Positions 1 through 64,000 of a stretch of 64,000 nucleotides of DNA are shown piece after piece. A program made the translations under genes and the position numbers. The stretch is from the NCBI GenBank assembly GCA_041664225.1, contig JBAYLE010000003.1, positions 15,608 through 79,607 of the forward strand, given 5' to 3'. How positions within the stretch are numbered: the first letter of the stretch is position 1; every line of letters begins with the position of its first letter. Source of the DNA: Parcubacteria group bacterium (GTDB taxonomy: Bacteria; Patescibacteriota; Minisyncoccia; Moranbacterales; UBA2206). Below the pieces are notes generated by a model that saw only the letters and a list, made by a program, of their open reading frames with translations, did no database searches and was not told where the DNA came from.

Positions 1-1752
1 GAAGTTCCTACTTCGCTTTACCGCAAAAAAATAATGAGCCTCGATGTCGCCCAACTCATCGCCGGCACCAGTTTTCGCGGAGAGTTTGAATCGCGCCTCA
101 AGGAAATAATCAAAGAAGCCAAGAATAATAACGACGTTATTTTATTCATCGATGAAATCCATAATATTGTCGGGGCCGGCAATGTGGCCGGCAGTTTGGA
201 TTTGGCCAATATCATCAAGCCCGCACTGGCGCGCGGCGAAATGCAGCTCATCGGCGCGACAACGCTCGCGGAGTATAAAAAATATATTGAGAAGGACGCA
301 GCACTGGAGCGGAGATTCCAGCCGGTGCAAGTCCAGGAACCAACCGAAGAAGAAGCCAGAAAAATCCTTTTCGGAATAAAAAGCAATTATGAGGCCTTTC
401 ATAACGTCTCGATTTCTCCAGATGCTGTGGATTTGACTGTGGCTCTCTGCGTCCGTTATATCCAAAACCGCCATCTGCCGGATAAAGCTATTGATGTAAT
501 CGATGAAACCGCTTCCAACATCCGTTCAAAAAACAATCCGCCGGGGCGGACAGATCTTATCCGCGCTATCAAAAAAGCCGAGGACGAGAAATTAGCCCTC
601 CTCACTGAGAAAGAAACGCTAGTTTCTGAAGAAAATTTTGAAAAAGCCATCAGTTTGCGCTCTCAGGAAAAAGAATTGGATGAAAAAATAAACTCTCTGC
701 GGCAAAAGCAAGCGCAGATAGAAATGGAAAACAAGATCAGTATTCGCGCAGAAGATATCATTGAGACTATTTCCAGGATATCCGGAATCCCCGTCGAAAA
801 ACTTGCGCAAGAAAAAAACAATAAATTGAAAAATATCAAAAAGACCTTGGCCGCGCAAATCATCGGGCAGAAAGAAGTCATCGAAAAACTTTCCGATACC
901 CTCATCCGTTCGCAAGCCGGCATCGGCAACCCTGATCGCCCGCTCGGTTCCTTTCTGTTTTTGGGCCCGACCGGAGTCGGCAAAACACTGACAGCCAAAA
1001 TTCTTGCGAAAGATTTTTTTGGCTCGAAAAAAAGTTTGGTCCGCATCGACATGAGCGAGCTCATGGAACGCCATAGTGTTTCTTCGCTTATCGGTTCGCC
1101 GGCAGGTTATATCGGCTATGGCGAAGGCGGCAACCTGACTGAAAAGGTACGGCAAAATCCATATTCCGTCGTCCTTTTTGACGAAATTGAAAAAGCCCAT
1201 CCGGATGTTTTCAATATCCTCCTGCAGATCCTGGAAGACGGCATTCTGACTGATGCGCAAGGCTTGCAAGTAAGTTTTAAAAATACCATCATTATTCTCA
1301 CATCGAATGTCGGCACGGATGAATTCACCAATGCTTCGCGGGTCGGTTTTGCCTCCGAACAATCAAGAGACGTTGTTTCCAAATTTAACGAAATCAAAGA
1401 TCAGGCCATCAAGGAATTAGAAAGAAATATGCGCCCCGAGCTGCTCAATCGCCTGGATTATATCCTCGTCTTCAACTCTTTGGGGAAATATGAAATCCAA
1501 AAAATTTCTGTGGTGGAAATGAATAAATTGAAAGCGCGCGTCAAAAAACAAGGCATCCTCTTGAGCTTCAATAAAGCGGTTTCCGATTTTGTCGCCGAAA
1601 AAAGTCTGGCCCTGAGCCAGGGCGCCCGGCTGGTCAGAAAAAACGTCCAGGAAATGATCGAAAATCCGATCGCGGAAATGATAATCTATAACAAAGTGCG
1701 CGATAAAAAGATTACCGTAAAAGTGGAGAAAGGAGAGATAAAATTAATCTAG
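1..1752 (+). CDS. clpC: ATP-dependent Clp protease ATP-binding subunit ClpC/ClpB-type AAA+ chaperone, 5'-truncated at the window edge. The reading frame is open from base 1.
   Basis: AAA+ D1 sensor region LIAGTSFRGEFESRL...ILFIDEIHNIVGAG; UVR-like linker; D2 Walker A GPTGVGKT and Walker B VVLFDEIEKAH; C-terminal ClpB_D2-small region. Confidence 0.85.
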   Translation, partial: EVPTSLYRKKIMSLDVAQLIAGTSFRGEFESRLKEIIKEAKNNNDVILFIDEIHNIVGAGNVAGSLDLANIIKPALARGEMQLIGATTLAEYKKYIEKDAALERRFQPVQVQEPTEEEARKILFGIKSNYEAFHNVSISPDAVDLTVALCVRYIQNRHLPDKAIDVIDETASNIRSKNNPPGRTDLIRAIKKAEDEKLALLTEKETLVSEENFEKAISLRSQEKELDEKINSLRQKQAQIEMENKISIRAEDIIETISRISGIPVEKLAQEKNNKLKNIKKTLAAQIIGQKEVIEKLSDTLIRSQAGIGNPDRPLGSFLFLGPTGVGKTLTAKILAKDFFGSKKSLVRIDMSELMERHSVSSLIGSPAGYIGYGEGGNLTEKVRQNPYSVVLFDEIEKAHPDVFNILLQILEDGILTDAQGLQVSFKNTIIILTSNVGTDEFTNASRVGFASEQSRDVVSKFNEIKDQAIKELERNMRPELLNRLDYILVFNSLGKYEIQKISVVEMNKLKARVKKQGILLSFNKAVSDFVAEKSLALSQGARLVRKNVQEMIENPIAEMIIYNKVRDKKITVKVEKGEIKLI

Positions 1753-1871
1753 AAAATAATTTACAATTTTCAATTTTCAATTTACAATCAATTTTCAATT
1801 ATTTAATTATCAATAACTTAAAATTTGAAAATTGGTTCATTGGAAATTCAATGAAAATTGATTACTGAGCA

Positions 1872-2624
1872 TTGAAAATTTCAAATTCTCTTCAAAACAT
1901 AAAAGTCTTTGTGTTGGACACTCTCTTCCCAATCTCCTGCATTTCCTGCGGCCTTGATGATGTTTGGCTTTGTGAAGCCTGTTTTCAAAAAATCGAACTG
2001 CTTCCCTTTCAGGTTTGTCCGCGCTGCGAAAAACTGATTGCTGAAAAAGGTCGGCTGTGCGACCATTGCAAAAAAGACAGATCGACGCTCGATAGTTTAC
2101 TAGCAGCTACAAAATACAATAAAAACAACCTGGCCAAAATGGTCCACCTGTACAAATATAATTTTGTGGAAGACTTGCATGTTCCGTTCGCCAGATTGCT
2201 GGTCAAAATTATTTTGAAAAATAACTTGCCGTTGCCGGATCTGATTATCCCCGTCCCCCTGCACCAGCGCCGCCTGCGCTGGCGCGGCTTTAACCAGTCA
2301 GAACTCTTGGCAAATTACATGAGCCAAAACCTGACCCCGGGTTTTTCCATCCCGGTCGCTCCCGATCTGATCAAGCGCCAAAAATACACTCCCCCGCAGA
2401 TGCAGATCGGCAATTATTCCGAGAGAAGAAAAAATATGCGGGATGCGTTCGTCTTAAATTCAAACCAAGATATCCAAAATAAAAAGATTCTTCTAATTGA
2501 TGACATCGCCACTACCGGTGCCACGCTCTTTGAGTGTGCTAAGGTTTTGAAAACAAACGGCGCCAAAAAAGTCTTCGCCGCCGTCATTGCGAGACAGGAA
2601 TTTAACAATGAAAAAATTACGTAA
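1872..2624 (+). CDS. comF: ComF family phosphoribosyltransferase-domain competence protein
   Basis: N-terminal CxxC...CxxC zinc-finger, C-terminal PRTase motif LLIDDIATTGATL. Confidence 0.75.
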   Translation: MKISNSLQNIKVFVLDTLFPISCISCGLDDVWLCEACFQKIELLPFQVCPRCEKLIAEKGRLCDHCKKDRSTLDSLLAATKYNKNNLAKMVHLYKYNFVEDLHVPFARLLVKIILKNNLPLPDLIIPVPLHQRRLRWRGFNQSELLANYMSQNLTPGFSIPVAPDLIKRQKYTPPQMQIGNYSERRKNMRDAFVLNSNQDIQNKKILLIDDIATTGATLFECAKVLKTNGAKKVFAAVIARQEFNNEKIT

Positions 2625-2694
2625 TTTATATTTATTGTTAGCTTGATGTTTGATAATATATTTGTTATCCTTCTTATTGTATAAATGTGAATAT

Positions 2695-2782
2695 GGAAAG
2701 GTGGCTGAGTGGCCGAAAGCGGCTCCGTGCTAAGGAGTTGTCCTCGAAAGGGGACCGTGAGTTCGAATCTCACCCTTTCCGC
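2695..2782 (+). tRNA. tRNA-Ser (anticodon GCT), long variable arm
   Basis: Acceptor ggaaagg/cctttcc, anticodon loop gtGCTaa, extra arm, T-arm gtgagttcgaatctcac. Confidence 0.85.
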
Positions 2783-2842
2783 AAAGAATAAAAATGGCTT
2801 TTCTAGGCTGTTTTTATTTACAAAGATTGCAATCCAGCGCTT

Positions 2843-2871
2843 GACTTTTCCCTTCCGCCATGCTATTATCT
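2843..2871 (+). promoter_or_regulatory. Sigma70-like promoter (TTGACT-N17-TATTAT) upstream of the small zinc-ribbon gene
   Basis: Hexamers ttgact and tattat with 17-nt spacing, ~120 nt upstream of the ATG at 2990. Confidence 0.5.
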
Positions 2872-2989
2872 TCCCAGGTGAATGTATCGCATTAGTTATC
2901 CAAGTTTTATATTAGGTAAGCTATAAGAGTAAGTCACCAATTAATCCCTCATTTTGGGAATAACTAGAAAGGCAGGTGACTATACTTTA

Positions 2990-3235
2990 ATGGCTTATCA
3001 AGACAACGGTCAAAGACCTCAAAGGCAAATGTTCGACATTACCGCGCTAAACATAACTTGCGCTGAATGTGGAGCTGCAATAACTCAATTGCCTTTCGAA
3101 CCAACCCTGAAAGACGATGGTACATATGGCAAACTTTATTGTTACGACTGTAACAAAAAAAGAATGGCAGACAAACCAAAGAGAAGTTTCGGAGGTAATG
3201 GCGGATTCGGCGGAGGAAGAAGAGATAGATACTAA
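2990..3235 (+). CDS. Small zinc-ribbon protein with a Gly/Arg-rich (RGG-like) C-terminal tail; possible nucleic-acid binding. Start taken at MAYQDNG.
   Basis: CxxC-x25-CxxC (CAECG...CYDCNKK) followed by FGGNGGFGGGRRDRY; own promoter and downstream terminator. Confidence 0.5.
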   Translation: MAYQDNGQRPQRQMFDITALNITCAECGAAITQLPFEPTLKDDGTYGKLYCYDCNKKRMADKPKRSFGGNGGFGGGRRDRY

Positions 3236-3255
3236 TCTACTTTTCAATAAAAGAA

Positions 3256-3285
3256 AAATCCCGATTAATCGGGATTTTTCTTTTG
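3256..3285. terminator. Bidirectional rho-independent terminator
   Basis: Hairpin aaatcccgattaatcgggattt flanked by an A-run and a T-run, between convergent genes. Confidence 0.7.
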
Positions 3286-3315
3286 TATCTTTTGCGACCA
3301 AAAAAAGTAAGCGAG

Positions 3316-3867
3316 CTAGATTCCCAAAAACCTTTCGAAAGTATCCACAATGCTAGGCTCTTGCTTTATTTCTGGCACATATTCCAAAAGTATCCGTCTG
3401 ATTTCCAGCGGGTCTTCATCATGTATCGGAATATGCACAAATGGCATAATTTTATTTTTCATATGCAGGCTTATCACTTTCACTTGCCCCGGTTCATAGA
3501 ATATCCAGAAAGCTATCATGTTGTCGAATTCATAAAGATCCCTGCCAGCGATAATTCCGTCATGCGTGATCAAGAAATCCAAAATCCGCGGTGTTCTGTT
3601 AACAAAAATGTAGCCAACCACCCCGATTAAAATAAAAGTTATCGCCATGACCGGGCTTTCTGTATAAACCGCGAAGGCTACAATGACAGCCAGCAAAAGT
3701 AAGGCATAAAGATACCATTTTCTGCTTTTCTCATAAATTTCGTATTCCGGCGCCTGCCAGTGCAACAGGACGTTTTTTGCGGATTGATCCTGCGGGTCAT
3801 CATCCGAATAATCTTCTTGATTGTCGAAGTTTTCTTCTTTTTTATTTTTAAAATTCTCTACGTACAT
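3316..3867 (-). CDS. Hypothetical membrane protein with an acidic N-terminus, two TM helices and a bacterial PH-like C-terminal region
   Basis: ORF with hydrophobic segments WYLYALLLLAVIVAFAVY and ITFILIGVVGYIFV; no catalytic motif recognised. Confidence 0.4.
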   Translation of the reverse strand: MYVENFKNKKEENFDNQEDYSDDDPQDQSAKNVLLHWQAPEYEIYEKSRKWYLYALLLLAVIVAFAVYTESPVMAITFILIGVVGYIFVNRTPRILDFLITHDGIIAGRDLYEFDNMIAFWIFYEPGQVKVISLHMKNKIMPFVHIPIHDEDPLEIRRILLEYVPEIKQEPSIVDTFERFLGI

Positions 3868-3960
3868 ATTTCATTAATTTATCTCCGTTTACCAATTAAT
3901 ACTACCATGTTTACAAATCTATTTCTAGTTGCTATCATTTTATGGTATTTTCAACATATA

Positions 3961-3978
3961 GGAAGAGTGCCCGAGTGG
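3961..3978 (+). pseudogene. 5' fragment of tRNA-Ser (first 18 nt of the downstream tRNA-Ser gene) in a ~24-bp direct repeat; not a complete tRNA
   Basis: atataggaagagtgcccgagtgg occurs at 3955-3978 and again at 4048-4071. The first copy is followed by unrelated hairpins with no T-arm or 3' acceptor strand. Confidence 0.5.
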
Positions 3979-4053
3979 GCTGAATGCGGATGAGCATTCA
4001 GCGGGTTGCAAAAGCAACCCGGGAACCACGAGGCAAACAATTTTTTAAATATA

Positions 4054-4140
4054 GGAAGAGTGCCCGAGTGGTTTAAGGGAACAGTCTTGAAAACTGTCGT
4101 GGGTGAAAGTCCACCGTGAGTTCGAATCTCACCTCTTCCG
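4054..4140 (+). tRNA. tRNA-Ser (anticodon TGA)
   Basis: Acceptor ggaagag/ctcttcc, anticodon loop ctTGAaa, long variable arm, T-arm gtgagttcgaatctcac. Confidence 0.85.
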
Positions 4141-4164
4141 CCTTCGTGAAGAAGTCCATAAATT

Positions 4165-4237
4165 GCGCTTATAGCTCAGTGGATAGAGCGTCTGGTTGCG
4201 GTCCAGAAGGTCGCAGGTTCGATTCCTGCTAAGCGCA
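4165..4237 (+). tRNA. tRNA-Arg (anticodon read as GCG; assignment moderately certain)
   Basis: Cloverleaf gcgctta/taagcgc, D-arm gctcagtggatagagc, anticodon stem tctgg/ccaga with loop ttGCGgt, T-arm gcaggttcgattcctgc. Confidence 0.7.
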
Positions 4238-4320
4238 CTAAAGTGTTCCTGCTCGCTTCGATTCGACAAAATGTCTCATCGAGTCGAAGCTAGCTAAGCG
4301 CATAAATTACACTTATCACT

Positions 4321-5439
4321 ATGCAAAAAAACGGCTTAAGAACTTGGGTTGAGATTGATAAAAAAGCTATTCGCCATAATTATCAAATTTTCCGCTCTCA
4401 AATCGGCAAAAAATGCCAACTCATGTCGGTCGTAAAATCAAACGCTTATGGCCACTCCCTTTTGAACTTTTCGAAAGAAATGGAAAAGCTTGGTGTTGAT
4501 TGGTTGGGCGTTGATTCGATCGTTGAAGGCGAAGCTTTGCGAAAAGAAAAAATATCTCCCAAAATTCTTGTGCTGGGGCATACTCTTCCGGAAAAAATTA
4601 CGAGTGCGATTGAAAACCGCTTGAGCCTCACCGTTTCCACTCTTGAAAATCTCAAAAATATTCTCCGCCATAAAACGGCAAAGAAAATCAAGATTCATTT
4701 AAAAATTGATACCGGCATGCACCGCCAGGGTTTTTTTATTCAGGATCTTAAAAAAGCCATCCATCTTCTCAAAAAAAATAAGGACTTTATTGAAGTCGAA
4801 GGCATATACACGCATTTCGCCGCCGCCAAAAATCCATCCTTCCCAAAAGACACGCAAACCCAACTGGCAGAATTTGAAGAAGCGGTGACGCTAGTAAGAT
4901 CAGCTGGCTTCAATCCCATCCGTCACGCTGCCGCCACTTCCGGTACTTTGCTTTTTCCGAAGTCTCATTTTGACATGGTACGGGTCGGCATTGGCCTTTA
5001 CGGTCTGTGGCCATCCAAAGAAACTGAAGCTTCTGTGAAAAATAAAATTAAACTTGAACCGGTTCTGTTCTGGAAAACCAGAGTGAGTGAAATAAAGAAT
5101 CTGAAAAAGGGAGATCGATTGGGTTATGATTTTACCGAAAGAGTCTTGAGAAATTCAAAAATTGCCATTTTGCCCGTCGGTTATTGGCATGGCTATCCTC
5201 GCTCCCTGTCTTCTGTGGGCCATGTCATTATCCAGAACAAAGCCTGCAAGATACTAGGAAGAGTCGCTATGGATATGACGGTAGCGGATGTGACAGAAAT
5301 TAGAAATATCAAGTCGGGAGAAGATGTTATTCTTATGGGCAAAAATATCTCGGCGGATTACTTGGCGGATTTGGCCGGAACGGTCAATTATGAGATAGTT
5401 ACTCGGATTAATCCCCTGATCAGAAGGATTCTTGTATAG
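4321..5439 (+). CDS. alr: Alanine racemase
   Basis: PLP-lysine motif VVKSNAYGHS near the N-terminus; length and C-terminal beta-domain are typical. Confidence 0.85.
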   Translation: MQKNGLRTWVEIDKKAIRHNYQIFRSQIGKKCQLMSVVKSNAYGHSLLNFSKEMEKLGVDWLGVDSIVEGEALRKEKISPKILVLGHTLPEKITSAIENRLSLTVSTLENLKNILRHKTAKKIKIHLKIDTGMHRQGFFIQDLKKAIHLLKKNKDFIEVEGIYTHFAAAKNPSFPKDTQTQLAEFEEAVTLVRSAGFNPIRHAAATSGTLLFPKSHFDMVRVGIGLYGLWPSKETEASVKNKIKLEPVLFWKTRVSEIKNLKKGDRLGYDFTERVLRNSKIAILPVGYWHGYPRSLSSVGHVIIQNKACKILGRVAMDMTVADVTEIRNIKSGEDVILMGKNISADYLADLAGTVNYEIVTRINPLIRRILV

Positions 5440-5451
5440 TTTTAATGACGC

Positions 5452-5481
5452 CTCTTGACAAATTAACTTTTTTTAGTTATA
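5452..5481 (+). promoter_or_regulatory. Near-consensus sigma70 promoter (TTGACA-N17-TATACT) driving a ~500-nt unit with no convincing ORF
   Basis: cTTGACAaattaactttttttagtTATACTcat directly after the alr stop; the unit ends at the terminator at 5954-5987. Confidence 0.6.
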
Positions 5482-5953
5482 CTCATTTGAAAGTTGGAGG
5501 AGGTTCTATCTTCGATAGAGCTCATAGTTCTTTATAAAAGGAAAGGTAGGTGATGCTTTGTAATATTTTTTATAAGAGCGGGGGAATTTTCGGGGGGAAA
5601 TTTCCATGGAAAGGATCTACATGACACAGAATCAGATATTAAAAATCCCTGAAACACTTGTTTTGTCGTCCGGAGGAACGCACATCGCTAATGGATTTCG
5701 ACTTTCCAACAAAACCAGTGAATCCGGTCTGGAACAAAAAGAAGTGCGGTTAAAAACTCCGAAGGGACACAGGTGGGTACCAATTTGGACTTTGTACACT
5801 GGCTCCCAGGACTCTGTTCTGAGAGCTGCCGGCCTTTCGAATTAGCTTCTTTTTCTTGGGGGTGTGGCCTTAATACTATAGCTATAGTGCACACCCAGGG
5901 AAAGAAACAAGCAAATGAGTTTTATGCCAAATATTTCTCATTTGCTGATCCTC

Positions 5954-5987
5954 AGAGACGGTGCCCTCGACCGTCTCTTTTTTATTT
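5954..5987 (+). terminator. Rho-independent terminator
   Basis: agagacggtgccctcgaccgtctct hairpin followed by ttttttatttg. Confidence 0.8.
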
Positions 5988-6023
5988 GCCAAAAAATTAA
6001 GCGGGCTAGATACCAAATACCAG

Positions 6024-8126
6024 ATGCGATATACTATACTTATGATTACTCCTGAAACTTTATTGGCCAAAATCCCACGCGTCACCCCAAAATATCTGGG
6101 ACTTTTGGAAAAAGTCGGGATTATTTCCGTCCGTGATTTTTTGTTGTACTTCCCCTTCCGCTATGACGATTTTTCTCAGATCGTCCAAATTTCCGAAGAA
6201 TATATCGGCCAGACGGTTACTATTAAAGGAATTGTTAAAAAAACAAAATTGGCCAGAATTTTCCGCCGCAAAATGACCATTACCGAAGTTGTTATCCAAG
6301 ATGAATTTAACACTCCCCTCAAAGCCATCTGGTTCAACCAGCATTTCATTTTGGATACTTTGAAAGAAGGTGTTTTAGTAAGGCTCTCTGGCAAATTGGA
6401 ACTCAAGGGAAAATTTTTTACTATGACCAATCCGGCCTGGGAAAAATCTTCGCGCGAAGCAACTAATACCGGCATTCTAGTCCCGGTTTACAATGAAACC
6501 AGAGGACTCACTTCCAAGTGGATTCGCTGGCAATTGAAACCCCTTTTGCCGCTCGCCAAACAAGTTGAAGATCCGATCCCCTTTGAGATTCGCAAGAGAT
6601 TAAATCTTTATGATATCCAAACTGCGCTCCAACAAATTCATTTTCCGCAAAATCCGGAAGAGCTTTTGCGCGCCCAAAAAAGATTCGCTTTCGAGGAAAT
6701 GTTTCTGGTCCAGCTCAAGACTTTGCAGGTCAAGCATGCTTGGGAGAAAAATAATTCGCTTGAGATACTCTTTGACGAAAAGCTGATCAAAAAATTTGTC
6801 AGTGTCCTACCGTTCAAACTTACTGACGCACAAAGAAAATCAACTTTTGAAATTTTGAAAGATTTGGAGAAGCCCAAACCGATGAACCGCTTACTAAACG
6901 GCGATGTCGGATCTGGAAAAACTGTCGTAGCCGCGATCGCTTCTTTACAAGCGATATCCGCCGATTTTCAAGTCGCCATCATGGCGCCCACCGAAGTTCT
7001 GGCCAAACAACATTTTGAAAGTTTTTGTAAATTATTTGAAAATTATCAAATCAATATCGCACTGCTAACTAATTCGTATAAATTACTGGATGATAATAGG
7101 GTATCGCGTACTAATTTATTAGACAAGATCGAAACTGGTAAAATTGATTTAGTCATCGGTACCCATGCCTTGATTCAAAGGGACGTCAGATTTAAAAATC
7201 TGGCTTTGGTCATAATTGATGAACAGCATCGCTTCGGAGTTGCCCAACGCGCAGCTTTGCAGCAAGAAACTATGTCGATTAAGGACGGGGTACAAAAAAC
7301 GATCCCGCACCTGCTAACAATGACTGCCACACCTATCCCCCGCACTCTTGCCATTGCGCTTTTCGGCAGTCTGGAGCTGTCCATTCTGGATGAAATGCCA
7401 AAAAATAGAAAGCCTATTATTACCAAGATTATTCCGTCAACAGGACGCAAAGAAATTTATAATTTCATACGCAAAGAGATATCTGACGGCCGGCAAGTTT
7501 TTGTCATCTTCCCCCTGATTGAAGAATCCAAAGCTCTCACTGAAATCAAGGCAGCTACTGTGGAGCACGAAAAACTATCTAAAATATTCCCTGAATTCAA
7601 TATTGGGCTTTTGCATGGACGGCTTAAGCCGACTGAAAAAGAAAAAGTAATGCAGGAATTCAAGGAAAAGGAACTAGATATTTTGGTTTCCACTTCCGTA
7701 GTCGAAGTTGGCATCGACATTCCCAACGCAACCGTAATGATCATCGAAGACGCTGACCGTTTCGGTTTGTCGCAATTGCATCAATTCCGCGGCCGCGTCG
7801 GCCGGGGTGAGCATCAATCATATTGTTTTCTATTCACCGGTTCCGATTCGAGCAAAACCGCCGGCCGCCTAACCGCCCTTACTGAAAGCAATGACGGTTT
7901 CAGAATCGCCGAAAAAGATTTGGCTTTGCGCGGACCGGGACAATTCTTCGGAACCCTACAGTCCGGTATCCCTGACATCGCTATGGAAAATCTGAGCAAT
8001 ATCAAACTGATAAAATACTCCCGCGCCGAAGCGCAAAATCTTTTGAGCCTAGACCCTGAATTAAAAAAACATCCCGCTACGCAAGATGCTCTCCTGAAAT
8101 TTTCAGAAAAAATCCACTTGGAATAA
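6024..8126 (+). CDS. recG: ATP-dependent DNA helicase RecG. Start placed at MRYTIL, downstream of the terminator that overlaps the ORF-track start at 5961.
   Basis: Wedge domain, helicase motif I GDVGSGKT, motif II DEQHRFGV, motif VI QLHQFRGRVGRG. Confidence 0.85.
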   Translation: MRYTILMITPETLLAKIPRVTPKYLGLLEKVGIISVRDFLLYFPFRYDDFSQIVQISEEYIGQTVTIKGIVKKTKLARIFRRKMTITEVVIQDEFNTPLKAIWFNQHFILDTLKEGVLVRLSGKLELKGKFFTMTNPAWEKSSREATNTGILVPVYNETRGLTSKWIRWQLKPLLPLAKQVEDPIPFEIRKRLNLYDIQTALQQIHFPQNPEELLRAQKRFAFEEMFLVQLKTLQVKHAWEKNNSLEILFDEKLIKKFVSVLPFKLTDAQRKSTFEILKDLEKPKPMNRLLNGDVGSGKTVVAAIASLQAISADFQVAIMAPTEVLAKQHFESFCKLFENYQINIALLTNSYKLLDDNRVSRTNLLDKIETGKIDLVIGTHALIQRDVRFKNLALVIIDEQHRFGVAQRAALQQETMSIKDGVQKTIPHLLTMTATPIPRTLAIALFGSLELSILDEMPKNRKPIITKIIPSTGRKEIYNFIRKEISDGRQVFVIFPLIEESKALTEIKAATVEHEKLSKIFPEFNIGLLHGRLKPTEKEKVMQEFKEKELDILVSTSVVEVGIDIPNATVMIIEDADRFGLSQLHQFRGRVGRGEHQSYCFLFTGSDSSKTAGRLTALTESNDGFRIAEKDLALRGPGQFFGTLQSGIPDIAMENLSNIKLIKYSRAEAQNLLSLDPELKKHPATQDALLKFSEKIHLE

Positions 8127-8146
8127 ATTATACATAAAACAAAAAT

Positions 8147-8169
8147 CCCACCTTACGGTGGGGTTTTTT
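8147..8169. terminator. Bidirectional terminator between recG and csp
   Basis: cccaccttacggtggg hairpin flanked by an A-run and a T-run. Confidence 0.75.
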
Positions 8170-8180
8170 GTTATTCAAGA

Positions 8181-8384
8181 TTATGAAATTCTTGATACGT
8201 TGACTGCATTCGGTCCCTTAGGACTTTCAGCAACCTCGAATTGAACCTTGTCGCCTTCCTTCAAATCATTGTACTCCACTCCTTGGAGTTCTTTTGAGTG
8301 AAAGAAAAGATCCTTGTCACTACCTTCAACGGTAATGAATCCGAATCCGCGGTCGGTCAATCTTTTGATTGTTCCTGTTTGCAT
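8181..8384 (-). CDS. csp: Cold-shock domain protein (CspA family). Start at MQTGTIK.
   Basis: MQTGTIKRLTDRGFGFI...FFH with RNP1/RNP2-like motifs; ~67 aa. Confidence 0.85.
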   Translation of the reverse strand: MQTGTIKRLTDRGFGFITVEGSDKDLFFHSKELQGVEYNDLKEGDKVQFEVAESPKGPNAVNVSRIS

Positions 8385-8548
8385 TTTCTTTTGCTTGTGT
8401 TGGTTAAATATCATTCGTCGCGATGCAAAAGGAAGTTCGACTACACTATTGTTGCATGCTTCTGTGATGTATTGATAATAGCATGGCTAAAGGGTTTTGT
8501 CAACCAAGATTCTCCCCGGTTTTTAATTTTGGCTTATCTTGGCTTATT

Positions 8549-9706
8549 TTAAACAAATTTACTCTGGATTGCCTCTTTATAGGTATCCAGAAGTATCTGA
8601 GTACAGATTTTATCGGTATATTTTTCACGCGCGATTTTTGCTGACATTTCGCCGAATTTTTTACGCAAATCAGCATCACTGATCAATTTATTTACTGCAC
8701 TGGCAAACTCATCTTCTTTTTCAGAAACCAAAAATCCATTTATATTGTTTTCAACCAGGTCGCAAATTCCGGTAGCATTGACCGCCACTACCGGCAACCC
8801 CATATACATCGCTTCCGTGATAATCATCCCCTGCGTTTCTGATTTGGAAGCATAGACAAAAATATCGCTAGCGGCATAATAATCTTTTACTTCTTCTTTT
8901 GGCACCTCGCCCGCAAAAACAACTTGCACCCCAACTCCTGCGTTCTCGGCCATTTTTTGCAGAGTGTTTTTCAAATATCCACCACCGATCGAAAGTATTT
9001 TTATGCCTTTATTTTTTTTGAGAAGCGGAATGATCGAACGGAATAAAAATTCAGTGTTTTTTTCACTGGTCAGCCGGCAATTGAGAAACAAGACTATTTC
9101 ATCATCTTTTATTCCAAACTTTTCTCTGATTTTTCCGCCATCAGCGTTTTTAAAGAGATCCTCCTCCACTCCGGTAGCGATAGCTTTTATTTTCGGATTA
9201 GTTACCCCCCATTTTTGAATAATCGGGATCACAGACTGTGTCGGTGTTATGACATAATCAGCCTTGTTGGCATAATTTCTCGCGTTTCTAATCGCCCACC
9301 ACGCCGCCAGCTTTTCCGGAATGATTGGAAAAAAATGAGCGTATTGATCATAGAGCGTATGCCAAGTGAAAACCAACGGGATTTTCTTTTTGCGCGCCCA
9401 CTTAGCCGCCGCCGCGCCCAAAAGATTGGGATGCTGAGAATGAATAATGTCCAGATCCAAATTAGCGATAATTTTATCTATTTTCCGCGAATACGGAACT
9501 GCCAGCGGAAATCTGAATTTAAATTCAATATCCATTGAGGGATAACGAAAAACATGCGGATTATTGTCCGCATAGCCTTTCCATTTTGAAGCAAAAACAA
9601 AAACCTCGTGCCCCATCTTTTCAAATTGAGCGCGAAAACTTTCAATGGAGCAAGTTACTCCATAAGGATTAGGAAGATAATTATTAGTAAAAATTCCTAT
9701 TTTCAT
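8549..9706 (-). CDS. Glycosyltransferase family 4 (GT-B)
   Basis: C-terminal EAMYMGLPVVA...GFLV motif typical of GT4/RfaG-like enzymes. Confidence 0.75.
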   Translation of the reverse strand: MKIGIFTNNYLPNPYGVTCSIESFRAQFEKMGHEVFVFASKWKGYADNNPHVFRYPSMDIEFKFRFPLAVPYSRKIDKIIANLDLDIIHSQHPNLLGAAAAKWARKKKIPLVFTWHTLYDQYAHFFPIIPEKLAAWWAIRNARNYANKADYVITPTQSVIPIIQKWGVTNPKIKAIATGVEEDLFKNADGGKIREKFGIKDDEIVLFLNCRLTSEKNTEFLFRSIIPLLKKNKGIKILSIGGGYLKNTLQKMAENAGVGVQVVFAGEVPKEEVKDYYAASDIFVYASKSETQGMIITEAMYMGLPVVAVNATGICDLVENNINGFLVSEKEDEFASAVNKLISDADLRKKFGEMSAKIAREKYTDKICTQILLDTYKEAIQSKFV

Positions 9707-10524
9707 AAGGAATTAATAAATTTGAGGATATCCTCAAATACATGTTCATTTTTAATATCAGAAATAAAAGTATGATAAGCCTGCTTAACATATTTTTTCT
9801 GTTTTCTTTCCGATCTCACGTCGGCATACATACACTCCAGGTTATCCTTGGTCGCTATATGATCGTGGGTAGACTGGATCATCAGGCAAGGCTGGATTAT
9901 TGTGGGTAAAGTTTCTCTGGTTTTTTTGATCAAATCAAAAGTTTCCAGGGCGCTATCAATCGGATATTTTTGATAGGAAATTAGGCGTGTAATGGTGGTT
10001 GAGAGCCCAAAAGTCGGCGGATAAAATTTTCGGTGATATTTTCCGAAAAGTTTCATTATTTTTGCCACTGCCACTGACGCCGTTTCATATTTTATTTTAT
10101 ACGGCATCGCCATCAGAACTAGACCGGCTACGTCATTGCTTCCAACCGAAAAATGCACCGCCAAGTTAGCGCCAATCGATGTCCCTCCGATAAAAACTTC
10201 TTCGCAATTTTTTTTCAATTCTTGATGGGCTGCCTTCACATCATCAAGCCAGTCTGCCCACTTCACGCCTTCCAGGTCTTCTGGTTTCATACCATGGCCT
10301 TTCAACATCGGACCATAAACTGTGTATCCGTTTTCATTCAGATACTTTCCTAGGCGCCTAACTTCATACGCCGTTGAAGTCCAGCCGTGCAACAAAAGCA
10401 CGCCTTTGCCGTTCGTGCCCTTGAAGTAGAAAGGCTGGTTGATCAGCGACCTTTCTTCCGCGTAAAGCAGATTTGGATCGGCGAATAATATGCTTTTTAC
10501 TGATTTTAAAAGTCTTTTTACCAT
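9703..10524 (-). CDS. Alpha/beta-hydrolase (carboxylesterase / monoacylglycerol-lipase-like)
   Basis: HGWTST...GHG N-terminal motif, GxSxG nucleophile elbow GTSIGA, acid/His region HDHIA. The start codon overlaps the stop of the GT4 gene by 4 nt. Confidence 0.65.
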   Translation of the reverse strand: MVKRLLKSVKSILFADPNLLYAEERSLINQPFYFKGTNGKGVLLLHGWTSTAYEVRRLGKYLNENGYTVYGPMLKGHGMKPEDLEGVKWADWLDDVKAAHQELKKNCEEVFIGGTSIGANLAVHFSVGSNDVAGLVLMAMPYKIKYETASVAVAKIMKLFGKYHRKFYPPTFGLSTTITRLISYQKYPIDSALETFDLIKKTRETLPTIIQPCLMIQSTHDHIATKDNLECMYADVRSERKQKKYVKQAYHTFISDIKNEHVFEDILKFINSL

Positions 10525-10677
10525 AGTTAAAATCTTATCACTTATTGCCGTATTTGCATAGATTCACACAAAAAGCGTATCCATTACAAAACAGCAAACT
10601 CGGATCTGGCTATTGATTTATTTTGAGTTTATGTTATGCTTTCTACTGTTATTCGGAAATTGAAAATTACTGCAAAT

Positions 10678-10752
10678 GGCGCCATCGTCTAGTGGTTAGG
10701 ACACCAGGTTTTCATCCTGGTAACAGGGGTCCGATTCCCCTTGGCGCTACCA
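10678..10752 (+). tRNA. tRNA-Glu (anticodon TTC), CCA encoded
   Basis: Acceptor ggcgcca/tggcgct, anticodon loop ttTTCat. T-loop is tccgatt, an atypical form also seen in the tRNA-Arg(TCT) of this window. Confidence 0.8.
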
Positions 10753-10953
10753 AAGAAAAAATTCAGGCCTAAGCCTGGATTTTTTGTTTGTTATGGCGCC
10801 GGGGAATCGGACGGGCAGAAGCGAGACCAGTCGTCTCGACGCAGGCGAACGCCGACAAATTCGAGCGAGCGAGCCTGCCTGCCGGTAGGCAGGGATTTGG
10901 CGCTGCCCAGGACAAGGAGTCCGCCGCGAACTACGCGGAATTCCCCTTGGCGC
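10753..10953. other. GC-rich ~190-bp segment bounded by a direct repeat of the tRNA-Glu 3' end; putative relic of a tRNA-targeted integration
   Basis: ttccccttggcgctac at the tRNA 3' end (10735-10750) recurs at 10936-10951. An inverted partial copy ggcgccggggaatcggac lies at 10797-10814. Local GC is far above the surroundings. The ORF-track ORFs here look spurious. Confidence 0.45.
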
Positions 10954-11052
10954 TACAAATTTTATTGAGAGAATCAGCGCAGTTTTTTCAGCTAGAGACT
11001 AAACTGTGCTATAATTAAAAAAGACAAACTCCTAAAAAATTATCAAAAAAAT

Positions 11053-11361
11053 ATGGCAAAACAAAATTGCTGGGAATTTAAAAAATGTGGACGCTACCCT
11101 GGCGGAGAAAACGAAAAAGAGCTGGGTGTTTGCCCGGTAAGCACAGAGCCCAGAACTGATGGAATACATGGCGGCATGAACGCTGGGCGGGTATGCTGGC
11201 TGATTGCTGGGACATTGTGCAAGGGCAATATTCAAGGTACATTCGCGCAGAAACTTGGCAACTGTATGACTGATTGTGAGTTCTACAAAAAAGTAAAAAC
11301 GGATGAGGGCGAAAATTTCGAATTCAGTGGTAATGTACTAAGGAAATTGCAGCCAAAATAA
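11053..11361 (+). CDS. Small stand-alone four-Cys 'two-CW'-type domain protein (putative metal/redox-binding), 102 aa
   Basis: Two CW motifs with partner cysteines: NCWEFKKCG and RVCWLIAGTLC, plus CMTDCEFY. Extended -10 promoter tgcTATAAT upstream; terminator downstream. Confidence 0.55.
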   Translation: MAKQNCWEFKKCGRYPGGENEKELGVCPVSTEPRTDGIHGGMNAGRVCWLIAGTLCKGNIQGTFAQKLGNCMTDCEFYKKVKTDEGENFEFSGNVLRKLQPK

Positions 11362-11383
11362 ACATCCTGATATCAACAACTTA

Positions 11384-11410
11384 AAAAAACTCCCGATCGG
11401 GAGTTTTTTG
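11384..11410 (+). terminator. Rho-independent terminator
   Basis: aaactcccgatcgggagttttttg. Confidence 0.75.
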
Positions 11411-11428
11411 ATTCAGCGAAACAAGCTA

Positions 11429-12136
11429 TTATTTTTCTGTACAACAACTTATGTTTTCCGCGTGGAAATAAAGTGAATCATTTGAGTCCTGCTTTCCAAC
11501 TGCCCGTAAAAATTTTCCAACCGCATAATCCGGAACATATGGAAAAACTTTGTCATCGCCTAAGCCAACTTTCACTAATCTTCCATTTTCTTCTTGAATT
11601 ACAACCTCATTATTGGTCACACTCATAATTTCCCCCATCACCGCCATTTCTTCAGGCATGACCCGGTTAGTATAGAGTCCATTTATCAACTGTTCTCCCC
11701 CCATAACCGCGAAAAAGGAGCCCAAAAAGACAATTGCTACCAAAAGAGCCGTGGCCGGAATATTAAAAGAATGTCTAATTCCCAAAGAAAAATTAAGCTT
11801 GTGTACGACATAGCTCCCCAGTATTAAAGTGATCAGAAAAAGTGCCAAGTAATCATAAGGAAAGGAAAGCAAAAAAACCTTGAGACCTGGAACGCCCAGC
11901 TTCAGAAAATTAAGGGCACCCGTTTTTTTGAAAACATACAAAATAACTGACACTGCCAGCGCCCCGCCCAATATAGCCAGCATCAAAATGCTTTCCAACC
12001 CTGCTTTTTCAGCCACAAAAAAAAGCGGGCTTCTCATTTTTATGCGCTTTTTTTTGATCTGATTCATCACCCTGTTCCTCATATCCACTCCGCTCTGCGC
12101 GCTCTGGATCAAATTTTTGTCAAAGCCTCCTTCCAT
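11429..12136 (-). CDS. Membrane protein co-transcribed with the ECF sigma factor (possible anti-sigma factor)
   Basis: Start overlaps the sigma-gene stop (ATGA coupling); 3-4 predicted TM helices; no recognisable zinc-finger anti-sigma motif. Confidence 0.4.
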   Translation of the reverse strand: MEGGFDKNLIQSAQSGVDMRNRVMNQIKKKRIKMRSPLFFVAEKAGLESILMLAILGGALAVSVILYVFKKTGALNFLKLGVPGLKVFLLSFPYDYLALFLITLILGSYVVHKLNFSLGIRHSFNIPATALLVAIVFLGSFFAVMGGEQLINGLYTNRVMPEEMAVMGEIMSVTNNEVVIQEENGRLVKVGLGDDKVFPYVPDYAVGKFLRAVGKQDSNDSLYFHAENISCCTEK

Positions 12137-12771
12137 TATTTTTTCCTCTGAGTATTCTGGATTTTTTTTAGTTTTTCCATTTCCTCAGACAATTTCTTTT
12201 TAGCCCTATTAATTAAAGTGCCGACCGTATTCACTGGTTTGCCCAAAATTTCACCTACTTCTTCATAAGACTTGTCTGAGAAATATCGGAGTAACAGAAC
12301 TTGTTTGTATTTTATTGGCAATCCATTGATGGCCTGGTCAACATCATCGATCGCTTCTTTTCTGATCCAGGCGTCATCTGCCCCGTCCTCTGTGCTGCTG
12401 CTTTCCAGCTTATCTTTGGTTGAACTGATATCTTCCCACGAAATAAAGCGCTTCAGTGATTTACGCTTGATATAATTCACGGCTTCATTGTGGGCAATAC
12501 GATAGATCCACGAAGAAAATTTACGGCTGGAATCGTAGCTGTGCAAATTTTTATATGCCTTGATAAAGACGTCCTGCAACAAATCCTCAGCCTCTTCTCG
12601 GTTTCCAACGAGCCTATATAGATAGGCAAAAAGTTTTCCTTGATATCTCTCAATTATTTCAGCATATCTTTCAGGCTCCGTTTCGCGAACTAAATCAATA
12701 AGCTCATTATCATTCAAGATTTGGCCTTGTTTGGTGGCTTTTTTAATGTCTAGACTTTGTTTTCCAGTCAT
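12136..12771 (-). CDS. RNA polymerase sigma factor, ECF (sigma-70 family group 4)
   Basis: Region 2 LLQDVFIKAYKNL...WIYRIAHNEAVNYIKR and region 4 HTH SYEEVGEILGKPVNTVGTLINRAKKKL. Confidence 0.8.
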   Translation of the reverse strand: MTGKQSLDIKKATKQGQILNDNELIDLVRETEPERYAEIIERYQGKLFAYLYRLVGNREEAEDLLQDVFIKAYKNLHSYDSSRKFSSWIYRIAHNEAVNYIKRKSLKRFISWEDISSTKDKLESSSTEDGADDAWIRKEAIDDVDQAINGLPIKYKQVLLLRYFSDKSYEEVGEILGKPVNTVGTLINRAKKKLSEEMEKLKKIQNTQRKK

Positions 12772-12921
12772 TAGTATTACTTTAAAGATAAACCTTTATT
12801 TCACGCCAGAAACTTTCGGGATAGGCTCTAAATTGCCAAATATCCAATATGTCTATAGTATAATAGTAACACACGATACTAATACATAAGCCCAAGGAAG
12901 TCAAGTCTCTTGTATACTTTT

Positions 12922-14025
12922 ATGATAATTTTAGGAATTGAAACTTCATGCGACGAAACCGCTGCTTCGGTAGTCAAGGCCGGCAAAAATGTCAAAATTT
13001 TGTCAAACATCGTATCGTCTCAAGTCAAACTGCATGCTAAGTGGGGCGGCGTAGTGCCCAATCTGGCAGCCAGAGAACATTTGAAAAATATTTTACCCGT
13101 AATCGAAATAAGCCTCGAAGAAGCTTCTGTAAAAATTAAAGATATTGATCTGATTGCTGTTACCAATGGACCAGGTCTGATTCCAGCCTTGCTCATCGGC
13201 ACCAATACAGCCAAGGCGCTCGCTTATGCCTGGGAAAAACCCTTGATTGGAGTGCATCATATTGAGGGACACATCTACGCTAATTTTATCGGGGATAAAA
13301 TTAGCGCAAGTTCAAAGTTCAAAGTTCAAAGTTCAAGGTTCCCGATTTTATGTTTGGTTGTTTCCGGCGGGCACACGCAATTAGTCCTAATGAAAGATCA
13401 TTTGAAATATAAAATTATCGGACAAACCTTGGATGATGCTGCCGGTGAAGCTTTTGATAAGGTTGCACGAATTCTAGGACTCGGTTATCCTGGAGGACCG
13501 GCCATTGCCGAGGCGGCGATGAAGTCAAAAATTAAAAGTGAAAAACTCAAAGTTCAAGGTTCAGCTTTCTTCCTTCCACGGCCAATGATTAATTCAAAAA
13601 ATCTCGATTTCTCTTTTTCCGGACTGAAAACTGCCGTTCTTTACACGGTCAAAAAAAATCCAGAGATATTGAGAAATAAAAAAATGCTAATTGATTTATG
13701 TTCCGAGTTTCAGCAGGCCGTTATCGATGTTTTGATTCATAAGACCCTGGCCGCCGCTGAAAAATACAATCCCAAAATGATAATGCTGGCGGGCGGCGTT
13801 TCTGCCAATGAAGAATTGCGCGATCAATTAAGCGCTTCTTTGAAAAAACATTTTCCAAATACAAAATACCGCATCCCCGAAACTAGATACAGTCTCGACA
13901 ATGCCGCCATGATAGCCAGCGCCGGATTTTTCCGCTGGCAAAAAATGAACAAGACTGAGCGAGAGAGCACTAGTTCAAATTGGAAAATATTAGAAACGGA
14001 TGCTAATTTAAAATTAAAACAATAA
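12922..14025 (+). CDS. tsaD: tRNA N6-adenosine threonylcarbamoyltransferase TsaD (Kae1/YgjD family). Start at MIILGIE.
   Basis: GIETSCDETA, HHIEGH, VVSGGHTQL, GGVSAN motifs. Two short in-frame insertions carry the repeat tcaaagttcaaggttc. Confidence 0.85.
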   Translation: MIILGIETSCDETAASVVKAGKNVKILSNIVSSQVKLHAKWGGVVPNLAAREHLKNILPVIEISLEEASVKIKDIDLIAVTNGPGLIPALLIGTNTAKALAYAWEKPLIGVHHIEGHIYANFIGDKISASSKFKVQSSRFPILCLVVSGGHTQLVLMKDHLKYKIIGQTLDDAAGEAFDKVARILGLGYPGGPAIAEAAMKSKIKSEKLKVQGSAFFLPRPMINSKNLDFSFSGLKTAVLYTVKKNPEILRNKKMLIDLCSEFQQAVIDVLIHKTLAAAEKYNPKMIMLAGGVSANEELRDQLSASLKKHFPNTKYRIPETRYSLDNAAMIASAGFFRWQKMNKTERESTSSNWKILETDANLKLKQ

Positions 14026-14043
14026 AATCCTGGGTATTCACTA

Positions 14044-14631
14044 ATGAATAACGCGATAAAAATTAAACTGCTGCTCTTCGGCGTCATTGCCGCTTTCGGA
14101 TCACTGTTTTTTGAATTGGCCGTTTCTATTTTTTTCCCGGGGGAAACTGCGTTTTTATTTGATCAGATCACCCTCCTATTGATCTTTTTCGTAATCATTG
14201 AAGAATTAATCAAATTTTTTGTGATTTGGAAATCCGTCTCATTTTTTCAAAACGCGCGTGATTTTTTTCTCGGCGCCTGCCTGATCGGATTTGGTTTTTC
14301 TCTTACCGAGATTATTTTTGCCAGCCTCAATGTCGCTGGCGGACAGCATGCAACCTGGCTTCCGTTTTTAGGAATTTTTGTTGTCCATACTTCTACCTGT
14401 GTCATTTTGGGATACGGAATATATCTGAAAAAAAGAAGTACTATAATTATCCCCCTGGTTTCCATCCTGATTGTTTTTCTTTTGCATCTAATTTACAATA
14501 TTCTGGTCATCTACGGTACGGGTGCCTCCATCATTCTATCTTACCTTTGCATACTTTTTATTTTATCCATTGCTGTTGGAAAAAAACTGCAAAAACAGCA
14601 GGGCCTAAAAAACAATTTGCCAAAAATATAA
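14044..14631 (+). CDS. PrsW-family intramembrane metalloprotease-like membrane protein
   Basis: Multi-TM; EELIKF (EExxK), FxxTE and downstream His motifs in TM segments as in PF13367. Confidence 0.5.
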   Translation: MNNAIKIKLLLFGVIAAFGSLFFELAVSIFFPGETAFLFDQITLLLIFFVIIEELIKFFVIWKSVSFFQNARDFFLGACLIGFGFSLTEIIFASLNVAGGQHATWLPFLGIFVVHTSTCVILGYGIYLKKRSTIIIPLVSILIVFLLHLIYNILVIYGTGASIILSYLCILFILSIAVGKKLQKQQGLKNNLPKI

Positions 14632-14679
14632 ACTTAAATTATACTAAAAACAGCTAAGTCTAACTTTTTTTATAATGCT

Positions 14680-15213
14680 ATGGTTAAAGTAAAAAGGTCT
14701 TTTTTGGAAAAACTGACTGGTTCGCGCAGAATCGAGCCGGGAGAGTACGAAGAAGAAAGGAGAAGCACGCCAATTATGCCAATAACTAATATTTATGAGG
14801 AAGAAGAAACTGAACTGCTAACCACTTCTTCCCCAACAAGAAAAAATATGATAGAAGAAAACTTTTCATCCGGCGATAACAGCGAGGGACAGCTGACAAT
14901 CGACGTGTACCAGACCGACAATGACATCGTCATCAAGTCCACCATTGCCGGCGTAAAACCGGAAGATCTGGATGTCAGTATCAACAATGACATGATCACC
15001 ATCCGCGGCGAAAGAAAAAATGAAGAAAGTGTAGGAGAAGAAAACTATTACTACCAGGAATGTTACTGGGGACCATTTTCCCGTTCTGTGATCCTGCCCG
15101 TTGATGTGTTGGGAGAAAAAGCAGAAGCTTCCATGAAAAATGGTATTTTCACATTAAGATTGCCGAAAGCTGATACGACTAAAACTAAAAAAATCCAGGT
15201 GCGCGGTTTCTAA
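14680..15213 (+). CDS. Hsp20/alpha-crystallin family small heat-shock protein
   Basis: Alpha-crystallin domain TIDVYQTDNDIVIKSTIAGVKPEDLDVSINNDMITIRGER...GIFTLRLPK. Confidence 0.8.
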   Translation: MVKVKRSFLEKLTGSRRIEPGEYEEERRSTPIMPITNIYEEEETELLTTSSPTRKNMIEENFSSGDNSEGQLTIDVYQTDNDIVIKSTIAGVKPEDLDVSINNDMITIRGERKNEESVGEENYYYQECYWGPFSRSVILPVDVLGEKAEASMKNGIFTLRLPKADTTKTKKIQVRGF

Positions 15214-15226
15214 TGCGATATTTCTA

Positions 15227-15252
15227 AAAGCCCCTTCTGAGGGGCTTTTTGT
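15227..15252 (+). terminator. Rho-independent terminator
   Basis: aaaagccccttctgaggggctttttg. Confidence 0.8.
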
Positions 15253-15300
15253 ATTAAAAAATTTGTTGATTTTAAGCTTATTTTGAGTTATTCTTAGTAT

Positions 15301-16614
15301 ATGCGTAAAAACAAGGTTGAAAAAATATTCTATATTTTTGTTTTTAGCCTGCTCTATTTTGTGCCGAGCAATTTCGCTTTGGCTGAAAACATAAACTTAG
15401 GATCTTTTGACCAACAAACCGCCAATGAAAAATTTTTGAAAGACATTTCGCTTAAGGTTGACGATTCTTCCTATAATTTGTCCGCCGAGGAAATAAAGAA
15501 ATTTATCCAAGAAAGTGAAACTCTGACTTATAGCCCCAGCTACCGATCTGAAATTGAAAATACTAATTTTTGCGCCTACCAAAAATCGATTATCTGCAAT
15601 TTACTTTTTAGCGCTACCGATGCGATCCATATCCAAAAAATTTCCAGTGTTTATCTCGATGAAAGCGCTATCTCCCAGTATCTTGATGATTTTGCTCTTG
15701 AGGTCAACAAAGATCCGGAAAATGCCAAACTTCAGGCTGACGACGGTAAGGTATCAGTTTTTGCTTTGAGCCGTGACGGAATTCAATTAGACAAAGAAAA
15801 AAGCCTGCAAATCATCGATGATTATTTCAAAGGACCCAGCAAAACAAATGAGGTTTCTTTGGCCTACAAGGTAATAAAGCCGGAAATTTCTACTGATTCC
15901 ATCGAAAATCTTGGAATTACAGCGCTTATCGGCGAGGGCACTTCCAATTTCGCCGGCTCCCCTAAAAATAGAATCCACAATATCACTGTCGGAACTAAAA
16001 GATTTAATGGGGTGCTGATCAAGCCGGGTGAAGAATTTTCTTTCATAAAAGCACTCGGCCCGGTCGATGAGTCAACGGGATACCTACCTGAGTTGGTTAT
16101 AAAACAAGACAAAACCGAGCCTGATTATGGCGGCGGCATGTGCCAGGTTTCCACCACCGCTTTCCGCGCCGCCATCATGAGCGGACTCAAAATCACCGCC
16201 CGCACTCCGCATGCCTACCCGGTTTCTTATTACAATCCGCAAGGCATGGACGCAACTGTTTTTATTCCTAATCCAGACTTGAAATTCCTCAACAACACGC
16301 CGGGATATATCTTGATGCAAACAAAAATTGAAGGCACTAAATTAATTTTTGATTTTTATGGCACTTCCGACGGACGAAAAATAAATATCACCGGACCGAC
16401 AATTACTGAAAGAAATCCTGATGGTTCGATGAAGGCCACTTTTACGCAAGAAGTTTTAGACAAAGACGGCAATCAAATTTTGCATAACGTTTTTAATAGC
16501 AGCTACGACTCGCCAAGTAAATACCCCCACCCCGGCGAAGAAATCTTCAAAGAAAAGCCCAAGGATTGGTCCAAAAAGCAATGGGAAGCATACAAGAAGC
16601 TGCATAATTTGTGA
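15301..16614 (+). CDS. VanW-like domain protein (secreted)
   Basis: Signal peptide; VanW core GTSNFAGSP...GGGMCQVSTTAFRAA...PHAYPVSYY. Confidence 0.75.
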   Translation: MRKNKVEKIFYIFVFSLLYFVPSNFALAENINLGSFDQQTANEKFLKDISLKVDDSSYNLSAEEIKKFIQESETLTYSPSYRSEIENTNFCAYQKSIICNLLFSATDAIHIQKISSVYLDESAISQYLDDFALEVNKDPENAKLQADDGKVSVFALSRDGIQLDKEKSLQIIDDYFKGPSKTNEVSLAYKVIKPEISTDSIENLGITALIGEGTSNFAGSPKNRIHNITVGTKRFNGVLIKPGEEFSFIKALGPVDESTGYLPELVIKQDKTEPDYGGGMCQVSTTAFRAAIMSGLKITARTPHAYPVSYYNPQGMDATVFIPNPDLKFLNNTPGYILMQTKIEGTKLIFDFYGTSDGRKINITGPTITERNPDGSMKATFTQEVLDKDGNQILHNVFNSSYDSPSKYPHPGEEIFKEKPKDWSKKQWEAYKKLHNL

Positions 16615-16777
16615 TGAGTGATTGACTTTTAGTCTTTTTTAAAATAGAATAGATTTGTTGCCTTTCGGGCAATTTTATATTAATATGCGTAGCGCAGGAA
16701 AGGGGTCGGGAAAACGTGAGTTTTCCCGTAGTGGAAATATAAAACCGCAAGGTTTTAAGGAGGAACGAAGCGACGAC

Positions 16778-16850
16778 GCGCTGGTAGCTCAGTGGATAGA
16801 GCAGTAGCCTTCTAAGCTATTGGTCGCAGGTCCGATTCCTGCCCAGCGCA
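16778..16850 (+). tRNA. tRNA-Arg (anticodon TCT)
   Basis: Acceptor gcgctgg/ccagcgc, anticodon loop ctTCTaa. Confidence 0.8.
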
Positions 16851-16954
16851 CAGGAAAAGTGAAAAGTTCATAAAGTCTATAGAGTTCATAAAGTTGAAAT
16901 TCACTATTGCTTATTCCTTTTAACTTTAAAACTTTACAAACTTGTAACTCGATT

Positions 16955-17027
16955 GCACCCATAGCTCAGTTGGTAGAGCAGATCCCTCTTAAGGATATGG
17001 TCGTAGGTTCAAGTCCTACTGGGTGCA
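16955..17027 (+). tRNA. tRNA-Lys (anticodon CTT)
   Basis: Acceptor gcaccca/tgggtgc, anticodon loop ctCTTaa, T-arm gtaggttcaagtcctac. Confidence 0.8.
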
Positions 17028-17043
17028 CAAAAGTCTCCAGAGT

Positions 17044-17115
17044 GGCGGTCATCGTCTATCGGTAAGACATCGGTTTGTGGTACCGAGAAGCTGGGTTCAA
17101 CTCCCAGTGACCGCC
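17044..17115 (+). tRNA. tRNA-His (anticodon GTG) with the extra 5' G(-1)
   Basis: 8-bp acceptor stem including G-1 paired to discriminator C; anticodon stem tcggt/accga with loop ttGTGgt; T-arm ctgggttcaactcccag. Confidence 0.8.
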
Positions 17116-17141
17116 CCTATGTAGATTTTTACTTAAAAAAC

Positions 17142-17215
17142 GCGCCCTTAGCTCAGTGGATAGAGTGTCTGGCTTCGGACCAGAAGGTCGTAGGTTCGAA
17201 TCCTGCAGGGCGCAC
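17142..17215 (+). tRNA. tRNA-Arg (anticodon TCG)
   Basis: Acceptor gcgccct/agggcgc, anticodon loop ctTCGga. Confidence 0.75.
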
Positions 17216-17220
17216 TAACA

Positions 17221-17252
17221 AAAAAATACTTCTATCTCAGAAGTATTTTTTG
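17221..17252. terminator. Bidirectional terminator
   Basis: aatacttctatctcagaagtatt hairpin flanked by an A-run and a T-run. Confidence 0.75.
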
Positions 17253-17259
17253 TTTGGCT

Positions 17260-17580
17260 CTATTTCAACCTAAAAATATCGGGGACATCACTAATTTTAT
17301 TCTCATATTCTTTCTTTCTTTTTCCGATTTCGTCGATGACCGAATTAAATCCTTTTTGATCGAATGATATAGCGCTCTCTTTGGTACTGATGTATTCTTG
17401 TTTTCGACTTTCGCTCCATTTGGGATTTGCCACATATACATACCACAGATAGCCGAAATAGCCCAATAGCAGAATGGCAATTAAAGTCAATGCCCATCCG
17501 CTTTTTCCAACAAAAAAACTGGCAACTTCACCCCACAGCTCCTTTATCTTTATTCCATTTTTTTTGAAATTCATGTTCAT
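17260..17580 (-). CDS. Small single-TM protein at the distal end of the pilus operon (function unknown)
   Basis: ORF in operon context; one hydrophobic helix. Confidence 0.4.
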   Translation of the reverse strand: MNMNFKKNGIKIKELWGEVASFFVGKSGWALTLIAILLLGYFGYLWYVYVANPKWSESRKQEYISTKESAISFDQKGFNSVIDEIGKRKKEYENKISDVPDIFRLK

Positions 17581-17583
17581 ACT

Positions 17584-18264
17584 TTAATTTTCTAAATACA
17601 CAACCACCCCCAAACTGCTTTTTAAAACATTCTCATTTTTCACTTGAACACTTGCATTGATTGTGTTGCCTTTTACGCCCAGGGAGCTTGCCCCGAAAGG
17701 ACTTGCGTTGCCTCCATTTTTGTTTGTTTGATCCTGAACGCTTCTAATCATATTAAGGGAAATGATATTCACATAGTAGTTCATATTCTCAAGTTTGTGG
17801 ATAAAATTCAATGCTCCATCATAATTACCTTCCAGATTTATCTGGATCGACAAATACTTTGAATATGGCAGGTTGTTTTTTATGTCCGTCTGGTCTTTCG
17901 AGGCTGCGGCGGGTTTTTGATTTTTGCTGGCAGTGTCATCAATTTTTAAATCAATCTTGTTGCCCGTCTCTTCCGCGAGTGATTCTATTTTTTTAATAAA
18001 ATCGACTTCGTTATCGCTATTTAAAATAATGTTGAGGTTATTTTTGTTTTCCGCGAAAGCCTCCTCTACTTTTTCCATCTCTGGAATCTTGGAAATTCGA
18101 GATTTGTTCATATCGCCGTCAATTATATTTCTTTGGATTTCATCCGAATTTTTTTGTATGCTTCTTTGCAAAGAAAAAACCACAAAAAACAAAACTAGAA
18201 ATAAAACCGCCAAAAAACCCGCGATGTTTATCAAAATATTGTATTTTTTCCAAATATTATTCAT
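17584..18264 (-). CDS. pilO: Type IV pilus assembly protein PilO-like
   Basis: N-terminal TM, coiled-coil, C-terminal ferredoxin-like region; directly downstream of pilM and pilN. Confidence 0.55.
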   Translation of the reverse strand: MNNIWKKYNILINIAGFLAVLFLVLFFVVFSLQRSIQKNSDEIQRNIIDGDMNKSRISKIPEMEKVEEAFAENKNNLNIILNSDNEVDFIKKIESLAEETGNKIDLKIDDTASKNQKPAAASKDQTDIKNNLPYSKYLSIQINLEGNYDGALNFIHKLENMNYYVNIISLNMIRSVQDQTNKNGGNASPFGASSLGVKGNTINASVQVKNENVLKSSLGVVVYLEN

Positions 18265-18268
18265 AAAA

Positions 18269-18826
18269 TTATTTCAAACATTCTTTTTTGATTTGAAAAT
18301 CCATTTGGAAAACCATATTTTCCTTGGAAATTAGATTAGACAGAGGTAGATTGACGGCATCAAAACATTCGTCTTTTTCAATTCCGCTCTTAAGAGCCAA
18401 AAGATTATCTCGACTATCTGACTTACCCGTTAGAGAAATTTTGTAATTTTGAGTAGTTAAATTGTCAATTTCAATTCCGGATAAAACCTTGTCATCGAAC
18501 TTCATTAGAAATTTAGACCAATAAAGCTGTCCGCTCTGTATTTTATTTACTTTGGAAACTAAGCTGTTCATATCTTTTATTTCATTATCATATTTCTCAA
18601 TAGCCTTGCTTTGGCTGCTTTCTTTCGTAGCCACATCTGAGCTATAATTGGCTGAAAAAGCATTTATTTTCAATATATAATCCATGCTTAGCAGGCCAGC
18701 GATAAATAAAAATAGAACAAGAAACAATTCTCCCTCCCACTTCAAAAGTACCCTCAGACGGTAGGATTTTTTTATTTCTTCTTTTTTGTACGACGGAATG
18801 AGATTGAGTTTAATTCCCATAATCAA
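18269..18826 (-). CDS. pilN: Type IV pilus assembly protein PilN-like
   Basis: Conserved N-terminal region binding PilM (LNLIP...), single TM; overlaps the pilM stop. Confidence 0.6.
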   Translation of the reverse strand: MIMGIKLNLIPSYKKEEIKKSYRLRVLLKWEGELFLVLFLFIAGLLSMDYILKINAFSANYSSDVATKESSQSKAIEKYDNEIKDMNSLVSKVNKIQSGQLYWSKFLMKFDDKVLSGIEIDNLTTQNYKISLTGKSDSRDNLLALKSGIEKDECFDAVNLPLSNLISKENMVFQMDFQIKKECLK

Positions 18827-19892
18827 GTGCTCGCAGAGCCAGACCGATAACTGTCGAATACCGGGCTGAACTTTCTTTATTAACTATAGGTAACTTATCG
18901 CCCATGCGCAGATTTGTCCATGGATCACCTAATTCTATTTCCCTGTTCAATCTTTTCGTCATATATGGTATCAGCCCCCTCATATTTGATCCGCCTCCGC
19001 ACAAAATAATATTTTTCACTTCAGAATTATCTTTATTGATTTCTCCGTAGAAATCCATGGTTTTTTCAATTTCGTGGATTAAGTTTTCCAAAAGGAACTT
19101 TACGGCCTCAAAAACAGGATTATCAATGCCTGATTCAATGCCATGGGCAATTTTAATCTTTTCCGCCTCTGCTGAAGTGATATTCAGCCTTTTGGAAATC
19201 GTATCATTTATGCCCTCGGATGAAAAAGGAATGCTGGAAGTAAAATAAGGTACCCCGCCATCCACTATAATAAAGCTGGTTCGTTGGGCTCCTAAATCAA
19301 CTATAAGGGTCACGTTCTTCTCGCCCTTGTCATCTTTTTGTTTGACCAGGCTTCTGGCGCTAGCGACTGATTCAACCTCCAGGCCATAGACTTCCAAGCC
19401 CGCCCCTTCTAGAACTTCAATAAAATCATCCACAATATCCTTTGAAACAGCTGCTGTCAAAACGTTCTGCTTGTTTTTATTTTTCGCTTCCAAAAATTGC
19501 CAATCGTAATAAACCTGTTCAATGGGCATGGGAATGTTCGCTTCCATTTCCCATTTGACCGCCTCTGCCGCTTCAGTTTCCTCGATCTTAGGTATGCTGA
19601 TTATGCGCAAAAAGGCCTTGGATTCCGGCAAGGAACAAATAACCTTGTTGGTTTTTATTTTTTGGGGGCCGGCTTTTTTTATTGTTTCCCGTATGATCGC
19701 GCTAACCTGTTCCTTGTTCATGATTTTTCCATCCTCGATGTAGCCCGCTGGAATTTCAGCTATGGCATAGCTTCTAATTTTTTCAATTTTGCCTTGCCTC
19801 TCTAATTGCATCACTTTGATTGAAAGATCGCTCAGATCAACGCCAAAAATTTCCGGGTCAACGCTAAATATTTTTTTATTGAGAAAACTCAT
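18810..19892 (-). CDS. pilM: Type IV pilus assembly protein PilM (actin-like ATPase fold)
   Basis: FGVDLSDLSIKVMQL start, ASKAF/GAQRTSF/CGGGSN actin-fold motifs. Confidence 0.8.
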   Translation of the reverse strand: MSFLNKKIFSVDPEIFGVDLSDLSIKVMQLERQGKIEKIRSYAIAEIPAGYIEDGKIMNKEQVSAIIRETIKKAGPQKIKTNKVICSLPESKAFLRIISIPKIEETEAAEAVKWEMEANIPMPIEQVYYDWQFLEAKNKNKQNVLTAAVSKDIVDDFIEVLEGAGLEVYGLEVESVASARSLVKQKDDKGEKNVTLIVDLGAQRTSFIIVDGGVPYFTSSIPFSSEGINDTISKRLNITSAEAEKIKIAHGIESGIDNPVFEAVKFLLENLIHEIEKTMDFYGEINKDNSEVKNIILCGGGSNMRGLIPYMTKRLNREIELGDPWTNLRMGDKLPIVNKESSARYSTVIGLALRALDYGN

Positions 19893-20009
19893 TTTAAGTT
19901 TATAATGTTATAAAGTTGAAAGTTTATAAAGTATTTTCTTCAATATTAACACACTTTATAAACTTTATGAACTTTAAAAACTTTTTACTTTTAACTTTTA
20001 ACTTTTAAC

Positions 20010-21560
20010 TTATAGCTCTTCCCATTGATCTATGGAATACTCCGTGCCGGTCGGAAAATACGGCGGCGGACAATACAGCAATTGATTGTTGAAATTATAG
20101 ACGCGTCCTTCGAATCCGCTGACGCCGCTTTTGAAATAAGGCTGTAAAAAGGAAGCGATGGCTCCATTAAATGTCAGTGCATATTTTCCGCCCATACCCG
20201 TAACTATGCCAACCTTGCCGGTCTGCGCCAACAAAGCTGCATCCACCGTGAAATCGCTGGGACAATCATTTAAAACTAAGATGTCCTTTTGTGCCACTAA
20301 CCCCAGCATATTGTCGCAATTATAGTCGGCTAAGCGGATATCATAATCGCTAATACCGATATAGATGTCCGCATTGCCGCCCGATAAATCGGCGGCCGCA
20401 ACAGTTACTCTTCGATTATTCAAGCTTCCTTCGAACCAGACGTTGTCTTCGACAAAAATAACTCCGTTATCCACAATATTGTAATTGTTCAAACTTACGC
20501 ATTTTCCCCTGGCGGGCTTACTCCCTTGTATATGTGGACAGTCAGCAAGAGCACAGCATGAGGAAACAGTGCAAGCATCGCCATTGGTTCCACTGTATGA
20601 TCCCGAAGCTCCAGTAATGATTCCTTTATAATTGCTTATGGAATGATTGGGGTTAGCCGAATTAACCGTACAAATATCATAGGTTCCGTCAGTTTTTATA
20701 TTAATCCTTCTACCTACTCCATCACTATTAAAATATTTTCCCGATCCAGCCTCGGCCTCAGCTTTCATGTTGATAAAGTCAGCCGAGATTCCGGCGAAGC
20801 TCACTTCCGGCACCGGAAACTGACGTCCGCCTTCGAAGATGTCCGGACGATTAGGCACGGTTCCATCCGGCCAGGGATAGGAGGGCGCGTCATCTTCCAC
20901 GGCAGCCGCTGATTCATGCGTGTGCACTCCCAAACTTAAATCGCTTCCTCCGTGCGTCGGATCATCAAAGGACGGAAGCAAAGAGCTGACCGTATTGTGC
21001 GCCAATCCGTCAAACCGAATGCCGTTATTGGAATGGACCTTGCCAAAAACCTCCGCTTGATCGCCGAAATTCATAAAGCTGTTCGACAAAAATATGTATT
21101 CACTCCAAGATGGACGCCTGAAACGCACTCTGACTGCTCGTTGGACGTCCGGCGTTTTTACACTCTCTCCCGTGACAGTAATTGTCGCGATAGTTGAATT
21201 AGCGCCAGGTGGATCTAAATGGACCGAATAACTTCCCAGCTTATCCCCGGTCTCTGAATCGTTAAAATCTGCCGTATAATCGCCAGTAACGCCCAGAGTG
21301 GAACTGTCCTGCCAGAAAGTTTTTAGTTGCTGGGCGTCCATGCCATCGGTCGCGTGCGCCAAATACCAGCGATAATAATAAACTCCCGCCTCGGCGACCT
21401 GAAAAGCTTTCTCCCTCTCAACTCGATTAAAACTGAACTTCAATTGCATAACAATATAACTGATCATAGAAACAAGCAGAATCGAAACAACCGCCGTCAT
21501 GACTAGCGCATAAGCTACGGCTGATCCTCTTTTTGAATTTTTGTTTTTATAAATCAACAT
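20010..21560 (-). CDS. PilX-N-terminal-domain pilus-associated protein (large minor pilin/adhesin-like)
   Basis: N-terminal hydrophobic PilX_N-like segment GSAVAYALVMTAVVSILLVSM, large Gly/Ser/Thr-rich beta-rich body. Confidence 0.5.
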   Translation of the reverse strand: MLIYKNKNSKRGSAVAYALVMTAVVSILLVSMISYIVMQLKFSFNRVEREKAFQVAEAGVYYYRWYLAHATDGMDAQQLKTFWQDSSTLGVTGDYTADFNDSETGDKLGSYSVHLDPPGANSTIATITVTGESVKTPDVQRAVRVRFRRPSWSEYIFLSNSFMNFGDQAEVFGKVHSNNGIRFDGLAHNTVSSLLPSFDDPTHGGSDLSLGVHTHESAAAVEDDAPSYPWPDGTVPNRPDIFEGGRQFPVPEVSFAGISADFINMKAEAEAGSGKYFNSDGVGRRINIKTDGTYDICTVNSANPNHSISNYKGIITGASGSYSGTNGDACTVSSCCALADCPHIQGSKPARGKCVSLNNYNIVDNGVIFVEDNVWFEGSLNNRRVTVAAADLSGGNADIYIGISDYDIRLADYNCDNMLGLVAQKDILVLNDCPSDFTVDAALLAQTGKVGIVTGMGGKYALTFNGAIASFLQPYFKSGVSGFEGRVYNFNNQLLYCPPPYFPTGTEYSIDQWEEL

Positions 21561-21577
21561 AATTTTAAAAAAAGTTT

Positions 21578-22213
21578 TTATATTCCAAACCGATCATGAT
21601 CATTTAAATTTCTCATTTCCGCAAAAGATTGGATCTGCACATTGTCCGGCGCGTGGTTTGGATCGATATTCACATGTAAGGTGACTCGTACCAATCTGAC
21701 ATTAGGAACCGTGGCCGGCGTTGCAATCGGATTATTAACACTATCTTCTGGATAACTTGAATCATAATAAGCAAAAATTGGATTTCCCGTAGTATTAACG
21801 ACACGAGAAATAATGACTTGAGTCGTCCCGTCGCCTGACGCGTAAGTGATTGGAAAGCTGGAAGACGGCTCGCGAACTCCCAAAATAACATCTGACCCAC
21901 TGCGATATATATGGATCCTTTCCGTGACGCCGTCCCGATCATAATCGCAATAAACCACTATGTCATTGTCATTAGCAGAAACAACCGGGTAGGAACCATT
22001 GTCGCTTTGCCGCACTTCACGCAAGTAGCGCACAATCTGATTAACTCCCTGAGAAGCAGCCATAGACACTTGCCCCATTTCCAAAGTATATTTATTCTGT
22101 TGCCAAGAATTTTTAAACAGCATGGTAAAACCCAAAATGCCAATGGTAAATATAGCTATCGCCAGTAGCATCTCGATTATAGTCATTCCCTTGTAATTTT
22201 GTTTTTTCATCAT
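21578..22213 (-). CDS. Prepilin-type N-terminal cleavage/methylation domain protein (minor pilin, PilW-like)
   Basis: KG|MTIIEMLLAIAIFTIGILG class III signal. Confidence 0.7.
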   Translation of the reverse strand: MMKKQNYKGMTIIEMLLAIAIFTIGILGFTMLFKNSWQQNKYTLEMGQVSMAASQGVNQIVRYLREVRQSDNGSYPVVSANDNDIVVYCDYDRDGVTERIHIYRSGSDVILGVREPSSSFPITYASGDGTTQVIISRVVNTTGNPIFAYYDSSYPEDSVNNPIATPATVPNVRLVRVTLHVNIDPNHAPDNVQIQSFAEMRNLNDHDRFGI

Positions 22214-23583
22214 GTTTGCAAGTCAAGTTCAACTGTTTTTTCTTTTAACTCATTTTCATTGATAGTCACGCTTTCCGAATAATCAACCAATCCATCCGCC
22301 GTAACTGCAAGAGTATAATCACCATCCGTAAATGATACATCATCAGATCGCGGGAAAAAAGCCAGTCCATCTTTTGAGGTAACTGCGGTTTTATCATAGC
22401 CAGAACCATTAGTTAAACGAACGCTCGCCCCCTCCAACAGGCTGAGATCGTCCGCTCTAGAAATTGTCACTAGGAGAGCAGCCACATCTTTGCGGCTAAC
22501 TTTCACATTCATATCCAATGATCCTCCTGGCGCCAAAACGGCCGGCGAAACCGGATCGTACCCAACAACTTCATAGTCAGAATCATTAAGAGTAAAGGTG
22601 TAATTACCGGGATCGATAGAGCTGAAATTTTTTTCTCCGCTGGAATTAGTAGTATAATCCGCATCAGTGCTGTATTTAGGAACAGCCGGTGCCATCGGAT
22701 CTGCGTTATATTCGGTTCCGATTTGTCTTCCGCCGATAAGATGAAAATCGATATCCGGTACGCTATCTCCCTTGTAATCCTTTGTCTTTATGGATAAATC
22801 AGACAATTCATTCTGATAAATATTAATTGTATTCAAACCACCAGCCACCACAGAGGCATTCTCCGGAATAGGATTGTAACTAGTATCGGGATACGGAGGC
22901 AAGGAGGCAATGGTTTCATATCCGCTTTTTGTAACAGTAATAACGTATTTTTTTATTGATTCAGAAAGTCCAACCATCATCAGTCGCCCATAATTATCAG
23001 TAGAGTGTGTTTCATCGAGACCAGTATCACTATTTTGGATGCGAACCAAGCTCTGAGGAATAATCCCTCCCCCCTTGTCGCTGCTAACATTAATTACCAA
23101 AACGCCCTTGTTAGCTGTCGGCTGTTCGACGCCAGCCGGAACAAAACGAGAATTCATAGAGACTTTATATTGCCCGTTATTCCATGATACCGTTATTTTC
23201 ACATATTTATAATCAATAAAATCAACGTCATTCGGACTGCCACCCAATGTTCCGTCAAATGGATCGTCCTCATTTTTTATTTGCGTTAAAACATTGAAGC
23301 TTGCCCCGTTCCTGACAATATCTTCACTTTCATGCAGATTTCCGGCCGGATCGCCAGTGGTGTGAGCTATATCATCAAAGGCCAAGTTTCGCACAATCTC
23401 CATTTTTTCATTCGCCAAAGCTAACGCTGCCAAACGATTCTTGGAATTGATGATATACTGGGTACCCAAAGAATAAGAGCGATAAAAAGTTACCGTTACA
23501 ATAGAAAAGATAAACAGAAAAATCAAAGCCTCAATTAAAGTAAACGCTGGCCTAATTTTGTTTTTTGTTTTTTGTTTTTTCAT
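22210..23583 (-). CDS. Prepilin-type N-terminal domain protein, large (PilV-like minor pilin / tip-adhesin candidate)
   Basis: A|FTLIEALIFLFIFSIV class III signal followed by ~420 aa of beta-rich domains. Confidence 0.65.
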   Translation of the reverse strand: MKKQKTKNKIRPAFTLIEALIFLFIFSIVTVTFYRSYSLGTQYIINSKNRLAALALANEKMEIVRNLAFDDIAHTTGDPAGNLHESEDIVRNGASFNVLTQIKNEDDPFDGTLGGSPNDVDFIDYKYVKITVSWNNGQYKVSMNSRFVPAGVEQPTANKGVLVINVSSDKGGGIIPQSLVRIQNSDTGLDETHSTDNYGRLMMVGLSESIKKYVITVTKSGYETIASLPPYPDTSYNPIPENASVVAGGLNTINIYQNELSDLSIKTKDYKGDSVPDIDFHLIGGRQIGTEYNADPMAPAVPKYSTDADYTTNSSGEKNFSSIDPGNYTFTLNDSDYEVVGYDPVSPAVLAPGGSLDMNVKVSRKDVAALLVTISRADDLSLLEGASVRLTNGSGYDKTAVTSKDGLAFFPRSDDVSFTDGDYTLAVTADGLVDYSESVTINENELKEKTVELDLQT

Positions 23584-24803
23584 TTGATATTTTCCAACAC
23601 GCTGTACATCGGTTGCAAAATGGAAATCGCGAAAAAACCGACTGCGCTGCCGATAATAATCATCAGGACCGGTTCGATTATGGAGGATAGATTTTTGGTT
23701 TGCTGATCAACTTCAGCTTCATAGAATTCCGCCAGTTTCATCAGCACCATTTCAGTTTTTCCCGTTTCTTCTCCCACTTCGATCATTTGCGGCACCAGGA
23801 TCGGAAATATTTTCTTTTCCTCATAAAAAAGTTTACTTAAATTTACTCCCTTTTGAATGTTTTCCGCCGCGTTTTCCAGCGCCCTTTTATAATAAAAGTT
23901 TGTAAGCGTCCGGGAAAGTATTTTTAGGGCTTCAACTACTGACACGCCGCTTTTCAAAAGCGAACTATAAATTCTGGCGAAACGCGCGCAATTCACCTTA
24001 ATGACGATATTTTTCACCACTGGAATGCGAATAGCCAGAAAACCGAATATTTTTTTACCGATTGGGGTGGTTGTGAGAACCTTCAGACCAAGCGCTAAGG
24101 CAATCATCCCAAAAATCAAGATCAGGTAGTGATATTTCATAAAATCACTGGCGCTGATGATAAACTGGGTCGTTGGCGGTAAGTTGGCATTCAGGTCTTT
24201 GAACACTCCCGTTATTTGCGGCACCACAAAAATCATCATCAGCACTCCGATGCCCATCATTGCCACAAGTATGACTGCGGGATAAGTCATAGCGCCTTTG
24301 ACCTTGCTGATAATTTCATGCTCTTTTTCCAGCTGGCCAGCTAAAATATTAAGCACTTCTTCCAGATTTCCGCTGGCTTCACCGACACGGACCATATTGA
24401 CAAAAAGCTCATTAAAAATTCCGGGATATTTAGTCAGTGAATCAGCAAATGTATTCCCGGATTGCAAGCCTTCTTGGATATCTTCCAAAACCTTTATAAA
24501 TCTTTTATTTTTGGTTTGCGAGGTGATATTTTTTATGGCGCGCGAAAGCGGCAAACCGGAGGAGATCATCACACTCAGATTTCTGGCAAACATCATTTTT
24601 TCGCTGACCGGAATGCTGGAAAAACGATCAAGAAAATTAACTTTTGCCTTGTCGTTTTTTTCTTCCTCTAAAACTTTAAAGGAAGTCAGAATAAAATTTT
24701 CCGATCTCAACTGATTGGCCAGATCTCTTTCGTCTTTGACGTTCATTTCTCCCCCTTTTGTTTCTCCGGAAAAACTTTTCGCTGTATAAACTACTTTGGG
24801 CAT
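23580..24803 (-). CDS. pilC: Type IV pilus platform protein PilC (GspF family)
   Basis: Two T2SSF repeats and three TM segments; ~400 aa. Confidence 0.8.
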   Translation of the reverse strand: MPKVVYTAKSFSGETKGGEMNVKDERDLANQLRSENFILTSFKVLEEEKNDKAKVNFLDRFSSIPVSEKMMFARNLSVMISSGLPLSRAIKNITSQTKNKRFIKVLEDIQEGLQSGNTFADSLTKYPGIFNELFVNMVRVGEASGNLEEVLNILAGQLEKEHEIISKVKGAMTYPAVILVAMMGIGVLMMIFVVPQITGVFKDLNANLPPTTQFIISASDFMKYHYLILIFGMIALALGLKVLTTTPIGKKIFGFLAIRIPVVKNIVIKVNCARFARIYSSLLKSGVSVVEALKILSRTLTNFYYKRALENAAENIQKGVNLSKLFYEEKKIFPILVPQMIEVGEETGKTEMVLMKLAEFYEAEVDQQTKNLSSIIEPVLMIIIGSAVGFFAISILQPMYSVLENIK

Positions 24804-24869
24804 ACTAATTTTTATTTTGTGTATTTATTTTAGTTATAGCCATGAACTCCGTCAACTGTGAACAGCAAA

Positions 24870-26624
24870 TCATTCTTTAGTTACTCTCAAAACTTCTTCT
24901 ACTGAAGTGATGCCCTGGATCGCCTTGGCAAATCCGTCTTCGACCATCGTTAGCATGCCCTTTTCCTTGGCTTTATTTTCCATATCAGTCGCCTCCGCTT
25001 TCTGAGAAATCATTTTTTCAATTTCGTCATCCACTTCCAAAACTTCATAAATTCCCAACCTTCCCTTATATCCGGTGCCGCTGCATTGTTCACAGCCGGC
25101 CGGTTTGAAAAATTTGATATCCATCCATTTAGCCTTTTCATCGAGTTTGCCTTTCAAAATTTCTACTTTTCTTAAATTCTTCAAAATCGCCTCCATATCG
25201 AAAGCTTCTTCAAAATTTTTCAGCATTTTATCATTCAACTTATATTCTTTGCGGCAATCCGGGCAAAGCTTTCGCACCAGCCGCTGAGCGATGACAACAT
25301 TGAGCGTCGACGCGACCAAAAACGGTTCCGCTCCCATGTCGATCAGCCGGGGCAATGTTCCGGCGGCGCTATTGGTATGCAAAGTGGAAAGCACTAAATG
25401 GCCCGTCATAGCGGCTTGGATTGCCATTTCCATGGTTTCTTTATCGCGAATTTCACCTACCATAATGATGTCTGGATCCTGACGCAAAAGAGAACGCAGC
25501 CCTGCCGCGAAAGTCAGACCGACTTTCGGATAAATTTGCGTCTGATTTATCCGCGGCATCCGATATTCCACCGGATCTTCTACTGTACTGATGTTTACAT
25601 CCGGCTGATTTAGAATATCCATGATCGTGTACAGTGTCGTGGTTTTCCCTGATCCGGTCGGGCCAGTGACCAAGATCATGCCGTTTGGCTTTTTTATCTG
25701 CCGATGCATTATTTCCAATCCATATCCGTATAGCCCCATTTTTTCCATAGTCAGGCCCTTGGAAGATTCATCCAGAAGACGCATTACGATTTTTTCTCCG
25801 TCAAATATCGGCAAAATGCTTACCCGGAAAGAAATCCGGGTGCCCTCTTTTTCAATTTTGAATCTGCCGTCTTGCGGAACGCGGTGTTCATCCAGTTTTA
25901 AATTCGAGAGAACTTTGATACGCGCAATAATTCCTTGGGCAACCTGCTTAGGCAGGGTCATGGCGTCATGCAAAATTCCGTCAATCCGATAACGGACGCG
26001 CACTTCTTTTTCATCCGGTTCAATATGAATATCACTGGCTGATTGCAAAATCGCGTGCTTGATCAAGGTATCGACAATTTTAATGATTGGCAATCCCTGC
26101 GCGATTTTTTCCAAATCTTCCTCGGCCTCGTCGAGCCCGGCTTCATCCGCATTTTTGCTGATGATGTCGCCGAACTCAGCCTTAAGGCTTTTTTCGTATT
26201 GCTTCAGAACGACGCTGATGCTTTCTTCTGAAGTTAGACAGGTTACAATCTTGAGTCCGGTTTTTTTGCGGATGAAATCAATCGTTTGGATATCTTCCGG
26301 ATTAAGCATAGCAATTTTCAAGTTTTGCCCTTCTTTGGCAAAAGCAATAATATTGTATTTTTTCGCAATCGGTTCTGGAACAATTTGCAAAATGTCCGCG
26401 GGTATCATTTCCTTAGTAAGATCCACGAAGGGCACGCCTAAAATATATGCATACAACTTGCGCAATTGGACTTCCAGAATTAATTTTTTTTCAACCAAAA
26501 GCTCGCCCAGCCTTTTGTCTCCGTTTTGAGCTTCTTCAAATGCCGCTTCCAACTCCTCATCCTTTACCATGCCGGCATCTTTGATAAAATCTCTTAGTTG
26601 TGTGTTTTCGATCCGCATTAGCAA
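24870..26624 (-). CDS. pilB: Type IV pilus assembly ATPase PilB (GspE family)
   Basis: N-terminal GSPII_E_N domain, Walker A GPTGSGKTTTLY, Asp box, His box, tetracysteine motif CPDC...CEQC. Confidence 0.85.
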   Translation of the reverse strand: MLMRIENTQLRDFIKDAGMVKDEELEAAFEEAQNGDKRLGELLVEKKLILEVQLRKLYAYILGVPFVDLTKEMIPADILQIVPEPIAKKYNIIAFAKEGQNLKIAMLNPEDIQTIDFIRKKTGLKIVTCLTSEESISVVLKQYEKSLKAEFGDIISKNADEAGLDEAEEDLEKIAQGLPIIKIVDTLIKHAILQSASDIHIEPDEKEVRVRYRIDGILHDAMTLPKQVAQGIIARIKVLSNLKLDEHRVPQDGRFKIEKEGTRISFRVSILPIFDGEKIVMRLLDESSKGLTMEKMGLYGYGLEIMHRQIKKPNGMILVTGPTGSGKTTTLYTIMDILNQPDVNISTVEDPVEYRMPRINQTQIYPKVGLTFAAGLRSLLRQDPDIIMVGEIRDKETMEMAIQAAMTGHLVLSTLHTNSAAGTLPRLIDMGAEPFLVASTLNVVIAQRLVRKLCPDCRKEYKLNDKMLKNFEEAFDMEAILKNLRKVEILKGKLDEKAKWMDIKFFKPAGCEQCSGTGYKGRLGIYEVLEVDDEIEKMISQKAEATDMENKAKEKGMLTMVEDGFAKAIQGITSVEEVLRVTKE

Positions 26625-26628
26625 TTTC

Positions 26629-27003
26629 TTACATTTTTAATGTCGATTTTATTTTTTTCACGATATCCTCGAGTTTATAATTTGATTTGACAAGATAAGT
26701 ACTGGCTCCATTTTCAAAAGCCTTTTCTATGTCCTCCGGGCCTTCCAGATTGGTGAGCAATATGACTGGAATTCTTTTGGTCTGTTCGGATTGCTTCAGC
26801 TCCGCCAAAACTTCGTAACCGTCTTTTTTGGGTAAAATTATATCCAGCAAAATCAGATCTGGCTTTTCTTCTTGGGCCATTGCCAGGCCCTTTTCTCCAT
26901 CCAAAGCGCTGATGACTTCGAAATTTTCCTCCTCAAGAAACTCGCTTAAAGATTTTTGCAAAGACACTTCGTCTTCGATCACCAGGATTTTTTTATTATC
27001 CAT
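26629..27003 (-). CDS. Response regulator, receiver domain only (CheY/PilH-like)
   Basis: DD...D...K pattern: LVIEDE, LILLDIILP, TNLEG, K near C-terminus; no output domain. Confidence 0.8.
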   Translation of the reverse strand: MDNKKILVIEDEVSLQKSLSEFLEEENFEVISALDGEKGLAMAQEEKPDLILLDIILPKKDGYEVLAELKQSEQTKRIPVILLTNLEGPEDIEKAFENGASTYLVKSNYKLEDIVKKIKSTLKM

Positions 27004-27036
27004 ACTTTTTTAAAATAAGAATTAATTATTTTTCGA

Positions 27037-27975
27037 TTAGCTGACTGCCGGCAGAGAAAAACTAAAGGTGGTACCGATATTTTCTTTTGATTGAAACCAT
27101 ATTTTGCCTCCCGACTGTTCCACGATGTTTTTCGCTATATATAAACCCAGACCCGTTCCTTCGGTTTGATATTTTACTACATTATCGCTTCTGAAAAATT
27201 TGTTAAAAACCATTTTTTGCTGAGACGCTGGAATTCCCACCCCATTGTCTTGTATGGAAAAAATTAGATCCTTACCATCTTTTTTAATTTTAATTTCAAT
27301 TTTTCCTTTATTATTGCTGTACTTCAAGGCGTTGCTGATCAAGTTTTCTACTGCCAGCCCCAGCTTTTCAGCATCACCCAATATCAAACATTTAGACCGG
27401 CATTTCTTGAAGACAACTTGCAAATTTTTTGATTGAATCAGAGGGCTAAGTGTCTTTGTTATTTCATCCACGATTGCGAATAAATCTATCTTATCTTTTT
27501 TCAGTGTTAGCTTGCCTTGATCAATTCTGGCTACATCCAAAAGATCGCTTACTAGTCTGGCCATGCGACCGCTCAAAAGCGAAATACTGTTCAAGCTCTC
27601 CAGTTGTTTTTCATTCAGGCCTCCCCCACGCTTCTTAATAAGCAACTCAATTTCCCACAGAATCGCCGAGAGCGGAGTGCGCAATTGGTGCGAAGCCACA
27701 AAAACAAATTCGGTTTTCATCTTATTCACCCTGGCCATCTGCTCAATCTCCTGGATCACAGAGTTTCCAATTGAAAAAATAGTTACTACCACCACACATT
27801 CCGCGATCACCAGAATACTGGGATTATCATAATTCCTGGAGATATAAAAAGTAGCGGTCATGGCGATAATCGTGATCAAGCCCATCAGCATAAACAAAAA
27901 ACTCGGGGTCTGCCAGACACTAACGCCTAATTCTTCGGCCTGTTTCTTTATATTTAGATCATTGATAATCCTCAC
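27037..27975 (-). CDS. Sensor histidine kinase (two TM, HisKA + HATPase_c)
   Basis: H-box ASHQLRTPLSAI, N box, G1/G2 boxes DNGVGI...GTGLGLYIAKNIV. Confidence 0.8.
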   Translation of the reverse strand: MRIINDLNIKKQAEELGVSVWQTPSFLFMLMGLITIIAMTATFYISRNYDNPSILVIAECVVVVTIFSIGNSVIQEIEQMARVNKMKTEFVFVASHQLRTPLSAILWEIELLIKKRGGGLNEKQLESLNSISLLSGRMARLVSDLLDVARIDQGKLTLKKDKIDLFAIVDEITKTLSPLIQSKNLQVVFKKCRSKCLILGDAEKLGLAVENLISNALKYSNNKGKIEIKIKKDGKDLIFSIQDNGVGIPASQQKMVFNKFFRSDNVVKYQTEGTGLGLYIAKNIVEQSGGKIWFQSKENIGTTFSFSLPAVS

Positions 27976-28055
27976 TCTTTTTTGATGTTTATCTTTATTT
28001 TACTAATACAATTATACCATAAAAAAGGAAGTTGGGTAAGCGAACCCTATAGTTA

Positions 28056-28235
28056 ATCGAGCATGTGAAATATTCTATTCAAATTCAAGAGAGTGAACGT
28101 TAAAAAAGTTGCTGGTCCGCCTCGGGGCAACCAGCAACTTTTAGTGAACGAGCGCGGAATTTGTTAGAATATTTCACCTGCTCGGACTTTTCTTTGGTTG
28201 CTTTTCTTTTCCTAGAAAAGAAAAGCAAGAAGCGG
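28056..28235 (+). repeat. Copy A of a ~150-200 nt structured repeat family (conserved loops, covarying stems)
   Basis: Shares atcgagcatgt(g/a)aaatat, gcgttaagaaa, the ggtccgcctcggggcaacc loop, acttttagtgaa, aatttgttag, cctgctcggacttttcttt and the ttttcctagaaaagaaaag hairpin with copies at 53323 and 52135. Confidence 0.7.
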
Positions 28236-28298
28236 TAATTTCCAAATTCTTCGACGTTTTTGCGTGGCTTATATTAGCCAAAAATAGCAATATTATCC

Positions 28299-29282
28299 TT
28301 AAACAAGGCTCCCCAGCCTTTTTTTGAATTTCTCAAATACTTGCGGGCCCTGCGGCTCCGGCAAGAAAACCAGCATTTCTTCGTTAGCGACAACCATACT
28401 CCCAGTTTTGTGCGTCCGCGGGTCCCTGGCAATTCTTTCGGTCTGCCATTTTTTCAAAAATTCTTCGATAAAGTTGAAGCTCAAAAACGCTTCTCCGACC
28501 AGACGCGAGCGGTAAGTTAAAAATGCTTCCTTCAAAAATCTTAGATTGGAAATTTCGTCAGGGTGAAAATTTGGCTTATATTTTTTCATCCACTCATTCG
28601 CCTTCTGAAATTTTTGAAAATTATGCCAGCCAAAAATCGGGAAAATAAAGGAATATTCTGAAGCAGAAAACAAATCTTTTAGATTGATCTCTAAAGATTC
28701 AGTGGTAATGAAATAATTCAAACAAATCCGGTTGGCGATTTTGTCTCCATGCCGTCGGCGGCCCAGTAGATGGACCATTCCAGTTACCAGAGTCCGGCCT
28801 GTAAAAATTTTCCCGTGCTTGAGAACAATCAGCAGATCCAGATCGCTCAAACTTTCAGTATTTTTCATTGCCAGGCTCCCCGTTACCGCGATCATCCGCA
28901 CAAACGGCACAAAACGCAACCATTTGGCGACTCCCAGCGCAATTTTCAGCTTGTTGTTCGCGATTTTGTTTTTTTCAAGCCTTTTTTCGACCAAATAATT
29001 TCTGCCTTTCAAAAAATAAAATCCGCGATATTCTTCAACAAATCTTTTGATCCGATCGCTTCCCAGTTCAATTATGACGTCAGACAAAGAAAATATATTA
29101 TCTTCCTTGTCGACTCCATTGGCAACTCGCGTCAAATATTTCCAAACCTCGAAGCTCGTCATAGGATAATCCATGGCGTCATAATAAGCAACCGTCGAGA
29201 GAATATTTTTTTGGAGTTCAGCGCTTGACCCCGCGCCAACTTGACGTTTTTCAAGTATTGAATTTTTTTCTATGAATTTCAT
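28299..29282 (-). CDS. Nucleotidyltransferase-domain protein (Pol-beta NTase superfamily), function unknown
   Basis: GSLAMKNTESLSDLDLLIV matches the G[GS]-x9-13-DxD NTase motif. ~125-aa N-terminal and ~100-aa C-terminal extensions not recognised. Confidence 0.45.
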   Translation of the reverse strand: MKFIEKNSILEKRQVGAGSSAELQKNILSTVAYYDAMDYPMTSFEVWKYLTRVANGVDKEDNIFSLSDVIIELGSDRIKRFVEEYRGFYFLKGRNYLVEKRLEKNKIANNKLKIALGVAKWLRFVPFVRMIAVTGSLAMKNTESLSDLDLLIVLKHGKIFTGRTLVTGMVHLLGRRRHGDKIANRICLNYFITTESLEINLKDLFSASEYSFIFPIFGWHNFQKFQKANEWMKKYKPNFHPDEISNLRFLKEAFLTYRSRLVGEAFLSFNFIEEFLKKWQTERIARDPRTHKTGSMVVANEEMLVFLPEPQGPQVFEKFKKRLGSLV

Positions 29283-29302
29283 AATCAGTTTGAGCCGGTT
29301 TT

Positions 29303-30499
29303 TTAAGACAACTTATTTTTAAAATCAGCGTAGCCAAATTTTTTTACGAGACGAAATTTACCTGATGATTTTCTAAGAAAAATCGACGGCAACCGAATTC
29401 CATTGAAAGTATTAGTTTTAACCATAGTATAAATCGCCATATTTAAAAATATCATTTTATCGCCAATCGCCAATTTCTTTTTAAAGGTATAGTTGCCGAT
29501 TACGTCCCCCGCCAAGCAACTCGGTCCGCCCAAACGATAAACGTGGGGGTATTTTTTGCCTGTATCCGCGCCTATAATTGTCGGCTTATACGGCATTTCA
29601 AGGATATCCGGCACATGTGTGGCTGGAGAAACGTCCAGAATAGCAATGTCCATGCCATTATTTATAATATCCGCAACCGACCCCACTAAAACTCCGGCAT
29701 TAAGCGCCACTGCTTCACCCGGTTCCAAATAGACTTTCAAATGAGGGTGCCGCTTTTTAAAATCCTTGATTGTTTTAATCAGCAAATTAATCTTATAATC
29801 CTTGCGCACAATATGGTGACCGCCGCCAAAGTTTACCCATTTCATTTTCGGTAAAAATTTTCCAAACTTTTCCTCGAACACTTTGAGAGTCCGCACCATC
29901 GCATCAGCGTTCAGCTGGCAAAGATTGTGATAATGCAAGCCGTCCAAGCCATCCAGTTCTCCCTCCTCGAATTTTTTTCTGACTACTCCCAACCGAGAAT
30001 TCGGTCCGCAAGGATCATACATTGGTGTCTTGGTTTCGCAATGTTCAGGATTGATACGCAAGCCGCAGGACACCATCTTCTTGCTTTTTAAAATTAGCGG
30101 TCGGATTCTTTTCCACTGAGAAAAAGAATTGAAAATCAGATGGTCCGAATATTTTATGTATCCGGCAATATTTTTTTCCGTATAAGCCGGTGAAAAAGTA
30201 TGCGTTTCGCCGCCGAATTCTTCGTGGCCTAATCGCGCTTCGTCAATAGAGCTGGCTTCTGTTCCAGGTAAATATTTTTTTATCAGCGGAAAAACACTAA
30301 ACATGGAAAATCCTTTCAGGGCCAGTAAAACTTTACAGCCAGCTTGCTTCTGGACTCTGCCTAATATTTTCAAATTGCGCTCTAAAACTTTTTCATCCAC
30401 CACAAAACATGGTGTTTCTAGATTTGCGAAATCTTCCGCTTTCCATCCAACTTCAGTGCTCCAAGATTCGATTGACGGCTCTCCGTTTGGGTTGGACAT
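29303..30499 (-). CDS. nspC: Carboxy(nor)spermidine decarboxylase
   Basis: Collinear similarity with NspC recalled from memory (KVLLALKGF, YLEPGEA, GGPSCLAGDV, TMVKTNTFNGIRLP); PLP-dependent fold-III decarboxylase. Confidence 0.8.
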   Translation of the reverse strand: MSNPNGEPSIESWSTEVGWKAEDFANLETPCFVVDEKVLERNLKILGRVQKQAGCKVLLALKGFSMFSVFPLIKKYLPGTEASSIDEARLGHEEFGGETHTFSPAYTEKNIAGYIKYSDHLIFNSFSQWKRIRPLILKSKKMVSCGLRINPEHCETKTPMYDPCGPNSRLGVVRKKFEEGELDGLDGLHYHNLCQLNADAMVRTLKVFEEKFGKFLPKMKWVNFGGGHHIVRKDYKINLLIKTIKDFKKRHPHLKVYLEPGEAVALNAGVLVGSVADIINNGMDIAILDVSPATHVPDILEMPYKPTIIGADTGKKYPHVYRLGGPSCLAGDVIGNYTFKKKLAIGDKMIFLNMAIYTMVKTNTFNGIRLPSIFLRKSSGKFRLVKKFGYADFKNKLS

Positions 30500-30513
30500 A
30501 TATGATTAAATTA

Positions 30514-31764
30514 TTAATAATTTTTCTTCAGAGCAGCCGGCAAATCCGGAAGCTCTTTTATTGTCCAATTCAAACCGACTTTGGCCATTTCTTCTAAAAA
30601 TATTTTTGAATCCAAAGATTTATCTTCGGGAACTTTCACGCCACTGCCTGCCCATTTGCCCTCCAACACCAACTTGGCGCAAGCAACCGTTGGAATGGCA
30701 GTGGTATAACCGATAGCGTTGCCGCCGGTTTCTAAAAAGGCCTGATGATGATCGCAGACATTGTATATATAAACCACCTTTTTCTTTCCATTCTTGATCC
30801 CAGAAATAATATTGCCAATGTTGGTTTTGCCTTTATAACCCTTATTAAAATCTTCGCCGGTAGGCAAAATCGCCTTCAAAAATTTCACCGGAATAACCGA
30901 GTGGCCATTGTATTTGACCGGATCAATTCTAGTCATGCCAACATCAAACAATACCCTTAAATAGGTAAGATAAGCCGGTGAAAAGGTCATCCAAAATCTA
31001 ATTCTTTTGAGGCCGGGAATACGATGGATTAAGGTTTGTAGTTCTTCATGAGACATCAGATACGGAGTAAACTTACCGGTCTGGGGAAAATCAAACTCAA
31101 AGAAAGCCGCATTTTCATCGATCAATTGTCCGCGTTTCTGCCACTTGCCGTTTTGCCAAAATTCAATCGGCAAAATTAGTTCGCGCAAATTGATTTCCGG
31201 GTTGAAATTGGGAGCAAATTTTATTTTTTTATCTTTTGACCCGCCATTGCAGTCAATAATGTCAATGGTTTCAATTTTGTCAAAAATATAATCGCGCGCG
31301 TAAGCAGAGAAAATGTTGGTAACTCCCGGGTCAAATCCCATGCCCGCGATCGCCAACAGTCCTTTTTTCTTGAAATCTTTATTTTTGGCAAATTGCAATT
31401 TATATGATAAGCCATACTTTTTCGGATCTTCATAACAACAGGTGTCAATATATTTTACGCCCAATTTCAAACAAGCATCCATAATAACTAGATTGTCGTA
31501 AGACAACCCCCAGTGTATCAACATCTTAGGCTTCACCTTTTTCAGAAGATCAAATATAAATTTTTTATTGCCAACGTCTCCCGTGTGCACAGTTAACTTT
31601 ACTTTGCCACGCGTTTTTTTAAAAACTGAAGCTTTAACCGCTTCGCATTTTTTAGCGGTCCGGCTGACCACATGGATGTCGGAAAAAACTTTAGGATATT
31701 GAGCCATTTTATGCAAGCCGACAATGCCCACATTGCCACAGCCAATCACTAAAACTCTTGACAT
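30514..31764 (-). CDS. Carboxy(nor)spermidine dehydrogenase/synthase (saccharopine-dehydrogenase-like)
   Basis: N-terminal Rossmann VLVIGCGNVG, AGMGFDPGVTNIF, central and C-terminal blocks as in CANSDH; adjacent to nspC. Confidence 0.75.
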   Translation of the reverse strand: MSRVLVIGCGNVGIVGLHKMAQYPKVFSDIHVVSRTAKKCEAVKASVFKKTRGKVKLTVHTGDVGNKKFIFDLLKKVKPKMLIHWGLSYDNLVIMDACLKLGVKYIDTCCYEDPKKYGLSYKLQFAKNKDFKKKGLLAIAGMGFDPGVTNIFSAYARDYIFDKIETIDIIDCNGGSKDKKIKFAPNFNPEINLRELILPIEFWQNGKWQKRGQLIDENAAFFEFDFPQTGKFTPYLMSHEELQTLIHRIPGLKRIRFWMTFSPAYLTYLRVLFDVGMTRIDPVKYNGHSVIPVKFLKAILPTGEDFNKGYKGKTNIGNIISGIKNGKKKVVYIYNVCDHHQAFLETGGNAIGYTTAIPTVACAKLVLEGKWAGSGVKVPEDKSLDSKIFLEEMAKVGLNWTIKELPDLPAALKKNY

Positions 31765-31872
31765 AATTGTTTATTAAAATAATTGATTAGAAAAACTATT
31801 AAAAGTAATAAAATTTTACTATCCACTTAACCACCTGTCAATCAACTGTGCGACAAAAGACTTTTTTATTGT

Positions 31873-31930
31873 CAGACGAAGCGAGAGAAATAAAAATTTA
31901 TTTTTATTTTCAAACGAGTGCTGACAACAT
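31873..31930. repeat. Hairpin-bounded ~60-80 nt element, copy 1 (ttgtcag...agcgagagaaata...cgagtgctgacaaca)
   Basis: Near-identical ends shared with 55470-55548; termini ttgtcag/ctgacaa are inverted. Confidence 0.55.
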
Positions 31931-31942
31931 AATTTTCAAAAA

Positions 31943-34816
31943 TCAAAGATACTTCCCCGTCCAACTCCTTTTGCATTTTTTCAATTTGTCCGGTGTGCCG
32001 GCATAAACCACTTCGCCGCCCTTGTCCCCGCCTTCCGGCCCCAAATCAACCACCCAATCGGAATTGCGGATAACATCGACATTGTGTTCGACAACTAAAA
32101 CCGAATTGCCTTTTTCCACTAGTGCGTCCAAAACTTTCAGAAGTCTTTTCACATCGTCAAAATGCAAACCGATGGTTGGTTCGTCCAGAATATATAGGGT
32201 CTTGCCTGTGGATTTACGAGCCAGTTCCGTCGCCAACTTTATCCGCTGTGCCTCACCGCCAGAAAGATTGGTGGCGCTTTGGCCCAAACGCAGATATCCT
32301 AAGCCCACGTCTTCCAGAGTTTGCAATTTTTCCACGATTAGCGCGGATTTTTTGAAAAACCGTAAGGCGTAGGACACGCTCATATCCAAAACTTCAGCGA
32401 TATTCACGCCCTGATATTCAATGTCCAAAGTTTTTTGATTGTATCTGGTTCCATTACAGGCCTCACATTTAACATACATGTCCGGCAAAAGATGCATTTC
32501 GATTTTTTTGGTGCCATCGCCCTGGCAGACTTCGCAGCGCCCGCCCTTCATGTTGAAACTAAAGCGACTCGGAGCATAGCCCCGGCTTTTGGATTCTTCC
32601 GTATTCGCAAAAATATCCCGAATCAGTGAGAAAACCCCGGTATACGTAGCTGCGTTTGAACGCGGCGTTCTGCCGATCGGCGCCTGATCGATATTGATAA
32701 CTTTGTCGACATTATCCAGCCCCCTGACTCTTTTATGCAAGCCTGGCATTGCCTTGGCGCCAAAAAAGTACTTAGATAAAACTTTAGCCAGAATATCAGA
32801 AACCAGGGTCGATTTGCCCGATCCGGAAACACCAGTCATCGCCACAAATTTACCCAGTGGAATTTCTACATCGATATTTTTCAAGTTATGTTCCTGGGCT
32901 CCTATAATTTCGATAGACTTTTTATTGCCTTTGCGGAAACTTTTTTTCTCCGCCACTTTCTTCTTGCCAGTCAGATATTCCGCCGTGGACGTTTTTGATT
33001 TTAAGAGTTTTGCGAAATCGCCCTGAAAAATGACTTGACCGCCTTCCTCACCAGCTCCGGGACCCATATCAATGATCCAGTCAGCTTGGCGGATAATGTC
33101 CGCATCATGTTCAACCACAATCATTGAATTTCCTGCGTCTTTCAAGGCCTGCATAGTATTTATCAGCTTTTCGGTGTCGCGGTTATGGAGTCCGATCGAT
33201 GGCTCGTCCAAAACATAAGTGATGCCCATCAGTTCCGATCCGATCTGAGTAGCCAAACGGATCCGCTGTGCTTCACCGCCGGAAATCGAATTAGCGCCTC
33301 TGCTCAAAGATAAGTATTCCAAGCCTACATTGCAAAGAGCATCGGCTTTAAGCGCCATATCCTTGATCAATGGTTCAATTATTTTTTTCCGTCCGGGGTT
33401 CAATTCGATTTTTTTCAACTCTTCAAAGAATCCTTTCAATTTAACCAGATCCAGATGCACGACATCGTCGATGGATTTGTCAGCCACCAGCACCGATAAA
33501 TATTCTTTTTTTAATCTTTTGCCCTCACAGGCCGGACAGATTTTTTCCAGCATATACTTTTCCATATCGCCACGCACATAATCGGAAGTCGCCTCTTCAT
33601 ATTTTCGCTTGATCATAGGCAAAACACCCTCGAAAATCATTCGCACTTCCTTGACGCCCCCCATAGCATCCCGCTGCTGGATCGTAATTTCTTTCTGTTC
33701 CGGACCGTATAAAACAATCTCCAGCGCCTCTTTGGATAATTTTTTTATCGGTACATCCAAAGAAAAATCGTGTTTCCCTGCCAAGGCCCGTAAAATATTC
33801 AGATAATTTCCTTGTCCGCCTACCCGACCGTTGGATTTGCTCCATGGCAAAATCGCGCCTTCCGCCAAAGAAAGGTTTTTATTAGGCATAACCAAGTCGG
33901 CATCGACTTCTTTGGTGATACCCAAGCCGGAACAATGCGAGCAAGCACCTTCCGGATTATTAAAGGAGAAGTGTCTCGGCGTAATTTCGTTTACTCTGGT
34001 TTGACACCCATTGCAGACAAAGTCCCTATTGTACGTCCGATCCGCCTCTCCTTCTACTGAAATAATCAAAGATCCTCCGCCAACACGCAAGGCCGTCTCG
34101 ATCGAGTCCAATATTCTCTCTGTGTCCGGACTTTTAGCTTTGACTGAGAGGCGGTCAACCACTACTTCGATCTCACTTTCGATCTTGTCGCTAGCGACCA
34201 GGCTGGCTTCCGTCACCAGCATTATCTTTCCATTGAAACGGACGCGCGCGAATCCCAGCTGAGAGATACCGCGCAAATGATCCTTGTCGGTCGTCCGCCA
34301 GCTGGCGGAGCCGCTTTTTGCGGATTCTTTCGGTTTGGCCAATACGGCTATCTGCGTGTTGTCAGGCAAAGCAAAAATCTCATCTAGTATTTCCTGGTTG
34401 GTTTTTCTGAGCATCGGCGCCCCGCATTGCGGACAGTGCGGCGCTCCGATCTTGGCGAACAAAACACGGAGGTAGTCGTAGATCTCTGTCAAGGTTCCCA
34501 CGGTTGAACGCGGGCTCCTGCTTAAGCTTTTCTGGTCAATGGAAATAGTCGGACTTAGGTTTTCAATTTTGTCCACATCCGGCTTGGCACCGACATCCAA
34601 AAACTGCCGCGCGTATGATGACATACCCTCCAGATATCGGCGGTTGCCTTCCGCGTGCACCACATCAAAAGCCAATGAAGATTTACCCGATCCGGACAGC
34701 CCGGTGATCACCACTAGTTTGTCGCGCGGGATATCAATATCGATATTTTTTAAGTTATTGACCCTCGCTCCCCGGATAATAATTTTGTCCCTTTTGCAAT
34801 AAGTACCGTTCGCCAT
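31943..34816 (-). CDS. uvrA: Excinuclease ABC subunit A (full-length class I UvrA)
   Basis: Two ABC ATPase modules ([20 protein letters not shown]), zinc-finger cysteine clusters, LSGGEAQR signatures. Confidence 0.85.
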
Positions 34817-34882
34817 GCTTATAAACTAAGAAGTTAAATGCTAGTTATAAATTGTAAAGTACTTTTGGGGGTTTGTAAAGGG

Positions 34883-36235
34883 CTAGCTAAGCAGGTTCTT
34901 TCTGCGAAGTTTTTTGTGATATGTTATCGCAAACCGATGCGCTTCATCCATAATCCGCTTGATCAAATTTTTGTCATTGATAATGTTTTTTAAATTTGAA
35001 AATTTAGGAATTGAAAATTGATTGAAAATTGAAAATTGAAAATTGAGATTTTTGCGAGACTTTCCTTTGGCAATGGTAACCATTGGCATCTCTAAATTTA
35101 ATTCCTGCAATAATCTTTCAGCCATAAAAAGGTGCCCTTTCCCTCCATCCAACAAAATTAAATCTGGTTGCGGCCAATCATTTTGAAAACGGCGCAACAA
35201 AACTTCGCGCATCATACCCACATCATCTGTGCCTTCAACTGTTTTGATTTTAAATTTACGATACTGCGACTTGTCCGGTTCATTATTTTTGAAAACTACC
35301 ATCGAACCCACCGCATGAGCACCGGAAATGTTGGAAATATCATAAGCTTCAATTCTTATTGTTTCGGATTTTTGATTTATGATTTCTAATTTCTCATCGC
35401 TCGCGATGAGCGCCACATCACGGATGTGCTTCAGCGCAAAAACTTTATTCCTAGCGTCCGCTGCTTTTTCAAATTCATTATTTTTCGCGTAATTTTTCAT
35501 TTCTGTCTCTAGTTTTTTTATTAATCCTTTTTTTCGGCCTTCCAAAATCATTCTGATTCCACGAATATTTTTCATGTAATCCGCTTTAGAAATGGCGCCG
35601 GCATACGGCCCCGGACATCTGCCAATTTGAAAATCCAAACAGCCCCTCTCTGTTTTTTGATTATTGCTATGGAATGGAAAAATTTTTCGCAAAATTTTCA
35701 GCGCAATTTCCATTTGCTTTTTGGAAGTATAAGGACCAAAGGTCTTTGCAACCCTGACCCCCCTCTCCCTTTTTAGGGAGAGGGGCTGGGGGTGAGGGGG
35801 CAGATCCGTCGCTCTCAAAATCAGTACCCTCGGAAAATCTTCCTTAGTTATAACGAAATATGAAAATGACTTATCATCTTTCCCCATCGCGTTATACTTC
35901 GGCTGGAGTTTTTTGATCAGTTGCGCTTCCAAAATCAACGCCTCCAAAACCGAATCAGTTTCTCTCACTTCGATATCCGCAATCTGATCAATTGCATACT
36001 CGATCGGCCGATCCAAATTCCGCGCCGTAGCGTGTCGAAGCTTGGTGTCTTTTGGTCGTTTTGGTCGAGAGACACCGAGCTTCTTATCCGTAAGCGGCGT
36101 AGAAAAATACGACCCGACCCGGCTCCGCAAATTAGTCGCCTTCCCCACATACAAAACATCCCCGGCTTTATCCTTGAAAATATACACGCCAGGATTTTTG
36201 GGCAGCTTTAATATCTTAATTTTTAGGCTTGACAT
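34883..36235 (-). CDS. uvrC: Excinuclease ABC subunit C, short form (450 aa), carrying several in-frame repeat insertions
   Basis: N-terminal GIY-YIG (GVYIFKDKAGDVLYVGKATNLRSR), UVR domain, C-terminal endonuclease domain (AYDISN). Confidence 0.75.
   Translation of the reverse strand: MSSLKIKILKLPKNPGVYIFKDKAGDVLYVGKATNLRSRVGSYFSTPLTDKKLGVSRPKRPKDTKLRHATARNLDRPIEYAIDQIADIEVRETDSVLEALILEAQLIKKLQPKYNAMGKDDKSFSYFVITKEDFPRVLILRATDLPPHPQPLSLKRERGVRVAKTFGPYTSKKQMEIALKILRKIFPFHSNNQKTERGCLDFQIGRCPGPYAGAISKADYMKNIRGIRMILEGRKKGLIKKLETEMKNYAKNNEFEKAADARNKVFALKHIRDVALIASDEKLEIINQKSETIRIEAYDISNISGAHAVGSMVVFKNNEPDKSQYRKFKIKTVEGTDDVGMMREVLLRRFQNDWPQPDLILLDGGKGHLFMAERLLQELNLEMPMVTIAKGKSRKNLNFQFSIFNQFSIPKFSNLKNIINDKNLIKRIMDEAHRFAITYHKKLRRKNLLS
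34985..35050. repeat. GAAAATT heptamer tandem array inside the uvrC coding frame
   Basis: ggaattgaaaattgattgaaaattgaaaattgaaaattgag is nearly identical to the reverse complement of the array at 1760-1800; translated as NLNFQFSIFNQFSIPKF. Confidence 0.7.
35745..35791. repeat. Palindromic G/C-rich mini-insertion inside uvrC (in-frame)
   Basis: ccctctccctttttagggagagggg hairpin plus ctgggggtgagggggc; locally GC-rich; encodes LPPHPQPLSLKRERG. Confidence 0.55.
36038..36083. repeat. Palindromic mini-insertion with core cttttggtcgttttggtcgaga inside uvrC (in-frame)
   Basis: gaagcttggtgtc [ttttggtcgttttggtcgaga] gacaccgagcttc; same core as the element in uvrA2 at 38890-38944. Confidence 0.65.
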
Positions 36236-36275
36236 CGGCTAAATTATATGCTAAAAGATATTATACACAAATAAA

Positions 36276-36710
36276 TTGTTAAAACAGGAGGTTATAATGA
36301 TAGGTTTAGCTATAGCTCTTTTTATTTTCGTTTGGTTGGATATGAAGTATATTTACGAGGACGGTAATAATACTATTACCGCTGCACATGTAGCAGCCAA
36401 GTTTCTGTTTGTATGGTATTTGGTTCTTGGCCCGATTATGTTTGCCGGTACATTTCTCGTTACCGGGCTAGACTCCGCCAAGGTCAGCCACGTGGCTACT
36501 TATTATCCCATGCCTTCACTGATTGACAAAAATGTTCTATTGACTTTGTTTTTTGCTTATGTCGTCAGATCGGCACTCGGTATTTTTGGTGCCTATCTGA
36601 TAAAAACTGCAACGTTTCCTCCAAAAACAACCCTCGAGGGATTGGACGCTAAGAAGATTATCACCGGCTTGGTTTTAATTTTCGGAGGAATCTTCGTAGG
36701 ATTATTCTAA
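36276..36710 (+). CDS. Hypothetical 4-TM membrane protein
   Basis: ORF with four hydrophobic helices between uvrC and uvrA2. Confidence 0.4.
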   Translation: MLKQEVIMIGLAIALFIFVWLDMKYIYEDGNNTITAAHVAAKFLFVWYLVLGPIMFAGTFLVTGLDSAKVSHVATYYPMPSLIDKNVLLTLFFAYVVRSALGIFGAYLIKTATFPPKTTLEGLDAKKIITGLVLIFGGIFVGLF

Positions 36711-36754
36711 AGTTTGATACCAATTAACGTCAGAATAGAAGATATTCTGACGTC

Positions 36755-39667
36755 TTATTTTTTCAAAACCTCCCTCAAAAACTTTCCTGTATAACTCTCT
36801 TTATGATACTTTGCCACTTCTTCCGGTTCGCCGGTGACGACCACTCGGCCTCCCTCATCCCCGCCTTCAGGGCCAAGATCGATAATCCAATCAGCGGTTT
36901 TGATGACGTCCATATTATGTTCAATGACCACCACGCTGTTGCCTGCATCCACCAGGCGATTCAGAACTCCCAACAATTTTTTGATATCATCAAAATGCAA
37001 GCCTGTCGTCGGTTCGTCCAAGATGTATAAAGTATTACCGGTCGCCCGCCGGGAAAGTTCCGTCGCGAGTTTGATTCGTTGCGCCTCCCCGCCAGAAAGC
37101 GTAGTGGCCGCCTGCCCGAGCTGGATATACCCGAGTCCCACATCTTCCAAAACAGACAGCTTGTCATTGAGGTCATGATAATTCCCAAAAAATTCGCGCG
37201 CTTCCATAACGTTCATTTCCAAAACTTCAGCGATATTTTTCCCTTTATATTTTACATGCAGAGTTTCACTATTATATCTTTTGCCATGGCAAACATCGCA
37301 AGAGATAAAAACATCCGGCATAAACTGCATCTCAATTTTGAGCAGGCCTTGCCCCTGGCAATTGTCGCATCTTCCTCCGCTGACATTAAAAGAAAACCGG
37401 CCCGGCAGATAGCCCTTAGCTTTGGCATCTTTGGTCGCGGCAAAAATTTCTCGAATCTCGGAAAACATTCCAGTGTAAGTTGCCGGATTTGACCGCGGAG
37501 TGCGCCCGATCGGCGACTGGTCGATCATAATGACTTTGTCCACATGTTGCGTCCCCACAATTTCCGCGTGTTTCCCCGGCCGTTCCAGAGAATGCATCAG
37601 TTTGCTCGACAAAGATTTATATAAAATATCTTCCACCAGCGATGATTTGCCCGAACCGGAAACGCCCGTCACCACCGTCATGACTTTGAGCGGAAATTCC
37701 ACAGTAATATTTTTCAAATTATTCTCCCGCGCTCCCCGCACCACCAGCCATTTTTTGTTTTTGACCGGCCGGCGGAATTTCGGCACCTCGATTTTCAATT
37801 CTCCGCGCAAATATTTAGCCGTGATGGATTTGGGATGACCCATCACTTCCTGCGGACTACCTTGCGCCACTATTTCCCCGCCCAATTTTCCCGCACCCGG
37901 ACCGATGTCTACCAAATGATCTGCCTCGCGCATCGTCTCTTCATCATGTTCAATCACGATTAAGGTGTTTCCGATATCGCGCAATTGCAAAAGTGTGTTC
38001 AAAAGTTTCGAATTGTCACGCGCGTGCAGACCGATCGATGGCTCATCCAAAATATACAAAACCCCCACTAATTGCGATCCGATCTGGGACGCCAATCTGA
38101 TCCTTTGGGTTTCTCCACCCGCTAAAGTGTTAGCGGAACGCGCCAAAGTCAGATAATTCAATCCGACATTGTCCAAAAAACCCAGCCGCGCCACAATTTC
38201 TTTGCAAATTTTGCCGGCAATCTGTTTCTCTCGATCATTTAATTCCAACTCTTTAAAAAATTTCAACGAATCGCTTACGCTTACAGACGAAACTTCATGA
38301 ATATTTTTCCCACCTACTGTAACTAACAAAGTTTCAGGCTTGTAGCGCATTCCATGACAGGCCGAACATGGATTTTGCGACATATATTTTTCAATCCCCT
38401 CGCGCACCGCGTCTGAATCGGTTTTAAAATATCGTTCCTGCATAAAACCAACCACGCCCCGCCAGGACATATAAAATTTCCAGTTGGTTCCGGTCTTGGC
38501 GCGAATTGTAATCGGCACTTCCTCGGCATCTTTTTCTGAGATCATATCTTCGGCATCCCGCGCACCATATAATAATATATTTACTTTTTCTTTTGGTAAA
38601 TCACGCAGTCTGACATTATCCGAAATATGAAAATATTTCGCCACCGACAAAATCACCCCGCCATAATAATTATTCCTCTTGAAATTCCACGGCGCCAATC
38701 CGCCTTCGGAAATCGTTTTGGTCATATCCGGCATCACTAAATCCGGATCAATTTCTTTTTTGGTGCCCAAGCCTTCGCAGGTCGGGCAAGCTCCGTACGG
38801 AGAGTTGAAAGAAAAAAGCCGCGGCTCCAATTCTGGAAACTCGACATCATGATCCGGACAAGCTAATTTTTGATTATAAATTATTGAATCGGAGAGGTTC
38901 GACCTCTTTTGGTCGTTTCGGTCGAGAGAGGTCGAACCTCTTTTTATAATTTTGATTTTCACTAAACCATTGGAAAGTTTCAGCGCTTTTTCCACATCTT
39001 CAAAAATACGGGAAATATTTTGATCGTTTATTCCAATCGCGTCGATCACGATATCAATCTTGTGCATCTTGTAGCGCGCCAACGGAATTTTGGTTTTGGG
39101 ATTAAGCTCATATTTTTTACCATTGACATAAGCTTTGGAAAAGCCACGTTTATACATTTCTAAAAGCAAAGTTGAATATTCGCCTTTACGTCCGCGCACC
39201 ACCGGCGACAAAATCTCGATTGTTGCCCCCTCACCAATTTCCAGAATCTTGCTGACAATTTCATCCGTGGAAAGCTTGGAAATTTCTTGCCCATCAACCG
39301 GACAATGTGGGATGCCGATTTTGGCATACAGCAAACGCAAGTAATCGTGAATTTCCGTTACAGTTCCCACTGTAGAACGCGGATTTTGCGAAGCAGATTT
39401 TTGCGAAATAGAAATGGCCGGCGAAAGCCCTTCGATATAATCGACATCCGGTTTTTCCATCTGCCCCAAAAACTGTCGGGCATAGGCCGACAAGCTTTCC
39501 AAATATCTTCTCTGTCCTTCGGCAAAAATAGTATCAAAAGCCAGAGTCGATTTCCCCGACCCGGAAATACCGGTAAAAACAATAAATTTATCCCGCGGCA
39601 ACTCGAGATCGATATTTTTCAGATTATGTTCACGCGCGCCTTTTATAATAATTTTGTTCATAAACAC
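36755..39667 (-). CDS. uvrA: Second full-length UvrA paralogue (excinuclease ABC subunit A)
   Basis: Two ABC modules ([20 protein letters not shown]), [16 protein letters not shown] signatures, zinc-finger cysteines; contains an in-frame palindromic insertion. Confidence 0.85.
38890..38944. repeat. Palindromic mini-insertion with core cttttggtcgtttcggtcgaga inside uvrA2 (in-frame)
   Basis: gagaggttcgacctc [ttttggtcgtttcggtcgaga] gaggtcgaacctc; encodes [18 protein letters not shown]. Confidence 0.65.
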
Positions 39668-39745
39668 AAAAAACTTCCCCTTTTATGGGTACTTAATATT
39701 AACTTTTAACTAATACACTTTAGCACGACTTCGTATTGCAATCAA

Positions 39746-39955
39746 TCATTGGATATTCCCGTCCTGATTTCGAAACCAGATATAAATAACCAGCACAAAG
39801 GCCACTGTGACTGAGAATATAAGTATCGCAAAGGGTTCTGTATCACTCAGTTTTTCCGTCAGCCATTGGTAATAGGCCGGCCAGTAGCCGTTGATTAATT
39901 TTTGATAGACCTGGGTAACAAGTTCCATAGATTTTACCCCTTTATTATACCACAA
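39746..39955 (-). CDS. Small 2-TM membrane protein (hypothetical)
   Basis: 69-aa ORF with two hydrophobic helices. Confidence 0.35.
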   Translation of the reverse strand: MWYNKGVKSMELVTQVYQKLINGYWPAYYQWLTEKLSDTEPFAILIFSVTVAFVLVIYIWFRNQDGNIQ

Positions 39956-39984
39956 AAAAAACTACGCCTTTTTATGGGCGTAGT
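39954..39984 (-). terminator. Rho-independent terminator for the upstream minus-strand gene
   Basis: ctacgcctttttatgggcgtag hairpin followed by a T-run on the minus strand. Confidence 0.65.
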
Positions 39985-40006
39985 TCTGATTTGCATAATT
40001 TAAAGT

Positions 40007-41098
40007 TTAGCTTCCGCAGGAAGCGTTTGGATCTGTTGCTGATCCACTAGCCGCTGGAGTAGCCGCAGCCGCTCCTTCTCCAAATCCCGCAGCCGGAGCG
40101 ATTGTGGAAAGTTTAGTTTGGCATTCTTTCGGTGCAGTATTAAAGGCATCACAGATCGTTTTCAAAATACTAGCTGAATCCCGGCCGGCCGATTGAGCCT
40201 CAACGCCATTGATGACTAAAGCTGGCGAGCCTTGCACACCGTATTTTGTATTGTCATCTTTATTCACATTAAATGGAGGGAATTGCCCATTGTTCCATTT
40301 GCTTTTGTCAGCCGCATCTTTGGTAATGTTAAATTGAGCATCAGTCTGGGCTACGCAGCTCGCAACTTGTGAAACGCTTACTCCGGTCGAGGCCATACAA
40401 CTGGCTTCAGTACCTTCTCCTTTTTTCAAGAAGCAAGTCAGATAAGCTGACAATTTCGCCGGCTGATTCTTTTGAATGCAGTATTGGCGCAAATTCTCCG
40501 CGATTTCCTTATCACCATGCATCGCGTAATCTACGAATTCCAAAGTATACTTGATCTTATTTCCCAAAGCGGCCACTACCGGCAAGATTCCTTTTTCTAT
40601 CTGCGTTCCAAACGGACAATAACTCATGACAAACAATTTCACTTCCGGAACATCACTCTTTGTTACCGGCGTGTTAGCTTTTTCCTCTTGTTTTTTAGCT
40701 GCCTCTTTTTGTTTCTCTATTTCATCAAAGGTTATAGCCTGCTGGATAAACTTTGTTCCATCTTTGGTCACATATACCGGCTGGTCCTGCCCATTTACAC
40801 TCACCGTGATCTTATACAAATCTCCATCCTCCATAACATCTTTGACTGTCGCGGTTCCACCGCTGTCTTTTACCAGCGCCTCTATTTTTGCCCTAGCTTC
40901 TTCTTTAGTTATGCCTTTTGAAAATAATTTTTTAAAATTAAAATTGTTTGGATCTTTTGCATAAATCGCATAACCGACAATAAGAAGCAAAATAACTACC
41001 CCCAAAACAGCTTTTACGTTAAAGCTCCGAGGGGACCACTTGGATTTTGCCGTTTCCTTCGGCTGATCTTCAGTTTTGTTTTCAGGAATATTTCCCAT
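40007..41098 (-). CDS. Membrane-anchored secreted thioredoxin-fold (DsbA-like) protein with a monothiol CPFG motif
   Basis: N-terminal TM anchor; FVMSYCPFGTQ at the expected CxxC position; Ala/Gly-rich C-terminal tail. Confidence 0.45.
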   Translation of the reverse strand: MGNIPENKTEDQPKETAKSKWSPRSFNVKAVLGVVILLLIVGYAIYAKDPNNFNFKKLFSKGITKEEARAKIEALVKDSGGTATVKDVMEDGDLYKITVSVNGQDQPVYVTKDGTKFIQQAITFDEIEKQKEAAKKQEEKANTPVTKSDVPEVKLFVMSYCPFGTQIEKGILPVVAALGNKIKYTLEFVDYAMHGDKEIAENLRQYCIQKNQPAKLSAYLTCFLKKGEGTEASCMASTGVSVSQVASCVAQTDAQFNITKDAADKSKWNNGQFPPFNVNKDDNTKYGVQGSPALVINGVEAQSAGRDSASILKTICDAFNTAPKECQTKLSTIAPAAGFGEGAAAATPAASGSATDPNASCGS

Positions 41099-41209
41099 AC
41101 TTTATTTGTTAAAATTTAAATTACTTGTTCATTTTACACCTCTTAGTAAAATCAGACAACTCCCCTAGTTGCCATACTCAAAAAAGGACCTCTTAAAGCC
41201 ACTTTTTGC

Positions 41210-41635
41210 TTAAGTTAAGTTTTGATTTTCATTTTTATGTATCTCGTCCAGAAACTCCCTAATTTCTTTGACCAAATCCGATGGCGTCCTTTCCGGCTTC
41301 ACAAAAAAACGGTCAGCGCCCAACTCTTTGGCTCTTTCCCTATCTTCAGGAGAGCTCAAGCTGGTTAACATGATAATCGGTATCTTTTTGTATTTACCCC
41401 AAGAGGATCTGATTTTTTCCAACACATCATATCCATCCATTTTTGGCATCACCACGTCCAAAAGCACCAGATCCAGAATCTCAAAGTTTTCTTTAATCTT
41501 GCGTATCGCTTCTTCTCCATCGCTAGCCGTAATGACCACGAAGCCCTCGCTCGTCAATTTTTGCGAGTATATCTCTATTAAATTTTCGTCATCATCCACG
41601 ATCAGGACTGTTATTTTTTTTTCTGCCTGTTCCAT
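41210..41635 (-). CDS. Response regulator, receiver domain only
   Basis: VLIVDDDENL, LVLLDVVMPKMDG, TSLSSPED, K at C-terminus. Confidence 0.75.
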   Translation of the reverse strand: MEQAEKKITVLIVDDDENLIEIYSQKLTSEGFVVITASDGEEAIRKIKENFEILDLVLLDVVMPKMDGYDVLEKIRSSWGKYKKIPIIMLTSLSSPEDRERAKELGADRFFVKPERTPSDLVKEIREFLDEIHKNENQNLT

Positions 41636-41685
41636 ATTTTTTGTTTTTTACAATCCGTAAGTGTTTGTCCGGATTGCATTTTTGT

Positions 41686-42039
41686 TTATTTAAAATAATT
41701 TATAATGGTCGCAAAGATAGTATGCAGACGAAAAGGATTATTTTCGATGCCTAACATGGAAAACAGCATATTTAAAGCAAACGTAATAACAATAAAGGCA
41801 ATAAAAATAATCAAAATAGAAAGAGGGATCAGGCTTATGAAAAATTCTTTTATTCTTTTGTGGCGCTTTTTAAGCGCGGCGTAAGATTGATAGTGCTGAT
41901 CCAACCGGGTATTTTCAATCTCTCTTCCTTCCCGCTGGAGCTTTTGAATCCTGATTTCCGTATCTGAAGGATACTTAAAAATCACGTAATACGCATCCTT
42001 GAGATAGATTTTTATTTTTCGCAGTGCTTCGTTCATCAA
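41686..42039 (-). CDS. Hypothetical membrane protein
   Basis: ORF with two hydrophobic helices. Confidence 0.35.
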   Translation of the reverse strand: MMNEALRKIKIYLKDAYYVIFKYPSDTEIRIQKLQREGREIENTRLDQHYQSYAALKKRHKRIKEFFISLIPLSILIIFIAFIVITFALNMLFSMLGIENNPFRLHTIFATIINYFK

Positions 42040-42212
42040 GTAATATAAGTAATTCTAATTTAATTATACTACAAACCTACTTTTGCATCAACCCCGTCAG
42101 AAGTTTCAGAAAGTGCTTGTTGATACCAAAATACAAAGGCGAAGCCGCTTCGCTCGAGCATATTCCTAAAAAACAAAACCTATGATGAACTTCATACGGG
42201 GTCAACCTCGTC

Positions 42213-44174
42213 TCATCCCGCCTGCAATTTCCGCAATTCTCCGATTTCATCTCTTATTATGGCGGCTTTTTCAAACTCCAGCGCCCGAGAGGCTTCCTTC
42301 ATCTCGCGCTCGCGCTGTTTGATGTAGCCTTGCAAATCTTCCAGAGATTCCAATTCGGTGAAATCGCGCGTAACTTCAGGCTTCAATTCATGATCCACAA
42401 TGGACTGGATTTTCTTTTTGATGGTGGTCGGGGTGATACGATGCTTTTTATTATGGGCCACTTGAATTTTGCGCCGGCGGTCGGTTTCACCAATCGCCCG
42501 TTTCATGGAGCCGGTAATCTGGTCAGCGTATAAAATAACTCTGCCGGAAACATTCCTGGCCGCTCGGCCGATGGTTTGAATAAGCGAAGTTTCACTCCGC
42601 AAAAATCCTTCCTTGTCCGCGTCCAGAATTGCTACCAAAGACACTTCCGGCAGATCCAATCCTTCGCGCAAAAGATTCACGCCCACCAAAACATCAAATT
42701 TGCCGCGCCGTAAATTTTCCAAAATTCGCACACGATCCAATGTTTCCACTCCGCTGTGGAGATATTCAGCTTTCACTTTTGATTCTTTTAAAAAGTCCGA
42801 GAGGTCTTCTGCCATTTTTTTGGTCAGCGTCGTCACTAAAACTCTTTCTTTTTTGGCTACTATTTTTTTAATTTCGGAAATAACATCCTTCACTTGCCCT
42901 TTGGCGGGCTTGATGGTTAGTTCCGGATCAATAAGCCCGGTCGGACGAATAATTTGCTCGGCAATTTGAGTAGAATTTTTTCTTTCGTAATCTGCCGGCG
43001 TGGCTGAAGTAAAAATCAGCTGATTAATTTTTTTCTCAAATTCACTAAATTTAAGCGGTCGATTATCAAAAGCGCTCGGCAGGCGAAAACCGTTGTCCAC
43101 CAAAGATTTTTTCCGCGAATAATCGCCGTTATACATCCCGTTTAATTGGGGTATAGTTACGTGCGATTCATCAACGACCATTAAAAAATCTTCTGGAAAA
43201 TAATCTATCAGAGTATATGGCGCCTCGCCGGGCTGTCTTCCAGTGAGAAAGCGTGAATAATTTTCGATCCCGTTGCAATAACCGATTTCGCGCATCATTT
43301 CGATGTCCTGTTTGGTGCGCCGCTCCAGCCTTTCGGCTTCCAGCAACTTATTATGATCCCGTAAATATTTCACTCTGTTTTTGGCTTCGGTTTCTATTTT
43401 TTCAAGCGCCCTTTCCATCAGCGGCTCCGGCACCACAAAATGCTTAGCCGGATAAATTAAGATTTTGTCTAGTCTTCCCAATTCATCACCAGTTAGAAAA
43501 TCGTATTCACTAATTTTAGTAATCTTATCCTGCTCAAGACTGATCCTAGTTACAATTTCCCGCGCCGGTGACATAATCTCAATCGTCGGACCCGTCACCC
43601 GGAATTTTCCGCGGCTCAAAAGATCGGTGCGCCCATAATGCATCTCCACTAATTTATTGATCAATTCGCTTCTATCAACTTTTTCTCCCTTTTTTATTTC
43701 CAAAGAAATATCGCGGTAAAATTCCGGCGAGCCCAAGCCATAGATACAGGAAACGGAAGCGACGATAATGACATCCTGACGACTCATGAGCGCAACCGTA
43801 GCCGCGTGGCGAAGACGGTCGATCTCATCATTGATCTGCGCTTCTTTTTCAATATAGGTGTCCGACGAAGCAATGTAGGCTTCCGGCTGATAGTAATCAT
43901 AATAGGAAACAAAATATTCCACCGCGTTCTTGGGAAAAAAGGTGCGAAATTCCTGCGCTAACTGCGCCGCCAAAGTTTTATTAGGCGCGATTACCAGCGT
44001 CGGCTTCTGAACTTTTTCAATCACATTAGCAATCGTAAAAGTTTTGCCAGATCCCGTCACGCCCAAAAGCGTCTGGAATTTTTGTCCAGCCTTGAGGCCC
44101 TGAACCAGCTTCTCAATCGCCTGCGGTTGATCGCCGTCCGGTTTGTATTTTGAATTGATCTTAAATTTCTGCAT
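42213..44174 (-). CDS. uvrB: Excinuclease ABC subunit B
   Basis: Helicase motif I GVTGSGKT, beta-hairpin region, DESH box, C-terminal UVR domain. Confidence 0.9.
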
Positions 44175-44235
44175 ATTTATATAATACTACAATCTTTTAT
44201 TCATTTGTCCATAAAAACTATGCTATAATTACTCC

Positions 44236-44352
44236 ATGAAAACCAAAAAAACCAAAGCCGAAAAACGCGAAGTCAAGAAGAAGCCCAAAATGCCGGTTTC
44301 CGGTAAAAAAGTTTTCGCGCTGAAGGAAATTATTGTGAAAAAGGCTAACTAA
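44236..44352 (+). CDS. Lysine-rich 38-aa small ORF upstream of secG
   Basis: MKTKKTKAEKREVKKKPKMPVSGKKVFALKEIIVKKAN, preceded by a tatgctataat -10-like element; too short for the ORF track. Confidence 0.25.
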   Translation: MKTKKTKAEKREVKKKPKMPVSGKKVFALKEIIVKKAN

Positions 44353-44428
44353 AGCCCAGGATTGACTATTAGTATTGACGAGTAAATTGCCCAGTGATAA
44401 GCTGATATAAGTTTTAATAAACACCAAA

Positions 44429-44659
44429 ATGCTACGAATTATAAATATTGCCGAAATAATCGTTTCCATAACGTTGGTCGTTTCCATCCTGCTCCAAAAT
44501 CGGGGCGCCGGACTTTCTTCAACTTTTGGAGGAGACTTTGGCGGTTACTACAGCAAAAGAGGTTTTGAAAAATTTTTGACGCGCTTTTCTATTTTCTTAG
44601 CGATAATCTTTATCGCGCTGGCAATCACCAATCTGTTTCTGACCAATAAGCCAGTATAA
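44429..44659 (+). CDS. secG: Preprotein translocase subunit SecG
   Basis: Two TM helices with the LLQ..G.G....FGG loop pattern. Confidence 0.75.
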   Translation: MLRIINIAEIIVSITLVVSILLQNRGAGLSSTFGGDFGGYYSKRGFEKFLTRFSIFLAIIFIALAITNLFLTNKPV

Positions 44660-44713
44660 CCAACTAGCTCTAAACCTATACGTAACTATCCTAACAATCC
44701 GCAGAATTTTTCC

Positions 44714-46387
44714 TTGAAAAAATGGCTTCAGGCCACAAAATTTTTTAATATCAAAGAAAGGATATTTTTTAATCTTCTTATCATCTTGCTCTTGGGCTCA
44801 GTTATTGGCTGGGGCTTGATGTTTTATTATTCCAAAACCAAAGCAGTCGCCGATTATGGCGGAGAATATATTGAGGGCATTGTCGGCCAGCCACAACATA
44901 TCAACCCGGTGATTTCCCAATCAAACAACGCGGACGAAGATTTGACGCAACTTGTCTATAGCGGTTTGCTCAAATACGACAGCAGGGGCGATTTAATCCC
45001 TGACTTAGCTGAAAGCTATGACATCTCGGATGACAAAACCACCTACACCTTTCACCTGAAAAAGGACGTTGAGTGGCACGACGGGCAGCCTTTTGCGGCA
45101 GCCGACGTGCTGTATACCACGAACATACTTTCGGATCCTGCCTATAAAAGTCCGCTCAGAACCAACTGGCAAGGCATTACCACAAACATTGTTGATGACC
45201 ACACATTGACTTTTCAGATCCAATCCTCTTTTGTCGGCTTTCTAAACAACCTAACTTTCGGCATCCTGCCAAAACACATCTGGGAAACGGTCACTGCCGA
45301 TAAATTTTCTCTGACTGACCTCAATTTGGAACCGATCGGAACCGGCCCCTACAAATACAATGCCTTCCAAAAAGATTCCAGAGGCAATATTATTTCTTAT
45401 AAACTAGTGGCCAATCCAAATTATTTCGAGGGCAAGCCGTATATTTCAAAAATGACTTTCGATTTTTATGATTCGGATGATTCCATCCTGAAGGCTTTTA
45501 ATTCAAAAGAGATTATGGGTATTAATAGTCTCACCCCGCAGCGTATGGCCGATATCAAGCTATTGCAAAGCACTTTTATACACAAGTTTGACATTTCGCG
45601 ATATTTCGCCGTTTTTATCAATCAAACAAGAAGTTTGCCCTTAGCCGACGATAATGTGCGCCAAGCTTTGACTTATGCCACCAATCGCCAAGAAATAATC
45701 GACAACATCCTCAGTGGAAACGGTAATCCTGTTTATTCGCCAATCCTGGATGCCATGGTCGGTTATTCGACCGACATTGATTCGCGGACTTTTGATCTCG
45801 AAAAGGCCAATTCCGTCTTGGACAGCAATGGCTGGAACCGTGGTGAAGATGGAATGCGAGCTAAGAATGGTACGCCGTTGCAATTTACTTTGACCACGAC
45901 TGATTGGCCTGAACTGGCTCAGACTGCTGAAATCCTCAAATCGGAGTGGGCAAAAGCCGGTGCTAAAGTCGACGTCCAAACTTATTCAATATCTGATATC
46001 CAACAAAATTACATTCGTCCCCGGGAATACGAGGCGCTTCTATTCGGACAAGTTTTGGGCGCGGACCCGGATCCATATTCATTCTGGCACTCTTCACAAA
46101 AAAGAGATCCTGGTCTCAATCTTTCTCTCTTCGGCGATTCCGATACCGACAAGTTGATCGAGGCCGGCCGTATCGAGTTTGATTACGACAAACGAGCATC
46201 CATATACCAGGATTTTCAGAAAAAATTAATAGCAGAAACTCCGGCTATCTTTCTCTACAGCCCGGATTATATTTATCCAGTCAACAAAAAAGTACAAGGC
46301 ATTAATATGGAAGACCTGATATCTCCCTCCAAGCGGTTTTCCGACGCAAATCATTGGTACATCAACACCAAGAGAGTTAAAAAATAA
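44714..46387 (+). CDS. ABC transporter substrate-binding protein, family 5 (Opp/Dpp-like). Uses a TTG start.
   Basis: N-terminal anchor, SBP_bac_5 architecture (~550 aa) with conserved W/Y-rich blocks. Confidence 0.7.
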   Translation: MKKWLQATKFFNIKERIFFNLLIILLLGSVIGWGLMFYYSKTKAVADYGGEYIEGIVGQPQHINPVISQSNNADEDLTQLVYSGLLKYDSRGDLIPDLAESYDISDDKTTYTFHLKKDVEWHDGQPFAAADVLYTTNILSDPAYKSPLRTNWQGITTNIVDDHTLTFQIQSSFVGFLNNLTFGILPKHIWETVTADKFSLTDLNLEPIGTGPYKYNAFQKDSRGNIISYKLVANPNYFEGKPYISKMTFDFYDSDDSILKAFNSKEIMGINSLTPQRMADIKLLQSTFIHKFDISRYFAVFINQTRSLPLADDNVRQALTYATNRQEIIDNILSGNGNPVYSPILDAMVGYSTDIDSRTFDLEKANSVLDSNGWNRGEDGMRAKNGTPLQFTLTTTDWPELAQTAEILKSEWAKAGAKVDVQTYSISDIQQNYIRPREYEALLFGQVLGADPDPYSFWHSSQKRDPGLNLSLFGDSDTDKLIEAGRIEFDYDKRASIYQDFQKKLIAETPAIFLYSPDYIYPVNKKVQGINMEDLISPSKRFSDANHWYINTKRVKK

Positions 46388-46405
46388 AAAAAATATATAA
46401 ACACT

Positions 46406-47014
46406 ATGGATATAAATTTTACGAATGTTCCCAAACATTACGCGTCACGGACTCATGAAAAAATGAAGGAAGTTCTTATGGATCCGGAAGGTGTCGGACC
46501 GGCTATCCATTATTACATGATCCGAGGTGGCAAAGAACAAAAAAATATAACCGTTTGGGAGCCAGGCACCGTATCCGGAGAATATATCAAAACCTATGGG
46601 CATTATCACGTTGGTAACCTGAGTGAAACTTACCAAATTATTTACGGCCAAGGTGTGGCCCTTTTGCAAAAATTGGCTGAAGATGAAAATGGAAATATGA
46701 TCCCTGATGTCGTGGAAGAATTTAAGGCCATTCCGGTCAAAACCGGCGATGAAATTTTTATGCCGGCTAAATTCGGTCATCTTTTAGTTAACACAGGCAT
46801 TACTTATTTTGCGACCACTGACGACAGCCCTGTGGACTTTGAGGACCGTGACCCTTCCAGTTTTCCCGGGCATGCTGATTATGAACCGGTGAAAAAAATG
46901 AAAGGGTTTGCCTATTATGTCGTGGAGAAAGATGGCCAGCCCGCTCTCAAAAAAAATCCGCTTTACAAAACTATCCAGAAAGAAGATCTGGGCGGTTTGC
47001 TGGTAATCGATTAA
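46406..47014 (+). CDS. Cupin-type (archaeal-type) glucose-6-phosphate isomerase-like protein
   Basis: TYGHYH..., ETYQIIYGQGVALLQ and IPVKTGDEIFMPAKFGHLLVNTG correspond to the TxGHFH / E...G.G / PPxWAHR blocks of cupin PGIs. Confidence 0.6.
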   Translation: MDINFTNVPKHYASRTHEKMKEVLMDPEGVGPAIHYYMIRGGKEQKNITVWEPGTVSGEYIKTYGHYHVGNLSETYQIIYGQGVALLQKLAEDENGNMIPDVVEEFKAIPVKTGDEIFMPAKFGHLLVNTGITYFATTDDSPVDFEDRDPSSFPGHADYEPVKKMKGFAYYVVEKDGQPALKKNPLYKTIQKEDLGGLLVID

Positions 47015-47024
47015 CATTAAATTT

Positions 47025-47876
47025 ATGAAGAGCAAGAAAAAAAAGAAAAAAATTGTAGTGGCCGTTAGCGGCGGTTTTGATCCGATCCATGCCGGACATG
47101 TAAGAATGTTTAAAGAAGCTAAGGCTTTGGGTGATGAACTGGTAGTAATATTGAATAACGACAACTGGTTCAGCATAAAAGGACGGACGCTTTTCATGCC
47201 TGGAAAAGAACGAAAAGAAATAATTGAAGCGCTCAAGCCGGTGGATCGTGTTATTTTAAGTAAACACAAGCCTTCCAAGAAAAAATACGACAGAACTACG
47301 ATCGAATATAGCGTATGCCGCGAGCTAGAAGAATTAAAACCGGATATTTTTGCTAATGGGGGCGACCGCTTTAAAGATGATGTTCCAGAAGTTGCTACTT
47401 GTAAAAAAATTGGCTGTAAAACAGTTTTCAATATTGGCAAAGGAGGGAAGGTGCAATCTAGCTCTTGGCTTCTGGAAAAATATCTGAAAAAGGCAAGTGA
47501 TAAATCTGAAAATCGGCCTTGGGGAAAGTTTGAAGTATATGTAGACGACACAAATCACAAGGTAAAAAAACTCACTGTTTCCCCGGGCGCTAAATTAAGC
47601 TTGCAATCTCACAAAAAGCGCGCGGAACACTGGGTGGTTGTCAAGGGAACTGCCAAAGTAGTCAACGGTGAAAATATGCTGACAATCCATGAAAACGAAA
47701 GTACCTACATTCCTGCCGGCACCAAGCATCAACTTACAAACCCGGGAAAGGCATCCTTGGAGGTAATCGAGGTTCAAACCGGAAGTTATTTTGGCGAGGA
47801 TGATATAATCCGTTACCATGATGAGTATGGACGTATGAGTGGCATGTCTTCTACAGAAAAAGTTGACAAAAAATAG
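47025..47876 (+). CDS. Fusion of a cytidylyltransferase-like nucleotidyltransferase domain and a cupin (mannose-6-phosphate-isomerase type II C-terminal-like) domain
   Basis: N-terminal VSGGFDPIHAGHVRMF (HxGH NTase motif); C-terminal cupin RPWGKFEVY...QSHKKRAEHWVVVKGTAKV...IPAGTKHQLTN. Confidence 0.6.
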   Translation: MKSKKKKKKIVVAVSGGFDPIHAGHVRMFKEAKALGDELVVILNNDNWFSIKGRTLFMPGKERKEIIEALKPVDRVILSKHKPSKKKYDRTTIEYSVCRELEELKPDIFANGGDRFKDDVPEVATCKKIGCKTVFNIGKGGKVQSSSWLLEKYLKKASDKSENRPWGKFEVYVDDTNHKVKKLTVSPGAKLSLQSHKKRAEHWVVVKGTAKVVNGENMLTIHENESTYIPAGTKHQLTNPGKASLEVIEVQTGSYFGEDDIIRYHDEYGRMSGMSSTEKVDKK

Positions 47877-48076
47877 TTTTGGGTGTATAATTAAAGGTAA
47901 TAAAGTCACTTCTTAATATTTTCCTTTATTTAAGGCTTTCTTCTTCTCAATATCTCTAAGAAATTTTCTTTTCTATTGTTTTTCATCTTTTTTATTATTT
48001 TATCGTCTTTTAATTTACTTTAATCAGCCTGCTATCTTTCGCGATATACATTCGCGTTAATTAGCGAACCTAATTT

Positions 48077-49900
48077 ATGTTTAAAAAAACTACGGCTTCT
48101 TCGCCTTTGGTTCGTCCAAGCGAAGCCGCCAAACCACAACCAAGCGCGCCTATGGGACATAGGATCAGCAGCTATCCTAAGGCGTCCCCCCTAAGAAACA
48201 GTTCTCCGTCTACTAATAGGCAGGCGTCTTTTGGCGGCAATTTACGCGTCATCCCTTTGGGGGGCCTCGAAGAAGTCGGCCGCAATATGACTATCTTTGA
48301 ATATGGACAAGACATTATCATTGTCGACATGGGTCTCCAATTCCCGGATGAAGACATGCCAGGGATCGACTATATCATTCCTGACATCAGCTATCTCAAA
48401 GGCAAAGAAAAAAATATCCGCGGCGTTTTGATCACGCACGGACATTATGATCACATCGGCGCTATCCCTCATCTGATGGAGGCTTTGGGCAATCCGCCGA
48501 TTTATATGACTGAACTGACCCGCGGCATTGTTATGAAAAGACAGGATGACTATAAAGACAAGTCTCCACTTAATATCCATACCGTTAAAAAAATTGATCG
48601 CATGCGATTGGGGAGTTTCAACATCGAATTTTTCCATGTTAACCATACCATCCCCGATGCGGTCGGCATCGCCATCACCACGCCAGTTGGAACAATCATT
48701 CATACCGGCGATTTCAAATTTGATCATTCTCCAATTTCAGATGCGCCAGCCGACATCGCCAAGATTGCCCGCCTCGGCAGTGAGAATGTTCTGGCCTTGA
48801 TGTCAGACTCAACCGACTCACAGACCCCCGGCTATTCTTTGTCTGAATCAAAAATCGCCAAAACCCTGGATGATATTTTTGAACAAACTCAGGGACGTTT
48901 GATTTTTGCAACTTTTTCATCGCTCATTAGCCGTATTCAATCAGTCGTGGCCGCCGCTGAAAAACACGGCCGTAAAGTAGCCGTCGATGGCTATTCCATG
49001 CGGACTAACGTGGAAATTGCCAGAAACTTAGGTTACCTTCAGACGAAAAAAAGCACTTTCATTCCGATCAACAAGGTTAATGATTATCCGGATAATAAAG
49101 TAGCGATTCTTTGCACTGGTTCACAGGGCGAAGCCAATGCCGTGCTCATGCGCATCGTGAACGGCGAGCACCGCTTTGTAAAAGTTCATAAAGATGACAC
49201 CTTCGTTCTTTCTTCCTCGGTTATCCCCGGCAATGAAAGAACAGTACAGTCCATCATGGATACAATTTACAGAAAAGATGCCAAGGTTATTAATTACAAA
49301 ATGATGGACGTGCATGCCGGAGGGCACGCGCGCCAAGAAGACCTAAAGATGATGATCAATCTGATCCGACCGAAATATCTGATTCCGATCCATGGCAATT
49401 ATTATATGTTGAAACTGCATGGACAACTGGGGGTATCCGTCGGTATGGATCCAAAAAATATTCTGATCGGCGAAAACGGAAAGGTTATCGAATTTGATTA
49501 CCGCCAAAACGGCAAAATTACCGACGAAAAAGTTCCGACCAGTCATATCATGGTGGACGGGCTTGGCGTCGGCGACATCGGGCAAGTGGTGCTCCGCGAC
49601 CGCCAGCTTTTGGCGCAAGACGGCATGTTTGTCATTACTGTTATTATTGATAGCGATACCAAGAAAATTCTCGGTAAACCACAAGTCACTTCCCGCGGGT
49701 TCATCTTTGTCAAAGAAAATTTTGATTTGGTAAACGCCACCAAGAAAAAAGTGGAAGAGATCATCGCCCAAAAAGTTACGACCGAAACGGCCGTCAACTG
49801 GGATTATGTTAAAAACAACATCCGCGAAGCCGTCGGGTCATTCCTCTATCAAAAAACACAAAGACGGCCGATGGTGCTCCCGGTGGTGATAGAGGTGTAA
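48077..49900 (+). CDS. rnj: Ribonuclease J (metallo-beta-lactamase / beta-CASP) with an S/P-rich N-terminal extension
   Basis: LRVIPLGGLEEVGRN, HGHYDHIG, beta-CASP and C-terminal domain; first ~50 aa are low complexity. Confidence 0.85.
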   Translation: MFKKTTASSPLVRPSEAAKPQPSAPMGHRISSYPKASPLRNSSPSTNRQASFGGNLRVIPLGGLEEVGRNMTIFEYGQDIIIVDMGLQFPDEDMPGIDYIIPDISYLKGKEKNIRGVLITHGHYDHIGAIPHLMEALGNPPIYMTELTRGIVMKRQDDYKDKSPLNIHTVKKIDRMRLGSFNIEFFHVNHTIPDAVGIAITTPVGTIIHTGDFKFDHSPISDAPADIAKIARLGSENVLALMSDSTDSQTPGYSLSESKIAKTLDDIFEQTQGRLIFATFSSLISRIQSVVAAAEKHGRKVAVDGYSMRTNVEIARNLGYLQTKKSTFIPINKVNDYPDNKVAILCTGSQGEANAVLMRIVNGEHRFVKVHKDDTFVLSSSVIPGNERTVQSIMDTIYRKDAKVINYKMMDVHAGGHARQEDLKMMINLIRPKYLIPIHGNYYMLKLHGQLGVSVGMDPKNILIGENGKVIEFDYRQNGKITDEKVPTSHIMVDGLGVGDIGQVVLRDRQLLAQDGMFVITVIIDSDTKKILGKPQVTSRGFIFVKENFDLVNATKKKVEEIIAQKVTTETAVNWDYVKNNIREAVGSFLYQKTQRRPMVLPVVIEV

Positions 49901-49950
49901 TTATATTACTTTGTCATTCCGGACTTGATCCGGAATCTAATAAAATTAAA

Positions 49951-49988
49951 GGCGGACTGTGAGATTTACTCAAGCAGTCCGCTTTTTG
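49951..49988 (+). terminator. Rho-independent terminator after rnj
   Basis: ggcggactgtgagatttactcaagcagtccgc followed by ttttt. Confidence 0.7.
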
Positions 49989-50013
49989 TTTCTATCGGCC
50001 TAAGTGTGTCTTT

Positions 50014-51153
50014 TTATTTTTTCTTTTTGAACGCTTCGGCGATCTTCCGAAAAGTTTCTTCGGAAATTTTTTTTCCAAGTTGCTTATGAGCTTCGATAAC
50101 GGGGCCGATGTCACCATCGCATTTCGAGACCGAGGTTTCCAAAAGTTCATTGGCTTCGTCTTCGCGCAGCGGTCGGGAAATTACGGCGAGCAGATCAGAA
50201 ACATTATATGTTTCCTTTTGCTGTAGATAGACTTTAATCATTTTTTCAGAGTCTTTTTTCCCGAGTTTTTTCTTCAATTCTTCACAAAGATATTTTACGT
50301 TATGCATAGAACCTTCCCCAACACTAATCTTCCGGATTTTATAGAGATATCTCCTTGAAGCTCTAAGTGCAATCGCAACTCTTGACAGTCCATACAGAAT
50401 ACTTGAATCAACTATTGAGATGTATCCCCGCATCAACTGGTTGGCAACTTTTTGAGGAATCGGAATTATCTTATTAAAGTCAACCGGGTTTTGGGGGCTG
50501 TCTTTTTTAAGGCATGCCCCAAACAGAATGTCAACAAGTTTTTTATTTGATAACTTTACACCAGTTAATTGAAGGGCTGTTTGCAAACAATGTACATCGG
50601 CACGACCATCAATATATAGCTGGGCACAGTACCTCGCAACTTCTCTCTTCATCTTTTTTGTTGATTTTTTCACCAGCAATTCCATCTCGTCATCAAAAAA
50701 ATATCTCGGATGACGCGCAGATGCTTTTAGGCATAAAATCGGATCGACAATTAAAGGCGAGGGATTAAAATCTAAATACCATTCGAGATAATTGGTTTCT
50801 TTCCCTACAACATAAATACTTTTTCCGATTCTATTTATAAATCTTTTGGATATGTTTTGACCCATCTTTTTCATAGCCTTGAGCAGCTCCATGGCGGAAA
50901 AGATATACTTCCCAACCAGTATTTGTCCGCGAAGTTCGCGCCATTCTTTTTTTGTGGGAACAACCTTGGTCAGCTCTACAATATAAAAAAAGGTATCAAC
51001 CGAAGCTTTCCGCAAAGCCACTTTTTTGGCCATTCTTATTTCGCTTGTTGTGAGTCCCCTTCCTTCCGTTTCGGCTACTTCCAGGGCCTTTCTTATTTCG
51101 CCCTGACCTAAATATAAGTCGACTAATTCCTTGGCTGCCGTCTTTTTTTTCAC
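50014..51153 (-). CDS. Hypothetical protein, 379 aa, no recognisable domain
   Basis: Long ORF, lysine-rich termini, predicted mostly helical. Confidence 0.4.
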   Translation of the reverse strand: MKKKTAAKELVDLYLGQGEIRKALEVAETEGRGLTTSEIRMAKKVALRKASVDTFFYIVELTKVVPTKKEWRELRGQILVGKYIFSAMELLKAMKKMGQNISKRFINRIGKSIYVVGKETNYLEWYLDFNPSPLIVDPILCLKASARHPRYFFDDEMELLVKKSTKKMKREVARYCAQLYIDGRADVHCLQTALQLTGVKLSNKKLVDILFGACLKKDSPQNPVDFNKIIPIPQKVANQLMRGYISIVDSSILYGLSRVAIALRASRRYLYKIRKISVGEGSMHNVKYLCEELKKKLGKKDSEKMIKVYLQQKETYNVSDLLAVISRPLREDEANELLETSVSKCDGDIGPVIEAHKQLGKKISEETFRKIAEAFKKKK

Positions 51154-51351
51154 CTTGTTCCTCCTTGTTTATAGATTTTAAAGAACTTCTTGCCTATTTT
51201 TTGATTTTTGTTTTAACAAGGAATTATATTATAAAGTAGAATACTAGTCAATGATTAGGTCGTTTTTATTAAGATTAATTTATTATTTGACTTATTTTAG
51301 GCACTATACTATACTTATTTTGTTGACCCTTTTGTCGACAATTATAAAAAT

Positions 51352-52083
51352 ATGCTCGAAAGAGACCTGGAAAAATTGGGGCTAGACGACAAAGAAGCTA
51401 AAATATATTTAGCGCTTTTAGAGTTAGGGGAAGCTAATATCCAACAAATTGCCAAAAAATCAGGAGTCAAAAGAACGACTGTTTATGACATTATTGAGTC
51501 CTTGAAAGAAAAGGGGCTTTTGAGTTCAGCGACACGGCACAAAAAAATTACCTATTCCGCCGAAGATCCGAGAACGCTGGAGGAAAAATTAGACGAAAGA
51601 AAAAATACCCTAAAAAGGATTATGCCAGAACTGCTTTCCATCGCCAATGCGATGGATAAAAAACCAAAAATAAGATTCTTTGAAGGATCAGAGGGGATAA
51701 AAGAGGTTTATAAAGATACGTTAAAATACCCCTCTAGCGAACTTTTGGCTTGGGTTTCCGATGAAGCAGTAACTGTTTTTGATAAGGATTTTTTGGAGGG
51801 ATATTACTTACCAAAAAGAATTGAAAAAAAGATATGGGTCAGAGCGATTGGCACAGAGAGCACGGAGATGAAAAACTATAAAAATTTAGATGAGAAGTCT
51901 TTACGCAAAACTAAGATCATCTCTGCCAATCAATTTCCCATCCATGTTGAAATCAATCTTTATGGAAAAAATAAAATCGCCGTCATGTCTTTTTCCGAAA
52001 AAATCGGCCTCATCGTCGAAAGTCAAAAGATTTTCACCACCCTCAAAAGCATATTCGAAATGAACTGGAATTCAATTGCCTAA
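51352..52083 (+). CDS. TrmB-family transcriptional regulator
   Basis: N-terminal wHTH LGLDDKEAKIYLALLELGEANIQQIAKKSGVKRTTVYDIIESLKEKGLL. Confidence 0.7.
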   Translation: MLERDLEKLGLDDKEAKIYLALLELGEANIQQIAKKSGVKRTTVYDIIESLKEKGLLSSATRHKKITYSAEDPRTLEEKLDERKNTLKRIMPELLSIANAMDKKPKIRFFEGSEGIKEVYKDTLKYPSSELLAWVSDEAVTVFDKDFLEGYYLPKRIEKKIWVRAIGTESTEMKNYKNLDEKSLRKTKIISANQFPIHVEINLYGKNKIAVMSFSEKIGLIVESQKIFTTLKSIFEMNWNSIA

Positions 52084-52134
52084 ATTTTAAAAATATAAAA
52101 TAATAGATCCTTCAGCCTACAAAATTTCCACAAA

Positions 52135-52284
52135 ATTCAAGCGAGCGAGCGTTAAGAAAGTTCCTTGATTCCGCCTCGGAAGCAGCCGGAACTTTTAGCT
52201 CGCAAGTGCATAATTTTGTCGGAAATTTTGTCTGGCTGAGAGTTCTTTTTGTTACTTTTTCTTGCGGAAAGAAAAAGTAAGGGG
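52135..52284 (+). repeat. Copy C of the structured repeat family (lacks the 5' arm), immediately upstream of trpS
   Basis: attcaagcgagcgagcgttaagaaa, ttccgcctcggaagcagcc loop flanked by agttcc/ggaact, cttgcggaaagaaaaagtaagg 3' end. Confidence 0.65.
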
Positions 52285-52325
52285 CTGTAATTGCCTAAAA
52301 CACTCCTTTACGCTAGAATAAATTT

Positions 52326-53306
52326 ATGAACAAGAGAATCTTTTCCGGCGTGCAGCCGAGCGGAAACCTGCATATTGGCAACTATTTGGGAGCCATCAAA
52401 AACTGGGTCAAACTCCAAGAGGAATATGATTCGATTTTTTGCGTGGTAGACCTGCATGCCATCACCGTTCCGCAAAATCCAGAGGAACTGCGAAAAAAGA
52501 CCCTTGAAGTTGCTAAAGTTTATCTGGCCGCCGGCATTGATCCGGAAAAATGTTCGATTTTCATCCAATCGCATGTTCCGGAGCACGCGGAGCTGGCTTG
52601 GATTTTGAATACGATTACCAAGGTTGCGGAACTGGAAAGAATGACTCAATTCAAAGACAAAACTCAAAAGAATATCGAAGGCACAGCTGTCGGACTTTTT
52701 GATTATCCTGTTCTCATGGCTTCCGACATCTTGCTTTACGACACCGACCTGGTACCAGTAGGCAAAGACCAGGTCCAGCATATTGAACTGACCAGGACTT
52801 TAGCCAACAGATTCAACAAAAAATTCGGCGAGACTTTCATAATTCCCAAGCCATACACCACAGAAGTGAGCCAGAGTATTATGGGGCTCGACGACCCTTC
52901 TAAAAAAATGTCGAAATCAGCGAGCTCTGAATACAATTACATTTCCCTTACCGACAACGCTGAAACCGTCCGCCGGAAAATAAAAAAGGCGGTGACTGAC
53001 AGTGGAACGGAAATAGTTTACCGAGATGATAAGCCGGCTTTGAAAAATTTGATCAATATTTATTCCCTCCTTTCCGAAAAATCCACCAAAGATATTGAAA
53101 AGCTGTACACAGGCAAGGGCTATGCAGATTTTAAGCAAGATTTGGCAGAGGTTATTATTGCCTTTTTAAAGCCTTTCCAAGAAAGGTTGGGGGATCTGTC
53201 TGATGAAAAAGTTCTGGAAATCTTGAAAGCTGGCGCGGAAAAAGTCCGCCCGTTAGCAAAGAAGAAGCTAGAGGAAGTGAAAAAAAAGGTGGGTTTTATA
53301 TTGTAA
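52326..53306 (+). CDS. trpS: Tryptophan--tRNA ligase
   Basis: HIGH-type motif PSGNLHIGNY and KMSKS. Confidence 0.9.
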   Translation: MNKRIFSGVQPSGNLHIGNYLGAIKNWVKLQEEYDSIFCVVDLHAITVPQNPEELRKKTLEVAKVYLAAGIDPEKCSIFIQSHVPEHAELAWILNTITKVAELERMTQFKDKTQKNIEGTAVGLFDYPVLMASDILLYDTDLVPVGKDQVQHIELTRTLANRFNKKFGETFIIPKPYTTEVSQSIMGLDDPSKKMSKSASSEYNYISLTDNAETVRRKIKKAVTDSGTEIVYRDDKPALKNLINIYSLLSEKSTKDIEKLYTGKGYADFKQDLAEVIIAFLKPFQERLGDLSDEKVLEILKAGAEKVRPLAKKKLEEVKKKVGFIL

Positions 53307-53322
53307 AAATTTTTAAACTACC

Positions 53323-53522
53323 ATCGAGCATGTAAAATATGCTACTACAAATTGAAGCTTTTGAGCGTTAAGAAATTTTTAGGTCCGCCTCGGGGCAACC
53401 AAAAATTTTAGTGAAAAAGCTGAAAATTTGTTAGCATGTTTTGCCTGCTCGGACTTTTCTTTGTAACTTTCTTTTCCTAGAAAAGAAAGTTAGATCAGTA
53501 CTTGCGGAAAGAAAAAGTAAGG
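53323..53522 (+). repeat. Copy B of the structured repeat family, between trpS and the GT39 gene; its 3' end supplies the AAGGA RBS
   Basis: atcgagcatgtaaaatat, gcgttaagaaa, ggtccgcctcggggcaacc, cctgctcggacttttcttt, ttttcctagaaaagaaag, cttgcggaaagaaaaagtaagg. Confidence 0.7.
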
Positions 53523-53529
53523 AAAAGTT

Positions 53530-55062
53530 ATGCTAAAAGAAAAATTTAAAAAACTTAATTCCAAGTTTGAGCCCTATTATCTTTGGCTCATTTTAATTTT
53601 AGCTGCCGTCCTGCGCTTGCGCAATCTGGCCTATCGAGATTTTTGGTATGACGAAGCCTTCACTGGCGTCGCCGTCAAGGAAAAATTTAGCGATATGATC
53701 CAAATGATCATTAATGACGTCCACCCGCCACTCTATTACGCGTCTTTAAAATTGTTCGCTTCTTTTTTCGATTATAGCGTTTATGGTATCCGCTTATTTT
53801 CAGCTATTTTCGGCATTCTAGCTGTCTGGGCAGCCTATCTCTTCGCCAAAGAACTATGTGGCAAGCGAGCTGGGCTCTTCGCCGGATTTATAACCGCCAT
53901 CGCGCCTTTTGCTATTCAGTATTCCCAAGAAGCACGCATGTACACCATGCTTTCATTCTTTCTTTTGATTTCTGCCTATTTTTTTCTAAGAGCGCTTAAA
54001 AATAACTCGACCAAAAACTATGTCTTTTGGGGAATTTTTCTGGGCCTAGCTTGCCTTACCCATTATATGGGCGTAGTTTTTTCCGCGACTTTCTATTTAG
54101 CCTATTTGGTTTGGAATATTTTTGAAGAAGAAGAAACGAACAAAAAGTTTGATTTGAGGTCCCTGAAAAAATTTATACCTAACAAGAGCGTACTCATTGG
54201 ATATTTTTTTGCTTTTTTAGTATTTTCATTTTGGGTAAAAAGATTTTATTATCACATGATGGACTTGGGTGACAATTTACATTGGGTGCGTCCGGCCAAT
54301 CTGGGCGATGTTTTCTGGAGCGTGCAGATGTTTCTTTTCGGAACACCAGTCGGGGAAATGTCTTCCGGTATGCCAAACCCTAACACTTTTTATATAATTT
54401 CTCAGACCTCAGTTTTGAGCGGGCTGACAATTTTGTTTACCGCGATTATAATCTTTTTATTTTTCAGAGATCGTAAAAAAACCGCCACATTGCTTGTCTT
54501 TTCTTTCGGCTTCATCGGCATCGTCTATATAATGTCCTTATTTAACGAGCAATATTTTGTCGCCCGCTATCTGATGCCAGCCGCGTATTTTATTTATATT
54601 TTGTTAGGCGTTTGGCTTTCTCAAGTTCACTGGCGCTATGTGGCTTCAGCGCTGGCTCTTTATGGAATCTTACTGGCCTTTGTCACTCATCTCGGTTTTT
54701 CCACTGGCTGGAATATTTTGCAAAAAAATACCGCTAAATACAAAGATAGTGATTTTTATATCACGACCTCTTTTGACTATGTGATTGCTAAATATTATTT
54801 GGGCGCGGATAGACTGACTTTGTATAATCTTGATTGGCCAGCATATAACCCCAGTTATTGGGCAGCTATCGGCCCCAGCCTCAAACGCGCCGAAAGTTTT
54901 AATACGATTTTGAATGATCCCAACGCTTTGATAATTTCCAATATGCCGCTCAACAAAAAAACCAGCACCGATCCAACTTTCGATGCCAAAAAGTTTAAGC
55001 TGGTTGATTATTACAATAATATTTTTGTTTACAAAATAGACCCGGGATCTTCCAACCCTTGA
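53530..55062 (+). CDS. Glycosyltransferase family 39 / ArnT-PMT-like polyprenyl-phosphate-sugar-dependent transferase
   Basis: First-loop DE motif RDFWYDEAF, HPPLYY, ~10 TM helices. Confidence 0.7.
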   Translation: MLKEKFKKLNSKFEPYYLWLILILAAVLRLRNLAYRDFWYDEAFTGVAVKEKFSDMIQMIINDVHPPLYYASLKLFASFFDYSVYGIRLFSAIFGILAVWAAYLFAKELCGKRAGLFAGFITAIAPFAIQYSQEARMYTMLSFFLLISAYFFLRALKNNSTKNYVFWGIFLGLACLTHYMGVVFSATFYLAYLVWNIFEEEETNKKFDLRSLKKFIPNKSVLIGYFFAFLVFSFWVKRFYYHMMDLGDNLHWVRPANLGDVFWSVQMFLFGTPVGEMSSGMPNPNTFYIISQTSVLSGLTILFTAIIIFLFFRDRKKTATLLVFSFGFIGIVYIMSLFNEQYFVARYLMPAAYFIYILLGVWLSQVHWRYVASALALYGILLAFVTHLGFSTGWNILQKNTAKYKDSDFYITTSFDYVIAKYYLGADRLTLYNLDWPAYNPSYWAAIGPSLKRAESFNTILNDPNALIISNMPLNKKTSTDPTFDAKKFKLVDYYNNIFVYKIDPGSSNP

Positions 55063-55086
55063 CAATTTGGTTTTTATTGACCATAG

Positions 55087-55437
55087 TTGGTACAAAGAAG
55101 AGACTTACTTATCAATTTTTCAAAAGGCTTTCCAAGAAAGCCGGAAAGGAGGCAGTTCTTGAACAATAACGAGAAGTATATAGGAGAAAAGATTGAGTAT
55201 AAAAAGATCTTTGAAAGAGGTCGGCCAGTTTTGAATAAGAACGGCGTATCATACCTAAAACCAAAACGCTTGAAAGCAAGTACCCCCAGACACACCAGCT
55301 ATAAGGATAACTCCGTGAGTATGGTGCAGGAAGCAAGGGCTTCATCCATCCAGACTGAGCCTGAAATAGTTTCAAAGCCCATCGGAATGATTAAATCTTT
55401 TTTTGCTCAAATTAAATTGCTTCTATGGGGATTTTAA
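55087..55437 (+). CDS. Hypothetical basic protein (doubtful gene)
   Basis: 116-aa ORF in an otherwise empty 500-bp interval; no motifs. Confidence 0.2.
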   Translation: MVQRRDLLINFSKGFPRKPERRQFLNNNEKYIGEKIEYKKIFERGRPVLNKNGVSYLKPKRLKASTPRHTSYKDNSVSMVQEARASSIQTEPEIVSKPIGMIKSFFAQIKLLLWGF

Positions 55438-55469
55438 AACGAGGCTATCCAGCGTATTGTGGATGCCTC

Positions 55470-55548
55470 GTTATTTATTGTCGAACAAAGCGAGAGAAAT
55501 AGACGCCACTGACGGACATTTCCGAGCGAGTGCTGACAACAAATTTTG
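55470..55548. repeat. Hairpin-bounded ~80-nt element, copy 2
   Basis: tattgtcgaacaaagcgagagaaata...cgagtgctgacaacaaatttt matches 31873-31930. Confidence 0.55.
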
Positions 55549-55564
55549 TTTTATAATTCCACTA

Positions 55565-56986
55565 TTAATCTAAACTTTCAACATTTACCCCAAAGCTCCA
55601 ATCAACATCTGAATGGGCATGCAGTAATTGGCTGAGATATTTTTTGAGTTCATCATATTTTTCTTGTGTTTGCGCTTCGAATTTTATAGTCAGATAGGGA
55701 CCATTTTGGGAATAGCGCACTACAAACATTGAGTCAGGTAGGTCAAGACGCACACCATCACCAGCTCTCTCGTCATCAATTATTTCGGCCTGCGGATAGT
55801 CTTTTTTTAGAATCTCACTAATTTTTGCGATAAAATGAGCTTTTTTATCATCCGCACATCCAATTTTTATCTCCGGGCTGGAAATATATTTCGGAAGATA
55901 ATCAACAACTTCTGACAGCGATTTGCCTGATTTGGCCAAATAGCTTAATAAACGAAATGTCGAATAAACTCCATCATCATGATTATAGAAGTCCGCTGAA
56001 AAAAAGAAGTGACCTGAAAGCTCACCAATAAAGGCGGCTTTCACTTCCTGGTTTTTCTTTTTCAAAAAGGAATGCCCGGTTCGCCACATAAACGGTACAC
56101 CGCCGCTTTTTTTAATCGTGTCTTCGACCACTTTTGAGCAAAGCGTGTTATACATTATTTTTTCTCCAGGATGATCGGCCAAAACATCAGCCGCGAATAT
56201 GGCCACTAATACATCATTCCAGATTATTCCCCCTTTGTCATCGACAATACCGACTCGATCTCCGTCTGCATCGTAAGAAAAACCGACGTCCGCCCTCTCT
56301 TCCAGAACTTTTGCTCGCAATCTTTCTGCCACGAATACTTCTGTCGGATCAGGCGTACCCAAAGGAAAAGCGGGGTCAATTTTGCAATTGCTTTCCACAA
56401 CCTCGCAACCAGCCTGACGCAAAAATTCCGGCACAATGGCTCCAGCTGTCGAATTTCCCGGGTCAACAACTACCTTAAATTTTTTGCCCAGCGGAATGCG
56501 CTTAGATATGTCGTTAAAATAATCTTGTGAAATATTTTTCTTTTCAATAATTCCTTCTTTTTCACCCTGTTCATAATCTTCATTTTCTACCATTTTGCGT
56601 AATTCCTGAATTCCATCACTCACCATAGTTTCCGAAAAATCATTGGCAAATTTGAACCCATTATATTCCGCCGGATTATGTGAAGCAGTGACATACGCTC
56701 CCCCCTTTGCATTTAAAAAATATTGCGCCCAATAAAAAGTTCCGACTAAAGTCATGCCGATATCAACAACATCGATTCCTGCCCAAGATAAGCCTCTGAT
56801 TAAAAATTGACTGTATTCCTCGCTAGTTGACCGACAATCCCTGCCAACAATGGCCCTGGAAATGCCATGCCGCTTCAAATAAGTTCCGTGTGCTTTCCCT
56901 AAATGTTCAACTATTTCGGGATTTAAATCTTTATCGACTACACCCCTAAGATCATAGCCCCGAAACATATTTGGATTTACTTGCAT
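55565..56986 (-). CDS. Phosphomannomutase/phosphoglucomutase (alpha-D-phosphohexomutase)
   Basis: Active-site TASHNP, metal-binding DADGDR, sugar-binding GELSGH. Confidence 0.85.
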   Translation of the reverse strand: MQVNPNMFRGYDLRGVVDKDLNPEIVEHLGKAHGTYLKRHGISRAIVGRDCRSTSEEYSQFLIRGLSWAGIDVVDIGMTLVGTFYWAQYFLNAKGGAYVTASHNPAEYNGFKFANDFSETMVSDGIQELRKMVENEDYEQGEKEGIIEKKNISQDYFNDISKRIPLGKKFKVVVDPGNSTAGAIVPEFLRQAGCEVVESNCKIDPAFPLGTPDPTEVFVAERLRAKVLEERADVGFSYDADGDRVGIVDDKGGIIWNDVLVAIFAADVLADHPGEKIMYNTLCSKVVEDTIKKSGGVPFMWRTGHSFLKKKNQEVKAAFIGELSGHFFFSADFYNHDDGVYSTFRLLSYLAKSGKSLSEVVDYLPKYISSPEIKIGCADDKKAHFIAKISEILKKDYPQAEIIDDERAGDGVRLDLPDSMFVVRYSQNGPYLTIKFEAQTQEKYDELKKYLSQLLHAHSDVDWSFGVNVESLD

Positions 56987-57101
56987 AATATTTCTTTAAT
57001 TTTTACTTCTCTATTTTACCATCCTGGCCAAAAGCCTTCAAGCTATTGATAAAAGCCTTTAGATGCTATAAACTTCAAATATTGTTTAAGTAAAAAAACT
57101 C

Positions 57102-58148
57102 ATGAAAATTGGTATTGTAGGTCTGCCAAATGTTGGAAAATCCACATTATTCAAGGCTCTGACCAAAACTCAAGTGGATATTAGCAATTATCCCTTTTGC
57201 ACCATCGAACCCAACGTTGGCATTGTTAAAGTTCCCGACGAGCGGCTGGAAAAGTTAGCGGCTATGTCGCACTCGGCTAAAATTATTCCAGCCATTGTGG
57301 AATTTGTGGACATTGCTGGCATCGTGAAAGGCGCGTCCGTTGGCGAAGGCTTGGGCAATAAATTTCTGGCCAACATTCGCGAGGTCGATGCTATCGCCCA
57401 AGTGGTGCGGGTTTTTGAAAATACCAATATCACTCACGTGCATAACAAAATTGATCCGGAACATGATATTGAAATTATCAACACTGAATTGATTCTGGCC
57501 GATCTCGAAACAGTGCAAAAAGTAAAAGTGCGTTTGGAAAAAGACGCACGCGGCAACAAAAAGGGCGCGACCGAACAATTGGTTGTTACGGAAAAAATAA
57601 AAACAGCCCTGGAAGCTGGAAATTTGGCGAACACCGTGAAACTGGATCTGGAAGACGAAAACACTAAAACAATTGTGCGTGAACTTTCACTTCTGACTAT
57701 GAAACCATTTTTATTCATTTACAACGTAGCTGACACTAAAGAAAAACTACCCGATAATTTAGAGAAGTTGCCACATATCAAGCTAGACATCAAAATTGAA
57801 GAGGAATTGCTCGAAATGTCGCCAGAAGAAGCCGCCGAACTGGGAATCGAATCAAGCATTGATCAACTGATTATTGAAGCTTACAAGTTGCTCGGCCTCA
57901 TTACATTTCTTACCACTGGCGAAGACGAAACCCGCGCCTGGACCATCCAAAAAGGCTGGACCGCTCCCTTGGCCGGCACCGCCATTCACAATGACTTCAA
58001 AGACAAATTCATCCGCGCCGAAGTCATCCAATGGAACAAACTTCTCGAAGCTGGATCTTGGGGCAAAGCCCGCGAACTCGGCACGCTCCGCACCGAAGGC
58101 AAAGATTATATCGTTCAGGACGGCGACGTTATAGAATTTAAAATTTGA
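57102..58148 (+). CDS. ychF: Ribosome-binding ATPase YchF (Obg-like)
   Basis: G1 [10 protein letters not shown]4 NxxD, C-terminal TGS domain. Confidence 0.9.
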
Positions 58149-58168
58149 TAATTGATTAAAAAACTTAG

Positions 58169-59275
58169 ATGGATCGTAGGCTCGTCTATATTTTTCTAGC
58201 CTGGCTTGCTGGGCTTTTGATTATCGGATTTTTCAGTTTGTCTTTGTCTTCTTTTTCCCCTGATTCCGAACGTTACGTCAAAGACCCGCCATTCTATCGT
58301 TGGGATTCAAATTGGTATATTTCCATTGCAGACAGCGGGTATTCTTTTTCGCCTGAAACAAACTCGAATATTGCTTTTTTTCCTTTGTACCCAGCGCTTA
58401 TACGCATTAGCCATGAACTGACTGGCCTTCGTATGAGCTGGGTCGGGTTTTATCTGAGCATCACATTCGCGCTGGGCGCATTTCTTATGCTCTATCGTTT
58501 GCTATTATTGGATTATGCAAAAAGCCAGAGCCGAAAGATCGTCATTTTTTGGATCTTGTTTCCTTTTTCATATTTTCTGATTTCCGTCTATACCGAATCG
58601 CTCTTTATTTTTTTGGCTGTGGCGAGCTTATATTTCGCGCGGGAGAAAAGATGGCTAGCCGCTTCAATTATGGCGGCACTGGCTGTCCTCTCGCGCCCCT
58701 ATGGAATTTTTTTATTGCCCGTCCTGATTTGGGAATATTTTTCAGATGAAAAATTTTCTTTTGCCGCTCTGCGCCAAAAAAGTTTTTGGCTGGTTAGCCT
58801 GATCCCCTTGGCCGCTTTTCTGCTGTTCATCATTTATAATAAATTGCGCTTCAATGAACCCTTCGCGTTTTTACTGGCCCAGCAAAATTGGGGAAGGATA
58901 ACCGCTTCTCCCCTGCCCGTATTTTTCTCTTATGCGCGCGAAGTATTAAAATCGTCCACTTACACTATTCAGAATTTGCATTTCGCCGTCGATTTTGGGG
59001 CAATTTTGTTTGCGCTGACGGCCCTATATCTTTCCTTGAAGAGATCGATCCGCCCCTCTTATATTTTACTAAGCGTCCTGTTGATCGCACCAGCCCTGTT
59101 GAGCGGAACATTCACAAGTATCCACCGTTATGTTCTGGCCGCATTCCCCCTTTTCATCGCGCCAGCTCTGGCGTTGGAAAAAAATAGTTGGCTTTTCGGC
59201 GGGTATTGCTTTCTATCTTTTTTATTGCTTCTTTATTTTGCCAGTCTTTTTGTCCGCTGGGCACCTATTTTTTAA
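58169..59275 (+). CDS. Polytopic membrane protein, possible GT-C-type glycosyltransferase (function unknown)
   Basis: ~10 TM helices, FFPLYP motif in an early loop. Confidence 0.3.
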   Translation: MDRRLVYIFLAWLAGLLIIGFFSLSLSSFSPDSERYVKDPPFYRWDSNWYISIADSGYSFSPETNSNIAFFPLYPALIRISHELTGLRMSWVGFYLSITFALGAFLMLYRLLLLDYAKSQSRKIVIFWILFPFSYFLISVYTESLFIFLAVASLYFAREKRWLAASIMAALAVLSRPYGIFLLPVLIWEYFSDEKFSFAALRQKSFWLVSLIPLAAFLLFIIYNKLRFNEPFAFLLAQQNWGRITASPLPVFFSYAREVLKSSTYTIQNLHFAVDFGAILFALTALYLSLKRSIRPSYILLSVLLIAPALLSGTFTSIHRYVLAAFPLFIAPALALEKNSWLFGGYCFLSFLLLLYFASLFVRWAPIF

Positions 59276-59444
59276 AGTATTGGCCATCGCTTGACTCTTT
59301 TCTCATGGCTTGCTAAACTAACTTTACAACTTAGAAAGCCCAATGATTCTGTCGCCCTGATCTCAATAGGGATAGCAGGATACAAATCCGCAAGGAAAGG
59401 CTTTCTTTAGCGGTTTTAAATTTATTAACTAATTAAACAATTGC

Positions 59445-59969
59445 ATGCAATACGAACTATTTTATCTGGTCGGCGCTTCAAAAGAGGCAGATCTTCCCAA
59501 AATTAAAGCTGAGATAGCGGAATTTGTCACTTCTTCCGGCGCTGTTTTCGAGGAAAAACAAGTGGTCGAAAAAAGAAAAATGGCATATGAAATCCAGCGT
59601 GAAAATCGCGGTTTTTATGTCGCACAAAGATTCAATCTGGAAGATGCGGAGAAAATTCAATCAATCACCCGCAAACTTAACCTTTATGCCGGCATCCTGA
59701 GATCACTGATTGTCCGCACTGACGAACTGCCAGAACTAACTTCCCGAGAAGAAAGAGAGACAAAAAGTAAGGCCGAACCAAAATTTGAAGCTAAAAAACC
59801 CCTGACCGGGCAGGCTATCCGTCCTGAAAGCGAGGATAAACCCAAAGAAATTGTTCCGACTAAAGTGAAAAAAGAAGAAAAAGCAGAAACCATAGACAAA
59901 ACACCCGAAGAAAAGAAATTGGATGAAGCAGACATTGATAAAAAACTTGAAGAAATTTTAAACATTTAA
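59445..59969 (+). CDS. rpsF: 30S ribosomal protein S6 with a K/E-rich C-terminal extension
   Basis: YELFYLV start, S6 fold pattern; rpsF-ssb-rpsR synteny. Confidence 0.8.
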   Translation: MQYELFYLVGASKEADLPKIKAEIAEFVTSSGAVFEEKQVVEKRKMAYEIQRENRGFYVAQRFNLEDAEKIQSITRKLNLYAGILRSLIVRTDELPELTSREERETKSKAEPKFEAKKPLTGQAIRPESEDKPKEIVPTKVKKEEKAETIDKTPEEKKLDEADIDKKLEEILNI

Positions 59970-60038
59970 TCATAAAACATGAAACATATAACATGAAACG
60001 AGATTGTTGCATGTTGTATGCTATATGTTACATGAACT

Positions 60039-60518
60039 ATGAACGTAAACAAGGTGCTCTTAGTCGGACGCTTAACCCGCGATCCGGAAATAAGAAACAC
60101 TCCTTCCGGGCAAACCGTCGCTTCAATCAGTATGGCCACTAATCGTTTTTGGAAAGACAAAAACGGACAAAGGCAGGACAAGACCGAATTTCATAATGTC
60201 GTTCTTTGGGGAAGATTGGCTGAGATTGCCGGCCAATATTTGACTAAGGGGCAAGAAGCCTATATCGAAGGCCGCATGGAAACACGGAAATACACCGCCA
60301 AAGACGGTACTGAAAGGCGTACAACCGAGGTTATCGCGGAAAATATGCAGCTTGGCAGCCGGCCTCAAGGCTCAGCTCCAAGGCCAACCGGAACATATAA
60401 TGCCCCTCAGGCTCCATCAACTCAGCAAACATCCCAAAGACCAGCCGAGGAAGAAATTCCTACTATCAATCTTGATGAGGAACAAGATGAAGTAAAAATT
60501 GAAGACGTCCCCTTTTAA
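60039..60518 (+). CDS. ssb: Single-stranded DNA-binding protein
   Basis: OB fold NKVLLVGRLTRDPE, acidic C-terminal tip DVPF. Confidence 0.9.
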   Translation: MNVNKVLLVGRLTRDPEIRNTPSGQTVASISMATNRFWKDKNGQRQDKTEFHNVVLWGRLAEIAGQYLTKGQEAYIEGRMETRKYTAKDGTERRTTEVIAENMQLGSRPQGSAPRPTGTYNAPQAPSTQQTSQRPAEEEIPTINLDEEQDEVKIEDVPF

Positions 60519-60540
60519 ACCCTAAAAAAACTAAATTCAT

Positions 60541-60774
60541 ATGTATAACACTAACGATACGGCCAAAACAGAAAAGAAAACTTGTTTCTTTTGCGAAGCC
60601 AAAATGGACAAACTTGATTATAAAGACGCTTATCTTTTGCGCCGCTTTATGAATTCTCAGGGCAAGATTTATCCCCCAAAAAGACATGGGACTTGCACTC
60701 GGCATCAAAGAACGCTGGCCAACGCGATAAAAAAAGCCCGCGTTATGGCATTGGTGCCCTTCGTCGTCAAATAA
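60541..60774 (+). CDS. rpsR: 30S ribosomal protein S18
   Basis: CFFCE...LLRRF...RHGTCTRHQRTLANAIKKAR. Confidence 0.9.
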   Translation: MYNTNDTAKTEKKTCFFCEAKMDKLDYKDAYLLRRFMNSQGKIYPPKRHGTCTRHQRTLANAIKKARVMALVPFVVK

Positions 60775-61332
60775 ATGTTGAATCTAAGTGATATAAAATC
60801 AGGCAAAAATATTGTTCTGGATGAGCTTCCTTATGCAGTCCTTTACCATGAACATTCAAAAACTGGCCGCGCCGGTTCGGTTTTGCGTACCCGCATTAAA
60901 AATCTGGCCACGGGCGCAGTTCTGGAAAAAACCTTCCAGGGAGCTGATCAAGTAGAGGAGGCGGACGTCACTAAAGGCAAGGCGCAATTTCTCTACAAGG
61001 AGGGAACCGCTTACGCATTCATGGATAACGAGTCCTACGAACAATTTACGCTTCCAGCGGAGGCCCTGGGAAACGCCGTAAGCTATCTGATCGAAGGTAC
61101 AGAAATAGTTGTTCTCTACTTCAATAGCAATCCGATCAACATTGAACTGCCGATCAAAATGAAACTTCGGGTTACTGAAGCTCCTCCCGGAATAAAAGGC
61201 AACACAGTTTCCACGGGCGGTAAAATGGTAACCTTGGAAACCGGATTAAAAATCTCCACTCCGCTCTTTGTGAATGAGGGCGATGAAATTATTATCAATA
61301 CCGAAAAAGGAGAATATGTAAGCCGAGCATAG
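60775..61332 (+). CDS. efp: Elongation factor P
   Basis: KOW-like N-domain and two OB domains; conserved KAQFLYKEG block. Confidence 0.85.
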   Translation: MLNLSDIKSGKNIVLDELPYAVLYHEHSKTGRAGSVLRTRIKNLATGAVLEKTFQGADQVEEADVTKGKAQFLYKEGTAYAFMDNESYEQFTLPAEALGNAVSYLIEGTEIVVLYFNSNPINIELPIKMKLRVTEAPPGIKGNTVSTGGKMVTLETGLKISTPLFVNEGDEIIINTEKGEYVSRA

Positions 61333-61384
61333 TTCATAAAACATGCAACAAGCCCAGAAAAAAATATTTTTGAGATAAAAAAAT

Positions 61385-61410
61385 AAAAATCCCCCAAGGG
61401 ATTTTTATTT
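61385..61410 (+). terminator. Rho-independent terminator after efp
   Basis: aaaatcccccaagggatttttattttg. Confidence 0.7.
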
Positions 61411-61448
61411 TGTTTCATGTTACATGCTTCATGCTACATGTTCTATGA

Positions 61449-61604
61449 CTAGAACAAACCCATATTGCCGAACAAAGTGATCGTCAGCATGGGTGTCAGC
61501 GCGATCAGGAATGCGAAAGCTATTTCTTCCGCTTCCTTGATCTCTAGCTCCCTTCGCTCGCAGTCCGGGCAACCCGGCTCTCCGCATTTTTGTACTTCTT
61601 CCAT
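61449..61604 (-). CDS. 51-aa small protein with an N-terminal Cys cluster and a C-terminal TM helix (unannotated candidate)
   Basis: MEEVQKCGEPGCPDCERRELEIKEAEEIAFAFLIALTPMLTITLFGNMGLF; GGGG RBS 14 nt upstream; below the ORF-track length cutoff. Confidence 0.3.
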   Translation of the reverse strand: MEEVQKCGEPGCPDCERRELEIKEAEEIAFAFLIALTPMLTITLFGNMGLF

Positions 61605-61659
61605 ATTTTTGTTTTTCCCCCAAGTTAAAGGGTTTTTTAATAATTATTAGCGAATAAAA

Positions 61660-61690
61660 AGAAAAAACGGGGTAAAATCACCCGTTTTTT
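61660..61690. terminator. Bidirectional terminator downstream of recA
   Basis: aaaaaacggggtaaaatcacccgtttttt. Confidence 0.75.
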
Positions 61691-61733
61691 ACTACACATC
61701 TATTATACACCCAAAATAGGCTTTTGTCAAATG

Positions 61734-62750
61734 CTAAGCCCCAGAATCTCTGGATTTGTCTTTAATGCCTTTCGTGATCGCCGCGGCTACTTTGGGATTA
61801 TCTTTGACAAAAGCTTTGGCGGTCTCGCGTCCGACGCCCAATTTAGTGTCTTCAAAAAGATATGAATTTCCGGATTTTTTGACTACCTCATATTTCACGC
61901 CTGTATCCAATAAATCTCCTGCTTGAGAAATTCCTTCATTATACATAATATCGAATTCGGTGGTTTTGAATGGCGGAGCCACTTTGTTTTTGACTATTTT
62001 CGCTTTGACTCGGTTGCCGACCACGTCTTCGCCTTTTTTGATCTGCGCCGCTCTCCTCACTTCAATGCGCACCGATGAATAAAACTTAAGGGCTTGCCCG
62101 CCAGTTGTCGTTTCCGGATTGCCAAACATCACTCCGATTTTCATCCTGAGCTGATTGATAAAAATGACCACTGTATTGGATCTGGCAATGATCGCTGTGA
62201 GCTTTCTGAGAGCTTGCGACATAAGCCTGGCTTGACGGCCCATATGCGAATCTCCCATTTCTCCTTCGATTTCCGCTTTCGGCACCAAGGCCGCTACGGA
62301 ATCAATCACAATCACATCAATTGCGTTCGAGCGCACCAGGGTTTCTACGATATCCAAGGCCTGTTCTCCATTGTCCGGCTGAGATATCAGAAGGTCATTG
62401 ATTTTTACTCCGATTTTTTTGGCGTATTCCGGATCCAACGCGTGTTCAGCATCAATAAAAGCTGCTGTGCCGCCAACTTTTTGAGCGTTGGCGATAATAT
62501 GTAGAGTCAAAGTGGTCTTTCCAGATGACTCAGGGCCGTAAACTTCGATTACTCTGCCACGCGGCACTCCGCCTATACCCAAAGCTAGATCTAAAGAAAT
62601 TGATCCGGTCGGGATCGCTTCCACGTCGACCTTTTTTATATCCCCCAGCTTCATCAGCATGCCTTCGCCGAATTTCTCCTTAATTTCGTCAACGACATGA
62701 TCGACGCTGGTCTGCTTGGTTGTCGCCGCTTCTTTTTTTTCATCAGTCAT
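61734..62750 (-). CDS. recA: Recombinase RecA
   Basis: Walker [11 protein letters not shown]1/L2 loops, no intein. Confidence 0.95.
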
Positions 62751-62839
62751 AAGTTTTCACTAAAATAAATTAATATCTCCTTAACAGTGATAGTATATCA
62801 CCACTTCTCAACCTCCACAATCCTAAGTTATCCACAGGC

Positions 62840-63835
62840 CTAATACTTCGTATCTGAAGTGAAAGTTACCCCGCGAACAGCGCCGGCGCTGTCTCCCAGG
62901 GCCCCAATATCTTTACTATTAAACTTGACGAAAGTGGCATTCGCCTTGCCCGAATTTATCATTATCTTGCTGTCTGCCTGGAAGGATTGGATAGCCCCTG
63001 TTAGCATCGTACCGCTAAAAACCAAATTGCCGTCAACCTCCACGCTTACCCAGACAGGACCCGGGTCGACTCGCACTTCCATTCCCAATCCTTTTTGAGC
63101 TGAGGCTTCTTGGTTTTGCGCGGCATCCGGCGCCGGCTGATTATCGTCTTTATTTTCTTGTTGGTCTGATTGCACCGTCAATGTTTCAATGGCTTCCTTG
63201 TTAAATTTGTTGACGGCTTTGATGTTTATAATATTTGTGCCGGACTGCACCGTAACACTTTCTCTGAATTTTCCGTCGTCCGCGACCAAAATCGGCTGGC
63301 CATTCAAAAAGAGTCCGGCGTCCCTGTCTGTTATGCCTTCCACTGTCACCGAATTTCCGCTAGTCGCGTAATTTTTGTCGGGGCTAAGAATTACCAGTCT
63401 CGGCGTGCTCGCGAAAGCGCCGATCTCTTTGTATAAATAAAAAAATCCCCCGATAACCAAGAGCGCGACCAAGCTGATTGCTATAACCCTGGGAGTGAAT
63501 ACAAACGAGGAAACATTGATTGTTTCTCTGCTGGCTAGTTGATTTTTTTTCCCATTGTCCTTGCGCTTGTCTAGATTCTTTTTTATTTCATTCTCTTTTT
63601 CATATAACCGAACCAGTATTCTTTCATCGACACCCAAAAATTCAGCGTAACTGCGTAGAAAACCGCGTACATAAACATCCACCGGCAACTTGTCGTAGGT
63701 TCCTTCCTCCAAATATTCCAGATATTTAACCTGAATTCTGGTATTGCGAGAAACTTCCCCCAAACTCATCCTGCGTTCACTTCTGAGTTTTTTGAGCTTT
63801 TCCCCTAAGGTAAGAGTACCGACACTTTTTTTTGT
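62840..63835 (-). CDS. rodZ: RodZ-like cytoskeleton protein (XRE-type HTH, TM, C-terminal beta domain). Start at MMKSF.
   Basis: HTH LGEKLKKLRSERRMSLGEVSRNTRIQVKYLEYLE, single TM, C-terminal DUF4115-like region. Confidence 0.7.
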   Translation of the reverse strand, partial: TKKSVGTLTLGEKLKKLRSERRMSLGEVSRNTRIQVKYLEYLEEGTYDKLPVDVYVRGFLRSYAEFLGVDERILVRLYEKENEIKKNLDKRKDNGKKNQLASRETINVSSFVFTPRVIAISLVALLVIGGFFYLYKEIGAFASTPRLVILSPDKNYATSGNSVTVEGITDRDAGLFLNGQPILVADDGKFRESVTVQSGTNIINIKAVNKFNKEAIETLTVQSDQQENKDDNQPAPDAAQNQEASAQKGLGMEVRVDPGPVWVSVEVDGNLVFSGTMLTGAIQSFQADSKIMINSGKANATFVKFNSKDIGALGDSAGAVRGVTFTSDTKY

Positions 63836-64000
63836 GAAACTTTTCATCATAACGCGGACAAAATAAAAAAACCAATTACAAAAATACAATGACGCTGACT
63901 ATGTGTTTTTTATTTTTGTTTCGGTTTCGGTTTTGGTTTTTTACATCTGCCATTTGTCTCTGACTGTCTGATCAGTTATGACATGGTCATAATTGATGGC

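What the first reader, a model, noticed from the sequence alone, without database searches (positions are those of the whole stretch)
1760..1890. GAAAATT heptamer arrays shared between an intergenic palindrome and the uvrC coding region
The clpC-comF spacer is built almost entirely of caatttt/gaaaatt repeats arranged as an imperfect palindrome. The reverse complement of 1765-1800 (aattgaaaattgattgtaaattgaaaattgaaaattg) is nearly identical to 34993-35040 inside uvrC (aattgaaaattgattgaaaattgaaaattgaaaattg). This is one dispersed repeat occupying both non-coding and coding DNA. It may be a recombination or slippage hotspot, or a binding-site array.
Basis: seen in the sequence. Interest (0 to 1): 0.55.

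Follow-up and report, generated by a model that had tools for sequence, protein, structure and literature searches.

The report
Dispersed heptamer-repeat palindromic element
A roughly 60-base module built of 7-base repeats occurs here as a hairpin-forming inverted pair between clpC and comF and as a translated single copy inside the repair gene uvrC. It belongs to a widespread repeat family of ultra-small (CPR) bacteria whose full-size relatives carry the small S23p gene known from ribosomal-RNA intervening sequences.

Summary
Window 1764-1800 (reverse strand) and 35009-35045 are 36/37 identical, including an irregular 4-base unit; chance expects none. They are two of three copies of a defined module: [AATTTTC]x4-AATC-AATTTTC-AAT-N5-AATTTTCAAA.

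- **Spacer copy.** Two modules with their variable ends facing form a 123-nt palindrome (1758-1880) that fills the clpC-comF spacer. As RNA it folds into a long A-U hairpin.
- **uvrC copy.** One sense-strand module (34991-35050) is translated as a low-confidence loop, UvrC residues 396-415.
- **Family.** The same module occurs in at least 119 metagenome stretches, in spacers and in frame in pth, RNase HII and a probable prepilin peptidase. It stays near consensus while flanking codons diverge, and it is read in different frames.
- **Orthologous spacers.** Orthologous clpC-comF spacers keep a heptamer palindrome but change the unit.
- **Full-size relatives.** Some relatives use the module as inverted repeats around a PF05635 gene (S23p, Avd-like), as in 23S rRNA intervening sequences. 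Independent PF05635 genes on plasmids of other phyla are also flanked by heptamer arrays.

I read the finding as an ORF-less derivative of such a cassette. A role as an RNase III-type stem is inferred, not shown. The three assemblies show no length difference in the arrays. The kind is known; this variant and the S23p link were not found described in the searched library.

The parts
1758..1880 (.). Complete 123-nt palindromic heptamer element filling the clpC-comF spacer. It starts 5 nt after the clpC stop codon and ends 30 nt before the comF GTG at 1911.
   Evidence: Inverted arms 1758-1813 / 1825-1880. Boundaries derived as for 20 other full elements of 115-252 nt, mostly 115-157 nt. RNA fold -24.0 kcal/mol, z -3.75, 0 of 200 shuffles as stable.
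1758..1814 (+). Left module: AATTTAC AATTTTC AATTTTC AATTTAC AATC AATTTTC AAT TATTT AATTATCAA.
   Evidence: nhmmer profile of 112 metagenome copies, E 3.3e-11, 1759-1814. Aligned with S23p-cassette inverted repeats.
1820..1880 (-). Right module, a diverged inverted copy of the same module.
   Evidence: nhmmer E 4.7e-5, 1878-1820. Aligned in A4.
34991..35050 (-). Solo module in sense orientation inside uvrC, translated as NLNFQFSIFNQFSIPKFSNL (UvrC residues 396-415).
   Evidence: nhmmer E 2.7e-12, 35047-34992. Residue and coordinate mapping. DNA identical in two other species where 45-48% of conserved residues elsewhere use another codon. Falls where the query is 5-11 residues longer than solved UvrC chains and in a low-pLDDT region.
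34..1752 (+). 3' part of the clpC-type AAA+ gene upstream of the element.
   Evidence: Pfam AAA_2, AAA_lid_9, ClpB_D2-small. Full gene is 839 aa in L003.
1911..2624 (+). comFC-like gene downstream of the element. The JGI gene call starts at GTG 1911; the longest ORF starts at TTG 1872, inside the right arm.
   Evidence: Pfam DZR_2 + Pribosyltran. JGI call of 237 aa.
34883..36235 (-). uvrC (GIY-YIG, UVR, RNase H-like endonuclease domain; no HhH2 domain) hosting the solo module.
   Evidence: Pfam. PDB matches 3c65 and 2nrt.
19893..20009 (.). Same class, other unit (ATAAAGT / ACTTTAT, AACTTTT): heptamer palindrome between pilM and a PilX-like gene.
   Evidence: RNA fold z -2.46. Pfam of neighbours.
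16853..16945 (.). Same class, other unit (GAAAAGT / ACTTTA): array pair between tRNA-Arg and tRNA-Lys.
59970..60038 (.). Same class, other unit (CATGAAA / TGTTACA): palindrome between rpsF and ssb.
61333..61445 (.). Same class: CATAAAA / TGTTACA-type arms flanking a canonical terminator between efp and recA.

Best explanation
The two loci are copies of one interspersed element family of Parcubacteria-type CPR bacteria. The building block is a roughly 60-nt module with a sharp outer end: four AATTTTC units, an irregular AATC, one more unit, AAT, five variable bases, then AATTTTCAAA.

Two modules with their variable ends facing make the 123-nt palindrome in the clpC-comF spacer. A single sense-strand module is read through in uvrC as a surface loop, the way Rickettsia palindromic elements are.

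Full-size relatives use the same module as inverted repeats around a PF05635 gene (S23p, Avd-like four-helix bundle). That is the architecture of the S23p-carrying intervening sequences of 23S rRNA. The window's palindrome is best read as an ORF-less derivative of such a cassette.

Shown:
- the module architecture and its dispersal;
- in-frame copies in several housekeeping genes;
- nucleotide-level retention of the consensus in different reading frames;
- persistence of a heptamer palindrome, with changing unit sequence, in orthologous clpC-comF spacers;
- the link to S23p genes.

Inferred:
- copies are kept at consensus by conversion-like copying from other copies rather than by cut-and-paste insertion;
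- in the clpC-comF transcript the long A-U stem acts like an intervening-sequence stem, that is, as a double-strand RNase (RNase III-type) processing or stability site that uncouples the two cistrons.
For: - **Identity and profile matches.**
- **Module architecture.** From 116 unique copies the 5' boundary is sharp, and 75 of 114 have exactly four units.
- **Polarity.** Adjacent pairs are +-:21, ++:7, --:2, -+:0.
- **Size and position.** Full elements are mostly 115-157 nt and fill tight spacers, at a median of 10 and 6 nt from the flanking genes.
- **Hairpin potential.** The spacer and its three orthologues give z -3.75, -7.6, -5.4 and -4.4, with 0 of 200 shuffles as stable. Their units differ: AATTTTC, AATTTCT, AATTTTT.
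- **uvrC copy.** 0 of 13 synonymous codon differences against 45-48% elsewhere, in two species whose UvrC is 69-75% identical.
- **pth copy.** The module is 95% identical against 79% for the adjacent catalytic coding DNA. It is read in a different frame from uvrC.
- **Patchy distribution.** The NFQF module is scattered on the UvrC tree, with sister sequences carrying other arrays.
- **Strand constraint.** The GAAAATT strand has TGA in all three frames and the AATTTTC strand is open. Of 25 solo modules lying inside a called ORF, 21 are in sense orientation.
- **S23p link.** Three PF05635 genes lie between or directly beside modules. Two (L174, L203) are bracketed by an inverted pair. In L174 and L233 the ATG lies in the module's CAATG.
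- **Independent test.** 9 of 18 flanks of plasmid PF05635 genes have period-7 arrays, against 0-1 for other periods and 7 of 400 random pieces. The flanks are inverted complements above every shuffle in 5 of 9.
- **Literature.** The Coxiella intervening sequence has inverted repeats cut by RNase III, an S23p ORF, and tandem heptameric repeats just upstream of it (PMC4990558).
Against: - No PF05635 gene and no RNase III signature lie in the 64-kb window, so the partner and the nuclease are not shown for this organism.
- Only 2 loci with 3 modules occur in about 71 kb of this contig.
- No target-site duplication was seen.
- No empty orthologous site was seen.
- In Pth the module replaces native sequence without any length change. 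That is not what simple insertion predicts.
- The compensatory-change argument for the spacer rests on 4 low-complexity sequences and is soft.
- No expression or RNA-end data are available.
- Pure GAAAATT arrays are common in other phyla with the opposite arm polarity, so part of the resemblance could be convergent.
Confidence: 0.6

Rival explanations
1. Ordinary heptanucleotide simple-sequence repeats made independently at each site by polymerase slippage. The similarity of the two loci would be convergence on a favoured unit.
For: Period 7 is the only enriched tandem period in the window and in 740 kb of related contigs away from modules, at 40 arrays against 0-2. GAAAATT arrays occur in many phyla, with at least 120 stretches found. 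Heptamers are reported as the most abundant long SSR class in most genomes (Mrazek 2007 as summarised in PMC4679880). Units drift along arrays.
Against: The irregular AATC unit, a fixed count of four units in 75 of 114 copies, a sharp 5' end and a conserved non-periodic 3' part are shared by over 100 copies. There is no indel between three assemblies. Identical DNA occurs in different genes and reading frames.
Confidence: 0.1
2. A host cis-regulatory array: repeated sites for a DNA- or RNA-binding protein (for example S1-, Csp- or CsrA-type, or a repressor) that controls translation or transcription of the neighbouring genes.
For: Nucleotide-level conservation inside coding DNA. Modules often end at CAATG just before or at start codons. 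The analogy is TAACTGA heptamer repeats upstream of start codons (PMC4679880).
Against: Orthologous clpC-comF spacers change the unit sequence. There is no CtsR-type heptad. The sigma-70-like match in the left arm is absent from the orthologues. Neighbouring genes are functionally unrelated. Intergenic solo modules occur in both orientations relative to genes, 30 against 22.
Confidence: 0.15
3. A classical MITE moved by a transposase through cut-and-paste or copy-and-paste insertion.
For: Small size, terminal inverted repeats with sharp outer ends, strict +- polarity and many dispersed copies. In-frame copies resemble RPEs (PMC10969869).
Against: No target-site duplication. No transposase sits between modules. 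The two Y1 transposase genes nearby carry their own unrelated REP-like palindromes. Pth length is unchanged by the module. All orthologous spacers are filled.
Confidence: 0.1
4. A DNA-uptake-signal-like sequence, spread and maintained by biased uptake and recombination in these competence-dependent bacteria.
For: It would explain in-situ replacement without length change, orthologous retention at consensus, inverted pairs at gene ends and presence in a repair gene. Competence and pilus genes are abundant in the window.
Against: Density is far too low: 2 loci in 64 kb, and the octamer is not enriched outside arrays. The module is 60 nt long, unlike known 9-12 nt signals (own knowledge).
Confidence: 0.03

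Closest known systems
S23p-encoding intervening sequences (IVS) of 23S rRNA (Coxiella, Leptospira, Brucella, Xanthomonas)
   Same: Terminal inverted repeats form a long stem around a PF05635/S23p ORF. Tandem heptameric repeats lie directly upstream of the ORF. They are regarded as selfish elements, and the stem is cut by RNase III (PMC4990558). Relatives of the window's element have exactly this layout, with the module as the inverted repeat.
   Different: The window's copies are not in rRNA; only tRNAs were found by Rfam. They lack the ORF. Their arms are built almost wholly of heptamers. One copy is a translated half-element. RNase III cutting is untested.
Rickettsia palindromic elements (RPEs)
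   Same: Short palindromic repeats inserted in frame into unrelated housekeeping genes and tolerated as surface peptides (PMC10969869). Here the host genes are uvrC, pth, RNase HII and a probable prepilin peptidase.
   Different: RPEs encode a conserved peptide. This module is read in different frames. Coding copies are half-elements. In Pth it replaces native sequence with no length change. The phylum is different.
Heptanucleotide long simple-sequence repeats (cyanobacterial STRR, Xanthomonas/Nostoc GGGNATC, Beggiatoaceae TAACTGA)
   Same: Tandem 7-nt units, mostly intergenic, sometimes as inverted pairs, often next to start or stop codons (PMC4692102, PMC4679880).
   Different: Fixed architecture with an irregular unit, a sharp end and a non-periodic tail. 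No strain-level length variation was seen. There is an association with S23p genes.
MITEs, Correia elements and REP/REPIN elements
   Same: About 100-150 nt, inverted ends, hairpin-forming, dispersed, filling spacers inside operons.
   Different: No target-site duplication and no matching transposase. RAYT-like genes in related contigs have their own different REPs.

Membership tests
Heptanucleotide SSR (long simple-sequence repeat) | Tandem head-to-tail copies of a 7-nt unit, longer than chance expects | tested here: met
   TRF period 7, 8.1-8.4 copies at both loci. Period-7 arrays 5 against 0 in shuffles.
Heptanucleotide SSR (long simple-sequence repeat) | Copy number varies between strains through slippage | tested here: not met
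   No indel in three assemblies that are 99.97-100% identical. The unit count peaks at four across 114 copies. Only three near-identical assemblies were available, so power is low.
MITE | Small, non-coding, with terminal inverted repeats | tested here: met
   123 nt; arms 73% complementary. Both arms match one profile in opposite strands.
MITE | Multiple dispersed copies | tested here: met
   186 profile matches in 740 kb of related metagenome contigs, up to 6 per 14 kb. Only 2 loci in about 71 kb of this organism.
MITE | Target-site duplication at the ends | tested here: not met
   Flanks of 21 full elements show no direct repeat.
MITE | Parent element with the same ends encoding a transposase | tested here: not met
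   ORF-bearing relatives encode PF05635/S23p, not a recognised transposase. Nearby Y1 transposase genes have unrelated REPs. Only fetched loci were searched.
MITE | Filled versus empty orthologous sites | tested here: not met
   clpC-comF spacers of 3 other species are all filled with a heptamer palindrome. The Pth segment length is constant at 39 aa.
S23p-type 23S rRNA intervening sequence | Inserted in helix 25 or 45 of 23S rRNA | tested here: not met
   No rRNA in the window. Copies lie in an mRNA spacer and an ORF.
S23p-type 23S rRNA intervening sequence | Terminal inverted repeats forming a stable stem | tested here: met
   Folds with z -3.75 to -7.6.
S23p-type 23S rRNA intervening sequence | Carries a PF05635 (S23p) ORF | tested here: not met
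   Absent from the window's copies and from the window. Present between the same modules in L174, L203 and L233.
S23p-type 23S rRNA intervening sequence | Tandem heptameric repeats next to the S23p start | tested here: met
   For the family: the module abuts the ATG in L174, L203 and L233. 9 of 18 flanks of plasmid PF05635 genes carry period-7 arrays. Coxiella precedent.
S23p-type 23S rRNA intervening sequence | Excised from RNA by RNase III | not testable with these tools
   Needs RNA-end mapping or an in vitro assay.
Rickettsia palindromic elements | In-frame presence in unrelated protein-coding genes | tested here: met
   uvrC, pth, RNase HII. 21 in-ORF sense copies.
Rickettsia palindromic elements | Sequence membership in one of the RPE families | not tested
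   No RPE sequences were compared. The phylum and the unit structure both differ.
REP/REPIN with RAYT | Repeats flank and are mobilised by a RAYT (Y1) gene | tested here: not met
   The two RAYT-like genes found are flanked by GTACGAGGTCAGACCTCGTAC-type and GGGTTGAACC-type palindromes, not by the module.
CtsR operator | Direct repeat of the (A/G)GTCAAA heptad near a clp promoter | tested here: not met
   No such heptad on either strand of 1740-1915. The element is downstream of clpC.
DNA uptake sequence (DUS/USS) | Short signal at roughly one per kb genome-wide | tested here: not met
   TGAAAATT 22 against 16 expected, not enriched outside the two arrays.

The most novel reading that the evidence does not exclude
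The heptanucleotide repeats long known to be the over-represented SSR class in many bacteria would be largely the terminal repeats and ORF-less remnants of one widespread, uncharacterised class of selfish cassettes encoding S23p, an Avd-like pentameric four-helix-bundle protein. S23p would recognise the heptamer arrays and drive a conversion-like copying. That copying could overwrite spacers and even tolerant loops of essential genes (uvrC, pth, rnhB) without changing their length. When transcribed, the paired arms would be cut out like rRNA intervening sequences.
Probability: 0.2. Interest if true: 0.85.

Novelty: new variant of a known kind. Interest (0 to 1): 0.68.

Why it matters
- **A possible origin for heptamer repeats.** Heptamer repeats in bacteria have so far been attributed to polymerase slippage and have no assigned function. 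The link to S23p cassettes suggests a concrete origin and a candidate protein partner, both testable.
- **Mobile DNA in reduced genomes.** CPR genomes are small and gene-dense. I found no paper in the searched library describing an interspersed repeat family in them. This one fills operon spacers and rewrites loops of essential proteins.
- **A marker and an annotation hazard.** The module's nucleotide-level conservation across species makes it a useful marker. It can also mislead gene calling: start codons, N-terminal extensions such as the TTG 1872 start of comF, and low-complexity 'insertions'.
- **A possible regulatory layer.** If the stem is an RNase III site, it would be a regulatory layer in organisms where few regulators are known.

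Tried and rejected
- **Rfam.** No family matches the spacer or the window apart from tRNAs.
- **Intrinsic terminator.** No G+C-rich stem with a T run lies in the spacer or its orthologues. Canonical terminators do exist elsewhere in the window.
- **Promoter donation.** TTTACA-17-TACAAT in the left arm is not conserved in the orthologues.
- **CtsR operator.** Absent.
- **IHF-like site.** One WATCAANNNNTTR match in the loop at 1808. The consensus is too weak to use.
- **DNA uptake signal.** Density is too low.
- **RAYT/REP link.** The Y1 genes have their own REPs.
- **Target-site duplications.** None seen.
- **DGR-type adenine mutagenesis.** Variation is confined to one position of units 2 and 4, not spread over all adenines.
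- **Frameshift site in uvrC.** The AAAUUUU stretch is not in the X_XXY_YYZ register, judging from the codons.
- **Assembly artefact.** The same in-frame arrangement appears in independent assemblies and species.
- **Arm-identity comparison between orthologous spacers.** Not discriminating in such low-complexity DNA.
- **Viral contigs.** The 25-nt junction occurs in 9 contigs, all at one conserved phage locus. This was uninformative.
- **Missing DNA.** Two encoding-contig look-ups returned no DNA.

Full report
**1. The observation**

The spacer between a clpC-type AAA+ gene (34-1752) and a comFC-like gene is made of AATTTTC-type units on the left and GAAAATT-type units on the right. The comFC-like gene starts at GTG 1911 in the JGI gene call; the longest ORF starts at TTG 1872. 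The two halves are inverted repeats, 1758-1813 and 1825-1880, 56 nt and 73% complementary.

The 37-mer AATTGAAAATTGATTGAAAATTGAAAATTGAAAATTG occurs exactly at 35009-35045 (+) and with one mismatch at 1764-1800 (-). It occurs nowhere else with up to 3 mismatches, and 100 shuffles gave none. Both copies share an irregular 4-base unit (GATT / AATC) in the same place.

The second copy lies in frame in uvrC (34883-36235, minus strand; GIY-YIG, UVR and RNase H-like domains). It encodes NLNFQFSIFNQFSIPKFSNL, residues 396-415.

**2. Organism and strain variation**

The window matches a Parcubacteria/Moranbacteria-type CPR metagenome contig that was assembled twice, as JGI Ga0376277_0001041 and ENA k141_919978. 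The UvrC protein is named 'Parcubacteria group bacterium' by NCBI. Both assemblies are 99.97-100% identical to the window, with no gap in either array. No length polymorphism is visible at this shallow depth.

**3. Heptamers are a genome-wide habit**

Period 7 is the only enriched tandem period in the window. There are 5 arrays of at least 4 units, against none for periods 5, 6 and 8-15 and none at period 7 in shuffles.

Besides the two loci, there are in-frame arrays in tsaD (13306-13342) and at the N-terminus of a pilin-like gene (23556-23585). There are also four more spacer palindromes built from other 7-nt units: 16853-16945, 19893-20009, 59970-60038 and 61333-61445.

In 740 kb of related metagenome contigs, away from the module itself, there are 40 period-7 arrays against 0-2 for any other period from 5 to 12. 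Heptanucleotide repeats are already reported as the most abundant long SSR class in most bacterial genomes, with a polymerase-slippage explanation (Mrazek 2007 as summarised in PMC4679880 and PMC4692102).

The hits span Bacteroidota, Thermoanaerobaculia, Patescibacteria, Planctomycetota, Clostridia and Cyanobacteria, and 29 have an inverted partner within 250 nt.

**4. A defined module, not a free-running microsatellite**

All but one are outside uvrC.

Anchored on the junction, 116 unique copies show a sharp 5' boundary and a conserved tail that was not part of the search pattern. The architecture is [AATTTTC]x4 - AATC - AATTTTC - AAT - N5 - AATTTTCAA(A). Exactly four units precede AATC in 75 of 114 copies.

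A profile built from these copies finds three modules in the window:
- 1759-1814 (+), E 3e-11;
- 1878-1820 (-), E 5e-5;
- 35047-34992 (-), E 3e-12.

No more were found in the extra 6.7 kb of the contig.

In the metagenome loci, neighbouring modules are arranged +- 21 times, ++ 7 times, -- twice and -+ never. A complete element therefore has the sharp AATTTTC ends outside and the variable ends facing each other. Complete elements are mostly 115-157 nt, and the window's is 123 nt. They fill tight spacers, at a median of 10 and 6 nt from the neighbouring genes. No target-site duplication is visible.

**5. Coding copies**

The GAAAATT strand has TGA in all three frames. The AATTTTC strand is open in all three and reads NFQFSIF. 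Accordingly, of 25 solo modules lying inside a called ORF, 21 are in sense orientation.

*uvrC.* The module falls between the conserved 'AKG..RK' strand and the 'DEAHRFA' helix of the RNase H-like domain. There the query is 5-11 residues longer than solved UvrC chains. An AlphaFold model gives pLDDT below 50 for residues 392-396 and 403-410, next to a confident core.

The DNA of the module is identical in two other species whose UvrC is 69-75% identical. Elsewhere in the gene, 45-48% of conserved residues use another codon; within the module it is 0 of 13.

On a UvrC tree built without this segment, the module is patchy. Sister sequences carry other low-complexity arrays at the site, for example P0001 against P0003 and P0006 against P0005. 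The closest relative, P0003, has a diverged heptamer array (ACTTACA...) with a 22-nt gap.

*pth.* In peptidyl-tRNA hydrolase of Nealsonbacteria-type Parcubacteria the module is again in frame. It is 95% identical between species, against 79% for the adjacent catalytic coding DNA. It is read in a different frame from uvrC...CAA TCA ATT TTC AAT against ...AAT CAA TTT TCA ATT.

The Pth segment is 39 residues long with or without the module. Here the module has therefore replaced native sequence rather than been added.

*Other hosts.* RNase HII carries an in-ORF copy. So does a membrane protein in L166, L186, L207 and L246 that is probably a prepilin peptidase.

The constraint is therefore on nucleic acid, not on a peptide. 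The pattern fits conversion towards a family consensus, or selection on the DNA or RNA, better than cut-and-paste insertion.

**6. The spacer copy is old as a structure, not as a sequence**

ComF orthologues of 86%, 78% and 69% identity (L248, L249, L251) still follow clpC. Each spacer holds a 122-146-nt palindrome that starts a few bases after the clpC stop codon. The units differ, however: AATTTCT/AGAAATT in two spacers and AATTTTT/AAAAATT in the third.

All four spacers fold as long hairpins, with z -3.75, -7.6, -5.4 and -4.4 and 0 of 200 shuffles as stable. The uvrC half-element is unstructured (z +1.1).

The near-consensus sigma-70 match in the window's left arm is absent from the orthologues, and none has a canonical terminator. 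There is no CtsR-type heptad. Rfam has nothing for the region.

**7. The link to S23p cassettes**

Of 140 ORFs within 2.5 kb of modules, five are PF05635, the '23S rRNA-intervening sequence protein'. This is S23p, a four-helix-bundle protein homologous to Avd of diversity-generating retroelements (PMC10053308).

Three of these genes lie between or directly beside modules:
- L174: module 18-74 (+), ORF 79-450 (-), module 447-504 (-);
- L203: module 571-624 (+), ORF 626-1030 (-), module 1032-1089 (-);
- L233: modules upstream of ORF 1024-1389 and a further palindrome downstream.

In L174 and L233 the ORF's ATG lies in the module's CAATG. In L203 the ATG follows the module by a few bases. An alignment shows that these inverted repeats, the window's two arms, the uvrC copy and a pth copy are one module: 75% mean column identity and the same AATC junction.

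Other PF05635 genes in the fetched loci are bracketed by inverted heptamer arrays of other units: GATTTAC in L148, GGAATTT in L236 and GAGAATT in L058.

As an independent test I took nine distinct PF05635 genes from plasmids of Cyanobacteriota, Riemerella and Azospirillum. Nine of 18 flanks carry a period-7 array, against 0-1 for periods 4-6 and 8-10 and 7 of 400 random pieces of the window. The two flanks are inverted complements above all 100 shuffles in five of nine genes, and direct repeats in one. Several of these genes sit inside operons, for example between cas10 and cmr3 and between cas6 and cas4.

The published Coxiella intervening sequence is a 428-nt selfish element in 23S rRNA. Its terminal inverted repeats form a stem cut by RNase III. 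It carries an S23p ORF, with tandem heptameric repeats (GACAGAT) of strain-variable number directly upstream of that ORF (PMC4990558).

The two Y1 transposase genes near modules are RAYT-like and carry their own unrelated palindromes.

**8. Interpretation**

The finding is an ORF-less, MITE- or RPE-like member of a family whose full-size form is an S23p cassette with heptamer inverted repeats.

What is shown is the architecture, the dispersal, the coding copies, the nucleotide-level retention and the S23p association.

What is inferred is, first, conversion-like maintenance. Second, by analogy with intervening sequences, the transcribed stem between clpC and comF would be a substrate for a double-strand-specific RNase and would uncouple or destabilise the two cistrons.

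The caveats are these:
- There is no S23p gene and no RNase III signature in the window.
- There are only two loci in about 71 kb.
- There are no RNA data.

No paper describing such elements in CPR bacteria, or a general S23p-heptamer association, turned up in the searchable library. That is not proof of novelty.

Noticed in passing
window 28040-28260, 52110-52300, 53320-53520: Three copies, all on the + strand, of a roughly 190-nt structured repeat: a long hairpin plus a second hairpin. RNAalifold predicts 61 pairs, 17 with compensatory changes. There is no Rfam match. One copy lies between minus-strand genes, so it may be another DNA-level palindromic element rather than a leader RNA.
   Followed up: partly
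window 31862-31935 and 55478-55545: A shared roughly 65-nt motif (ttattgtc.ga..aagcgagagaaata ... gagtgctgacaaca) in two spacers.
   Followed up: no
window 13306-13342 and 23556-23585: In-frame heptamer arrays in tsaD ((AAGTTCA)x5, giving SSKFKVQSS) and at the N-terminus of a pilin-like protein ((AAAAAAC)x4, giving MKKQKTKNK). TsaD is about 45 residues longer than the Pfam profile.
   Followed up: partly
window 31943-34816, 34883-36235, 36755-39667: uvrC is flanked by two uvrA paralogues. UvrC is only 450 aa and lacks the C-terminal HhH2 domain, as do its CPR homologues of 401-499 aa. Its other low-pLDDT segments coincide with low-complexity insertions.
   Followed up: partly
window 3962-3985: The 5' half of a tRNA-Ser (ggaagagtgcccgagtgg) is duplicated about 90 nt upstream of tRNA-Ser(tga) at 4054-4142. 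It may be a remnant of an integration event.
   Followed up: no
P0273, P0282, P0293, P0299 (Pth); P0019, P0023, P0012 (UvrC): G+C-rich peptides such as PALSQKGGV and PAMSGSRQGG are nested inside the module-encoded segment, at the same place in different proteins. The translated module itself therefore looks like a hotspot for a second, G+C-rich insert.
   Followed up: no
L023, L037, L100, L122 (Thermoanaerobaculia MAGs): Arrays are arranged (GAAAATT)n - G+C-rich hairpin - (AATTTTC)n, the opposite polarity to the CPR element. They look like bidirectional terminators with extended A and T tracts.
   Followed up: no
L136, L152 and other pth loci: About 110 nt downstream of the in-frame module, the segment encoding KNLKLKIKNL is an AAAAATT-type array that pairs with the module in the predicted fold. 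Essential coding sequence would sit in the loop. The peptide also occurs in Pth proteins without the module.
   Followed up: partly
L252-L260 (IMG/VR contigs): The 25-nt junction occurs in nine viral contigs, always at one conserved locus just upstream of the ribosome-binding site of one gene.
   Followed up: partly
L250 about 2890-2900: In a species where comF is next to pilM rather than clpC, the spacer has no palindrome but contains a perfect TTATCCACA DnaA-box consensus.
   Followed up: no
L134 3190-3215, 3780-3800, 4020-4070; L151 4200-4225, 4925-4950: RAYT-like Y1 transposase genes in CPR-type contigs are flanked by their own REP-like palindromes (GTACGAGGTCAGACCTCGTAC; GGGTTGAACC-type). 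This is a second, separate repeat system.
   Followed up: partly

What the first reader, a model, noticed from the sequence alone, without database searches (positions are those of the whole stretch)
5452..5990. Transcription unit of ~500 nt with a strong promoter and terminator but no credible ORF
A near-consensus TTGACA-N17-TATACT promoter at 5452-5481 starts a unit that ends at a textbook intrinsic terminator at 5954-5987. The only ORF is a 79-codon frame (5606-5845) with no recognisable features. It may be an ncRNA gene or a small-protein gene. I looked for RNase P RNA (GGAAAGUCCGGGC, ACAGAANCCGGCUUA), tmRNA (tRNA-like ends, tag ORF ending ALAA) and SRP RNA, and found none convincingly. 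If this lineage encodes these RNAs elsewhere, this unit is something else.
Basis: partly seen in the sequence, partly recalled or inferred. Interest (0 to 1): 0.65.

Follow-up and report, generated by a model that had tools for sequence, protein, structure and literature searches.

The report
Small orphan protein gene, not ncRNA
The ~500-nt unit between alr and recG is a real promoter-to-terminator transcription unit, but it is the mRNA of a conserved 74-amino-acid basic protein of unknown function with long structured untranslated ends, not a non-coding RNA gene.

Summary
A TTGACA-N17-TATACT promoter (5455-5483) and a hairpin plus T-run terminator (5954-5984) bracket a ~496-nt unit in a Parcubacteria (CPR) genome.

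The claim of "no credible ORF" does not hold. An exhaustive HMMER search found one homologue, P0188: 74 aa, 76% identical, no indels. It matches residues 6-79 of the 79-codon frame, so the start is ATG 5621.

P0188 lies on contig L092, which has the same layout: alr, promoter, leader, ORF, hairpin, terminator. Across the ORF, the window and L092 differ at 62 nucleotides, split 14/8/40 by codon position. pN is 0.14 and pS is 0.72, giving dN/dS of about 0.07. The other two frames give dN/dS above 1 and contain stops. All indels fall in the untranslated regions.

No Rfam family matches at E<=10, and ARAGORN finds no tmRNA.

The unit is a lineage-restricted ~500-bp insertion. Relatives with ~65% Alr identity have alr and recG only 86-167 bp apart. 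The first half of the 5' leader and the terminator are conserved, and the terminator shows compensatory changes.

The protein (pI ~10) matches no Pfam, PHROG or PADLOC family. It has a borderline ungapped 52-residue resemblance to XdhB/CoxM FAD-binding subunits, which remains unconfirmed. The finding is ordinary and of low interest.

The parts
5455..5483 (+). Sigma-70-type promoter: -35 TTGACA (5455-5460), 17-nt spacer, -10 TATACT (5478-5483). The transcription start is inferred at about 5489-5491.
   Evidence: Matches 11/12 consensus positions. One of 8 such sites in the window. 28/32 identical in L092 and in L090. Promoter activity itself was not tested.
5490..5620 (+). 5' untranslated leader of about 131 nt. 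The first half (5484-5552) is more conserved than the coding region.
   Evidence: Leader A is 84% identical to L092 and 77% to L090. Leader B (5553-5620) is 71% and 58% identical and carries indels that are not multiples of three. Neither ATG 5553 (a 23-codon uORF) nor ATG 5606 is kept in frame in the relatives.
5492..5526 (+). Conserved 5'-proximal stem-loop. The inner stem is 5504-5510 / 5514-5520 (UUCUAUC/GAUAGAG) and the outer stem is 5492-5497 / 5521-5526.
   Evidence: RNAalifold on three sequences: five of the seven inner-stem pairs are invariant, and the other two stay paired through one-sided changes (U-G to C-G, U-A to U-G). The third loop base varies. A role in mRNA stability or regulation is inferred.
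5582..5605 (+). G-rich leader hairpin (GGGAAUUUUC-GGGG-GGAAAUUUCC).
   Evidence: Present in the MFE fold. Kept in L092 with one double-sided change (C-G to A-U). Not kept in L090.
5611..5615 (+). Purine-rich SD-like motif AAGGA, 5 nt upstream of the start codon.
   Evidence: L092 has GGAGG and L090 has AAGGAG at the same distance from the aligned ATG. It is uncertain whether it works as an SD. Only 2 of 49 long genes in the window have such a motif, and many Parcubacteria lack the anti-SD (PMC9297842).
5621..5845 (+). Coding sequence of a 74-aa basic protein (pI ~10, 8.1 kDa): MTQNQILKIPETLVLSSGGTHIANGFRLSNKTSESGLEQKEVRLKTPKGHRWVPIWTLYTGSQDSVLRAAGLSN. The stop codon TAG is at 5843-5845.
   Evidence: Homologue P0188 is 74 aa, 76% identical, E=8e-29, and matches ORF residues 6-79. 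Comparison with L092: no indels, differences 14/8/40 by codon position, pN 0.144, pS 0.721, dN/dS 0.065. The other frames give dN/dS 1.8 and 2.7 with 3-5 stops. The codon-usage score is in the top 5% of spurious ORFs and the bottom 10% of true genes. AF2 pLDDT is 65.7 against 54.1 for an antisense control.
5847..5906 (+). 3'-UTR hairpin HP1: a long stem with a variable apex.
   Evidence: The 3' region 5846-5990 folds with z = -5.8. In L092 both stem segments keep pairing through one-sided changes, while 9 nt of the apex are deleted.
5910..5946 (+). 3'-UTR hairpin HP2: a 10-bp perfect stem, AGCAAAUGAG/CUCAUUUGCU.
   Evidence: Found. It is not conserved in L092, so it is probably dispensable.
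5954..5984 (+). Intrinsic terminator: 9-bp stem at 5954-5978, 7-nt loop, T-run at 5979-5984.
   Evidence: Found. In L092 two pairs changed on both sides (G-C to A-U, U-A to C-G) and the T-run is identical.

Best explanation
This is a monocistronic small-protein gene. A near-consensus sigma-70 promoter starts a transcript of about 496 nt at about 5490.

The first ~131 nt are an untranslated leader. Its 5'-proximal stem-loop (5492-5526) and its first ~70 nt are under nucleotide-level constraint. The most likely role of this region is to protect the mRNA's 5' end or to control its translation (inferred).

Translation starts at AUG 5621 and yields a 74-residue, hydrophilic, basic protein. Its C-terminal 41 residues are almost invariant (36/41) and form the functional core. 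The predicted fold is a three-stranded beta-meander followed by a short helix.

The transcript ends at an intrinsic terminator (5954-5984), preceded by a conserved 3'-UTR hairpin that probably acts as a barrier to 3' exonucleases (inferred).

The gene is a ~500-bp insertion between alr and recG. It is found only in a narrow, roughly genus-level Parcubacteria clade.

The biochemical role of the protein is not established. My best guess is a lineage-specific accessory protein that binds a nucleic acid or a partner protein. It may descend from the central beta-hairpin segment of a PCMH-type FAD-binding domain of the XdhB/CoxM kind.
For: Shown:
- The promoter and terminator match consensus and are conserved in relatives, the terminator with compensatory changes.
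- An exhaustive HMMER search of 1.84e9 representatives finds one full-length homologue: 74 aa, 76% identity, aligned to ORF residues 6-79.
- Its contig L092 has the same layout after an 86%-identical alr.
- The 225-nt frame has no indels and 62 differences split 14/8/40 by codon position. Chi-square against a uniform split is 28, p about 8e-7, computed by hand from the counts.
- pN is 0.144 and pS is 0.721, giving dN/dS 0.065. For the neighbouring alr the value is 0.098. The other two frames give dN/dS above 1 and contain stops.
- All indels lie in the UTRs: 7 gap columns in the leader and 24 in the 3' UTR.
- L090 (Alr 85% identical) lacks an ATG at the positions of 5553 and 5606, but has an SD-like motif plus ATG aligned to 5621, with an in-frame stop 30 nt upstream.
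- ORF length is significant at p = 0.028 against shuffles, and the codon-usage score is in the top 5% of spurious ORFs.
- AF2 single-sequence prediction places 45 residues at pLDDT 70-90, against 7 for an antisense control.
- The unit is an insertion: relatives L005-L008 have alr and recG 86-167 bp apart.
- Leader A is 84% and 77% identical to the relatives, compared with 47% identity at third codon positions of the ORF and 62% at those of alr.
Against: - Only two full sequences and one 8-codon fragment of the family exist, so the selection test rests on a single pairwise comparison with saturated dS.
- The codon-usage score falls in the lowest 10% of genuine gene windows.
- The genome's other genes almost never use an SD or a long leader, so how this AUG is recognised is unclear.
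- No expression or proteomic data are available.
Confidence: 0.9

Rival explanations
1. A non-coding RNA gene of about 500 nt. The RNA itself is the product and the ORF is accidental.
For: - The region folds better than shuffles: z = -2.6 overall and z = -5.8 for the 3' part.
- Leader A is more conserved than the ORF.
- Hairpins keep their pairing in relatives.
- The ORF has no recognisable domain.
Against: - No Rfam family matches, even at E<=10.
- The central 225 nt evolve as a coding sequence: 14/8/40 by codon position, dN/dS 0.065, no indels, start and stop kept.
- At 72%, nucleotide identity there is lower than in the leader, the opposite of what a structured RNA core would show.
- All indels lie outside the frame.
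Confidence: 0.03
2. A dual-function transcript. It is an mRNA for the 74-aa protein, and its conserved ~70-nt 5' leader (or a processed fragment of it) also acts as a cis-regulatory element or small RNA. One possibility involves the purine-rich boxes GUUGGAGG and GAAAGGYAGGUGA, which are complementary to a canonical 16S 3' end.
For: - Leader A is 84% and 77% identical to the relatives, against 47-62% at third codon positions.
- The hairpin stem is invariant and its loop varies.
- GAAAGGYAGGTGA is identical in all three sequences apart from the Y.
- Long leaders are unusual in this genome.
Against: - Only three sequences are available, with one double-sided covariation in the whole leader.
- No Rfam hit.
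- The leader pattern occurs nowhere else in GTDB representative genomes except for one chance match inside an archaeal aldo-keto reductase gene, and nowhere in IMG/VR.
- A 5' stem-loop acting as a plain mRNA stabiliser explains the same data.
Confidence: 0.15
3. A decaying remnant of a larger gene for a PCMH-type FAD-binding subunit (XdhB/CoxM family). Under this reading it is a pseudogene fragment and not a functional small protein.
For: - There is an ungapped 52-residue alignment to E. coli XdhB residues 103-154: 25-29% identity, pairwise E of 2e-7 and 3e-6, and 0 of 5000 shuffles reaching the score.
- P0188 hits the NCBIfam XdhB models at E = 2.7e-4.
- hhalign against a 4-sequence family segment gives 44% probability.
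Against: - Purifying selection on the frame is as strong as on alr.
- The unit has its own conserved promoter, start, stop and terminator.
- There is no residual similarity to XdhB in the flanks, and no XdhB-like sequence elsewhere in the window.
- Pfam FAD_binding_5 does not hit at E<=10, and a PDB profile search finds no family member.
- The GG motif is not kept between the two family members (GG versus EG).
Confidence: 0.04

Closest known systems
Lineage-restricted ('orphan') small protein genes of CPR/Patescibacteria genomes. This one is annotated in NCBI as hypothetical protein WCX17_01755 (MFA6383129.1).
   Same: It is a short ORF with its own promoter and terminator, has no domain assignment, is confined to a narrow clade, and is already called as a CDS in one public annotation.
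   Different: Here coding status is shown by a selection test rather than by gene calling alone. The annotated start (79 aa) is probably 5 codons too far upstream. The gene carries an unusually long, conserved leader for this genome.
FAD-binding subunits of molybdenum hydroxylases (XdhB, CoxM/CutM, NdhF; Pfam FAD_binding_5, PCMH-type fold).
   Same: Residues 10-61 align without gaps to XdhB 103-154. This includes the family-wide pattern v.l.sP.G.R.vPi..f.tG.
   Different: The protein is 74 aa instead of ~290. It lacks the N-terminal FAD-binding subdomain and the C-terminal domain. Pfam and PDB profile searches do not support the link. The fold searches do not recover the family. No partner subunits lie nearby.
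   Same: Similar length, a strong promoter, a terminator and a stable predicted structure.
   Different: No covariance-model match even at E<=10, and no tRNA-like ends or tag ORF. The core evolves as coding sequence.
5'-terminal stabiliser stem-loops of bacterial mRNAs, for example the E. coli ompA and B. subtilis aprE leaders (from general knowledge, not tested here).
   Same: A conserved hairpin lies within a few nucleotides of the inferred transcription start of a long leader.
   Different: There is no sequence relationship, and the stabilising role here is only inferred.

Membership tests
Protein-coding gene (small protein) | The reading frame is kept in relatives: same length, no frameshifting indels, start and stop conserved. 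| tested here: met
   The window and L092 each have 74 codons, with 0 gap columns in 225 nt and ATG and TAG aligned. The UTRs carry 7 and 24 gap columns.
Protein-coding gene (small protein) | An excess of third-position and synonymous change, with dN/dS well below 1 in this frame only. | tested here: met
   Differences fall 14/8/40 by codon position. pN is 0.144, pS is 0.721 and dN/dS is 0.065. Frames +1 and +2 give 1.76 and 2.71 and contain 3-5 stops.
Protein-coding gene (small protein) | Evidence of translation (ribosome profiling, peptides). | not testable with these tools
   No expression data are available for this uncultured organism.
Known ncRNA families (RNase P RNA, tmRNA, SRP RNA, 6S RNA and all 4227 Rfam 15 models) | A covariance-model match at the gathering score. 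| tested here: not met
   The only gathering-score hits in the window are tRNAs. The best hit in 5300-6150 at E<=10 is a 18-bit match to a eukaryotic lncRNA model. The same holds in L090 and L092. ARAGORN finds no tmRNA.
Pfam FAD_binding_5 / XdhB-CoxM flavoprotein subunits | A match to the family HMM above the curated cut-off. | tested here: not met
   There is no Pfam hit at E<=10. The NCBIfam XdhB models score 20 bits against cut-offs of 287-310, and only for P0188.
Pfam FAD_binding_5 / XdhB-CoxM flavoprotein subunits | A complete PCMH FAD-binding domain of about 170 aa plus the C-terminal domain. | tested here: not met
   The protein is 74 aa. Similarity covers only XdhB 103-154, and there is none in the flanking DNA.
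Pfam FAD_binding_5 / XdhB-CoxM flavoprotein subunits | A conserved second double-glycine FAD-contact motif (T-x-G-G-N/D). | tested here: inconclusive
   The window has SGGTH, offset by one residue in the alignment. P0188 has AEGTH.
Pfam FAD_binding_5 / XdhB-CoxM flavoprotein subunits | Neighbouring Mo-pterin and [2Fe-2S] subunit genes. | tested here: not met
   The called genes within +/-10 kb show no such Pfam families. No other XdhB-like stretch occurs in the window.
Intrinsic (Rho-independent) terminator | A GC-rich hairpin followed by a U-run, with pairing maintained in relatives. | tested here: met
   9-bp stem and TTTTTT. Two double-sided compensatory changes and an identical T-run in L092.
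Sigma-70-type promoter | -35 and -10 hexamers at 17-nt spacing, conserved in relatives. | tested here: met
   Matches 11/12 positions. Both hexamers are identical in L090 and L092, and 28/32 positions are identical overall. Activity was not tested.

The most novel reading that the evidence does not exclude
The 74-aa protein is a domesticated fragment of a PCMH-type FAD-binding domain (the XdhB/CoxM central beta-hairpin) that now works as a stand-alone small protein. Its unusually long, conserved, purine-box-containing leader is a new cis-regulatory RNA that allows internal initiation in a Parcubacteria lineage whose genes otherwise lack SD sequences and are often leaderless.
Probability: 0.12. 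Interest if true: 0.45.

Novelty: new member of a known kind. Interest (0 to 1): 0.18.

Why it matters
The main value is as a correction. A candidate novel large ncRNA in a CPR bacterium turns out to be an ordinary, if orphan, small-protein gene. This prevents a false ncRNA call and moves the annotated start codon from 5606 to 5621.

There are two minor points of interest. First, it is a clean example of a recently inserted, strongly promoted small gene under purifying selection in a reduced genome. Second, it has a long conserved leader in a genome that otherwise looks SD-less and partly leaderless, so it may be a useful test case for how such organisms start translation at internal AUGs.

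Tried and rejected
- **Known RNA families.** Rfam at gathering score over the whole window, and at E<=10 over 5300-6150 and over L090-L092: tRNAs only. ARAGORN: no tmRNA.
- **Repeats or a mobile element.** No other copy in the window or in 89 loci. No terminal inverted repeats or target duplications.
- **Phage or plasmid origin.** blastn in distant mode finds no match in 50,697 phage and 72,556 plasmid records. No protein relatives and no leader-pattern match in IMG/VR.
- **Word-indexed protein search with the 79-aa ORF.** It returned only itself. The homologue appeared only in the exhaustive HMMER search.
- **The other four hits of that search (P0189-P0192).** These are long repeat proteins of unrelated kinds (ankyrin-type and others). 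Their scores are summed over 4-8 repeats, so I treated them as spurious.
- **80 recG loci from metagenomes.** None carries the element, and most lack alr upstream. The recG N-terminus protein search gave no relative closer than 66%.
- **uORF at 5553 (23 codons, ATGA overlap with the main start).** Rejected: the ATG is lost in L090, the frame is shifted by a 2-nt indel, and the uORF runs to 39 codons and overlaps the main ORF in L092.
- **Start at ATG 5606.** Rejected: it is TTG and out of frame in L092, and ATT in L090.
- **Other ORFs in the region (75 aa on +, 68 and 55 aa on -).** Their codon scores are typical of spurious ORFs.
- **GTDB representative genomes.** No protein relatives. The leader pattern gave one chance hit.
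- **Contigs of P0002 and P0003 (Alr 85-86% identical).** Their DNA could not be retrieved.

Full report
**Setting.** The window comes from a Parcubacteria-group (CPR/Patescibacteria) metagenome-assembled genome. Identical contigs occur in JGI, ENA, Logan and NCBI data. The finding lies in the 602-bp gap between alanine racemase (alr, 4321-5439, +) and recG (6042-8126, +).

**Check of the observation.**
- The consensus scan finds -35 TTGACA at 5455-5460 and -10 TATACT at 5478-5483 with a 17-nt spacer, matching 11 of 12 positions.
- It also finds a terminator-like hairpin at 5954-5978 (9 bp, 7-nt loop) followed by TTTTTT.
- Only eight sites in the whole window, counting both strands, reach 11 of 12 or better.
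- The 79-codon ORF at 5606-5845 exists.
- Rfam 15 gives only tRNAs at gathering score in the window. Nothing meaningful appears at E<=10 in 5300-6150.
- ARAGORN finds eight tRNAs and no tmRNA.
- The + strand RNA folds somewhat better than shuffles: z = -2.6 overall and z = -5.8 for the last 145 nt, which hold three hairpins.

**The unit is a lineage-specific insertion.** Relatives whose Alr is about 65% identical (L005-L008) keep alr next to recG. Their gap is only 86-167 bp and holds just a terminator and a promoter. Eighty further recG loci from metagenomes contain nothing similar by nhmmer or blastn. Phage records, plasmid records and the rest of the window also contain nothing similar.

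**Relatives that carry the unit.**
- L090 has an Alr 85% identical to the window's. Its contig ends 211 nt after alr, but it shows the same promoter almost unchanged and the same leader.
- The word-indexed protein search with the ORF found only the ORF itself.
- The exhaustive HMMER search of 1.84 billion cluster representatives found P0188. It is 74 aa, 76% identical, E = 8e-29, and aligns to residues 6-79 of the query.
- P0188 sits on contig L092 (1848 nt). This contig carries an 86%-identical alr, the promoter, the leader, the 74-codon ORF, a 3' hairpin and the terminator in the same order.

**The decisive test.**
- Over the 225-nt frame 5621-5845, the window and L092 align without a single gap.
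- They differ at 62 positions, distributed 14/8/40 over codon positions 1/2/3.
- Nei-Gojobori estimates are pN = 0.144 and pS = 0.721, giving dN/dS of about 0.065. The neighbouring alr gives 0.098.
- Reading the same alignment in the other two frames gives dN/dS of 1.8 and 2.7, with three to five stop codons.
- All indels lie outside the frame: 7 gap columns in the leader and 24 in the 3' UTR.
- ATG 5606 is not conserved. It is TTG and out of frame in L092, and ATT in L090.
- ATG 5621 is conserved in all three sequences. L090 has an in-frame stop 30 nt upstream of it.
- Weaker lines of evidence agree. An ATG-ORF of 79 or more codons on the + strand arises in 2.8% of shuffles. The codon-usage score of the frame is exceeded by about 5% of spurious ORFs, although it lies in the lowest tenth of true gene windows. 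AlphaFold2 without an alignment gives 45 residues at pLDDT 70-90 (three strands and a helix), compared with 7 for the antisense ORF used as a control.

That result has now been obtained.

**Anatomy of the transcript.**
- The transcription start is inferred at about 5490.
- The ~131-nt leader is not neutral. Its first 69 nt are 84% identical to L092 and 77% to L090. By comparison, third codon positions are 47% identical in the ORF and 62% in alr.
- With three sequences, RNAalifold supports a 5'-proximal stem-loop at 5492-5526. Five of its seven inner-stem pairs are invariant and the other two stay paired through one-sided changes. The loop varies.
- A G-rich hairpin at 5582-5605 is kept in L092, with one compensatory pair, but is not kept in L090.
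- A 23-codon uORF from ATG 5553 is not conserved in frame, so I rejected it.
- A purine-rich SD-like motif lies 5-6 nt before the start in all three sequences: AAGGA, GGAGG and AAGGAG.
- Its meaning is uncertain. Only 2 of 49 long genes in the window have such a motif, and 14 of 49 have a -10-like box directly before the ATG. The literature reports that about half of Parcubacteria lack the anti-SD motif (PMC9297842).
- After the stop codon, hairpin HP1 (5847-5906) keeps its stems in L092 while losing 9 nt of its apex.
- HP2 (5910-5946) is not conserved.
- The terminator keeps its pairing through two double-sided changes.

I infer that the 5' stem-loop and HP1 stabilise the mRNA or regulate its translation. 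This was not tested.

**The protein.** It is 8.1 kDa, hydrophilic and basic (pI 10.0 in the window, 9.4 in P0188). Residues 34-74 are 36/41 identical between the two members. The N-terminal third is more variable and is predicted to be disordered.

- Pfam, PHROGs and PADLOC give nothing.
- No relatives were found in GTDB species representatives or in IMG/VR.
- Each 90% cluster has a single member.

One lead emerged. P0188 hits the NCBIfam XdhB models at E = 2.7e-4. Both proteins align without gaps to E. coli XdhB residues 103-154 at 25-29% identity, and none of 5000 shuffles reaches the score. The alignment covers the family-wide pattern P.G.R.vPi..f.tG, which is also seen in CutM, NdhF and CoxM chains.

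Profile-profile probability is only 44-48%. Pfam FAD_binding_5 and a PDB profile search do not support the link. The double-glycine motif is not conserved within the small family. No partner subunits are nearby. I therefore record this as a possible fragment origin, not as family membership.

**Verdict.** The unit is a real, strongly promoted, cleanly terminated transcription unit. It is the mRNA of a conserved, lineage-restricted 74-aa protein with structured UTRs. It is not a new non-coding RNA.

One public annotation already calls it a hypothetical protein, with a start that is probably five codons too early. The finding is ordinary. Two questions remain open: what the small basic protein does, and whether the conserved leader has a regulatory role in a genome that otherwise shows little sign of SD-led initiation.

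Noticed in passing
window 4239-4303 (after tRNA-Arg 4165-4238); L090:1-180: Directly after tRNA-Arg(GCG) there is a second copy of the tRNA's 3' part (TTCCTGCT...CTAAGCGCA), interrupted by a hairpin. In L090 an outer tRNA-Arg-like gene is split in its T arm by an insert. The insert is flanked by inverted repeats (CACGCCCCGTCACTTAT / ATAAGTGACGGGGTG) and contains a complete tRNA-Arg. This looks like a scar of integration at the tRNA or an unusual tRNA insertion.
   Followed up: no
whole window; e.g. recG: TATACT 6030-6035, ATG 6042: Genes here almost never have an SD-like motif upstream: 2 of 49 long ORFs against a 12% background. 14 of 49 have a TANNNT box ending 4-10 nt before the ATG, which suggests leaderless mRNAs. 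This is consistent with the reported loss of the anti-SD motif in about half of Parcubacteria (PMC9297842). The 16S rRNA gene is not in the window, so the anti-SD could not be checked.
   Followed up: partly
L091:1244-1370: In a relative whose Alr is 71% identical, the same position after alr holds a different unit of about 110 nt: a TTGACA-N17-TAAAAT promoter, two hairpins and a T-run. It has no long ORF, no similarity to the window's unit and no Rfam hit. It may be a small RNA, or a leader of the next gene.
   Followed up: partly
window 47863 (+) and 61730 (-): Two perfect 12/12 promoters share the same extended motif, TTGACAAAA...TTTTGGGTGTATAAT, including a TG-extended -10. What they drive was not examined.
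   Followed up: no
window 5606-5845: The public annotation (NCBI MFA6383129.1, WCX17_01755) and one Logan gene call give a 79-aa product. Comparison with the homologue indicates a 74-aa product starting at ATG 5621.
   Followed up: yes
window 5439-5455: alr has no terminator of its own here, because the unit's -35 box begins 16 nt after the alr stop codon. Relatives without the unit have a hairpin terminator directly after alr. alr transcripts may therefore read through into the unit and end at its terminator.
   Followed up: no
L092:122-1288: The Alr of L092 carries an insertion of about 16 residues (around GSVHPVKSGEAGAKLFNSVN) relative to the window's Alr. The proteins are 388 and 372 aa.
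   Followed up: no

What the first reader, a model, noticed from the sequence alone, without database searches (positions are those of the whole stretch)
10678..10953. GC-rich 190-bp segment bounded by a direct repeat of the tRNA-Glu 3' end: relic attachment site
The 16 nt ttccccttggcgctac that end tRNA-Glu recur at 10936-10951. Between the two copies lies ~190 bp with GC far above the local 35-40%. At 10797-10814 there is an inverted partial copy of the same tRNA 3' half (ggcgccggggaatcggac). This is the layout left by integrase-mediated insertion into a tRNA 3' end (attL inside the tRNA, attR distal) after most of the island has been deleted. The two-CW gene and the ECF sigma/anti-sigma pair lie immediately beyond it.
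Basis: partly seen in the sequence, partly recalled or inferred. Interest (0 to 1): 0.6.

Follow-up and report, generated by a model that had tools for sequence, protein, structure and literature searches.

The report
Conserved tRNA-Glu-linked GC-rich hairpin element
The GC-rich stretch behind this tRNA-Glu gene is one copy of a conserved, previously uncatalogued ~160-base hairpin element built from copies of the tRNA's own end and found behind tRNA-Glu in several Patescibacteria, rather than the leftover scar of a lost genomic island.

Summary
tRNA-Glu is at 10678-10752. Its last 17 nt recur at 10940-10956. An inverted copy sits at 10795-10812. The 162-bp segment 10795-10956 is 67% GC against 42% for the window.

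The "relic of a deleted island" reading is not supported. The segment has homologues directly behind tRNA-Glu plus a terminator in at least five other lineages (a syntenic Parcubacteria MAG, Komeilibacteria, three further contigs), plus truncated copies. None has an integrase or a larger insert. Against the syntenic MAG, four-fold codon sites are saturated (27%) and the flanks do not align, yet the element is 79% identical. Closer relatives lack it.

Its ends follow each genome's own tRNA. Its 5' end is acceptor 5' strand, T-stem 5' strand and an inverted T-loop. Its 3' end is tRNA positions 58-74. The two ends pair into an acceptor/T-stem-like helix that closes a three-way junction.

Best reading (0.4): a small, non-autonomous insertion into the tRNA T-loop that brings its own replacement 3' end and terminator. 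Main rival (0.3): a functional RNA derived from the tRNA and read through from it. No Rfam family matches, and covariation is absent.

The parts
10678..10752 (+). tRNA-Glu(UUC), CCA encoded, T-loop UCCGAUU (C55). Its last 17-19 nt are the proximal repeat X (10734-10750).
   Evidence: ARAGORN; Rfam tRNA 63.2 bits. Identical tRNA in L010 and L026.
10756..10785 (.). T1: intrinsic terminator hairpin with an A-tract before it and a T-tract after it (bidirectional). It lies at the centre of a 40-nt-arm inverted repeat joining the tRNA 3' half to X'.
   Evidence: Terminator scan on both strands; inverted repeat I1 10729-10768 / 10773-10812. The equivalent hairpin is present in homologues with different stems but the same flanks.
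10795..10812 (+). X': GGCGCC GGGG AATCGGAC. This is the acceptor 5' strand, the T-stem 5' strand and an inverted copy of the T-loop. Equivalently, it is the reverse complement of tRNA positions 53-72 lacking the two A's that would pair with U65 and U66.
   Evidence: In homologues the CGRAC part matches the local T-loop (GGAC with GUCC, GAAC with GUUC), and L035 has GAGAAUCGAA with a CUCC T-stem.
10813..10828 (+). Conserved block GGGCAG-AAGCGAGACC. GGGCAG is the 5' arm of helix P2.
   Evidence: GGGCAG is invariant in all copies and the nAGCGAG part is kept in most (L042 has CAAUGAG; L056 diverges after GGGCAGCAGC).
10874..10893 (+). A 20-nt perfect hairpin, CCTGCCTGCCGGTAGGCAGG, that is a discrete insertion specific to this lineage.
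   Evidence: Exactly absent from L047/L066 (GAGCGAG|GATTTGG) and from L026. The same 20-mer occurs 15 times in 11 unrelated viral contigs.
10899..10923 (+). Conserved block GGCGCTGCCC AGGACAAGGAG TCCG. CTGCCC (10903-10908) is the 3' arm of P2. AGGRCAAnGAG-UCCG is the junction sequence.
   Evidence: Conserved in the window, L047, L051, L042 and L039, and recognisable in L035.
10924..10938 (+). P3 hairpin CCGCG-AACTA-CGCGG. It interrupts what would otherwise be a continuous copy of the T-loop and 3' end (GTCCG|ATTCCCC...). Its sequence and register vary among homologues.
10940..10956 (+). Distal repeat X: ATTCCCCTTGGCGCTAC, equal to tRNA positions 58-74. It pairs with X' to form helix P1 (13-14 bp with a UU bulge).
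   Evidence: In each homologue the distal copy carries that genome's own tRNA 3' end, for example ATTCCCCGTAGCGCTAC in L042 and CTGGGGCTAC in L035.
10795..10956 (+). The whole element: 162 nt, 66.7% GC. P1 closes a three-way junction (P2 with variable distal hairpins, and P3).
   Evidence: MFE -82.4 kcal/mol, z = -3.9; GC; homologues.

Best explanation
Window 10734-10939 is a small insertion into the T-loop of tRNA-Glu that repairs the gene it interrupts. It belongs to a family found in several Patescibacteria.

The inserted DNA starts with its own copy of tRNA positions 58-76. A bidirectional terminator (T1) follows, so the gene still yields a normal tRNA. Next come an inverted copy of the T-arm/acceptor (X') and a GC-rich core of conserved sequence blocks and variable hairpins. 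The original tRNA 3' end is pushed ~200 nt downstream as the distal repeat. In some genomes that repeat is still followed by a second terminator.

No recombinase travels with the element, so it would be non-autonomous. It would have been inserted by a T-loop-specific recombinase acting in trans, or spread by recombination through the tRNA homology. Because tRNA-Glu is its only target, there are one or two copies per genome.

If T1 is read through, X' can pair in two ways. It can pair with the tRNA's own 3' half (an 84-nt hairpin). Or it can pair with the distal copy, closing a three-way junction with an acceptor/T-stem-like helix.

Shown: the anatomy, the family, its sequence conservation, its absence from closer relatives, and the lack of any integrase or larger form. 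Inferred: the insertion mechanism, mobility, and transcription.
For: - The repeat boundaries are the same in all lineages. The left edge is at A58 in the T-loop and the right edge is at A73-C74.
- The proximal copy is followed by T1 in every full copy. The distal copy is followed by a second terminator in L042 and L035, and by a terminator-like hairpin, read by eye and not called by the scan, in L047/L066.
- Full copies lie behind tRNA-Glu in L026/L051, L047/L066-L069, L042, L039/L044/L071/L072 and L035. Truncated copies are in L063, L037 and L056, and there is an orphan X'-GGRCAG in L071.
- The genomic contexts differ: hydrolase/MurI, rpsP/GT2, fmt, and ftsI.
- The element follows both tRNA-Glu(UUC) and tRNA-Glu(CUC) genes.
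- Closer relatives lack it. These are L010 and L011 at 69% hydrolase identity; in L007 (94% two-CW identity) it is absent on the side the contig shows.
- Against syntenic L026 the element is 79% identical while four-fold sites are at 27% and the flanks do not align.
- Stems are almost all Watson-Crick and fold equally well on both strands. There is no covariation, and perfect hairpins have been inserted into it. This is what DNA-level palindromic elements look like.
- The full read-through RNA folds as tRNA-Glu with everything from 10734 to 10939 as a T-loop insertion.
- The same lineages show other invasions of tRNA genes that carry a replacement copy: L009 and L027 (GIY-YIG plus tRNA-Glu) and L034 (tRNA-Arg).
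- An analogous X / X' / GC-rich core / X layout follows a tRNA-Ser in L028.
Against: - No integrase, transposase or autonomous version was found in any locus. No copy was found in viral contigs, phages or plasmids.
- No genome was caught polymorphic for the element.
- An excised circle of ~205 bp would be very small for a tyrosine recombinase.
- The inverted copy X' has no role in classical att sites.
- X' and the distal repeat both follow the local tRNA sequence. That needs either gene conversion or selection; a fixed attP does not explain it.
- The upstream promoter region and the T1 flanks are also similar between the window and L066. The whole tRNA module may therefore simply be inherited vertically.
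- Presence at the syntenic site in the window and in L026 fits ancestral presence with later losses, and that favours a host function.
Confidence: 0.4

Rival explanations
1. The element is a functional RNA derived from the tRNA. A tandem copy of tRNA-Glu lost its D and anticodon arms and gained a large structured insert in its T-loop. It is transcribed by read-through of the leaky terminator T1. Its acceptor/T-stem-like closing helix (leader AU|GGCGCC at the 5' end, ...GCGCUA-C at the 3' end) lets the tRNA-processing enzymes (RNase P, a 3' nuclease, the CCA-adding enzyme) cut it out. The conserved single-stranded junction blocks (CGRAC, AGGRCAAnGAG, GCGAG repeats) would be the working surface. 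X' can alternatively sequester the 3' half of tRNA-Glu.
For: - The sequence is constrained: 79% identity against saturated neutral sites at a syntenic site.
- The 5' boundary repeats the tRNA's own leader junction, ATGGCGCC. The 3' boundary is exactly at A73-C74 in all lineages.
- The UU bulge is what results when the acceptor 5' strand is fused to the T-stem 5' strand without A7 and A49.
- The fold is stable: z = -3.9 for the window, -2.5, -2.4 and -6.7 for three homologues.
- The three-way-junction architecture is kept while the distal hairpins vary.
- There is no room for a promoter between T1 and the element. Terminators or terminator-like hairpins follow it in three lineages.
- The ends follow the local tRNA.
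- These genomes are small and rarely keep 160 nt of useless DNA. This last point rests on established knowledge of Patescibacteria.
Against: - The covariation term is positive (+3.8). P1 and P2 never vary, and the interior helices are not kept in register.
- There is no strand preference from G-U pairs.
- L039's fold is no better than shuffled sequence (z = +0.99).
- The acceptor 5' strand is missing in L051, L042, L063 and L037.
- Truncated copies exist, and close relatives lack the element.
- No Rfam family matches the window copy or any homologue.
- There is no expression evidence.
Confidence: 0.3
2. One reading: attL/attR left by integrase-mediated insertion of a large island into the tRNA-Glu 3' end, after which nearly all of the island was deleted, leaving about 190 bp of decaying scar.
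For: A 17-nt direct repeat from the T-loop to the 3' end is the typical identity block for T-loop-targeting tyrosine integrases (own knowledge: Williams 2002, Nucleic Acids Res 30:866). The repeat is real. The region next to tRNA-Glu is a hot spot of gene turnover among relatives: two-CW in the window and L007, a pilin-like gene in L011, MurI in L026, efflux genes in L009, and a 351-aa ORF between the tRNA and T1-X' in L056.
Against: The same short segment with the same boundaries recurs in at least five other lineages. Independent deletions would not converge in this way. It is conserved at 79% where neutral sites are saturated. No locus shows an integrase or a longer insert between the repeats. 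There is no similarity to phages, plasmids or viral contigs. The variable genes lie outside the repeats.
Confidence: 0.1
3. A neutral by-product of DNA repair. The terminator palindrome grew outward by fold-back or template-switch synthesis, copying the tRNA 3' end in inverted orientation (X'). A tandem partial duplication gave the distal copy. Gene conversion keeps the three copies alike. GC-rich hairpins then accumulated in between.
For: X-T1-X' is one long quasi-palindrome: 40-nt arms in the window, and 23 perfect plus 15 further bp in L042. Perfect hairpins have been inserted. A second copy of the tRNA-Arg 3' end, split by a 40-nt hairpin, lies at window 4246-4303. The ends follow the local tRNA, as conversion would predict.
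Against: This does not explain the conserved non-tRNA blocks (GGGCAGnAGCGAG, GCGCTGCCCAGGRCAAnGAG) shared by Komeilibacteria and Moranbacteria-like genomes. It also does not explain 79% identity against saturated flanks.
Confidence: 0.12

Closest known systems
attL/attR of tyrosine-recombinase elements integrated in the T-loop sublocation of tRNA genes (own knowledge: Reiter 1989; Williams 2002)
   Same: A direct repeat running from the T-loop to the tRNA's 3' end. The inserted DNA restores the tRNA 3' end. The displaced original 3' end lies downstream. Related genomes provide sites without the insert.
   Different: Only ~205 bp lie between the repeats. No integrase is present in any of about nine loci. 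The insert is a conserved family rather than a variable remnant. It carries an inverted T-arm copy that follows the local tRNA sequence.
Non-autonomous integrative elements flanked by att sites (CIMEs of Streptococcus; own knowledge) and MITE-type miniature elements
   Same: No recombinase of their own. Ends define the unit. They fold as hairpins through terminal inverted sequences.
   Different: CIMEs are kilobases long. MITEs are multi-copy with 2-10-bp target duplications. Here there is one copy per tRNA-Glu gene, a 17-nt duplication, and ends made of tRNA sequence. No second copy exists in 64 kb.
tRNA-like acceptor/T-arm mimics (tmRNA tRNA-like domain, mascRNA, minihelix substrates of RNase P and the CCA-adding enzyme)
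   Same: A closing helix with the sequence of the tRNA-Glu acceptor stem stacked on its T-stem. The 3' end carries the discriminator base. The leader junction is like the tRNA's.
   Different: There is no T-loop; it is replaced by a ~125-nt three-way junction. ARAGORN, the Rfam tRNA, tmRNA and mascRNA models do not score it (the permuted-tmRNA hit is 14.5 bits against a threshold of 47). Half of the homologues lack the acceptor 5' strand.
Mobile GC-rich palindromic clusters in AT-rich genomes (yeast mitochondrial GC clusters, fungal double-hairpin elements, Rickettsia palindromic elements; own knowledge)
   Same: Short GC-rich perfect hairpins appear as discrete insertions in AT-rich DNA, including inside RNA genes. 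Examples here are the 20-mer at 10874-10893 and the 30-43-nt hairpins in tRNA anticodon loops of relatives.
   Different: Those elements are short and highly repeated within one genome. The 160-nt element here has conserved non-palindromic blocks and is tied to a single tRNA gene.
Functional tRNA 3' trailers (3'ETS-leuZ sRNA sponge of E. coli; own knowledge)
   Same: A non-coding sequence directly downstream of a tRNA that could be co-transcribed with it.
   Different: Here a terminator lies between the tRNA and the element. There is no known target, no expression data and no sequence relation.

Membership tests
Integrase-mediated genomic island at a tRNA gene (attL/attR) | Direct repeat of the tRNA 3' part flanking the insert | tested here: met
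   17 nt exact at 10734-10750 and 10940-10956. The same boundaries (A58 to C74) hold in the homologues.
Integrase-mediated genomic island at a tRNA gene (attL/attR) | Tyrosine or serine recombinase gene inside or next to the insert, here or in a longer relative | tested here: not met
   Precomputed Pfam tables list no recombinase for the window locus, L047/L066-L069 or L071/L072. A locus ORF listing shows no additional long ORF between the repeats in L042, L044, L051 or L063, although those ORFs were not scanned against Pfam. The X'/core motif is absent from viral contigs, phages and plasmids.
Integrase-mediated genomic island at a tRNA gene (attL/attR) | Empty site in related genomes | tested here: met
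   L011 has the tRNA in the same orientation with no element. L010 has the tRNA inverted with no element, and L007 has it inverted with no element on the side its contig shows.
Integrase-mediated genomic island at a tRNA gene (attL/attR) | For a relic: the remnant decays neutrally and differs between lineages | tested here: not met
   79% identity to L026 against 27% at four-fold sites. Conserved blocks are shared by five or more lineages.
tRNA gene or tRNA pseudogene | Cloverleaf recognised by tRNA models | tested here: not met
   ARAGORN finds only the tRNA at 10678-10752. Rfam tRNA gives no hit in 10786-10960 even at E<=10. Only the acceptor and T-stem strands are recognisable.
tmRNA (one-piece or permuted) | tRNA-like domain plus a tag reading frame, scored by ARAGORN or Rfam | tested here: not met
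   ARAGORN finds no tmRNA. The tmRNA_permuted hit is 14.5 bits against a gathering score of 47 and lies over the tRNA/T1 region, not the element.
Structured non-coding RNA family | Match to a curated family | tested here: not met
   No Rfam 15 family at E<=10 for the window copy or at E<=1 for the homologues.
Structured non-coding RNA family | Helices supported by compensatory changes | tested here: inconclusive
   With five sequences, P1 and P2 are invariant and the covariation term is +3.8. A few double changes occur in small interior hairpins among three close copies. There are too few sequences to decide.
Structured non-coding RNA family | Own promoter and terminator, or evidence of a transcript | tested here: inconclusive
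   No promoter-like site lies between T1 and the element. A terminator follows the element in L042 and L035, and a terminator-like hairpin follows it in L047. Transcription itself cannot be tested with these tools.
MITE / REP-type repeated palindromic element | Multiple dispersed copies in one genome with short target duplications | tested here: not met
   No second copy in the 64-kb window or in other held DNA of the same genome. The duplication is 17 nt.
Protein-coding sequence | Reading frame kept among homologues | tested here: not met
   A 20-nt indel between the window and L047/L026, and variable hairpin lengths.
Retroelement primer-binding site | About 18 nt complementary to the 3' end of a tRNA including CCA, next to a reverse transcriptase | tested here: not met
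   X' complements positions 53-72 with a 2-nt gap and does not cover A73-CCA. None of the neighbouring genes listed in the precomputed Pfam tables is a reverse transcriptase.

The most novel reading that the evidence does not exclude
The element is one face of an undescribed system in Patescibacteria. tRNA genes are repeatedly invaded by small GC-rich hairpin DNA. The invasions come with a built-in replacement: a new 3' end plus terminator here, and whole nested tRNA genes, with or without a GIY-YIG endonuclease, in relatives. The tRNA-Glu element itself would be a new class. It could be a tRNA-end-templated mobile hairpin whose arms copy its target in both orientations. Or it could be a new tRNA-derived 'minihelix' RNA whose 5' arm is antisense to the T-arm of tRNA-Glu.
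Probability: 0.3. Interest if true: 0.8.

Novelty: new variant of a known kind. Interest (0 to 1): 0.58.

Why it matters
Duplications of a tRNA 3' end are routinely read as integrase scars and used to delimit genomic islands. Here that signature marks something else. It marks a short, conserved, recombinase-less element with tRNA-derived arms, kept in streamlined genomes across candidate-phylum-level distances and absent from Rfam.

If the element is mobile, it is an unusually small site-specific element whose single target is an essential gene that it repairs on arrival. If it is an RNA, it is a new tRNA-derived non-coding RNA family in a phylum whose RNA biology is already unusual (group I introns at tRNA position 35/36; PMC13011429).

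Either way, it and the nested or disrupted tRNA genes seen beside it would affect tRNA annotation and island prediction in Patescibacteria MAGs.

Tried and rejected
- **Rfam.** Searched at permissive thresholds on the window copy and on five homologues. Only tRNAs were found, plus noise hits well below threshold.
- **Second tRNA or tmRNA.** ARAGORN finds none.
- **Coding potential.** Two ORFs of 75-76 aa cross the element. They are rejected because of a 20-nt indel between homologues.
- **BLAST against phages and plasmids.** No match.
- **Viral-contig scans.** Scans with the paired ends, X'-GGGCAG, and two interior 20-mers found nothing. Only the inserted 20-nt hairpin is found there, in unrelated contexts.
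- **Multi-copy MITE.** No other copy in the window or in the held loci.
- **Strand assignment.** Comparison of G-U pairs and MFE on the two strands is not informative.
- **Covariation.** None with five sequences.
- **Core-only nhmmer profile.** Built to link the L028 tRNA-Ser element and the L035 core to the family. Not significant; L042 is only E = 0.21. The L035 copy is accepted on architecture and short blocks only. The L028 copy is treated as analogous, not homologous.
- **ECF-sigma promoter inside X'-core.** Considered by eye and rejected: the GGAAT-to-CGTC spacing is 24 nt.
- **Integron attC site.** Considered by eye and rejected: there are no R/L boxes.
- **Class C group II intron inserted after a terminator.** Considered by eye and rejected: the element is too short and no intron model scores.
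- **Simple inversion between the repeats.** Considered as an explanation for the opposite tRNA orientation in L007 and L010. The positions of the repeats do not produce that arrangement.
- **Host relatedness.** Relatedness of the L066 genome to the window genome could not be measured because they share no genes. The comparison of element tree against host tree was therefore not possible.
- **Literature.** Searches found no description of the element or of the 20-mer.
Full report
**1. What is in the sequence**

ARAGORN and Rfam place tRNA-Glu(UUC) at 10678-10752, with CCA encoded. Several features follow it on the + strand.

- An intrinsic terminator hairpin (T1) at 10756-10785. It has an A-tract before it and a T-tract after it, and the scan calls it on both strands.
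- GGCGCCGGGGAATCGGAC at 10795-10812, called X' here.
- A GC-rich interior.
- ATTCCCCTTGGCGCTAC at 10940-10956, an exact copy of the tRNA's last 17 nt (10734-10750). The match is 20 nt with one mismatch.

X' is unique in the window (0.02 matches expected). The direct repeat is far beyond chance.

The segment 10795-10956 is 66.7% GC. Its flanks are 26-31% GC and the window mean is 41.7%. It is the highest 120-nt GC peak in the 64 kb.

X' is the reverse complement of tRNA positions 53-72 without the two A's opposite U65 and U66. Because GGCGCC is its own reverse complement, X' can equally be read as acceptor 5' strand, then T-stem 5' strand (GGGG), then an inverted T-loop. Even the two bases before it (AT) repeat the tRNA's leader junction.

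X' pairs with the distal repeat into a 13-14-bp helix with a UU bulge. This is the acceptor/T-stem stack of tRNA-Glu without its T-loop. The helix closes a three-way junction. The fold is -82.4 kcal/mol with z = -3.9.

Across T1, X' is also complementary to the real tRNA's 3' half, giving 40-nt inverted arms. In a read-through transcript, the predicted minimum-energy fold is a tRNA-Glu whose T-loop carries everything from 10734 to 10939 as an insertion.

**2. Source and neighbours**

The window is a Parcubacteria-group (Patescibacteria) metagenome-assembled contig. Three independent assemblies are identical across the locus.

The neighbours are:
- an alpha/beta hydrolase (9703-10524, -);
- a two-CW-domain protein (11053-11361, +);
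- an anti-sigma-like protein and an ECF sigma factor (11429-12771, -);
- TsaD.

**3. Relatives without the element**

- L011 and L012 (hydrolase 69% identical) have tRNA-Glu in the same orientation, followed directly by another gene.
- L010 (69%) has the promoter-plus-tRNA cassette in the opposite orientation, with no element.
- L007 (two-CW protein 94% identical) also has the cassette inverted. No element lies between the tRNA and the two-CW gene; its contig ends inside the tRNA.
- L009 (83%) has the resident tRNA-Glu broken up by a GIY-YIG/tRNA-Glu cassette.

The two-CW gene itself is present only in the window and in L007. The DNA next to tRNA-Glu therefore turns over quickly in this clade.

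**4. The element is a family**

A genome scan with the hydrolase found L026, a Parcubacteria MAG with hydrolase only 62% identical. It has the identical tRNA-Glu, a second copy of its 3' end ~200 nt downstream, and a homologous GC-rich segment in between.

A metagenome scan with the conserved 19-mer CGGGGAATCGRACGGGCAG gave 29 stretches. About twenty are chance hits in high-GC coding DNA. The rest are true copies, each directly behind a tRNA-Glu and a terminator hairpin.

- L051, which is the same contig as L026.
- L047. Its genome recurs identically in L066-L069 from other samples, in a different gene context (rpsP, glycosyltransferase).
- L042, next to fmt.
- L039 and L044, identical to L071 and L072. 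These are Candidatus Komeilibacteria, next to mraZ-rsmH-ftsI.
- Truncated copies in L063, L037 and L056.

A more divergent copy follows tRNA-Glu in L035. The element follows tRNA-Glu(UUC) in some genomes and tRNA-Glu(CUC) in others. The precomputed Pfam tables list no recombinase for the window locus, L066-L069 or L071/L072. ORF listings show no longer insert at the other loci.

In L056, a 351-aa ORF sits between the tRNA and T1-X'. No Rfam family matches any copy. The element is absent from phage, plasmid and viral collections.

**5. What is conserved**

Shared blocks are:
- X' (CGGGGAATCGRAC);
- GGGCAG-nAGCGAG;
- GCGAG-rich repeats;
- GCGCTGCCC-AGGRCAAnGAG-TCCG;
- GGAATTCCCC running into the tRNA 3' end.

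GGGCAG and CTGCCC form helix P2 and never vary among the well-aligned copies. The interior of P2 and the P3 hairpin differ in sequence, length and register. They include long perfect hairpins in L042 and a precise 20-nt hairpin insertion in the window.

The ends follow each genome's own tRNA.
- GGAC pairs with T-loop GUCC, and GAAC pairs with GUUC.
- L035 has GAGAAUCGAA with a CUCC T-stem.
- The distal repeat carries the local acceptor sequence, for example GTAGCGCTAC in L042 and GGGGCTAC in L035.

The repeat always begins at A58 and ends at A73-C74.

Against syntenic L026, the hydrolase is 62% identical at the protein level. Four-fold sites are 27% identical, which is saturation. The flanking intergenic DNA aligns at noise level (44-58%). 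X' plus core is 79% identical (101 of 128), and the tRNA and the distal repeat are 100% identical. The segment is therefore either constrained or recently spread. It is not decaying.

**6. RNA or DNA?**

RNAalifold on five copies gives a positive covariation term (+3.8). P1 and P2 are invariant, which says nothing either way.

Three close copies show a few double changes in small interior hairpins. Both strands fold about equally well, and G-U pairs are rare. The z-scores of the homologues are -2.5, -2.4, -6.7 and +1.0.

There is no promoter-like site between T1 and the element. A terminator follows the element in L042 and L035, and a terminator-like hairpin follows it in L047/L066. Any transcript would therefore come from read-through of T1.

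Among 42 tRNAs in the held loci, an inverted T-arm copy downstream is specific to tRNA-Glu. The one exception is a tRNA-Ser(GCU) in L028, which has an analogous X / X' / GC-rich core / X layout. Homology of its core to the tRNA-Glu elements is not supported.

**7. Interpretation**

The design is a copy of tRNA positions 58-76 plus a terminator at the start of the insert, with the old 3' end displaced downstream and sometimes still carrying a terminator. This is the logic of DNA that integrates into a tRNA gene and repairs it.

The constant boundary in the T-loop matches the T-loop class of integrase sites (own knowledge: Williams 2002).

The insert, however, is a conserved ~200-bp unit rather than the remainder of an island, and no recombinase is seen anywhere. 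I therefore rank the readings as follows.

- **First (0.4):** a small non-autonomous insertion element, specific to tRNA-Glu, that repairs the gene it enters.
- **Close second (0.3):** a functional RNA derived from the tRNA, that is, a neofunctionalised partial tRNA-Glu copy closed by a minihelix.
- **Third (0.12):** a neutral product of palindrome extension and gene conversion.
- **Fourth (0.1):** the deleted-island relic.

The first two are not mutually exclusive.

**8. Novelty**

The footprint belongs to a known kind: a tRNA 3'-end duplication around inserted DNA. The element is a new variant of that kind. It has a conserved core and tRNA-derived arms in both orientations. It has no Rfam entry, and the searched literature does not describe it. 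The closest published context is the abundance of introns in Patescibacteria tRNA genes (PMC13011429).

Noticed in passing
window 10874-10893; L013-L024: The 20-nt perfect hairpin CCTGCCTGCCGGTAGGCAGG is a precise insertion in the window's element. L047 reads GAGCGAG|GATTTGG at the same place. The identical 20-mer occurs 15 times in 11 unrelated IMG/VR contigs with GC from 33% to 72%. In the AT-rich contigs it is intergenic, and two contigs hold two or three copies each. About 1 occurrence per 10^12 bases is expected by chance. No Rfam family and no paper holds it. It may be a very small mobile hairpin.
   Followed up: partly
L009 500-1060; L027 3535-3855: In two relatives the resident tRNA-Glu is split. 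Its 5' part carries a 30-nt double hairpin in the anticodon loop at about position 35/36 (TCAGCCAGAGGCTGA + YCACCC...GGGTGR, with a compensatory change between the two loci). A GIY-YIG ORF follows; it is intact in L009 and degraded in L027. Then comes a complete tRNA-Glu, and then the 3' part of the split gene with the same hairpin. This looks like a homing-endonuclease/tRNA cassette nested in a disrupted tRNA gene.
   Followed up: partly
L034 10404-10600; L025 12125-12380: Two more nested tRNA genes. In L034, a tRNA-Arg(GCG) allele carries a 43-nt GC-rich hairpin in its anticodon loop. It is split in its variable region by a complete, different tRNA-Arg(GCG), so its T-arm and 3' end lie directly after the inner gene. 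In L025, a tRNA-like gene is split in its anticodon loop by an insert with ~20-nt inverted repeats that contains tRNA-Ser(UGA). Both were read by eye only.
   Followed up: no
window 4239-4303: tRNA-Arg(GCG) at 4165-4238 is followed, after 7 nt, by a second copy of its 3' end (TTCCTGCT...AAGCGCA). That copy is interrupted by a ~40-nt hairpin whose arms resemble the T-loop and its complement. The fold is -27.4 kcal/mol with z = -3.9. It is a smaller analogue of the tRNA-Glu layout in the same window, and relatives do not share it.
   Followed up: partly
L028 11944-12185: tRNA-Ser(GCU) is followed by an inverted copy of its acceptor and T-arm (GGAGAGG...GGAGGGATTCGAA, split by a 23-nt hairpin). 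A ~60-nt GC-rich core follows, and then a direct copy of its T-loop-to-3' end (CGAATCCCTGCCTCTC). This is the same architecture as the tRNA-Glu element, but core homology is not supported.
   Followed up: partly
window 10540-10752 compared with L007 1-190 and L010 4690-4960: The promoter-plus-tRNA-Glu cassette (~150 nt) lies in opposite orientations in close relatives: + in the window, L011 and L026, and - in L007 and L010. Its position between the hydrolase and the sigma/anti-sigma genes is the same throughout. No flanking inverted repeats that would explain a simple inversion were found.
   Followed up: partly
window 10731-10737: This tRNA-Glu has T-loop UCCGAUU, that is C at position 55, where U (pseudouridine) is nearly universal. 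The same is true in L010, L026 and L047. Other relatives have the usual UUCGAUU.
   Followed up: no
L071 8197-8214 (also L072 7695): In Komeilibacteria an orphan GGGGAATCGAACGGACAG lies 1.4 kb from the element, upstream of uppS, with no tRNA nearby. It matches X' plus the first core block with one mismatch.
   Followed up: no
L070 330-759: One short contig joins the 5' two-thirds of the L066-type tRNA-Glu to a different tRNA 3' part and unrelated downstream DNA. It is either an assembly chimera at a conserved tRNA segment or a recombinant allele.
   Followed up: no
window 11053-11361: The two-CW-domain gene is present next to tRNA-Glu only in the window and in L007. It is absent from the syntenic loci L010, L011 and L026. 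Its closest homologues (60-79% identical) come from unrelated contexts and taxa, including Nitrospirota, Bacillota and a methanogen. This suggests lineage-specific acquisition next to the tRNA.
   Followed up: partly
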